This document shows, piece after piece, positions 1 through 28,622 of a DNA stretch of 28,622 nucleotides. This DNA comes from Candidatus Nanohalobium sp. (GTDB lineage Archaea > Nanohalarchaeota > Nanosalinia > Nanosalinales > Nanosalinaceae). The position numbers and the translations under genes were made by a program. The notes below the pieces were generated by a model that made no database searches, was not told the origin of the DNA, and saw only the letters and a list, made by a program, of their open reading frames with translations. How positions within the stretch are numbered: the first letter of the stretch is position 1; each line of letters starts with the position of its first letter. The stretch lies in contig JBDGSI010000040.1 in the NCBI GenBank assembly GCA_042217615.1, positions 1 through 28,622 on the forward strand. Direction: 5' to 3'.

Positions 1-58
1 TCCAGGAAAACGCATTCAACCAGTAAATAAAAAAGGCCTCCAGTTTTTCTTTTTCCCT

Positions 59-925
59 GTGATTGAACTTGGTTTAATGCTGGCGGCTTTCCTGGCGTTT
101 ATGAAAGGGTTTCAAAGCGTCTATGAAAGGAAAGGCGCGGTAAGTACGGATGAGTTTGTAACTGCGTGGGCTTCAAGAGCCTTCGGAGTGCCGGTGCTTC
201 TGGCAGCAGTCCTGATACAAGACCTTCCTCCGCTTTCCACAGAATTCTTTATAGCGGTGATTCCTCAAAGCCTGGCGATCACTGCTGCATCTGTAATAAT
301 AGCGAAGGCCTTTAAGGAGTCGGATGCGTCGATAGTTACGCCGATGTTTGCTCTTTCACCTGTTCTCGTACTTATAACTTCTTTTGTGGTTCTCGGCGAG
401 GTTCCAAGCCTTTCAGGGGTTATAGGTGTAGGCCTTGTAGCGGCAGGTGCTTATTCCATGAAGATTGAAGGGTCGCAGCATGTTTTGCAGCCTTTCAGAA
501 GGCTTTGGAGTGAGAAAGGGGTTCAACTGATTCTAACTGTGATAATGCTTTACTCTGTGACTTCTGTGGTGGATAAAATAGGGGTTAAAAGTTCAAGCCC
601 TGCTGTATGGTCGTTCTCGGTCGTAACCCTTTCCTCGATATTTCTCTTCCCGGTAATGACCAGGAAATCCGGAGAATGGAGGAAGAAGCTGAGAACTGAC
701 TGGAAACCTCTTACATTCCTAGGAGGGATAGGAGGAGCCGCAGCAATAGTACAGATGACAGCGATCAAGCTTACCCTTGTCACCTACGTAATATCAATCA
801 AAAGACTCAGCATCCCGCTCACAGTAATCCTCAGCTACCTGCTGCTTGGAGAAAAAGAAAGCATCAAAGGAAGGCTCCTCGGCGCAGCCCTGATGACTGC
901 AGGAGCACTCATGATAATCCTATAA
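59..925 (+). CDS. EamA/DMT family transporter
   Basis: 288 aa, about 10 hydrophobic helices in two repeats. DMT-type motifs ASIVTPMFALSPVLVLITSFVVLGE and SIPLTVILSYLLLGEK. GTG start. Confidence 0.9.
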   Translation: MIELGLMLAAFLAFMKGFQSVYERKGAVSTDEFVTAWASRAFGVPVLLAAVLIQDLPPLSTEFFIAVIPQSLAITAASVIIAKAFKESDASIVTPMFALSPVLVLITSFVVLGEVPSLSGVIGVGLVAAGAYSMKIEGSQHVLQPFRRLWSEKGVQLILTVIMLYSVTSVVDKIGVKSSSPAVWSFSVVTLSSIFLFPVMTRKSGEWRKKLRTDWKPLTFLGGIGGAAAIVQMTAIKLTLVTYVISIKRLSIPLTVILSYLLLGEKESIKGRLLGAALMTAGALMIIL

Positions 926-1028
926 AAAACCTCTGGAAAGGTCTTGATCCTTCAGTAACAAAAGAACTTAAGAGCATACAGGTTCCAATTAATTACTGGG
1001 AAGATGAAAAAAGGCCTTTCCACAACCC

Positions 1029-1046
1029 AAAAAATATACTTAAACA
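1029..1046 (+). promoter_or_regulatory. Putative BRE/TATA promoter of the surface-protein gene
   Basis: AAAAAATATACTTAAAC lies ~25-35 nt upstream of the probable start region (1069-1079). Confidence 0.5.
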
Positions 1047-1135
1047 TTCAAGCTCCAAACACCAAGCAGTGATACCCTATCTCACACAATAGACTTTACA
1101 GAACAGGTCTCCTTCTACTTACTCTAACAATAACA

Positions 1136-3217
1136 ATGGGAACAGTCTCCGCCTTTGAGTTCGCATCTTCTACACCTGAAAACGGTACAGGGCTCTCGAC
1201 TCCGGTCACAATCAACGTGACAGGAACCGGAGTAACTCAGGGAGAGATGTCTGCAGTCTGGGGGCCTAAAGGAGACTTTAGCAGCGGTGGAGGTACTAGT
1301 AATATACAGGTTCGCGGAGGATCTGCATGGTTCCAGTGGAATGCTTCACGTAATAACAACAATAGATGGGTTGTCAGGGTTTCAAACGGAACACATTCTA
1401 TCCAGAATGTTTACAAGCTGGATAACAAGGCTCCCAAGATTAAAGGCCTTGATCTACCTGACAGGTTGAACAGTGATTTTGGACCTGTCAAGTTTAATGT
1501 TGAGGAGCAGTATGGCAGTATTGATTTTGTTGAGGTCCGTGTTAAGGACAGTGATGGAGAGGTTGTGGATAGTAAGGAGTTCTGCAGCGATTCCGAAGAT
1601 AAAGATAGCTGCAGTGTTTCCTATGAGCTTCCAACAGGTGGTATGAGTAGCGGTAATGAGTATGAGTTAGAGGTTGAGAGAAATGATTCGTTTGGTGAAA
1701 AAGGTCGTCGTCCTTACAGCGAGGAGTTTACTTATGATAACAAGTATAAAGGAGATGAGAATCCTTCTGTTAAGCCCGGGCCTCAGGTCTTCAGAGTTGA
1801 TGACGGTAGTGAAGAGATCAGGATAGGTGTGACTTTGAATGGAAAAAGTGAGGGGTCGGAGATCTCTGTAGTGTGTAAGTATCAAGGCGGGAAAATTGGT
1901 ACTTCTTCGTCCAAGTACCTCAGCAGCGATGAAGAAGAGACCTTTGACTGTACGATGGTGCCGGAGGATTACGGTAATATTGGAATGGATTTCAAAGCAG
2001 TTCTAAAGGATGAAGCCGGGAACACAGAGCCTGTTGAAGTAGGAACATACTACTTTGACTTCTACCCGCCTAAACTGGAGAACTTGAGCGCGGTTGTAGG
2101 CATATTCAACAGCGACTTCCAGCTATCCTATGACGGGTACGATCCAGGAGAGACAGAGATAGGTAAAATACACTACCAGCTAAACGACAAAACTTTAGAC
2201 CTGGATAACGGATACAATTCAACGGACGCAGATGGAGATTTCAAAGTAAATACTGAAGGCCTTTCGAAAGGCGCCCACACTGTTTATGCCTGGGCGGTTG
2301 ACAAGGCAGGACGTGTAAGCAGCAGGAAAAAGTTCACCTTTGATTTCAGGCCTTCTGCAACTCCTAAAGCAGCTATAAGCACTGGTAACAAGTTGAGTAC
2401 TGTTGCGGGAGAGGATGTTATTGTTAAATCCTCTGTCAAGAATACAGGAAGGCTTTATATCAGCAGCATGGATCTAAGTCTTGTTTCCAGTATTTCAAAC
2501 CAGTCCAGGTCTTTGAAAGGTTTGAAGCCAGGTGAAAATGTTTCTGAGTACTTCTCTATTGATACGGAGGAGAAAGATCTTGGAGTACACAAGTTGGCGT
2601 TGAAGACTCAAAGCCCTGATGCAAGTGAAACAGTTAAACTTGTTGTAAAGGCTAACAAAGATCAAAAAAGTTCTATCAAGGATAAATACGAACGGTTTTC
2701 GGAAAGGTACAGGGATTTGAAAGAGAACGTAACCCGGTTGAATCAAAGCGGTTTATCCCAGGAAAGAAGGGAAAGACTTGGTTCCAATACCTCAGAGTTC
2801 TTCCAGAGAATGGAGGCAGCTGTCAAGGCCTTTGAAAAAGGGCGTTTCTACAGAGTTGATTCAATTCTTGAAAATATTCAACCGCTTTATGAGAAGGCCT
2901 CAGAAAGTTACAGGCAGGTTAAGAAGGAGCATGAAGCAGCTGAGTTCAACCGTTTGATCGGTTTGTTCCTGCTTGTTGGAATAGGTTTAACCGGTTCAGG
3001 TGTAGCCTATGTGGCCTGGTTCAGCGAAGAGTACTACATCGATATAGAGGCCTTGAAGGAGATTGACTGGCTTGAAAAAGGTATAGAGTTTGTGGAGGAG
3101 AAAGTAGGTCAGTACGAGTTAAGCTTGGAGCCTTTGGAAGGCCTTCTTGACGGCCTGGGAGAGGCTGTTGAGGAGGAAGAGGAGGAGTTGGAGCAAGGTT
3201 TCCAGGGTTTCAGCTAA
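1136..3217 (+). CDS. Membrane-anchored surface (glyco)protein: Ig-like repeats, CARDB/NEW3-like domain, coiled coil, C-terminal TM helix, acidic tail; true start probably upstream (~1079)
   Basis: Beta-rich repeats with D-x-x-(A/P)-P and D-x-A-G-(N/R) motifs. VKNTGRLY...LKPGENVS is CARDB-like. TM segment LIGLFLLVGIGLTGSGVAYVAWF; many N-x-S/T sequons. The upstream in-frame sequence completes a signal peptide. Confidence 0.75.
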   Translation: MGTVSAFEFASSTPENGTGLSTPVTINVTGTGVTQGEMSAVWGPKGDFSSGGGTSNIQVRGGSAWFQWNASRNNNNRWVVRVSNGTHSIQNVYKLDNKAPKIKGLDLPDRLNSDFGPVKFNVEEQYGSIDFVEVRVKDSDGEVVDSKEFCSDSEDKDSCSVSYELPTGGMSSGNEYELEVERNDSFGEKGRRPYSEEFTYDNKYKGDENPSVKPGPQVFRVDDGSEEIRIGVTLNGKSEGSEISVVCKYQGGKIGTSSSKYLSSDEEETFDCTMVPEDYGNIGMDFKAVLKDEAGNTEPVEVGTYYFDFYPPKLENLSAVVGIFNSDFQLSYDGYDPGETEIGKIHYQLNDKTLDLDNGYNSTDADGDFKVNTEGLSKGAHTVYAWAVDKAGRVSSRKKFTFDFRPSATPKAAISTGNKLSTVAGEDVIVKSSVKNTGRLYISSMDLSLVSSISNQSRSLKGLKPGENVSEYFSIDTEEKDLGVHKLALKTQSPDASETVKLVVKANKDQKSSIKDKYERFSERYRDLKENVTRLNQSGLSQERRERLGSNTSEFFQRMEAAVKAFEKGRFYRVDSILENIQPLYEKASESYRQVKKEHEAAEFNRLIGLFLLVGIGLTGSGVAYVAWFSEEYYIDIEALKEIDWLEKGIEFVEEKVGQYELSLEPLEGLLDGLGEAVEEEEEELEQGFQGFS

Positions 3218-3234
3218 GAACTCCTCTCTTAAAT

Positions 3235-3579
3235 TTAGTTTATTTTTTCTGTGTCTTTGAACTGTTCCTGGAGGATTCCTTTGTCTCTTGCTGTTTGAAC
3301 AGTCTGTGATATTTCTGTGGAGAAGTCACGGTCCTGTGCGGCTTTTGCTACTGCATCTCTCAACGTGATTTCTATCTGAGGATCTTTTTTAAGCTTCTCT
3401 ACTATTGAATGGTTTGCACGGTTTCCTGTAAGGTACTGGCTGACTGCTGGCTGGGTTATACCCATTTTATCCGCTATTTCCTTCTGTTTCAAACCGTATT
3501 CTTTCCTGAGCTGGGAGGCCATAATGCTTCTGATCGCAGGCAGCACTTCCTCAGTTATTACCTCGCTTTCAAACCTCAT
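3235..3579 (-). CDS. XRE/Cro-type HTH transcriptional regulator (archaeal COG2522-like)
   Basis: EVLPAIRSIMASQLRKEYGLKQKEIADKMGITQPAVSQYL is a typical HTH with the TQPAVSQY recognition helix. Confidence 0.85.
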   Translation of the reverse strand: MRFESEVITEEVLPAIRSIMASQLRKEYGLKQKEIADKMGITQPAVSQYLTGNRANHSIVEKLKKDPQIEITLRDAVAKAAQDRDFSTEISQTVQTARDKGILQEQFKDTEKIN

Positions 3580-3617
3580 TGTTAGACGAGTTGGTGCTCA
3601 AAGAATTAAATCAACAC

Positions 3618-3658
3618 GGGGGAAAGAGGAGAGAGGAGAAAAGGAAAAAGGCCTTTTT
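3618..3658 (-). terminator. Putative terminator of the histone-fold gene
   Basis: On the minus strand the stop TAA runs into the perfect palindrome AAAAAGGCCTTTTT, followed by a long pyrimidine tract. Confidence 0.6.
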
Positions 3659-3998
3659 AGTGGTCTGCCTGTTGTACTTCCCTGGACAGTTTTTCCACAT
3701 CTGCTGCAAGTGCATCGAGTTTTCTGCTGACGCGTTCTTTTTCCTGGATGATGTTCTCCACTTTCTCATATTTTCTTGCTGCATGATCTAAGTGGTGTTT
3801 TTCGACGTATGCTGCGTCGGTTTCCATCATGTTGTCGATGATTTCCTCTGCGATTTCTCCGAGCAACAAGTTAAGGCCGTAGTAAACATTTGAACGGACG
3901 TACTGGCCGTCGTCTGCTTTTTCTCTAATCATTCTTTTGATCCTGGCGTGTGTGAACGGAAGGTCGTCTACTTCAGTATCTTCTGGGACTTCTACCAT
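3657..3998 (-). CDS. Histone-fold protein with C-terminal coiled-coil extension
   Basis: DLPFTHARIKRMIRE (helix 1), QYVRS loop, long helix 2 (NVYYGLNLLLGEIAEEIIDNMM), short helix 3, then a heptad helix IIQEKERVSRKLDALAADVEKLSREVQQ. Confidence 0.7.
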   Translation of the reverse strand: MVEVPEDTEVDDLPFTHARIKRMIREKADDGQYVRSNVYYGLNLLLGEIAEEIIDNMMETDAAYVEKHHLDHAARKYEKVENIIQEKERVSRKLDALAADVEKLSREVQQADH

Positions 3999-4030
3999 TG
4001 TTTATCACAGTAAAAATTGGGTTTCACAGT

Positions 4031-4107
4031 CTTATAATGGTTTATTTGTTTTCTCCGGTATCTGCGGTGTGGAAAGGCCTTTGGTGTTGAAACCGGTAAT
4101 TATAAAC
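4031..4107. promoter_or_regulatory. Divergent TATA boxes
   Basis: TTATAAG on the minus strand (4031-4037) is ~35 nt from the histone ATG at 3998. TTATAAAC on the plus strand (4100-4107) is 24 nt from ATG 4132, which suggests a leaderless mRNA. Confidence 0.55.
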
Positions 4108-4131
4108 CTGTTTAGAGGGAAGTAACGGTTT

Positions 4132-4380
4132 ATGATAGATCTTGCAACTATTGACCAGGTGCTTAGTATACTGGTGAAAACAGTCTTCCTGCTGATTTTC
4201 GGCTTCACGGTGCTGCTGCTCCGAAAGCTTGATGATGTTATAGAGTCGGCGGAGCGGTCGGCTGAAAGCATTGAGCACACAGCGGAGACTGTGGAAAGCA
4301 TTATCAGTATAGCGGAGTTCCTGCCGATGATCGGAGGGAAAAGAAAAAAAGCAAGGAATCCGGAAAGTGATAATGAATGA
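4132..4380 (+). CDS. Small single-pass membrane protein with helical cytoplasmic part
   Basis: 82 aa with TM segment VLSILVKTVFLLIFGFTVLLL, then an amphipathic helix and a basic tail. Has an upstream TATA box and overlaps the next gene (ATGA). Confidence 0.65.
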   Translation: MIDLATIDQVLSILVKTVFLLIFGFTVLLLRKLDDVIESAERSAESIEHTAETVESIISIAEFLPMIGGKRKKARNPESDNE

Positions 4381-4676
4381 ACGATCTGTTAGAAGCCGCT
4401 GAGTCAGGAGATGATTCCAGCAGCGAGAGATATGAGAAGGTGAAGAAGGAGGAGGCAGGGACTGTAGATGTAGATCCTGCCAGGAAAAGGTATCAGGAAC
4501 TGAAGGAGAAGGCTAAAGAAGAACTGAAAAGAAAACACGAAGAAACCGGAGAACCTTCAGAACCTGGAGAGCACCATGAACAGGAAGAAAACCGGGAAGA
4601 CGGTCAAGGAGGAGGAACACTGGAAGAAACCGTTGAAACCGGAGCCAGCGACAAGAATTCATTTATAACACACTAG
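4377..4676 (+). CDS. Hypothetical acidic low-complexity protein
   Basis: 99 aa, E-rich composition typical of halophile proteins. Translationally coupled to the upstream gene. Confidence 0.6.
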   Translation: MNDLLEAAESGDDSSSERYEKVKKEEAGTVDVDPARKRYQELKEKAKEELKRKHEETGEPSEPGEHHEQEENREDGQGGGTLEETVETGASDKNSFITH

Positions 4677-4695
4677 CCTTCTTTTCAAACCGTAA

Positions 4696-5886
4696 ATGGA
4701 CCTGGACAGTGTTCCCCGGATAGCCAAATACCTTTCGACAGTTTTCCTACTTGTCTGGATAGGCAGAAGCACAGTCTGGATGTTCCTACCGGTATTCTTC
4801 CGCAGAAACATAGAAAGCGTCTTCCTTATAGGAGTAATGACCTCCCTACCCTCCATAATACCTGCAATACTGGATATACCTGTAGGAAAACTTGTGCAAA
4901 AAGCAGGAGAAAAATCAGTGGTATTCGCAGGCCTTATAACAACAGCAATACCTGCCTTACTGTATATAACTGCAGCACCTGTTCTCCTGGTAGCAGGGAA
5001 AGCGGTTGAAGGAGTTGCCAAATCACTTATATGGAACGGCGGCTGGTCTCTATCCCTGAAATCCTCAGATCCTGAAGTAGAATCGGAATCCGTCTCAGTA
5101 TTCCTTCTAGGAACAAACACCGGTATAGTAGTAGGCCCGATTCTCGGAGGCCTTATCCTCAAGGCCTACGGCTTTACAATACCGTTCATCTTCTGGATCT
5201 TCTCTGCCCTGCTTGCTGTAGCAGTTTTCTACGCCTACATAGGCCTTGATCTGGAGCAGGGTATCACTCGCTCTGTTGAGGAACTGATGAACAGAAGAAC
5301 GTATATGGATGAAGTAGAGGACTTTAGACAGTATTACAGTGTTTTGATGTATCCTTTCGCATTGACTTTTCTCTACAGCATTATCTTCTCCTTTTACTGG
5401 CTGACAATCCCGTTACTGCTTGAGAAGGTGAATGCAGGCTTCCCTCTAATGGGTGTTATCTTCGGAGTAGCAGCTCTTCCCAAACTTTTCCAGTTCGTAT
5501 TTGGAGACCTGGCGGACAGGTTCGGCCACTCCAAAATACTTGCAGGCCTTGCTCTATGCCTCACACCGGTTTTACTGGCAATGAGCCGGTTGGAAGGTGC
5601 CTTAATGCTGGGAGTGTTCTTCTTTATTGCAAGAATCTTCTCCGCAGGCATGTCTCCAGCAATACACGCCGAGTTCGATGCCAGGACGCCTGAAGAAGTT
5701 GAAGGAGAAATGACAGGTTTCCTGGAATTCTTCAAACATTCAGGACAAAGCATAGGCCCTATACTTGCAGGAACAGCAGCTTCAATATGGAGTCTTCAGG
5801 CCTCATTCATTGCAGCCGCTGCAGTAGCAGCTGTAATCTTTTTGACTGCTTTAACAAATACGGAAACGTTTTCAAAGCTTTTTTAA
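4696..5886 (+). CDS. Major facilitator superfamily transporter
   Basis: 396 aa, about 12 TM helices. MFS motif A variants PVGKLVQKAGEK and FGDLADRFGHSK; loop motif GIVVGPILGG. Confidence 0.92.
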   Translation: MDLDSVPRIAKYLSTVFLLVWIGRSTVWMFLPVFFRRNIESVFLIGVMTSLPSIIPAILDIPVGKLVQKAGEKSVVFAGLITTAIPALLYITAAPVLLVAGKAVEGVAKSLIWNGGWSLSLKSSDPEVESESVSVFLLGTNTGIVVGPILGGLILKAYGFTIPFIFWIFSALLAVAVFYAYIGLDLEQGITRSVEELMNRRTYMDEVEDFRQYYSVLMYPFALTFLYSIIFSFYWLTIPLLLEKVNAGFPLMGVIFGVAALPKLFQFVFGDLADRFGHSKILAGLALCLTPVLLAMSRLEGALMLGVFFFIARIFSAGMSPAIHAEFDARTPEEVEGEMTGFLEFFKHSGQSIGPILAGTAASIWSLQASFIAAAAVAAVIFLTALTNTETFSKLF

Positions 5887-6615
5887 CTCTGGGAACTTGA
5901 AGAGGCCTGCTTCACGGGAGACTGCAACCGCCTCCAGCTCGTTCTTGTCCACAAAGTTTCTTAGAACCGGTGAAAGAAGTTCCCTGCTAGGCATATTGTT
6001 CACTCCTGAACCCTGTGAAATAGTGGAGAAAGCAGGAAGCACTACAAGGCCTTTGCCTTCAGAGTTCTTGCCGTACAGGAAGCAGTTAACTTTCTCCTTC
6101 ACCCCTATATCATCTTTTAACTCCAGGGCAGGATGCTCATGACCTATAATAACAGTTTTAAACTTATCTGAGTTTACTTCAAGTTCCTTAAGGCTTATGT
6201 GGCCGTGTGTAAACAGTATACTGTTTTTAAGGAAGTATTTTTCCAGTTCAAATCCTTCCTCTTCCACTGCAGACTCTATAAATGTGTCATGATTTCCTTT
6301 TATCAGCACTACTTCACTGAATAGACTGTCAGCCTTCTCCAGAAAATCCTTTGTCTCCGATTTCTCCGCATACAAACTGGTTTTGAACTCGTTCTTCAAA
6401 TCGCCGTTCACAACCAGACGGAAGGCCTCTGTCTCCTCCTTAATCTTTTCAAGATCGCTTAGAATAGTTTCAAGCTGGAACTGAGGTATGTAACTTCCTT
6501 TCGAAGTCATTCCCTCCTCAAGGCCTAGATGCAGATCCGAGATCACAGCAGTATCTATCTCAGGGTGGTAGAGCGCCGGTAGACTGTCCACGGTTTGAAA
6601 CCCCAAGATTTCCAT
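5872..6615 (-). CDS. Metallophosphoesterase (calcineurin-like, COG1407-type)
   Basis: All five motifs present: SDLHLG, NGD, GNHD, HGH, GHEHP. C-terminal VLPAFS is typical of this subfamily. Confidence 0.9.
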   Translation of the reverse strand: MEILGFQTVDSLPALYHPEIDTAVISDLHLGLEEGMTSKGSYIPQFQLETILSDLEKIKEETEAFRLVVNGDLKNEFKTSLYAEKSETKDFLEKADSLFSEVVLIKGNHDTFIESAVEEEGFELEKYFLKNSILFTHGHISLKELEVNSDKFKTVIIGHEHPALELKDDIGVKEKVNCFLYGKNSEGKGLVVLPAFSTISQGSGVNNMPSRELLSPVLRNFVDKNELEAVAVSREAGLFKFPELKKL

Positions 6616-6658
6616 GGTGAGGAAAGTTCAGGCAGTGAGTTTTTTACTTGTTCAGATA

Positions 6659-7342
6659 TTACTTGTCAATAAATGAATGGATTTTTTGAAGGGCTTCAGG
6701 TTGTTTAGAAGGCATTACCTCAAGAACTACTGGCCCTGAATATTCGTATGTTTCTAAAAGGTCAACGATTGCTTTGATATTTACTGTTCCTTCTCCGAGC
6801 GGAACGCCATCATTTTGACGAGTCCCATCAGCTAAGTGGATTACGGGTACTTCGTTAACAGAATAATTCTGTAGTAAGGCCTCAATAAATGGAAGATAGG
6901 TTTCCTCGCTCATGTGTATATGTGCGGTATCCAAGACGAGAGAGTGCTCATTTGACAGATGGAAATTTCTAAGGTAGTATTTGCTTACACTTGGATCGTT
7001 TTCATATCCTACTGTCTCAGCAACTGCATCAGAGGAAGGGTAAACTTTCGGTGCGTACCTTGTACCTATAGGATTGGAGTCAAAGATAAGAACGGCTGAA
7101 AGCTTAGCTGCAATCTCATCCGCTTGACGGAAGTAAGGCCTTGGATCTGTATCTGCTTCAATATGTGGAGTATGTACGGAAACAATTTGGCCTGCAGAGT
7201 CTTGACAAACTTCAATAATTTCATCCGCTGAATTGTTTTCCAATTGGGTTTCTGTCAGGTATAGTTCAAAATGGTCGAATCCTTCATTATACAGCTTTTC
7301 AAATTTCTTTTTTTCAGGAGGAAGTTTTCCTGCGATTTTCAT
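6659..7342 (-). CDS. Sugar phosphate isomerase/epimerase (AP endonuclease 2 / xylose isomerase-like TIM barrel)
   Basis: Motifs SVHTP, YEN, VLDTAH, VIHLAD, PLGEGTVN and VVLEV. Confidence 0.8.
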   Translation of the reverse strand: MKIAGKLPPEKKKFEKLYNEGFDHFELYLTETQLENNSADEIIEVCQDSAGQIVSVHTPHIEADTDPRPYFRQADEIAAKLSAVLIFDSNPIGTRYAPKVYPSSDAVAETVGYENDPSVSKYYLRNFHLSNEHSLVLDTAHIHMSEETYLPFIEALLQNYSVNEVPVIHLADGTRQNDGVPLGEGTVNIKAIVDLLETYEYSGPVVLEVMPSKQPEALQKIHSFIDK

Positions 7343-7379
7343 TGTAGAGTTGTATATGTGTCGTAGAAGTTAATCTTTT

Positions 7380-8246
7380 CTATCTCTGTTCTCTGTTGAT
7401 CAGGCTCCACATCTGGGTGAAGGAGGAGAAGAAGTCCTGATCTGTTGGTATCTGAATGAATTCTGCACCGTTTCTGAGTGCGCTTTCACGGATTTTCTCG
7501 GTGTGGCCTTCTAGTTTATCCCGGTATTTTTCCTTGGTGCGGGGGGAGAGATAGGTTCTCAGCTTTGAACTTGATTCAGGGTCTTTAAGGATTGCATCGC
7601 CTTTAACCTCTGGTTCAAGCTCTGTACTGTCGAGGACGTTTACGAGCACTGCGTCTGTGTGCTGCAGGCTTTCCAAAGCTGTTTCCACGTTTTCTGTATC
7701 TGTTAGGAAATCGGATAGGATTATGACGACAGATTTGTTTTCTATCCTGGATGAGTAGTCTGTTATACATCTTTCTATCCTGCTTTCAGGGGTTTTCCGC
7801 AGGTGGTTTAAGCTGTCTACCAGGCTTGCAAGGTCTCCGTGGCGTCTGGCTGCTGTCAAGTCTGTAAGTGTTTCAGAGAAAACTGAAAACCGGAACCGGT
7901 CATTGGTTTTTGATGTCATGTAGGCAGCGCCGATAGCCAGTTTAGCAGCGTACTCATACTTGTTGTTCTTACCGTAATCCATTGAACTGCTTCTATCTAA
8001 GAGTATGTGGACTGTAACGTTCTTCTCCTCCTCGAAGCGTTTAATGTAGAAGTCGTTTGTCCTGGCGTAGGCCTTCCAGTCAATCTTCCTTATGTCATCG
8101 CCTGGAACGTATTGTTTATGGTCTTTGAAAATCATTCCCTGTCCTGTACGCTGGCTTTTCTGCTCTCCTTCCTTTATCTCTGTAGAATTCTTTTTTAACG
8201 CGGTGTGAAATGTTTTAAGCTGTTCTAGGAAGTCAAGCTCTATCAT
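7380..8246 (-). CDS. DUF58 family vWA-domain protein (MoxR partner)
   Basis: GQGMIFKDHKQYVPGDDIRKIDWKAYAR signature; intact MIDAS motif LLDRSSSM and IILSDF. Confidence 0.92.
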   Translation of the reverse strand: MIELDFLEQLKTFHTALKKNSTEIKEGEQKSQRTGQGMIFKDHKQYVPGDDIRKIDWKAYARTNDFYIKRFEEEKNVTVHILLDRSSSMDYGKNNKYEYAAKLAIGAAYMTSKTNDRFRFSVFSETLTDLTAARRHGDLASLVDSLNHLRKTPESRIERCITDYSSRIENKSVVIILSDFLTDTENVETALESLQHTDAVLVNVLDSTELEPEVKGDAILKDPESSSKLRTYLSPRTKEKYRDKLEGHTEKIRESALRNGAEFIQIPTDQDFFSSFTQMWSLINREQR

Positions 8247-9190
8247 AGCTGGTGAACTATCTCTTTGATGATCTGGTCTTCATCTTTTCCTTCTTTCTCG
8301 GCTTTGAAGCTGAGGCCTATTCTATGGCGTAGAACCGGTTGAGCCATCGCCTTGATATCTGATATTGAGACGTGGTTTCGTCCTTCGATTAAGGCCTTGG
8401 CTTTAGCTGCTAGTACAAGGTTCATTGAGGCTCGGGGGGAGGCTCCGTAGTCAAGTTCTTCCCTGTTTCTGGTGTTTCTAACTACTTTGACTGCAGATTC
8501 TCTTATGTCATCTGCTATAGGTACTGAACGTGTGAATTCCTGAAGTTTTACCAGTGAGGGTTTGGATAGGACTTTTTCCAGGTTTGGTGAGTAGTTGAGT
8601 TCTTCTGTGAACCGTTCTACTATCTTTGTTTCTTCGCTGGAGCTTGGGTAGTCCAGTTTTACTTTCATCATGAAACGGTCTCTCTGTGCTTCCGGTAGTG
8701 GATATGTTCCTTCCTGTTCGATCGGGTTCTGGGTGGCCATTAAGAAGAATGGGTCTTCCAAGTTGTAGCTTTTGTTTCCTACTGTCACCTGTTTCTCCTG
8801 CATTGCTTCCAGCAGTGCGGACTGTGTCTTCGGCGTTGCACGGTTGATCTCATCCGCTAAAACCATGTTGGCGAAGATAGGGCCTTTCTGGAAGACAAAC
8901 TCGTTTCCTTTTTCTTCATCTATTATATGGGTTCCTGTAATATCGGAAGGCATAAGGTCTGGAGTGTTCTGAATCCTGGAGAACTCCAGTCCCATGACTT
9001 TTGAAACTGTTCTAACCATTTTCGTCTTGCCCATTCCCGGGTTTGACTCCAGTAAAATATTTCCGTCACATAGGATTGAAACTAGGAGCTGGTCCAGTAC
9101 TTCTTCTTGACCTACCATTACTTTCCCAACTTCTTCCCGGATCTCCGCAAGCTTACTGTTAGCCTTCTTGTACTTCTCCGGTTCAGCCAT
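8243..9190 (-). CDS. moxR: MoxR family AAA+ ATPase
   Basis: Walker A ESNPGMGKT, RIQNTPDLMPSDITG, Walker B LADEINRATPKTQSALLEAMQE, ATQNPIEQEGTYPLPEAQRDRF and ASPRA. The second Met (9190) is preferred as the start. Confidence 0.95.
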   Translation of the reverse strand: MAEPEKYKKANSKLAEIREEVGKVMVGQEEVLDQLLVSILCDGNILLESNPGMGKTKMVRTVSKVMGLEFSRIQNTPDLMPSDITGTHIIDEEKGNEFVFQKGPIFANMVLADEINRATPKTQSALLEAMQEKQVTVGNKSYNLEDPFFLMATQNPIEQEGTYPLPEAQRDRFMMKVKLDYPSSSEETKIVERFTEELNYSPNLEKVLSKPSLVKLQEFTRSVPIADDIRESAVKVVRNTRNREELDYGASPRASMNLVLAAKAKALIEGRNHVSISDIKAMAQPVLRHRIGLSFKAEKEGKDEDQIIKEIVHQL

Positions 9191-9254
9191 ACTGTTAATC
9201 TCCACAGAAAAACACATCCATCCAGCTATTTAAATTCAGAGCAGATCAACTGCT

Positions 9255-10007
9255 CTACCTCTCAAAACTCTTGATCGCCTCGCTATACTTCCTCGCAAGC
9301 TCCAAGTTCTCAGGCATACGAGGATTAGACACAGTAAAACCTGTATCCCCACTTCCGTCATACCTGTAAAACCCTCTCTCCGAAGTATTACCTCCTCCCC
9401 GAATCCTGACAGAGATATTCATGCTTGCATCAATATTCTGAGACTCTCCAATAATCTGCGTACCGTTCTTAAGTTCAACTTCATCAACACCACCCTCTTC
9501 AGAAGAACCAAGATCTTCAAAACCCTTCAAAACTTCGGTAGGGTTCTTCTGAATCTGCAGATCAGCCATACCGGATAAAGCAGTCAAAAAACTTAAAGCA
9601 CCTACCACAAGAATCTTCTGAATAATAACCTTGCTTGGAACAATACTGTCAGAAGTCACTTTCCGGGCACGGTCAATTAAATCATCGAACAAGGCCTGAG
9701 AAGCAACATCGCTCTTCTCAAGATTGTCTCTTGCCGTCCTAAGAATTTCCCGGAGCTCAGGATTCTCCTCCTCATAAATTTCCAACCTGTAATTCCTGGT
9801 CCTATGAATAAGATCTCCTACGAAGAAAATAAGCGCCAAAGGAGCCAGGATTTTAGCGTTTTCGTACCCGGCCACTAACCTGATTGAGAAGAAGAAAGTT
9901 ACAATGTTTAAGATTAGGAAAAGCCCTATAGAATCCAGTGAGGCCTGTATAATATTTACTTTGATAAATTCTCTTCTAAGCCGTTTCAGGAGTTTTTCAA
10001 CTCTCAT
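9255..10007 (-). CDS. Membrane protein of archaeal MoxR/DUF58 clusters
   Basis: Two N-terminal TM helices and a third TM (IIQKILVVGALSFLTALSG), then a polar C-terminal region with sequons. Lies immediately upstream of moxR on the same strand. Confidence 0.7.
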   Translation of the reverse strand: MRVEKLLKRLRREFIKVNIIQASLDSIGLFLILNIVTFFFSIRLVAGYENAKILAPLALIFFVGDLIHRTRNYRLEIYEEENPELREILRTARDNLEKSDVASQALFDDLIDRARKVTSDSIVPSKVIIQKILVVGALSFLTALSGMADLQIQKNPTEVLKGFEDLGSSEEGGVDEVELKNGTQIIGESQNIDASMNISVRIRGGGNTSERGFYRYDGSGDTGFTVSNPRMPENLELARKYSEAIKSFER

Positions 10008-10014
10008 TTTGGAT

Positions 10015-10485
10015 TCAGTACCCCAGGTTATCGCATTTTTCGTTGCCTTTGTCTGTCAGGTTGCCGTTGCTGCAGATATAGTTTAAGGCCTCTGACATGT
10101 TAGCAGTTCTCTGATCCTGTCCTTCGATTTCCTGCGTTAAGTTCTGAATTTTCTCATCTTTTGTATCAATCTTGGTTCTAAGCTCTTTGACTGTACTGTT
10201 TTTACTGCTTAAACGGCTTTTAATACTTGTTAACTGGCTTTTCAGGTTTGAAATGCTTCTATTCATGGATTTAATCTTTCTTGTCAGGTTTTCTTTTTCA
10301 ACTTGAAGACGGTTAACCTGATCTCTCTTCTCCTCAAGTGACTGTGTCAAGTTTTTTTTGGAGGTTACCAGGTCGTTTAACTGTGACTGGTACAGTACGG
10401 AGAGACCTGCCAGAAGCGACAGCACTACAACTGTTGAAATCAGTAGAAAAGGATTCAGACGTCGTTTAAGTAGAGATGCAGCCAT
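10015..10485 (-). CDS. Membrane-anchored long coiled-coil protein
   Basis: N-terminal TM (PFLLISTVVVLSLLAGLSVLY), ~100 aa of heptad repeats and a terminal Cys pair. Confidence 0.8.
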   Translation of the reverse strand: MAASLLKRRLNPFLLISTVVVLSLLAGLSVLYQSQLNDLVTSKKNLTQSLEEKRDQVNRLQVEKENLTRKIKSMNRSISNLKSQLTSIKSRLSSKNSTVKELRTKIDTKDEKIQNLTQEIEGQDQRTANMSEALNYICSNGNLTDKGNEKCDNLGY

Positions 10486-10625
10486 TTCTGTAAAACCTCT
10501 GTCTATGCCTCTACAATGGTACCGAGACCTCTACCCATTTATTTCAACCGGCGGAAAAACTCTCGAGAGGAATATAGAAGGGAGTATCATTAAGTAGAAC
10601 CAGAGATAAGTCAAGGCCTAGAAGG

Positions 10626-12269
10626 ATGAGCCACGGCGGAGATCTCCCGGATACCTGTAAATTTGGCCATGTTTTCCAGATACCTGGGAAAGCGGAGAAA
10701 GGCCTTAGTGGTGCCTGGGCGGATGCGAAGTCAAGGATTGAAAGCGGGGAGATCAGGGATCTCTATGATTTGGAGAGCGAGATGGGTACTGACACCTTGA
10801 TGCCTCTGCTGGGAAGTCACTGGAAGAAGGTTAAGGTCTCTGCTGGAAGCCAGGGAACTCCTTACGGATTTGTATTAACTGCTGCAGACTGGTTCGATGA
10901 GCATAAGGGTTACACAGTTAACAGGACGGAGGAGGGGATTTACGTGGCTCCTCAAAGCCAGTTGCATGACTCTTTTATGCAGAGAAAGCAGCAGGCAGAG
11001 CAGAGAGTTAAGGAAAACATGCGTAATATATCTGAATTGATGAAGCAGAAGCACATGCTTGAACATGATATCAGAAAGCTGCGTTCCCGGGCTGAAGCAA
11101 TGAGTGAGAAGGATGAAGCCGTTTTGAAAGGAGATTTCGTTGAACTGGTTGACGGCGCTGGGGGAGGCCAGCAGGGAGGTGATGAGGCCTCACTCAAATT
11201 TTTGAGAGACCAGAACATTTACCCGTCGATTGTATCAGATTTCTACGAGATGGAATCCGTAGACGATCTTAAGTACGCTGATCAAAGAGATGACGATAAG
11301 GACGGGGTTCTAGCGGATAGGCCTAAGAATGAGAAAGCTATACTGAAGAGAAAGTACACGATGTATGAGAAATGGAAGGATCTGTACGGCTCTGAGGTCA
11401 ACAGGAAGCTTGAGGAGTTGAAAGGCCAGTTGAAAAGTATTGAAAGATCTATAGAGGAGACCAAGGAGTGGCTGGAGCCTTACGTCAAAGACATGGTTCA
11501 GATCAACAAGATGGGCGATCTACAGGATGATCAGACAAAGTATTATGAGTGGAAAGGAAACTCCTCCCTACAGAGAAACCTTGAATTCATATGCTACAAG
11601 CCTCTGGTGAAAGAGGAAGGAGATATAGTCGTAACCGACAATGAAGAGGAGGCCACACATTTCAGAATAGTGTATATTCACGGCGTCCACGTAAACCTTG
11701 CTAACCCGGAGCAACCTGAGTCACCTGCTGATGGGCCTTCAAGCGGAGTGGTGATGTGGTTCCCAGCAGTTGTCTGCCGCCACGTATGGGAACGGTTCTT
11801 CAAAGCCAAAGTCGAAAAAGCCCAAAGCCAGACAGAACAACTGATGAAAGACTACACAGGAGAATTCGAGACAAAAGAAGGCGAAAAACTGAAAGAAGCC
11901 CGGAAAGAAAACGACATGAGTGTCAGAGAGCTTAGAGAAGCCATGCAAGAAGAAATAGACGAAGAAATACCTTTAGAAGGATCTGCCAAGATAAGAAGAA
12001 TAGAAGACGGCCTCGACCCTGTAACAGTACTTAACGAAGACTACATTGAGGCCTTAACCACTGTACTAGACAGCCTTGAACTCGGTGATGAATCAAAGGA
12101 TGAGGAAATGATAGGCGGTATTGAAAAAACCTTGAAGAAGTTTGCAGGCCTTACAGATCCCTATGTAATTCCTAGTGGAGCAGATCCCTTAGGAGATTTG
12201 ACGGATGATATGTGGTACAATTATTACTGGGATGTGAAGCAGAACTTTGGCCTTTACACTATGAAATAG
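10626..12269 (+). CDS. Hypothetical 547 aa protein with coiled coils and a C-terminal XRE-like HTH
   Basis: Long ORF with acidic composition. Coiled coils at ~aa 115-160 and 255-290; HTH-like segment at aa 419-482. Confidence 0.85.
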   Translation: MSHGGDLPDTCKFGHVFQIPGKAEKGLSGAWADAKSRIESGEIRDLYDLESEMGTDTLMPLLGSHWKKVKVSAGSQGTPYGFVLTAADWFDEHKGYTVNRTEEGIYVAPQSQLHDSFMQRKQQAEQRVKENMRNISELMKQKHMLEHDIRKLRSRAEAMSEKDEAVLKGDFVELVDGAGGGQQGGDEASLKFLRDQNIYPSIVSDFYEMESVDDLKYADQRDDDKDGVLADRPKNEKAILKRKYTMYEKWKDLYGSEVNRKLEELKGQLKSIERSIEETKEWLEPYVKDMVQINKMGDLQDDQTKYYEWKGNSSLQRNLEFICYKPLVKEEGDIVVTDNEEEATHFRIVYIHGVHVNLANPEQPESPADGPSSGVVMWFPAVVCRHVWERFFKAKVEKAQSQTEQLMKDYTGEFETKEGEKLKEARKENDMSVRELREAMQEEIDEEIPLEGSAKIRRIEDGLDPVTVLNEDYIEALTTVLDSLELGDESKDEEMIGGIEKTLKKFAGLTDPYVIPSGADPLGDLTDDMWYNYYWDVKQNFGLYTMK

Positions 12270-12282
12270 AGATGATAACTGT

Positions 12283-14988
12283 ATGGCTTTCCTGATTGAC
12301 CGGTTGAAAGAGAAGTTTGATGTAGAGGATGGAGAATATGATAGGGACAGCTTCAACTACAAGGTAGGAAACACTTCTGGCATGGATGTTACACAGCAGA
12401 TCCCCTCCGAGATAGCTCAGAGAGTAGGCCAGATGGCTCAGAGAGGAGGAGGGACGATGGAGATACAGGTGGAGAACCCTACAACTTTCTACATCGACAG
12501 AGAAAGCCTCTACGAAGTAATAGATGGTCTAGGCCTTGACATATCGATTCACAGCGACCCAAACATAGGGTATACCTCTGCCTACAAAACCGGTAGAGGC
12601 AGAGGATTTGATGTGGTGCAGGGATACTTCAGAGACTATCTGGAAAGCTTTGCCTCATTCAAACAGGAGATGAAGAACAGAGAGGATATTAACTTCAAAC
12701 TCAGCAGGATAAACCCTCACGTCTCTACAAGCCCTCAGCCTCCGCTACATGAGAGAATGGCGGATGACGTAGGCCTTGATCCTTTCGGATACAAGATAAG
12801 CGATCTGTCGGAAGAACTGATGGGAAAACGTTCAGAGAAAGGCCAGAACATCTTCAAAAACAAGGAGTTCCTGAGAAAACTGTATCACACATTCCTGCTG
12901 GAAGAAGTAGATTATGACTTCCAGTACTTCAGCCTTTTCGCCCGGTACTCCAAAAAATTCGAGAAAAAATGGAACCAGGCTCAGAGAGAAGCCACAAACG
13001 AATACTACCGCTGGAGAACAAACCCGGAAAACGGGAAAGTAGAAGACCTTACCGAAGCGGTAAGTGCAAAACTCTCCGTCATCAGAACCTCACAGGGCCA
13101 AGACAGAGGGATAGAGACAGCCTGGTTCGAACTCCTTGACAAACACGGCGACACAGAACTGCCTCTACTCAATATAGAGTTCGAACACACTGACGAAAAA
13201 GGCCTACAATGGGACTACACTGTAGAAGAAACAGAAGAAAGCGTAAACAGCATTCTGGCAGGAAGAGAAAACCTGGCGCTGCAAAGAGCGCCTGAGAGGA
13301 TATACAGTCTCAGAGAAAACCCGAAAGAAGTATTCGAAGGACCAGAGACCCGATATAACCCTAATCCCGGTAACCTTTTGATTGAGAGCACCGTTGAAGG
13401 CCTTGAAGACCTTGAGGATGAACAGCAGGGGGAAGTAAGGGAGAAGATTGAAAGGAAGAAGGAGGCGATCGCTGAGGAAGAGGGAATCTTTGAAGAGGCT
13501 GTTAGGGCCTTGGAGGAAAGTCTTGTCGATGCCTTGGATGAGTTGTGGGAGGGGAATGGTGAGGAGGAGATGTCTGTGGATGCCAAGATTGCTGCGTTGA
13601 GCAGCCACTTCGATATTCAGAAGATGAAGATACAGGAGCTGGCGTTTGAACTTGATGAGGAAGGTGAGCTGGAGGAGTCTGCTGAAAAGGTTTTGATGGG
13701 GGAGAAGGAGTACTTTGAGCAGGAAGGCCCTGAGGAGGATATGGGTGTTGATAACCATGCAGAGCTTTTGAGGCATCTGATTGCTTCCAACTTTGAGCAG
13801 CAGATATGGATGGAGTCCAACCTGTTTTACAGGGTTTTTCCGGCGTGGATGAGCTCTGCAGACACAGAGTATCCTGGTCACAACGGTTTCAAGGCCCCGA
13901 AGTTTATCTGGGAGACACTGGTTGAGAGGAAATGGGAGGATCGTTTTGAGCTTGATCTTACGGATGCTAGAGGGGGAGAGGATGAGAAAAAATACTTGGA
14001 TATGCTTGAGGAGAGCGCTGAGTTCCGAAGCGATGTGGCAGCGGCTTCTGCCGCATGCGTGATGTGGAGTCATTTCACGCAGATAGAGCAAAAGTTTGAA
14101 ATGGAAGGAAACCAGTATATTCAAGGTGATAACGGAGTATACACCTGGATCGAATGGATGAACAAGTACGGTATCGGCGTTAACATGGAGGCGATGGCTG
14201 GAAGCCCCAGTGAAAAGTTCAAGCTCTGGAGGCCTAAGGATATCGTGGCAGCATGCAGAGCTGTCAATATCACTGCCAGAGAAGAAGTAGAGGATGGCGA
14301 GCTTGGAGGAAAGGAAAGTATAGATGAGGAGCTGGATGGTTCGCCGGTAAAGTTCACTATAGATATGGAGCACACTGCAGGGTTCGGCGTAGACCCATGG
14401 GAAGAAATGGAGAAGCTTATAGAACAGGAGAAATGGCTGGCAGAACAGGATTTCAACGTCAAAGTCGACAAAGACAAACCTTTAGCCCATATAGTAAGGA
14501 TGTACCACCTTACCAAGCCAGGCCTTGAAACAAGCCAGGGAACAGGACACACCCATGGACCTTTCAGAAAAGGAGATGTAGAACTCTACGAATGGCTTTA
14601 CAACATGGCAGAGGCAGGATTCGCACAGAACCCCGGTGAGGAAGCCTCCGTAATGTACGAGGTAGGAGGGGAGCAGACAGCTACAGTGGTTCAGGCACAG
14701 CTGGCGATGGATATGATAGAGCTTGGAATATCTCCTGACGAGCTTGACCCAAGCAAAGTCGACCCAGATACACCGCATGAAGATGAAAAAGAAGCTTTAA
14801 TGGCAAAATTCTTCAGAATGGACCGTCCGAACTACAACAGAGAATGGGCAAAAATCGAAGAACACGCATTCGACCCTCTTGACGGCCTTCTGCAGGCTCA
14901 AGGCTTCGACTTCACCTGGTCCGGCAACGCTGCAATACAGCAAGGAGAAAACCGGCCAAACGAATGGAAACAGGAAGAATACCAGTAA
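12283..14988 (+). CDS. 901 aa endonuclease IV / xylose-isomerase-like TIM barrel metalloprotein with a large insertion
   Basis: Ordered metal-ligand motifs ISIH(90), INPH(146), GIGVNME(636), FTIDMEH(694/697), MYHL(742), GHTHGP(756/758) and VMYE(793). Starts 13 nt after the 547 aa gene. Confidence 0.75.
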   Translation: MAFLIDRLKEKFDVEDGEYDRDSFNYKVGNTSGMDVTQQIPSEIAQRVGQMAQRGGGTMEIQVENPTTFYIDRESLYEVIDGLGLDISIHSDPNIGYTSAYKTGRGRGFDVVQGYFRDYLESFASFKQEMKNREDINFKLSRINPHVSTSPQPPLHERMADDVGLDPFGYKISDLSEELMGKRSEKGQNIFKNKEFLRKLYHTFLLEEVDYDFQYFSLFARYSKKFEKKWNQAQREATNEYYRWRTNPENGKVEDLTEAVSAKLSVIRTSQGQDRGIETAWFELLDKHGDTELPLLNIEFEHTDEKGLQWDYTVEETEESVNSILAGRENLALQRAPERIYSLRENPKEVFEGPETRYNPNPGNLLIESTVEGLEDLEDEQQGEVREKIERKKEAIAEEEGIFEEAVRALEESLVDALDELWEGNGEEEMSVDAKIAALSSHFDIQKMKIQELAFELDEEGELEESAEKVLMGEKEYFEQEGPEEDMGVDNHAELLRHLIASNFEQQIWMESNLFYRVFPAWMSSADTEYPGHNGFKAPKFIWETLVERKWEDRFELDLTDARGGEDEKKYLDMLEESAEFRSDVAAASAACVMWSHFTQIEQKFEMEGNQYIQGDNGVYTWIEWMNKYGIGVNMEAMAGSPSEKFKLWRPKDIVAACRAVNITAREEVEDGELGGKESIDEELDGSPVKFTIDMEHTAGFGVDPWEEMEKLIEQEKWLAEQDFNVKVDKDKPLAHIVRMYHLTKPGLETSQGTGHTHGPFRKGDVELYEWLYNMAEAGFAQNPGEEASVMYEVGGEQTATVVQAQLAMDMIELGISPDELDPSKVDPDTPHEDEKEALMAKFFRMDRPNYNREWAKIEEHAFDPLDGLLQAQGFDFTWSGNAAIQQGENRPNEWKQEEYQ

Positions 14989-14993
14989 ACTCG

Positions 14994-15788
14994 CTAGAAA
15001 ACTATGTCAGTAAAACGCGAAGCCAGATCCTTACCTAAGTCCTTAACCCTCTGCCAGTAACCAGAATCATTATTCTTAAACCGCTCCATACTCAACTTCC
15101 TCTGCAAAACCCTGTCATCACCGACTACAGAAGCACCAGCAACCATATAACTATTTTCACCGCCGTCCACACCTCTAACACTGTAGTCAAAGTCTTCTCC
15201 AGACTCAAGATCCAAGGGTCCAGGCCAGTAATCCAAAACACTGTGCAGAGGCCTTGTAAAACCTTTCAAATCTGCTACAGAATGCAGAGCGCCTTTAACA
15301 CTGCCCTTCCAAGGAGAAACCCGGAAATCATCAAAACCGTCAAAACCGGTTAAATAGCCGTCATCAAGGCCTTCAAGACCTAAACGTTTCGAGGCCTCGA
15401 AACTGGTACGAGGCACGTTATAATCCGTTGTAAACATCAAAAGATTTCTGCCTTCATCACGCAGCTCCTCTAAAGCCTCTAAATCCTCAGCTCTACTCCC
15501 GCTGCCATCATAATCTATTTCCTCTACGTTAACGTCCAAGGCCTCTTCAACATCTTCAACATAGTCAGGCATAGCATAGACTGTGCCGTTAAAACCTATC
15601 TCCTCTAAAGCCCCGATACTCTGCTCCAGATAAACGTCTTCCTCGTAATCAGGTACACCCAGAAGAGCGGCGTCAAGGCCTTCATCCTGCCTCTCAGACA
15701 GATAGCCTCTAACCTTTTCACCGTTGAACTCTTCATCGAATCCTTCACTGTTCCTGACATTTGGAGGAGTAAGCATTTCCTCTATCAT
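14994..15788 (-). CDS. Hypothetical acidic protein, possibly a degenerate DUF218/YdcF-like fold
   Basis: 264 aa ORF with strong D/E bias. LLMFTTDYNVPRT resembles the DUF218 VTSxYHxPR motif. Confidence 0.7.
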   Translation of the reverse strand: MIEEMLTPPNVRNSEGFDEEFNGEKVRGYLSERQDEGLDAALLGVPDYEEDVYLEQSIGALEEIGFNGTVYAMPDYVEDVEEALDVNVEEIDYDGSGSRAEDLEALEELRDEGRNLLMFTTDYNVPRTSFEASKRLGLEGLDDGYLTGFDGFDDFRVSPWKGSVKGALHSVADLKGFTRPLHSVLDYWPGPLDLESGEDFDYSVRGVDGGENSYMVAGASVVGDDRVLQRKLSMERFKNNDSGYWQRVKDLGKDLASRFTDIVF

Positions 15789-15869
15789 TTACCTGTAGGC
15801 CTCTGCCGTATTTTCTCCAGTAAAAAGTAAAAACCCTGCCTTCTTGTTTACTGAATGGTAACAAAAGAC

Positions 15870-15913
15870 GGAAAGGTTTTTAAGTTTGCGTCAAGTATGG
15901 TTCTGTATAGGTG
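15870..15913 (+). promoter_or_regulatory. BRE/TATA plus Shine-Dalgarno for the nucleotidyltransferase gene
   Basis: GGAAAGGTTTTTAAGT (15870-15885) and AGGTG (15909-15913), the latter 8 nt before ATG 15922. Confidence 0.65.
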
Positions 15914-15921
15914 TTTGGAAA

Positions 15922-17181
15922 ATGAGTTCTAAGGATAAGATGAAGGAGATGCGTGAGAAGTCTCAGGAGAGGCGGATGGAGTCTGCTGAGGAGTTCTCAA
16001 GTAAGCTTAATGAAAAGCTGGGCGATAAAGTGAAGGTTGTAGCTGTCTGGGGTAGTGTCGCGAAAGGAGAGCACGGCCATGACTCTGATATCGATACTCT
16101 TGTCGTTTTAGATGATACTAAGCTTCAGAAAGATGTTCCAAAAGATGCTAAGAAGAAAATCAGGAAGAAGGTTACTCAGCTTGCCAAAGATACGGATGAC
16201 AGGATAACTATACAGTACTTTCCGTTCCTGACCGAGTTCTGGGATGCTCTCAGGAAAGGAGAGCCTCTTGCAATCGAAGCAGTGCGTAACGGAGAACCTG
16301 TCTACGATACAGGCATCTTCATGCCCGCCAAGAGACTGCTGGAAAGAGGTAAGATTACAGGCACCCGTGAATCGGTGAAGAAACGTCTTAAAATGGGTGC
16401 AGCAGGCTACAAGAAAGCTGAGAAAAACTTGAGATCCTCCATCCCGCATAAACTGGAGCAGGCAATGGCAAACGCTGGTCAAGCACCTATCATGCTTGCG
16501 GGAAAGAAACCTCCAGCAAAGGAGAACGTACCGGATACGCTGGAGGAAATGTTCGTGGAAAAAGACATGCTCGAACAGGAGTACGTTGACAAAGCCCGTG
16601 AAATATTCGAATTCGGAGACCTGGGAGAAAAGAACCCGGAAGAAGTCAAAGGAGGAGAAATCGAGGAACACATGCAGAAAACAGATGACTTCGTCCGCAG
16701 AATGCACAAACTTGTCTCACAGCTTGGCTCCAAGAAAAAAGTACAGAACATCGTACAGGACTACAAAAAATTCCTTAAGGCAAACGTCGCCGCACTCAAA
16801 AGCAAAGGCGTAACACCGCCAGAAGACAAAGAAGACCTTCCGGAAACTGTCGCAGAAAACCTGGACGTAGACGAAGAACACGTAGAAATGTTCAACCAGT
16901 GGGAAAAAGTCATCCAGAAGATAAAAGACAAAAACATGGACGAAGTCGACGAAAAAGAACTCTACGAACTCAAAAACCAGACAAGAGAATTCGTATCCAA
17001 CGTCGGCGAAGACCTCCAGAAAATGAAGGAAGAAGAACAGAAACAAGCAGAAAACATGACACCAGACATGGACCCATCATCAATCGCCAAAGCAGCCGAC
17101 CCAGACGAAGCAGTACCCAACCTAGAAGAAAAAGCGGAAAAAGAAGCAGAAACAGAGGAAAGCAAAAAAGAACAAGCCTAA
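15922..17181 (+). CDS. Minimal nucleotidyltransferase (Pol-beta family) fused to a HEPN-like helical domain, with acidic C-terminal extension
   Basis: WGSVAKGEHGHDSDIDTLVVLDD (GS...DxD motif), followed by a HEPN-like four-helix region. The start is set at ATG 15922 because the TTG at 15886 abuts the TATA box. Confidence 0.85.
   Translation: MSSKDKMKEMREKSQERRMESAEEFSSKLNEKLGDKVKVVAVWGSVAKGEHGHDSDIDTLVVLDDTKLQKDVPKDAKKKIRKKVTQLAKDTDDRITIQYFPFLTEFWDALRKGEPLAIEAVRNGEPVYDTGIFMPAKRLLERGKITGTRESVKKRLKMGAAGYKKAEKNLRSSIPHKLEQAMANAGQAPIMLAGKKPPAKENVPDTLEEMFVEKDMLEQEYVDKAREIFEFGDLGEKNPEEVKGGEIEEHMQKTDDFVRRMHKLVSQLGSKKKVQNIVQDYKKFLKANVAALKSKGVTPPEDKEDLPETVAENLDVDEEHVEMFNQWEKVIQKIKDKNMDEVDEKELYELKNQTREFVSNVGEDLQKMKEEEQKQAENMTPDMDPSSIAKAADPDEAVPNLEEKAEKEAETEESKKEQA

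Positions 17182-28622: not shown

What the first reader, a model, noticed from the sequence alone, without database searches (positions are those of the whole stretch)
3657..3998. Non-canonical histone with a coiled-coil tail and no RxTxxxxD clamp
Seen: the histone-fold pattern is present, but the L2/helix-3 motif reads AYVEKHHLDHA instead of RKTxxxxD, and a ~35 aa heptad helix follows. The gene has its own TATA box and terminator. Known: canonical HMf-type histones wrap DNA as hypernucleosomes, while histone variants with C-terminal oligomerisation helices can bridge DNA instead. Inference: a coiled-coil-type, probably DNA-bridging chromatin protein. A link to the AGGCCT or skew pattern is possible but untested.
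Basis: partly seen in the sequence, partly recalled or inferred. Interest (0 to 1): 0.68.

Follow-up and report, generated by a model that had tools for sequence, protein, structure and literature searches.

The report
Coiled-coil histone of a nanohaloarchaeon
This small gene encodes a "coiled-coil histone", a DNA-packaging protein with a long extra helix that probably ties two DNA strands together; the type was described in 2024, so this is a correct call of a known kind, not a discovery.

Summary
The ORF at 3657-3998 (-) is real. It encodes a 113-aa protein with an acidic N-tail, a histone fold that lacks the RxTxxxxD motif, and an alpha3 helix that runs on as a ~32-residue heptad helix. Pfam misses it. 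The histone fold is supported by a family profile, profile-profile comparison, an AlphaFold2 model (pLDDT 90.9) and two fold searches.

It is co-linear, without gaps, with the tailed histones of Methanobacteriales (30% identity). Its relatives lie in the phyla that Schwab et al. 2024 list for "coiled-coil (CC) histones", Nanohaloarchaeota included. Only one CC histone, HMfC, has been shown to bridge DNA in vitro. A four-copy model gives two handshake dimers joined through residues 82-111 (score 0.66, best control 0.00).

New detail: a full or partial ortholog was found in 66 of 70 Nanohaloarchaeota genomes. It is at least as conserved as the main canonical histone, has a conserved BRE/TATA block, and one family carries a divergent second paralog. 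The suggested link to the hyper-abundant AGGCCT palindrome is not supported.

First readers of this scan noted the same protein on five other genomes. DNA binding and bridging are inferred, not shown.

The parts
3657..3998 (-). CDS of the 113-aa coiled-coil histone (P0001); the TAA stop is at 3657-3659
   Evidence: ORF list and translation. 132 homologs, almost all 113 aa. The start is conserved as MVEVP in 9 loci.
3963..3998 (-). Acidic N-terminal tail, residues 1-12 (6 D/E, no K/R)
   Evidence: Charge count. Acidic tails are described as typical of CC histones in Methanomada and DPANN (PMC11390915).
3894..3950 (-). Alpha1 (residues 17-27) and loop L1 (28-35). Residues 13-35 form the only net-basic segment (+3). 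It holds R19, R22, R25 and R35.
   Evidence: AF2 secondary structure and charge count. R19, R25 and R35 are invariant and R22 is present in 88% of 117 orthologs. The spacing R22/R25/R35/Y39 (0, +3, +13, +17) equals that of the published logo positions R32/K35/R45/K49.
3828..3893 (-). Alpha2 (residues 36-57), the handshake helix; about 4 residues shorter than in canonical histones
   Evidence: AF2 model. A 4-residue gap relative to canonical histones appears in both hmmsearch and hhalign alignments. Modelled dimer contacts 46:46, 49:49 and 42:50. N43 is invariant across the whole family.
3801..3827 (-). Loop L2 (residues 58-66), without the R-x-T DNA-contact motif (it reads METDAAYVE)
   Evidence: A62 and Y64 stand where canonical histones have R52 and T54.
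3663..3800 (-). Alpha3 continuous with the C-terminal helix (residues 67-112). The heptad part, about residues 80-111 (3666-3761), is the predicted inter-dimer coiled coil.
   Evidence: A single helix 67-112 at pLDDT about 90-96. Heptad pattern. Contacts of the scored copy with the two copies of the other dimer fall at 82-111. R89 of the EKER motif is invariant.
4031..4046 (-). BRE/TATA-like promoter element (AAATAAACCATTATAAG), centred about 36 nt upstream of the ATG
   Evidence: Read from the sequence. The block aaAcc/aTTA[AT]AAG is conserved in 9 of 9 orthologous loci within an otherwise divergent spacer.
3999..4008 (-). Conserved GTGATAA(A)CA block directly before the ATG (short leader or initiation region)
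   Evidence: Conserved in 9 of 9 loci.
3618..3658 (-). Probable terminator. The palindrome AAAAAGGCCTTTTT (3645-3658) overlaps the stop. It includes a T5 run (3645-3649) and is followed by a T4 run (3639-3642) and a pyrimidine tract.
   Evidence: Read from the sequence. Orthologs have T/C-rich tracts after the stop, but these are not conserved in sequence. Function is inferred from the oligo-T nature of archaeal terminators.

Best explanation
The gene encodes a coiled-coil (CC) histone of a nanohaloarchaeon, i.e. a member of the family that Schwab et al. 2024 defined.

Proposed mechanism:
- Two chains form a histone-fold handshake dimer through alpha2 and the L1/L2 pairs.
- Alpha3 does not stop; it runs on as a roughly 45-residue helix.
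- The heptad parts (residues ~80-111) of two dimers pack into a helical bundle, giving a tetramer with the two histone-fold dimers at opposite ends.
- Each dimer offers its basic alpha1/L1 face (R22, R25, R35, perhaps R19) to one DNA duplex, so the tetramer bridges two duplexes rather than wrapping DNA.
- Loop L2 has lost the R-x-T contacts. The long alpha3 should also block the dimer-dimer interface used in hypernucleosomes.
- The acidic N-tail may modulate DNA binding.

Status of each step. Shown here: the ORF, family membership by sequence, strong conservation, and its own conserved promoter. Predicted: the fold, the dimer and the tetramer. Inferred from one relative (HMfC): DNA binding and bridging.
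For: Fold. AF2 model with pLDDT 90.9 and helices 17-27, 36-57 and 67-112. The top 50 Foldseek PDB hits are all histone-fold chains, e.g. Asgard HHoB with TM 0.77 and rmsd 2.1 A. 48 of the top 50 VIA-align hits are histone-fold chains, e.g. HPhA with Z 6.7 and rmsd 1.7 A over 61 residues.

Homology to histones. 14 of 41 relatives hit PF00808. The family profile matches PDB archaeal histone and NF-YB at E 0.005. hhalign against canonical nanohaloarchaeal histones gives E 3.7e-4 over the whole fold.

Family membership. phmmer from P0001 reaches 118-199-aa relatives over residues 6-110. These include the Methanobrevibacter type (P0133, E 5.7e-8). BLASTP to a Methanothermobacter protein gives 30% identity over 99 residues with no gap, pairwise E 2e-16. 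A genome scan with the family alignment finds it in Aenigmat-, Alti-, Micr-, Nano-, Iain- and Undinarchaeota and in Methanobacteriales. These are the phyla the paper lists, which also include Nanohaloarchaeota.

Oligomer. Four copies score 0.66 (best control 0.00), with run agreement at least 91% and partner pLDDT at least 81. The tool's mark was reached by 20 of 30 solved homo-pairs and by 1 of 23 single chains. The counts hold only roughly, because the job used four copies and my own alignment. Handshake contacts link copies 3 and 4, and contacts at 82-111 link to copies 1 and 2.

Importance. 67 of 70 phylum genomes have a match and 66 have an ortholog. Identity is 89-96% where neighbouring genes are 24-75%. 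R19, R25, R35, Y39, N43, Y64 and R89 are invariant in 117 orthologs.

Function of the family. HMfC bridges DNA in a pull-down assay (PMC11390915).
Against: There is no direct evidence that this protein binds DNA.
- It is net -10 (pI 4.9), although the proteome median pI is also 4.9 and both canonical histones are acidic too.
- The fourth proposed contact (logo K49) is an invariant Tyr here.
- R22 is Asn or Asp in the deeper families.
- HMfC, the only tested member, lacks acidic tails and comes from a non-halophile.
- HMfC itself was not compared, because no sequence was on hand; the link runs through other Methanobacteriales proteins.
- P0001 alone has no Pfam histone hit. The profile-profile probability is modest at 36%, and the fold-search Z values are below 8.
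- The tetramer is a model and may partly reflect memory of histone dimers.
Confidence: 0.7

Rival explanations
1. It is a histone-fold protein that no longer binds DNA. Instead it serves as a protein-protein scaffold or transcription cofactor, in the manner of NF-Y, NC2 or TAF histone folds. It might work with the XRE-type HTH regulator encoded 77 nt downstream.
For: Loop L2 has lost the R-x-T contacts. The protein is net -10. The HTH gene is its neighbour in 10 of 10 loci of family f1. Schwab et al. caution that not all prokaryotic histone-fold proteins need be genome organisers.
Against: The alpha1/L1 arginines R25 and R35 are invariant, and the segment is the only basic one. The HTH neighbour is absent in families f2, f4 and f5, which keep the histone. 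The HTH gene has its own TATA-like box. The tested relative HMfC binds and bridges DNA. Acidic DNA-binding proteins are normal in this acidic proteome.
Confidence: 0.15
2. It acts mainly as a heteromer. It would pair either with the divergent paralog B of the same genome, or with canonical histones as a cap that ends or cross-links hypernucleosomes. It would not act as a homotetramer.
For: About 40 of 49 genomes of family f1 carry a second CC-type paralog. That paralog has Asp where the L1 arginine sits. All 70 genomes carry canonical histones as well. Capping variants are known among archaeal histones (PMC7776873, listed but not read here).
Against: The homotetramer model passes its controls. 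Families f2, f4 and f5 have the ortholog but no paralog was found there with this query. Alpha2 is about 4 residues shorter than in canonical histones, which should disfavour mixed handshake dimers.
Confidence: 0.1
3. It is not a histone at all, but a generic coiled-coil protein whose N-terminal half resembles a histone fold by chance.
For: P0001 alone hits only coiled-coil Pfam families, all below their thresholds.
Against: Four independent lines point to the histone fold: relatives hitting PF00808, the profile against the PDB, profile-profile comparison, and two structure searches.
Confidence: 0.03

Closest known systems
Coiled-coil (CC) histones, e.g. HMfC (Mfer_0945, E3GZL0) of Methanothermus fervidus (Schwab et al. 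2024, PMC11390915)
   Same: A single histone fold followed by a long C-terminal helix. A predicted tetramer of two dimers joined by a coiled coil. An acidic tail. Basic alpha1-face residues with the same spacing. Gap-free co-linearity at 30% identity with Methanobacteriales members. The same set of phyla, with Nanohaloarchaeota named in the paper.
   Different: The nanohaloarchaeal branch is short (113 aa) and has only an N-terminal tail. It has Tyr at logo position K49, and Ala at the family's near-invariant Tyr of the 'PY' motif in L2. It sits in an acidic halophile proteome. No member from this phylum has been tested.
Nucleosomal HMf-type archaeal histones (Pfam PF00808), including the two 65-aa histones of this genome
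   Same: The histone fold and handshake dimer. The alpha1 arginines and the L1 arginine correspond to HMfB R10, K13 and R19; this correspondence is from my own knowledge of HMfB plus the alignment.
   Different: No RxTxxxxD motif. L1 is 2 residues longer and alpha2 about 4 shorter. Alpha3 is extended by about 35 residues. No PF00808 hit. Expected to bridge DNA rather than wrap it.
Methanococcales bridging histone MJ1647
   Same: According to the paper it has the same overall idea: two histone dimers held opposite each other by a C-terminal tetramerisation domain, with bridging shown experimentally.
   Different: The paper reports little sequence similarity and a restriction to Methanococcales. 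It was not among the PDB rows I saw.
RdgC histones of Halobacteria and Bacillus
   Same: A histone fold plus a long C-terminal helix that forms a tetrameric bundle.
   Different: RdgC histones lead an operon with an RdgC-like gene and a four-domain membrane protein. Here the neighbours are an XRE-type HTH gene, an 82-aa membrane protein, an acidic 99-aa protein and an MFS transporter.

Membership tests
Coiled-coil (CC) histones (Schwab et al. 2024) | Histone fold (alpha1-L1-alpha2-L2-alpha3) | tested here: met
   AF2 pLDDT 90.9. Foldseek top 50 all histone-fold chains. VIA-align: 48 of the top 50, Z up to 7.1. Profile evidence.
Coiled-coil (CC) histones (Schwab et al. 2024) | [quoted passage not shown] | tested here: met
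   One continuous helix 67-112. Heptad a/d pattern over residues 80-111.
Coiled-coil (CC) histones (Schwab et al. 2024) | Predicted tetramer: two dimers opposite each other, joined through the C-terminal helices | tested here: met
   Four copies score 0.66 against a best control of 0.00. Run agreement at least 91%; partner pLDDT at least 81. The mark was reached by 20 of 30 solved homo-pairs and 1 of 23 single chains. Handshake contacts 3:4 plus contacts at 82-111 to copies 1 and 2. This is a model only.
Coiled-coil (CC) histones (Schwab et al. 2024) | Sequence homology to recognised members (Methanobacteriales CC histones) | tested here: met
   phmmer E 5.7e-8 to P0133. 30% identity over 99 residues, gap-free, E 2e-16, to a Methanothermobacter protein. 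The family scan hits Methanobacterium, Methanobrevibacter, Methanosphaera and Methanothermobacter. HMfC itself was not compared.
Coiled-coil (CC) histones (Schwab et al. 2024) | Basic alpha1-face residues (logo R32, K35, R45, K49) | tested here: inconclusive
   By spacing these map to R22, R25, R35 and Y39, so three of four are basic and the fourth is an invariant Tyr. The logo itself was not available.
Coiled-coil (CC) histones (Schwab et al. 2024) | Highly acidic N- and/or C-terminal tail (common, not universal) | tested here: met
   Residues 1-12 hold 6 D/E and no K/R.
Coiled-coil (CC) histones (Schwab et al. 2024) | DNA-bridging activity | not testable with these tools
   Shown only for HMfC in vitro.
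Nucleosomal HMf-type histones (PF00808) | Match to PF00808 above the gathering score | tested here: not met
   No PF00808 hit for P0001 even at E up to 10.
Nucleosomal HMf-type histones (PF00808) | RxTxxxxD motif (L2 Arg/Thr DNA contacts and the Arg-Asp clamp) | tested here: not met
   A62/Y64/H69 stand at the R52/T54/D59 positions. The motif is present in both canonical histones of the genome.
Nucleosomal HMf-type histones (PF00808) | Short alpha3 that leaves the dimer-dimer four-helix-bundle interface free for hypernucleosomes | tested here: not met
   Alpha3 continues to residue 112. That this blocks the interface is an inference.
RdgC histones | First gene of an operon with an RdgC-like gene and a multi-domain membrane protein | tested here: not met
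   Neighbours are an HTH_3 protein, small unknown proteins, an MFS transporter and a metallophosphoesterase. The synteny is stable.

The most novel reading that the evidence does not exclude
In Nanohaloarchaeota the CC histone is not a minor accessory, as the low expression reported for M. smithii might suggest. On this reading it is a principal, near-universal chromatin architect. It is at least as conserved as the main canonical histone. In the largest family it works as an A/B pair with a fast-evolving paralog that has lost the L1 arginine. That would give asymmetric tetramers with one DNA-binding end and one regulatory or decoy end.
Probability: 0.15. Interest if true: 0.5.

Novelty: new member of a known kind. 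Interest (0 to 1): 0.3.

Why it matters
The finding gives a name and a testable mechanism to a protein that every database calls "hypothetical" and that Pfam misses. The protein is nearly universal in a whole phylum of tiny symbiotic archaea.

It also shows that DPANN halophiles combine wrapping histones (2-7 PF00808 matches per genome) with one or two bridging-type histones. For the field this adds detail to a class published in 2024 and does not open a new one. The nanohaloarchaeal branch could be a useful test of how a bridging histone works at molar salt.

Tried and rejected
- Pfam and NCBIfam on P0001 alone gave only sub-threshold coiled-coil noise, or nothing.
- The search for related loci with the wide alignment A1 failed for lack of a conserved stretch. 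The tighter alignment A2 worked.
- I looked for UniProt accessions of orthologs, to check them against the category tables of Schwab et al. None was on record, and the held supplements carry no sequences or HMMs. I therefore cannot say whether this exact ortholog group was in their set.
- AGGCCT link. The word is 10-fold over-represented in the window and 16-fold in the genome, and one copy sits in the terminator palindrome. However, genomes with none in 4-7 kb keep the histone and its alpha1/L1 residues. I rejected it as a specific target, on small samples per genome.
- Paralog B structure: AF2 with 11 sequences gave pLDDT 55, which is unusable. hhalign to the CC family gave E 1.7e-4 over 96 columns, but only alpha1 aligned to canonical histones.
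- Tree. Paralog B sits on a very long branch inside the f1 clade with weak support. This is compatible with a lineage-specific duplication but does not prove it.
- MJ1647 did not appear in the rows I saw from the PDB searches. This is no evidence that the folds differ.

Full report
**Observation**

The window carries an ATG-to-TAA ORF at 3657-3998 on the minus strand, encoding 113 residues. Nine orthologous loci from other genomes of the phylum begin with the same MVEVP at the same ATG.

The protein has four parts:
- An acidic tail, residues 1-12, with six D/E and no K/R.
- A net-basic segment, residues 13-35.
- An acidic helix, residues 36-57.
- A region from residue 67 to the end whose hydrophobic residues follow a 3-4 spacing from V80 to A111.

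**Is it a histone fold?**

On its own the protein matches no histone model. Pfam gives only sub-threshold coiled-coil families and NCBIfam gives nothing.

An exhaustive phmmer search found 40 cluster representatives. These include 118-199-aa proteins at 25-35% identity aligned over residues 6-110. The evidence from the alignment A1 built on them is:
- 14 of its 41 members hit PF00808, best E 2.4e-5.
- Its profile's best PDB matches are archaeal histone A, NF-YB and H2B, at E 0.005-0.03.
- hhalign against 17 canonical nanohaloarchaeal histones (A3) aligns the whole fold, columns 2-63 of 65. E is 3.7e-4 and the probability only 36%. L1 is two residues longer and alpha2 about four shorter.

AlphaFold2 with A1 gives pLDDT 90.9 and three helices: 17-27, 36-57 and 67-112. 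Foldseek's top 50 PDB hits are all histone-fold chains; Asgard HHoB gives TM 0.77 and rmsd 2.1 A. An independent all-against-representatives search gives histone-fold chains in 48 of the top 50 rows. HPhA scores Z 6.7 with rmsd 1.7 A over 61 residues. Each line is modest for so small a domain, but all agree.

**The missing motif**

In the hhalign register, canonical R52, T54 and D59 correspond to A62, Y64 and H69. The genome's two canonical 65-aa histones keep RNTVKKED and RKTVRDED. The loss of the motif is a property of the whole tailed family, whose L2 consensus is PY-x-x-[VI]-E. It is not a peculiarity of this gene.

**Which family?**

Schwab et al. 2024 (PMC11390915) defined "coiled-coil (CC) histones" as follows:
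- A histone fold with a long C-terminal helix.
- A predicted tetramer of two opposed dimers.
- Frequent, very acidic tails.
- Four candidate DNA-contact residues on the alpha1 face.

They list the family in Aenigmat-, Alti-, Iain-, Micr-, Nano-, Nanohalo- and Undinarchaeota and in Methanobacteriota. They showed that HMfC of M. fervidus bridges DNA in a pull-down assay.

A scan of 185,579 species genomes with a tighter family alignment (A2) returned 311 confirmed loci. They lie in those DPANN phyla and in Methanobacterium, Methanobrevibacter, Methanosphaera and Methanothermobacter. P0001 aligns with the Methanothermobacter protein over 99 residues without a gap, at 30% identity and pairwise E 2e-16.

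The paper's tables name Methanobacteriales entries (O27861, Q2NH93, A5UK87) as CC histones. I could not compare HMfC itself. I also could not check whether this ortholog group was in their data set.

The basic residues R22, R25 and R35 and the residue Y39 have exactly the spacing of the published R32, K35, R45 and K49. Three of the four proposed contacts are thus kept, and the fourth is an invariant tyrosine in this phylum.

**Oligomer**

Four copies were folded together and scored 0.66 against 0.00 for the best of three controls. The runs agreed in at least 91% of contacts and the partner's pLDDT was at least 81. The tool's mark was reached by 20 of 30 proteins solved as homo-pairs and by 1 of 23 solved as single chains. 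These counts hold only roughly here, because the job used four copies and my own alignment.

The scored copy contacts one partner by the classical handshake (46:46, 49:49, 42:50, 34:65). It contacts the two other copies only through residues 82-111. That is the published CC architecture. It is a model, and histone dimers are well represented among solved structures.

**Conservation and context**

The organism is a nanohaloarchaeon (names). Its assembly is 0.87 Mb in 89 contigs and 81% complete.
- 67 of 70 genomes of the phylum have a match.
- 66 of the 70 have a full or partial ortholog.
- One well-assembled genome (G031) shows only a paralog-level hit.

Within the largest family, identity is 77-96%. 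In the same loci the neighbours are 24-75% identical. For the same genomes the main canonical histone is 73-83% identical, against 81-86% for this protein. R19, R25, R35, Y39, N43, Y64 and R89 are invariant in 117 orthologs.

All 70 genomes also carry canonical histones, with 2-7 PF00808 matches each.

The gene order Ig-like surface protein, XRE-type HTH, CC histone, 82-aa membrane protein, acidic 99-aa protein, MFS transporter, metallophosphoesterase is kept in 10 of 10 loci of that family. In the deeper families only the phosphoesterase stays nearby.

Upstream, a BRE/TATA-like block about 36 nt before the ATG and a GTGATAA(A)CA block at the start are conserved in an otherwise divergent spacer. 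After the stop come T5 and T4 runs in a pyrimidine tract. A separate TATA-like box precedes the HTH gene.

**A second paralog**

About 40 of the 49 genomes of the largest family, this one included, carry a second CC-type gene. Here it is 119 aa, at G000:C75:5819-6178. It is about 30% identical to P0001 and 66-87% conserved among genomes.
- It aligns along its full length with the CC family at E 1.7e-4.
- It has Asp where the invariant L1 arginine sits.
- It falls on a very long branch inside the family's clade.
- Its AF2 model was too poor to use.

**AGGCCT**

The palindrome occurs 88 times in the window against 8.8 expected. Genome-wide it occurs 2,691 times, 16-fold over expectation and far above any other palindromic hexamer. 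Earlier notes of this scan describe the same phenomenon in related genomes.

Its density differs sharply among relatives. It is 3-5 per kb in some genomes and zero in 4-7 kb of others. The latter still keep the histone at 78-91% identity with the same alpha1/L1 residues. I see no support for a specific link, although the samples per genome are small.

**Verdict**

The gene is a member of a class described in 2024 whose presence in this phylum is already in print. Novelty therefore lies only in detail: near-universality, very strong conservation, the tyrosine at the fourth contact position, and the paralog. DNA binding and bridging by this protein are inferred from one tested relative and need a bench test. 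First readers of this scan noted the same protein on five other genomes.

Noticed in passing
whole window (88 sites, e.g. 3649-3654 and 4075-4080) and the whole genome: The palindrome AGGCCT is about 10-fold over-represented in the window and 16-fold genome-wide (2,691 copies in 875 kb). That is far above any other palindromic hexamer. Its density is 3-5 per kb in some relatives and zero in several kb of others.
   Followed up: partly
G000:C75:5819-6178 (+) = L013:2320-2679: A second, divergent CC-type histone-fold paralog of 119 aa, about 30% identical to P0001. It was found in about 40 of 49 genomes of the largest family and not, with this query, in the other families. It has Asp at the L1 arginine position. 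The AF2 model was unusable (pLDDT 55).
   Followed up: partly
G000:C9, about 3605-3829 (L014:1642-1830, -), at a contig end: A further copy of paralog B that ends at a stop after 62 residues. It could be a pseudogene, a strain variant or an assembly artefact.
   Followed up: no
window 3235-3579 (-): A 114-aa XRE-type HTH protein (PF01381, E 1.7e-8) lies 77 nt downstream on the same strand. It has its own TATA-like box at 3605-3610. It neighbours the histone gene in 10 of 10 loci of the largest family but not in the deeper families.
   Followed up: partly
window 5872-6615 (-): A 247-aa calcineurin-like metallophosphoesterase is the only neighbour that stays within about 1.5 kb of the CC histone gene across all families of the phylum examined.
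   Followed up: partly
window 4132-4676 (+): Two small genes are transcribed divergently from the histone: an 82-aa membrane protein and an acidic 99-aa protein. They overlap by 4 nt, have no Pfam family, and are conserved in synteny within the largest family.
   Followed up: no
P0125 (276 aa): A longer relative matches the query in two stretches. It may be a tandem or fused CC-histone form. It was not examined.
   Followed up: no

Follow-up and report, generated by a model that had tools for sequence, protein, structure and literature searches.

Endonuclease IV is a three-metal AP endonuclease and 3'-repair diesterase within Pfam family PF01261. MJ1311 of the archaeon Methanocaldococcus jannaschii is a predicted homologue of endonuclease IV (PMC2770678); its PDB entry, 3WQO, is titled 'D-tagatose 3-epimerase-like protein', function unknown, and we found no functional test of it in the literature. 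[quoted passage not shown] Here we analysed a window of 28,622 nucleotides from Candidatus Nanohalobium sp. (contig JBDGSI010000040.1), in which an endonuclease IV-like gene and an MNT-like gene belong to one conserved module. The module consists of three chromosomal genes in the order A, B, nucleotidyltransferase, all on a single strand, and we found no publication that describes it.

The preliminary description of this DNA had reported two large same-strand ORFs 13 nt apart, with a divergent gene upstream and a convergent gene downstream, and all of these were recovered (Table 1). It had also taken the pair to be a self-contained two-gene unit and a two-component machine. Neither view held, since the nucleotidyltransferase gene is a third member of the conserved set. 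With 183 database homologues of A and 142 of B at E ≤ 1e-3, and 40-75% identity within the phylum, A and B are real genes. They are probably co-translated; in the second phylum considered below, the stop codon of A and the start codon of B overlap or abut in many genomes. For the transferase gene, an alternative TTG lies upstream at position 15886.

Table 1. Features of the locus, with positions counted in the window and residues in the encoded proteins.
Feature	Position	Strand	Size or residues	Remarks
Divergent neighbour	10015..10485	-	156 aa	Upstream of A; N-terminal hydrophobic segment and coiled coil
Gene A	10626..12269	+	547 aa	Longest frame there
A, N-terminal alpha/beta domain			aa 1-107	From model
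A, coiled-coil hairpin with small conserved tip subdomain			aa 112-304	From model
A, predicted B-binding surface	11055..11408	+	aa 144-261	H147, D148, V175 and W250 invariant across both phyla
A, beta domain			aa 314-384	From model
A, XRE/Cro-like HTH	11868..12092	+	aa 415-489	
A, C-terminal helix			After HTH	From model
A-B spacer	12270..12282	+	13 nt	Stop to start; purine-rich GATGA 5' of B start codon
Gene B	12283..14988	+	901 aa	Longest frame there; EndoIV-like xylose-isomerase-fold TIM barrel with large insert
B, N-terminal barrel half	12355..12852	+	~aa 25-190	Strands 1-4; holds H90, H146
B, insert	12865..14082	+	~aa 195-600	~400 residues between barrel strands 4 and 5
B, C-terminal barrel half	14083..14742	+	~aa 601-820	Holds E636, D694, E696, H697, H742, H756, H758, E793
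B, C-terminal tail	14734..14985	+	aa 818-901	Conserved; predicted docking site for A
Convergent gene	14994..15788	-	264 aa	Downstream of B; no family
KNTase/MNT-like nucleotidyltransferase	15922-17181	+	419 aa	Third gene; from ATG 15922

A match to A was present in 68 of 70 Nanohaloarchaeota genomes and a match to B in 65 of them. A lay immediately 5' of B in about 61 of the 70, that is, in all where the contigs permit, and in about 60 the transferase gene followed 3' of B with the same orientation. All three genes were carried by each of the 28 high-quality genomes of the phylum (28/28), and the distance between B and the transferase gene was 36-170 nt in 28 genomes. A second DPANN phylum, which we call Aenigmatarchaeota from the labels of its named homologues (all so labelled), had a match to B in 150 of 151 sampled genomes. 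Inspection of 20 loci in this phylum showed A adjoining B in 19, the transferase gene right after B in 17 and the complete A-B-transferase order in 16. There, the gene upstream of B is homologous to A (hhalign probability 96.7-99.9%), and the gene after B is 26-29% identical to the transferase (E 2e-38 and 1e-48). The module is a core, mostly single-copy set in Nanohaloarchaeota and in this second phylum, where the co-occurrence of A and B bears out the earlier suggestion that similar pairs may exist in other DPANN lineages.

The convergent gene that separates B from the transferase gene in the window had a match in 6 of 70 genomes, at 30-37% identity, and in four of the five other genomes holding it, it lies on the opposite strand between the same two genes; it is a lineage-specific insertion in this genus, outside the module. 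Of the 70 genomes, about 23, every one from family f1, have the divergent neighbour directly 5' of A; in the others it occupies other places. It is a frequent, yet not constant, companion of A. Among the module's neighbours are also housekeeping genes, for instance one for a tRNA methyltransferase and those of the ATP synthase operon.

The model of the B protein (pLDDT 86.3, pTM 0.81) aligned with E. coli endonuclease IV (1qtw_A) at Z 18.7 and rmsd 3.3 over 260 of 285 residues, spanning model residues 25-819, in agreement with the EndoIV-like enzyme with a large helical insert recognized earlier. Helices make up most of the insert, which also has a long beta hairpin (aa 290-320); its middle is variable and its last helices are conserved. 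Part of it overlays the family of the second phylum, with 522 residues aligned and a TM of 0.70 by hit, and in families f2-f5 of Nanohaloarchaeota the B profile match breaks into N- and C-terminal parts around it. By the usual TIM-barrel rule, an insert after strand 4 would sit over the catalytic face and could block duplex DNA. The C-terminal tail shares a motif with the second phylum and is acidic in non-halophile orthologues (-4.2); its pLDDT in the monomer model is below 50 at aa 863-901, though E854-L870 holds invariant residues. As a whole, B is not basic in non-halophiles. The window protein fell below the Pfam, NCBIfam and PDB sequence thresholds, with no match to the nfo model or PF01261, and PF01261 was matched by 33 of 61 B relatives (best E 8.6e-22). 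The B family profile matched MJ1311 at 2.7e-6, EndoIV chains at 4.7e-5 to 1.6e-4 and psicose epimerases at E 0.5-0.95.

Eight of the nine metal-ligand positions of endonuclease IV are identical in B and conserved across both phyla, with equivalence taken from strand order and HMM alignments of relatives, not from coordinates; to this extent the near-complete trinuclear metal site proposed in the preliminary description is upheld. Across 73 sequences from both phyla, H90, H146, E636, D694, H742, H758 and E793 were 100% conserved, E696 99% and H697 97%. H90 and H146 are equivalent to Nfo H69 and H109, and the HMM alignment with T. maritima EndoIV spans both His motifs. The residues of the C-terminal half correspond strand by strand to Nfo E145, D179, H182, H216, D229, H231 and E261, the D229 position being His in the window protein or variable in the B family. 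The genome has a canonical Nfo at another site (280 aa, with E 4e-54 and 35% identity to the E. coli enzyme), which makes B a specialised paralogue. B is highly derived with respect to endonuclease IV and looks catalytically intact.

The third gene product comprises a KNTase/MNT-like core (PF01909 at 1.6e-10), followed by two helical domains, the first of them HEPN-like. Its best named relatives include ANT(4')-I (4.1e-8) and kanamycin nucleotidyltransferase; a GS...DxD motif is present and the match to MntA is weak. This protein of the Pol-beta superfamily is basic in non-halophiles. The HEPN Rx4H motif is kept in second-phylum orthologues and lost in Nanohaloarchaeota. Because the motif has been lost while the gene stays 60-83% identical across Nanohaloarchaeota, an RNase cannot be the conserved output.

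The model of the A protein (pLDDT 74.6) supports, at the level of fold, the coiled coils and DNA-binding-type HTH attributed to it before. The hairpin is formed by two long helices (112-160 and 234-304), of which the second is basic in non-halophile orthologues (+11.7 per 100 aa). The HTH aligned with the N-terminal HTH domain of CapH (7t5u_A) at Z 8.7 and rmsd 2.6 over 64 of 66 residues (VIA-align), and its Atlas structure matches include HTH_3 families; a Pfam search of A gave no HTH match. S453, R457, R458, E460, D461 and G462 are invariant in this domain.

The earlier view of A and B as partners is in line with the interface predicted for a compact orthologous pair (403 and 514 aa), which gave an ipSAE of 0.64 (0.60-0.65 in three runs) compared to 0.00 for the best of three controls. 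An ipSAE of this height was attained by 58 of 80 solved complexes and by 2 of 110 mismatched pairs, counts that apply only roughly here because we used our own alignments. The interface was mapped from the orthologous pair to the window proteins by alignment, and on the B side it coincides with the conserved C-terminal tail. In this model A is predicted to clasp the tail of B together with the loop that follows strand 7 and carries ligands, which would place A beside the active site.

Our preferred reading, held tentatively, is that the module encodes a nucleic-acid end-processing complex whose three proteins act together in the cytoplasm. B would hydrolyse a phosphoester, at an abasic-site or 3'-blocking group or at a phosphate that is terminal or cyclic. 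The hydroxyl released in this step would then be extended with nucleotides by the transferase, and A would hold the substrate by its HTH and position it on B. The analysis established the genes with their order and conservation, the fold, the conserved ligands and a predicted A-B interface; what we infer is activity at the metal site, a DNA or RNA substrate, the sequence in which the reactions follow one another and what the transferase does. Hints of nucleic acid come from the invariant Arg-Arg of the HTH, the basic transferase of the Pol-beta superfamily and the Rx4H motif in the second phylum. Against end processing, small-molecule transferases such as ANT(4') are among the nearest relatives of the third protein by sequence, and B is not basic in non-halophiles. 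Of RNA runs, none was found to contain the locus.

The preliminary description had also named the A-B pair as a candidate effector for the AGGCCT and skew phenomena, with no link shown. The hexamer is indeed ten-fold enriched in the window (88 occurrences against 8.8 expected). At orthologous loci it is enriched in some genera only, and other module-bearing genera and the second phylum are without such enrichment. We rejected the link to AGGCCT, as enrichment does not track the presence of the module.

We consider it unlikely, though deserving of weight, that the module serves to salvage or remodel small molecules. B would then cut a phosphodiester bond of a cofactor, nucleotide-sugar or lipid head group acquired by scavenging, much as CbiR, a cobamide phosphodiesterase from its own superfamily, does, and the transferase would re-activate the hydroxyl with a nucleotide. 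Such a pathway would suit auxotrophic symbionts dependent on host metabolites, and the best named relatives of the transferase are small-molecule nucleotidyltransferases, with ANT(4')-I at 4.1e-8. Many small-molecule enzymes of the superfamily reach equal fold scores (Z 17-18), one homologue carries a glutaredoxin fusion, and the insert, in a position usually found on the catalytic face, could form a lid. In three second-phylum loci the module has nucleotide kinase genes nearby, but they are not conserved near it in Nanohaloarchaeota. B has all the His of the EndoIV type, a set characteristic of three-metal nucleases and not of one- or two-metal isomerases, the profile matches favour EndoIV and MJ1311, and the HTH of A, with its invariant arginines, also speaks against salvage. 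Improbable in our view is a domesticated MNT-HEPN circuit of the type VII toxin-antitoxin kind, in which the transferase would nucleotidylate a protein (itself, A or B) and B would remove the nucleotide as a phosphodiesterase, a cycle that switches an RNA-directed activity. The GS...DxD motif, the weak MntA match, the Rx4H of second-phylum orthologues and the resemblance by description to cls.004259 with its housekeeping context fit this circuit; the loss of the HEPN motif in Nanohaloarchaeota does not, no conserved acceptor tyrosine was found, and a Tyr near the C-terminus of B is absent from the second phylum.

The EndoIV-like fold and ligands of B, together with the presence of ExoIII-family genes in only 3 of 21 relatives searched, could suggest a housekeeping abasic-site endonuclease for base excision repair with extra domains, A and the transferase being unrelated neighbours. 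We regard this as quite improbable: the canonical Nfo allows ordinary abasic-site repair without need for B, PF01261 is matched in 19 of 21 genomes searched (nearly all full-length), the two phyla share the A-B-transferase order, and binding of A to B is predicted. JGI, and NCBI in some cases, annotate homologues as 'sugar phosphate isomerase/epimerase'. That B is a sugar or sugar-phosphate isomerase/epimerase is very unlikely, even though epimerases lead the Foldseek lists for B and their fold scores (Z 17.0-18.4) are on a par with that of EndoIV. Those names derive from the PF01261 match alone. Ketose 3-epimerases have a Glu-Asp-His-Glu site, and the two N-terminal His, DxEH and HxH of B match the ligand positions of EndoIV, a larger set than that site. 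The match to a known sugar isomerase that the preliminary description had contemplated did not occur, as the profiles put MJ1311 and EndoIV well ahead of psicose epimerases and the EndoIV-specific His are invariant. These archaea also have very little sugar metabolism, which counts against an isomerase. An anti-virus defence or mobile-element system, an option raised earlier, has very little to commend it: defence islands often contain HTH, nuclease-like and MNT-like domains and there is a weak HalB match (6.9e-4), but a mostly single-copy core set in fixed order in 28/28 high-quality genomes, with housekeeping neighbours and with B in 150/151 second-phylum genomes, fits defence poorly. We give equally slight credence to a reading in which a peptide is the substrate, B being a multinuclear non-haem iron oxidase (MbnB/DUF692-like) and A the partner that binds the substrate. 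MbnB has a similar His/Asp/Glu multinuclear site and a partner protein, and its chains share the fold of B (7fc0_B, Z 14.0; 7dz9_B, Z 13.8). These scores are below that of EndoIV, neither a profile match nor a precursor-peptide gene was found, and many second-phylum members live without oxygen, ill-suited to an oxygen-dependent core enzyme.

Among described systems, MNT-HEPN (type VII toxin-antitoxin, MntA/HepT) resembles the third gene in having a GS...DxD core followed by a helical HEPN-like domain, and the housekeeping context of cls.004259 fits it, a likeness drawn by description. Unlike MNT-HEPN, the third gene is core and not patchy, has lost the HEPN motif in Nanohaloarchaeota, has one more helical domain at its C-terminus and is tied to A and B. 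Mre11-Rad50 (SbcCD) likewise combines a metal-dependent phosphoesterase with a partner that has a long antiparallel coiled coil between globular parts. Coiled coils of Rad50 and Smc match A in fold at Z 9-10, a range common for any long helices, and a Walker A (P-loop) motif was not seen on reading the A sequence. The Mre11 nuclease fold is unrelated to B, and in the A-B model it is the coiled coil itself, not the head, that touches the enzyme. MJ1311 is the best profile match of B among solved structures (E 2.7e-6) and has the highest identity in the list of fold matches, 16%, aligning at Z 17.9 and rmsd 3.6 over 261 of 267 residues; at 293 aa it is a bare barrel that lacks the insert, tail and partner genes of B. 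Endonuclease IV (E. coli Nfo, 1QTW; T. maritima EndoIV, 2X7V; yeast Apn1) has the same TIM barrel and the same order of ligands at the ends of strands 3-8. To this enzyme B adds an insert of ~400 residues and a conserved tail of ~80 residues predicted to bind a partner, and it is encoded with A and a nucleotidyltransferase in a genome where it coexists with a canonical Nfo.

The two large ORFs of the preliminary description, gene A (coiled-coil/HTH protein) and gene B (endonuclease IV-like protein), lie on the same plus strand of the window with a spacer of 13 nt, just as they had been reported. A divergent and a convergent gene flank them, as was also stated, but the view of A and B as a self-contained two-gene unit did not hold, since a nucleotidyltransferase gene (the transferase) is a third conserved member. 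The transferase ORF opens at a TTG (15886), while its homologues align from the ATG at 15922; judged from these alignments, the ATG is the likelier start. Housekeeping genes surround the module of A, B and transferase, namely an A-type ATP synthase operon, MoxR/DUF58, a tRNA methyltransferase and NUDIX. The source assembly measures 875 kb and is 81% complete, and the window is its contig C35.

Features of the module locus, and predicted metal-ligand positions of protein B with their proposed equivalents in E. coli endonuclease IV (Nfo)
Feature	Position	Strand	Product or equivalent
SbcD-related phosphoesterase gene	5872..6615	-	
PF01261 gene	6659..7342	-	227 aa
Divergent gene 5' of A	10015..10485	-	156 aa ORF
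AGGCCT just 5' of A start	10614..10619		
Gene A	10626..12269	+	547 aa ORF
Gene B	12283..14988	+	901 aa ORF
Convergent gene 3' of B	14994..15788	-	264 aa ORF
Transferase gene	15922..17181	+	419 aa
B ligand	H90		Nfo H69
B ligand	H146		Nfo H109
B ligand	E636		Nfo E145
B ligand	D694		Nfo D179
B ligand	H697		Nfo H182
B ligand	H742		Nfo H216
B ligand	H758		Nfo H231
B ligand	E793		Nfo E261

Database searches returned 142 homologues of B and 183 of A, 40-75% identical inside the phylum, and every named one carries the label Nanohaloarchaea; these source names assign the window to Nanohaloarchaeota. We surveyed 70 genomes of the phylum, 28 of them of high quality: B was present in 65, A in 68 and the transferase in 66, and each of the three was found in all 28 high-quality genomes. 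Coordinates showed that in about 61 genomes the distance from the end of A to B, 3' of it on the same strand, ranges from a few to a few hundred bases; the cases without this adjacent order are contig ends. In about 60 genomes the transferase lies 3' of B in the same orientation, at a distance of 36-170 nt in 28 and of 250-3700 nt in 32. It is the best-conserved member of the module (60-83% identity across the phylum) and is usually single-copy. A second partial copy of B, or a B match in two pieces, was seen at G061:C1:132309-133809 and also at the B locus of two further genomes (G050, G055). Defence had been listed among the possible roles of the pair; a near-universal module with a fixed gene order and, mostly, one copy per genome does not describe a defence island.

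The convergent gene fills the gap between B and the transferase in this genus. It was rejected as part of the module because only 6 of the 70 genomes hold a match, at 30-37% identity, and we regard it as a lineage-specific insertion on the same grounds. Its product is acidic and fast-evolving. In four other genomes it occupies the same place, each time on the strand opposite to the operon, and a fifth match lies on another contig; further genomes have gaps of 0.5-2.4 kb at this position. The product of the divergent gene combines an N-terminal hydrophobic segment with a coiled coil, and the gene lies divergently and directly 5' of A in about 23 of the 70 genomes, which all belong to one family, and elsewhere in the remainder.

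A profile search covering 1.84 billion representatives recovered distant relatives of B, of 500-750 aa, which have the C-terminal half in common with it; the named ones carry the label Aenigmatarchaeota, a second phylum. PF01261 was matched by 33 of 61 of these relatives at E<=0.01, the best at E 8.6e-22. In their loci a 400-650-aa protein without a Pfam family precedes the B relative, which is followed by one or two NTP_transf_2 genes. Homology of the upstream protein to A was established by hhalign (probability 96.7-99.9%), and the downstream gene shares 26-29% identity with the window transferase (E 2e-38 and 1e-48). The B family occurred in 150 of the 151 sampled genomes of the phylum reached via one such locus, L014. 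Among 20 loci extended there, A adjoins B in 19, the transferase lies directly 3' of B in 17 and all three stand together in 16; the stop codon of A often overlaps the start of B. The suggestion that similar pairs may occur in other DPANN lineages was thus borne out for the pair, although the unit found there has three genes, not two. Atlas leads hint that the module may be spread more widely across DPANN.

Some variation accompanies this second-phylum arrangement. Two transferase paralogues in tandem, one of about 300 aa and one of 360-400 aa, often close the module (L012:7246-9287, L013:8024-10009, L014:8022-10196), and only the longer has a HEPN R-x4-H motif and an extra C-terminal helical domain; a similar distant pair lies elsewhere in a few Nanohaloarchaeota genomes (e.g. 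G003:C14). One B homologue of 617 aa (P0306, labelled Aenigmatarchaeota) bears a glutaredoxin domain (Pfam 3.4e-10) and has the source name 'glutaredoxin'.

Neither A nor B of the window gave a usable match in Pfam, NCBIfam or PDB sequences. For B, no NCBIfam or Pfam match to the nfo model (TIGR00587) or PF01261 appeared even at E<=1, and hhalign with B alignments gave no significant match to E. coli Nfo. The AlphaFold model of B (pLDDT 86.3, pTM 0.81) is a xylose-isomerase-like (beta/alpha)8 barrel. In a structure search independent of local alignment its top match was Nfo itself (1qtw_A; Z 18.7, rmsd 3.3, 260 of 285 residues aligned, model residues 25-819), with further EndoIV-type matches to 2x7w_A (Z 17.8) and 8axy_A (Z 17.2). 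Foldseek against PDB and Swiss-Prot models returned only weak half-barrel matches because the insert of B interrupts local alignment. MJ1311 and sugar epimerases tie with endonuclease IV within one Z unit, so the fold alone cannot tell nuclease from isomerase.

Searched against PDB sequences, the B family profile reached MJ1311, the predicted EndoIV homologue of M. jannaschii according to Kiyonari et al. (PMC2770678), at E 2.7e-6, followed by T. maritima EndoIV (4.7e-5), another EndoIV (5.1e-5) and the ASFV AP endonuclease (1.6e-4), with E. coli Nfo at 0.03. Psicose epimerases scored E 0.5-0.95 only, and the difference between these values and the 2.7e-6 to 1.6e-4 of MJ1311 and EndoIV argues against a place for B in the ketose 3-epimerase or sugar-phosphate isomerase branch of PF01261. 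The preliminary description had named a match to a known sugar isomerase as its contrary case; what emerged was MJ1311 and EndoIV far ahead of the psicose epimerases. Taken together, profile scores and ligand order do set B apart as putatively nuclease-like rather than isomerase-like.

Eight of the nine Nfo ligand positions appear to be matched in B, by residues 97-100% conserved among 73 sequences from both phyla, with the equivalences taken from the order of ligands at the ends of strands 3-8 and from HMM alignments, not from coordinates. In the HMM alignments the two N-terminal His motifs, the DxxH and the strand-7 His motifs of B fall on those of T. maritima EndoIV. The ninth Nfo ligand, D229, corresponds to His756, a position that is poorly aligned and not well conserved across the family. 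This agrees with the Asp-to-His change noted previously, and the near-complete trinuclear site claimed with it is supported at the eight positions and not at the D229 counterpart. The large helical insert was likewise confirmed in the model: it spans approximately residues 195-600, consists mainly of helices with one long beta hairpin, and recurs in part in the second-phylum family, where a superposition of 522 residues gave TM 0.70 by hit. Following strand 4 as it does, the insert may be positioned on the catalytic face of B. The last 40 residues are modelled with low confidence, yet contain an invariant run from E854 to L870, and this tail motif also terminates the second-phylum proteins.

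The same genome (G000) encodes a canonical endonuclease IV on another contig (C69; L071:263-1102, minus strand). This enzyme is 280 aa long, has all nine ligand motifs and shares 35% identity with E. coli Nfo (E 4e-54). We therefore rejected B as the sole AP endonuclease and regard it as a specialised paralogue rather than an ordinary enzyme of this kind. Across 21 genomes searched, PF01261 matches, nearly all full-length, were found in 19 and ExoIII-family genes in only 3. A second phosphoesterase gene pair lies 3 kb from the module; its 227-aa PF01261 protein matches just the C-terminal part of the model and has a weak CbiR-like match, and the adjoining gene encodes an SbcD-related archaeal phosphoesterase (TIGR00024, 1.1e-43).

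The transferase carries the GSx(n)DxD motif, with G44, S45, D56 and D58 invariant in its alignment, matches PF01909 (1.6e-10) and is weakly similar to ANT(4')-I, kanamycin nucleotidyltransferase and MntA. Its identity as a divergent CCA-adding enzyme was rejected, since this genome and 20 of 21 genomes searched encode a canonical class 1 enzyme (PF09249).

The model of A (pLDDT 74.6) shows, in order, an N-terminal alpha/beta domain, an antiparallel helix pair, a beta domain, a putative HTH of the XRE/Cro type and a final helix. At the turn between the two long helices (residues 112-160 and 234-304) sits a small subdomain of high conservation. Structure matches were confined to the coiled coil (Z 9-10, values common for long helices) and the HTH, where residues 415-489 matched 7t5u_A (Z 8.7, rmsd 2.6, 64 of 66 aligned), a Z common for helical domains. 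Residues 415-489 also drew Atlas rows with HTH_3 families (TM 0.62 by hit) and no Pfam match; Foldseek of A found nothing. The coiled coils described earlier are thus in the model, and the DNA-binding-type HTH remains a candidate. Residues invariant in both phyla lie in the hairpin: P109, H147, D148, R150, F171, V175, D176, P200, D205, F206, L240, K243, W250 and P285. An Atlas shape search paired the globular parts of A (within residues 10-543) with an archaeal family of 172 aa, superposing 149 residues at rmsd 3.8 (TM 0.65 by hit); this family has 1354 members and is most frequent in Aenigmatarchaeota. For A and its neighbours, hhalign found no relation between A and the approximately 175-aa genes adjoining the second-phylum module.

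Complex prediction was run on the compact orthologous pair of locus L019 (B' of 514 aa and A' of 403 aa, with our own alignments), the window pair amounting to 1448 aa. The complex score (ipSAE) was 0.64 (0.60-0.65 in three runs), while the highest of three controls scored 0.00; this mark is attained by 58 of 80 solved complexes and by 2 of 110 mismatched pairs, counts that are only rough with our own alignments. Mapped to the window proteins, the predicted interface on A comprises residues 144-155, 170-198 and 233-261, including the invariant H147, D148, V175 and W250. On B it comprises 745-767, the loop after strand 7 with the HxH ligands, the region around 800, and the conserved tail at 818-879. 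Orthologues from non-halophiles have a basic second long helix in A and an acidic tail in B, and net charge by domain revealed no basic, DNA-binding-like insert in B. The multimer check proposed earlier for the pair thus returned, for these orthologues, a predicted interface, a result which supports, and does not show, that A binds B.

The preliminary description had also proposed the pair as a candidate effector for AGGCCT. This hexamer occurs 88 times in the 28.6-kb window against 8.8 expected (sd 3.1; largest shuffle 16), and one copy lies just 5' of the A start. At orthologous module loci, enrichment is seen in this genus and at both loci from one other genus of the family. Five loci from three further genera show none, and the second phylum has 26 copies where 27 are expected. 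Enrichment is patchy among module-bearing genera and does not follow module presence, so AGGCCT was rejected as the module target and the proposed link falls.

What the module does can be approached through its parts, which fit a complex acting on nucleic-acid ends; we hold this reading tentatively, at somewhat below an even chance. In such a complex B would be a three-metal phosphoesterase, the transferase would supply Pol-beta-type nucleotidyltransfer, and A would be an HTH-bearing adaptor placed at the B active site. The main rival is salvage or remodelling of small molecules, in keeping with the substrates of the named transferase relatives and of much of the barrel superfamily; we consider it unlikely. 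A domesticated MNT-HEPN nucleotidylation cycle appears very unlikely.

A bolder version of end processing is suggested by the predicted interface. Because the model sets H147 and D148 of A against the HxH-ligand loop of B, and the counterpart of Nfo Asp229 is not conserved in B, these two residues of A would act in trans on the third metal site, either completing or gating it. Activity of B would then require that A has loaded a nucleic-acid end, and the product would pass to the transferase. The module could on this basis be an undescribed DPANN-wide machine, a cut, heal and tail pathway of reduced symbionts, which we judge quite unlikely.

Our literature search for the A-B-transferase unit found no description of it, and Makarova and colleagues counted only 47 DPANN-specific, near-universal clusters of unknown function (PMC6393860). 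Three DPANN genes of unknown function here become one conserved unit with a recognisable catalytic centre and a predicted protein-protein interface. The compact, non-halophilic version at L019 (403 + 514 + 406 aa) should suit expression and thereby open this DPANN 'dark matter' to biochemistry. If the enzyme works on nucleic-acid ends, the endonuclease IV family would gain a new architecture, and a repair or RNA-processing pathway specific to the lineage would perhaps come with it; should the substrate instead be a metabolite scavenged from the host, the finding would inform on how these symbionts exploit their hosts.

Unlike the SMC/Rad50 coiled-coil ATPases, with which it shares the coiled coil alone, A has no Walker A motif by reading and no P-loop family in Pfam or NCBIfam. 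Whereas the ketose 3-epimerase branch has a single Glu-Asp-His-Glu metal site, B has additional invariant His residues at strands 3 and 4 and after strand 7. The window transferase fits the description of a DPANN-specific family that Makarova, Wolf and Koonin rank among their priority unknowns, 'MNT fused to HEPN ... typically in house-keeping context' (PMC6393860), and may belong to it. It lacks Arg and His at the place aligned with the HEPN Rx4-6H RNase motif, whereas the longer second-phylum orthologues keep a HEPN-type R-x4-H, reading R-K-K-[IV]-E-H. In contrast to the type VII MNT-HEPN toxin-antitoxin systems, which are patchy, mobile, often multi-copy two-gene pairs, the transferase is found in 66 of 70 genomes and holds a fixed place after B.

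Follow-up and report, generated by a model that had tools for sequence, protein, structure and literature searches.

The locus considered here raises the question of which enzyme, if any, is encoded by a long gene of a tiny, salt-lake dwelling member of DPANN, a group of symbiotic archaea. The window, i.e. the whole stretch of DNA that was analysed (28,622 nucleotides from Candidatus Nanohalobium sp., contig JBDGSI010000040.1), contains an open reading frame with an ATG start, which encodes 901 amino acids plus stop; the protein is referred to as P0001. In the original prediction, nine residues of this protein were likened to the metal ligands of endonuclease IV (EndoIV), and the protein was described as an active metallo-hydrolase with a large insertion for substrate or partner recognition. 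The reading frame and all nine residues were present exactly at the positions given. The P0001 sequence gave zero matches to Pfam, NCBIfam and the PDB, and a literature search of DPANN papers turned up no description of the family. Relatives of P0001 carry the labels 'hypothetical' or 'sugar phosphate isomerase'. It is concluded that P0001 is a real, hitherto unstudied relative of EndoIV and probably a metal enzyme. The features of the locus are collected in Table 1.

Table 1 Features of the locus, with coordinates in the window
Feature	Coordinates	Strand	Evidence
Upstream partner P0002, 547 aa, alpha-helical	10626..12269	+	ORF, translation, conserved neighbourhood
EndoIV-like split-barrel gene (P0001)	12283..14988	+	ORF, conservation, AF2 model, structural match
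N-terminal half-barrel, residues 22-146, strands 1-4; H90, H146, invariant E60, N65, N144	12346..12720	+	DSSP, conservation, Nfo profile alignment
Insert, residues 147-632, helical domain with beta-hairpin	12721..14178	+	full and insert-only models, conservation, alignment
C-terminal half-barrel, residues 633-820, strands 5-8; E636, D694, E696, H697, H742, H756, H758, E793	14179..14742	+	conservation, AF2, Nfo motifs
C-terminal extension, residues 821-901	14743..14985	+	conservation, pLDDT, mapped interface residues
Downstream nucleotidyltransferase, 431 aa, NTP_transf_2 and helical C-terminal part	15886..17181	+	PF01909 41.7 bits, conserved neighbour

The AF2 model of P0001 (pLDDT 85.8, pTM 0.81) exhibits a complete (beta-alpha)8 barrel, the strands of which span residues 26-31, 58-62, 86-90, 140-143, 633-636, 689-694, 738-742 and 788-792. 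On comparing the model with solved structures by VIA-align, the best match was E. coli EndoIV (1qtw_A; Z 18.4, rmsd 3.3 Å), with 260 of 285 residues aligned over the model range 25-819 and the insert spanned; two further EndoIV structures also matched (2x7w, Z 17.9; 3aam, Z 17.5). Sugar enzymes scored within 1 Z unit of EndoIV (Art22 isomerase 18.3, 3wqo 18.2, D-allulose epimerase 18.2), and all of the best 50 matches belong to the xylose-isomerase-like superfamily or to closely allied barrels. A Foldseek search of the PDB with the whole model gave half-barrel matches only, with E values of at least 0.018, the best of these weak matches being L-ribulose and D-psicose 3-epimerases. The barrel is combined with an invariant E-D-H-E core (E636, D694, H742 and E793), as is characteristic of the xylose-isomerase-like superfamily. 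These results support a TIM barrel of the EndoIV/xylose-isomerase-like type for P0001, interrupted by a very large insertion, which, as had been predicted, lies between the second and third ligands, after strand 4.

At the level of sequence, the relationship to EndoIV (Nfo) is reached through intermediates. The Nanohaloarchaeota profile (A1) matched the profile of Aenigmatarchaeota-type homologues with an hhalign probability of 100% (E 1e-38). The latter profile, with its insert removed, in turn matched 26 canonical Nanohaloarchaeota Nfo sequences over the whole barrel (94.7%, E 5.6e-8). Distant members of the family scored 58, 48.8, 35.4 and 34.3 bits against PF01261 (AP_endonuc_2), passing its cut-off of 31.1 bits, and in the PDB the sequence closest to the family profile was that of T. 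maritima EndoIV (2x7v, E 2e-4). PF01261 did not match P0001 or its 48 close homologues, and direct hhalign of the Nanohaloarchaeota profile with Nfo, whole or cut, was not significant. Since P0001 itself also lacks Pfam, NCBIfam and PDB matches, the assignment is one of transitive homology combined with predicted structure.

The trinuclear zinc site of EndoIV is formed, in E. coli numbering, by H69, H109, E145, D179, H182, H216, D229, H231 and E261. The nine corresponding positions in P0001 are H90, H146, E636, D694, H697, H742, H756, H758 and E793; they follow the EndoIV order, and in the AF2 model (DSSP) the ligands lie at or just past the C-ends of strands 3 to 8. In profile alignments the ligands of the family pair residue for residue with those of Nfo, H90 and H146 being the equivalents of H69 and H109, and the C-terminal half-barrel matches the Nfo motifs LLEN, CIDTCH, HLND, D-x-H and LETP. 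The predicted agreement at eight of the nine positions was borne out by conservation: all eight residues other than H756 are invariant in 49 Nanohaloarchaeota homologues. In a 28-sequence alignment with distant relatives added, H146, E636, D694, H742, H758 and E793 remain invariant, H90 is histidine in 27 of 28 and H697 in 26 of 28 (glutamine in two). The eight are thus invariant or near-invariant across three alignments, and their conservation persists down to 20% identity and across phyla. In the active-site strand, H697 is adjoined by a further invariant glutamate, E696. On the strength of barrel topology and the EndoIV alignments, the nine residues would converge on one site.

The ninth position behaves differently. 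H756 stands two residues N-terminal of the invariant H758 and so occupies the Asp slot of the EndoIV D-x-H motif, as had been proposed, but a role as functional replacement of D229 is not supported, as it is not conserved: a motif count over 42 Nanohaloarchaeota sequences gave H 22, T 17 and S 2, and in the Aenigmatarchaeota-type clade the residue is mostly T. P0001 therefore departs from the nine-ligand set of EndoIV in having H, T or S at the D229 position, whereas in the 26 canonical Nfo sequences of the same phylum all nine ligands, Asp included, are invariant. In terms of the individual sites, the Zn1-type ligands (H90, H146 and E636) and the Zn2-type ligands (E636, D694, H742 and E793) are kept, together with two of the three Zn3-type ligands (H697 and H758); what the third site has lost is its Asp. 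Model confidence is low in the loop carrying H756 and H758, H756 itself lying in a stretch (748-757) with pLDDT below 50.

The insert comprises 486 residues, more than half of P0001. It is acidic and mostly helical, as originally described; the coiled-coil character ascribed to it was not borne out, as the models show numerous short helices (the longest of about 23 residues) packed into a compact domain with a long beta-hairpin at 290-320. When residues 147-632 were modelled alone, a pLDDT of 91.2 and a pTM of 0.85 were obtained, and the insert is accordingly predicted to be a compact, autonomous (self-folding) helical domain. Its length varies from 392 to 513 aa across homologues. Within P0001, conservation is lowest in the N-terminal two thirds of the insert, the part at about 176-500 being variable and specific to the lineage. 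Towards the C-terminus of the insert (about 505-632), conservation extends across phyla: W543 is invariant, E511 and W522 are invariant within the phylum, and H597 is near-invariant; an hhalign comparison of A1 with profile A3 covers P0001 residues 515-901 only. The insert fold found no match in the searches made. Compared with the PDB by VIA-align, the insert alone gave a best Z of 5.7 (a death-domain-like bundle), which is under the noise level for helical proteins; the Foldseek check on the insert alone, proposed in the original prediction, gave no significant match (E of at least 0.2); and among AlphaFold DB clusters only its own family was recovered. When the PDB was searched with the Nanohaloarchaeota profile, the only matches were designed helical proteins aligned to the insert, and these were taken as noise. 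By the topology of the modelled barrel, the insert must sit over the catalytic mouth.

The size and self-folding nature of the insert, together with the incomplete third metal site, could be read to mean that the barrel is catalytically dead and that P0001 serves as a structural scaffold, with the actual work left to the large insert and the partner. The pattern of conservation runs the other way: six ligands are strictly invariant and H90 and H697 nearly so, the additional invariant E696 lies in the active-site strand, and it is the insert that holds the least conserved residues. Of the readings considered, a dead barrel is the least likely. The alignments support strong purifying selection on the ligand set, which makes an active metalloenzyme likely. 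This much of the proposed 'active metallo-hydrolase' is retained; hydrolase chemistry is less secure, as sugar epimerases and isomerases tie structurally.

The distribution of the gene is that of a core gene. It is single-copy in all 52 genomes of the phylum of the window that are at least 80% complete, in all 28 high-quality genomes of that phylum, and in 150 of 151 genomes (again at least 80% complete) of a second DPANN phylum. DPANN genomes are tiny, and a 2.7-kb gene kept near-universally with the same partner in the two phyla searched must therefore have a central role. A part in anti-phage defence was considered and rejected, as neither P0001 nor its upstream neighbour P0002 has a PADLOC match and the spread is near-universal and single-copy, not patchy. 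The same genome also encodes a complete canonical Nfo of 280 aa with all nine ligands. P0001 as a replacement of a lost Nfo was rejected on this ground, and a plain AP-endonuclease role for P0001 would be redundant.

The stop codon of P0002 is separated from the start of P0001 by 13 nt. P0002 has no match in Pfam, NCBIfam or the PDB, the partner profile likewise found nothing in the PDB, and an ESM Atlas search with the partner gave no usable match. Partner homologues lie directly upstream on the same strand at 57 of 66 loci in another DPANN phylum and also at the Nanohaloarchaeota loci L004 and L005, and the stop and start codons at these junctions often overlap or nearly touch; in a phylum of small, syntenic genomes, such gene order is weaker evidence than its appearance suggests. 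The partner has an invariant H147-D148-x-R150 motif, as well as D176, D205-F206 and W250. The downstream nucleotidyltransferase is 32% identical (E 2e-59) to its Aenigmatarchaeota neighbour counterpart, and a nucleotidyltransferase occurs within 4.5 kb downstream at 43 of 54 loci. Its orthologues have HEPN or HepT-like matches, and it was assigned to the 'MNT fused to HEPN' type of DPANN (PMC6393860). Its identification as the CCA-adding enzyme was rejected, as a canonical one (PF09249, 127.5 bits) is found on another contig. In Ca. Nanohalobium constans the three proteins bear the accessions QGA80692, QGA80693 and QGA80695, and a less halophilic Aenigmatarchaeota pair (P0159 and L007:4236-5879) measures 574 and 547 aa. 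A search of RNA runs yielded none with the locus.

The most conserved stretch of P0001 is not a ligand strand but residues 851-875 of the C-terminal extension (EWAKIEEHAFDPL; windowed conservation 0.84), which runs into a low-confidence tail (863-901, pLDDT below 50). In the only complex prediction, made on the orthologous Aenigmatarchaeota pair with the partner cut to residues 1-420, the ipSAE was 0.44 against 0.00 for the best control; it is classed as 'weak support', a mark that 58 of 80 solved complexes attain, as do 2 of 110 mismatched pairs; at 0.60 or less, it is attained by only 7 of the 80 solved complexes and by both of the passing mismatches. In both the EndoIV-like protein and the partner, the predicted contacts involve the motifs of highest conservation, and the interface residues of the former map onto the C-terminal extension of P0001. 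In this prediction the partner touches the C-terminal motif and not the insert, and recognition of the partner by the insert is thus not supported.

Because the structural scores of Art22, MJ1311 (3wqo) and D-allulose epimerase come so close to that of EndoIV, because the best of the weak Foldseek matches are 3-epimerases, and as JGI labels several relatives 'sugar phosphate isomerase/epimerase', it has to be asked whether P0001 acts on sugars or sugar phosphates as an isomerase, epimerase or dehydratase, with the E-D-H-E residues as its metal site and an accessory role for the further histidines. These histidines, however, are conserved and align to Nfo ligands: the positions of H90/H146 (Zn1-type) and H697/H758 (Zn3-type) form what we take to be the EndoIV/UvdE signature and not the four-ligand site of epimerases. 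The best PDB sequence-profile match is likewise an EndoIV. Moreover, a near-universal single-copy gene would be odd for sugar conversion in metabolically minimal DPANN genomes, and a sugar pathway would be a poor explanation for the constant association with MNT-HEPN nucleotidyltransferases and a large helical partner. A sugar enzyme is therefore considered unlikely, and the label 'sugar phosphate isomerase' on the relatives is probably wrong.

The MNIOs are TIM barrels with iron ligands in the EndoIV order H,H,E,D,H,D,H,E, and their chemistry requires O2. P0001 could accordingly be a multinuclear iron oxidase resembling MNIO/DUF692, which acts together with an obligatory partner to modify a peptide or protein. 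Among the structural neighbours is indeed MbnB (7fc0_B, from the MbnABC complex; Z 14.8), and P0001 has a fixed partner just as the multinuclear-iron MNIO enzymes work with partner proteins (10.1101/2025.01.10.632315, PMC10214503). Yet MbnB ranks only 49th, 3.6 Z units under EndoIV; DUF692 matched none of 49 members (E ≤ 1) or 20 distant members (E ≤ 0.1), PF01261 being the only family match obtained; the module lacks a conserved gene for a short precursor peptide; and many hosts of the family are groundwater and sediment MAGs, from habitats assumed to be often anoxic. This identity is regarded as very unlikely.

The explanation that we prefer, and to which an even chance is given, is that P0001 is the catalytic subunit of a DPANN-core module, a metal-dependent phosphoesterase in complex with its upstream partner. 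The barrel would be a di- or tri-metal phosphoesterase, the likeliest substrate of which may be a phosphodiester in a nucleic acid or a 3' end that is damaged or blocked; it would be held to the partner by the conserved C-terminal 'EEHAFDPL' motif, and the complex would function with the neighbouring MNT-HEPN-type nucleotidyltransferase. A bolder and doubtful, though possible, extension is that the split barrel, the partner and the MNT-HEPN nucleotidyltransferase(s) make up a DPANN-specific essential nucleic-acid end-processing machine, which cuts or cleans an end and adds nucleotides, the insert acting as a substrate-selecting lid. If true, such a machine would have no counterpart in described repair or RNA-processing complexes. 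In any case, P0001 offers a defined, testable way into DPANN-specific core biology, with clear residues to mutate and a candidate three-protein complex.

Among the DPANN dark-matter clusters, cls.004259/NEQ050 is given as 'MNT fused to HEPN' and cls.004340/NEQ484 as 'alpha helical protein' in passages of Makarova, Wolf and Koonin (2019). The upstream partner might be the latter; both clusters are compared with the locus by description and not by sequence. The passages concerned mention neither an EndoIV-like protein nor the three-gene module, and 'top priority' is given to one family that the candidate complex would include (Makarova et al. 2019). With MbnB-MbnC (MNIO/DUF692), P0001 has the TIM barrel, a multinuclear ligand pattern and an obligatory partner in common, but differs in its lower structural score, the absence of DUF692 sequence signal and the lack of a precursor peptide gene. 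The sugar epimerases and isomerases (MJ1311/3WQO, D-psicose and L-ribulose 3-epimerases) have the same barrel (Z 17.6-18.3) and the E-D-H-E core; to our knowledge, they are enzymes of about 260-300 aa without the two N-terminal His ligands, the third-site H...H pair, an insert or a comparable partner or nucleotidyltransferase gene context. EndoIV (Nfo/Apn1; 1QTW, 2X7V) provides both the best structural and the best PDB sequence-profile match of the family, and shares with it the (beta-alpha)8 barrel and eight of nine ligand positions, with their order and strand-end location unchanged. It has about 285 aa, as against the 901 aa of P0001, which is well outside the range of a compact single-domain protein (about 250-300 aa). 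P0001 differs further in the absent or variable Asp of D-x-H and the lack of a direct Pfam match, and adds to the EndoIV plan the extra invariant E696, the 486-residue domain after strand 4, an 80-residue C-terminal extension and obligate neighbour genes.

The protein P0001, of 901 amino acids, gave no match in Pfam, NCBIfam or the PDB sequences. Its structure was modelled with AlphaFold2 from an alignment of 49 sequences (pLDDT 85.8, pTM 0.81), and the model shows eight β-strands (26-31, 58-62, 86-90, 140-143, 633-636, 689-694, 738-742 and 788-792), each followed by a helix; confidence is low in the loop 748-757, which holds H756, and in the tail 863-901. When 48,161 PDB representatives were searched with VIA-align, E. 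coli endonuclease IV (EndoIV; 1qtw_A) ranked first (Z 18.4, rmsd 3.3 Å), with 260 of 285 residues aligned over a model range of 25-819 that spans the insert, which bore out the barrel of the original prediction. The active site of a TIM barrel lies at the C-ends of its strands. All nine residues that had been named as EndoIV-type metal ligands were found in P0001, at or just past the C-ends of strands 3-8 in the model, and are predicted to cluster in one site. Foldseek with the same model returned half-barrel matches only, and the AlphaFold DB clusters only unnamed members of the protein's own family. Sugar isomerases and epimerases of the same superfamily scored within 1 Z unit of EndoIV, and these structural scores speak for such an activity, which was nevertheless judged unlikely. 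MbnB reached Z 14.8, and an MNIO-like oxidase working with a partner was considered very improbable.

By sequence, several distant members of the family exceed the cut-off of Pfam PF01261 (AP_endonuc_2), the match coming in an N-terminal and a C-terminal piece. With a profile of 41 Aenigmatarchaeota-type members, T. maritima EndoIV was the top PDB sequence match (E 2e-4), and the alignment matched two N-terminal His and the E / D..H / H motifs. The Nanohaloarchaeota and Aenigmatarchaeota-type profiles were joined by hhalign (probability 100%, E 1e-38), as was the latter, without its insert, to 26 sequences of canonical EndoIV (Nfo) over the whole barrel (94.7%, E 5.6e-8). Direct hhalign of the Nanohaloarchaeota profile against Nfo was not significant by itself; a broader alignment gave a full-length match (E 5.7e-4), with each ligand on its Nfo counterpart.

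In the alignment of 49 Nanohaloarchaeota homologues, H90, H146, E636, D694, H697, H742, H758 and E793 are invariant, as are E60, N65, N144 and E696. A 28-sequence alignment, which takes in distant relatives down to 20% identity, leaves H146, E636, D694, E696, H742, H758 and E793 invariant; the H90 position is His in 27 of the 28 and the H697 position in 26, the other two having Gln. The barrel of P0001 is EndoIV-like and its multinuclear-type ligand set is conserved; that the protein is a dead scaffold was thought hardly credible. It had also been proposed that the Asp of the EndoIV D-x-H motif was changed to His. Two positions before the invariant H758, a motif count over 42 Nanohaloarchaeota sequences found 22 with His, 17 with Thr and 2 with Ser, and the sister clade has mostly Thr. 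Since the position varies, the change is true of P0001 but not of its family, which, to judge from these sequences, has simply lost the Asp.

The equivalents of H146 and E636 are separated by 392-513 residues in Nanohaloarchaeota, compared with about 248 in the sister clade. Residues ~176-500 are the least conserved part of P0001 (351-400 being hypervariable). Residues ~505-632 of the insert are conserved across phyla, with W543 invariant and H597 nearly so; E511 and W522 are invariant inside the window's phylum. Folded alone (150-630), the insert gave some twenty short helices and one long hairpin (pLDDT 91.2, pTM 0.85), indicating a compact domain; of the coiled-coil-like helical region envisaged in the original prediction, the helices were retained but the coiled coil was not. 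The insert alone had no convincing match in the PDB (best Z 5.7) or with Foldseek, a check named in that prediction (E at least 0.2), and in the AlphaFold DB only its own family matched. It is a new domain.

The word-indexed search yielded 142 homologues, all 'hypothetical' and almost all of 790-930 aa, those of named origin all being from Nanohaloarchaeota; further distant relatives of 500-850 aa were found by exhaustive phmmer search. No description of the family was found in the literature searched. The window itself has ~45% G+C and encodes an acidic proteome as well as an A-type ATPase operon, its proteins have their nearest relatives exclusively in Nanohaloarchaeota, and one metagenomic DNA run, from a salt lake, contains the locus. 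One orthologue from this phylum carries an in-frame TAG, which could be a sequencing error, a pseudogene or recoding.

The upstream partner P0002 (547 aa) stops 13 nt before the P0001 start, and a nucleotidyltransferase (NTase) follows after one antisense ORF. This P0002-P0001-NTase order also occurs in Ca. Nanohalobium constans, a Nanosalina MAG and distant loci. In the second DPANN phylum, where Aenigmatarchaeota-labelled MAGs fall, 80 species-level loci were surveyed with HMMs built here for partner and NTase. Of the 66 loci with sufficient flanking sequence, 57 have the partner immediately upstream in the same orientation, and in many the stop and start codons overlap or nearly touch; 43 of 54 loci have one or two NTases no more than 4.5 kb downstream. 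The three-gene module is conserved and belongs to the core of two DPANN phyla. In the second of them, further neighbours are of housekeeping type (ribosomal S3Ae, DNA ligase, Obg-like GTPase, TFIIB); as the window does not share these, little weight was given to them. Members of the partner family share invariant H-D-x-R, D, D-F and W motifs, and no relative of the family turned up in Pfam or PDB. NTase orthologues have HEPN or HepT-like C-terminal parts, and the window's NTase probably belongs to the NEQ050-type dark-matter family of DPANN archaea, 'MNT fused to HEPN'; the real CCA-adding enzyme of this genome is on contig C44.

Features of the window and of related loci
Feature	Position	Strand	Remark
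P0001	12283-14988	+	
NTase, NTP_transf_2 + helical C-terminal part, 431 aa	15886-17181	+	32% identical to Aenigmatarchaeota module neighbour
Antisense-oriented ORF between P0001 and NTase, 264 aa	14994-15788	-	No Pfam or PADLOC match; 200-aa ORF at this place in Ca. Nanohalobium constans, none in Nanosalina MAG
Coiled-coil 156-aa protein, DUF7502, MoxR AAA+ ATPase, DUF58/VWA	7380-10485	-	Divergently transcribed
227-aa ORF	6659-7342	-	AP_endonuc_2 match to C-terminal half only (142-239 of 249, 46 bits)
Tandem ~170-aa paralogues, no Pfam family	L007 1746-2765; L039 1583-2597; 46 more loci	- (L007, L039)	~3.8 kb upstream of EndoIV-like gene in 48/80 loci, Aenigmatarchaeota-type phylum
Orthologue with in-frame TAG	G008:C4:16153-18576		
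Canonical 280-aa EndoIV, window's genome (G000)	C69:3071-3835 (locus L001 1489-2331)	- (L001)	All nine Zn ligands

The block around the MoxR ATPase is syntenic in two other Nanohaloarchaeota and does not belong to the module of the other phylum, in which DNA ligase lies ~5.5 kb downstream of the EndoIV-like gene at 19 loci. The 227-aa ORF, missing at the corresponding syntenic position of Ca. Nanohalobium constans and the Nanosalina MAG, is perhaps a xylose-isomerase-like protein, either truncated or very divergent; several related genomes also have ORFs of ~180-250 aa that match in the C-half only.

An orthologous Aenigmatarchaeota pair (574-aa enzyme, partner residues 1-420) was submitted to complex prediction. 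It scored ipSAE 0.44, against 0.00 for the best control, which was rated 'weak support'. Of 80 solved complexes, 58 reach the mark, as do 2 of 110 mismatched pairs; only seven of those 80, and both passing mismatches, reach it with a score at or below 0.60. Confident contacts involve enzyme residues 516 and 525-545, the 'REHAWDPL' motif, which corresponds to the most conserved stretch of P0001 (residues ~850-870), and partner residues 132-143, 189-201 and 239-265, which include its invariant motifs; the insert is not implicated. Gene order provides a strong prior, which makes such a complex likely. With about an even chance of being right, P0001 would be a metal-dependent phosphoesterase, probably on nucleic acid, acting with the partner and perhaps the NTase.

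In every sample counted, the family occurs as a single copy; it was found in 65 of all 70 genomes searched of the window's phylum, in 28/28 high-quality genomes and 52/52 at least 80% complete, and in 150 of 151 genomes of that completeness from the second phylum. Such a distribution is that of core genes and differs from that of defence or mobile genes; for this reason, and because a PADLOC search for defence systems gave nothing, a defence role was ruled out. Canonical Nfo was found in 29 of 31 related genomes searched, and in the window's genome and 25 related ones the 280-aa enzyme keeps all nine ligands, the Asp included. Hence, the split-barrel protein is no substitute for Nfo, but an addition to it.
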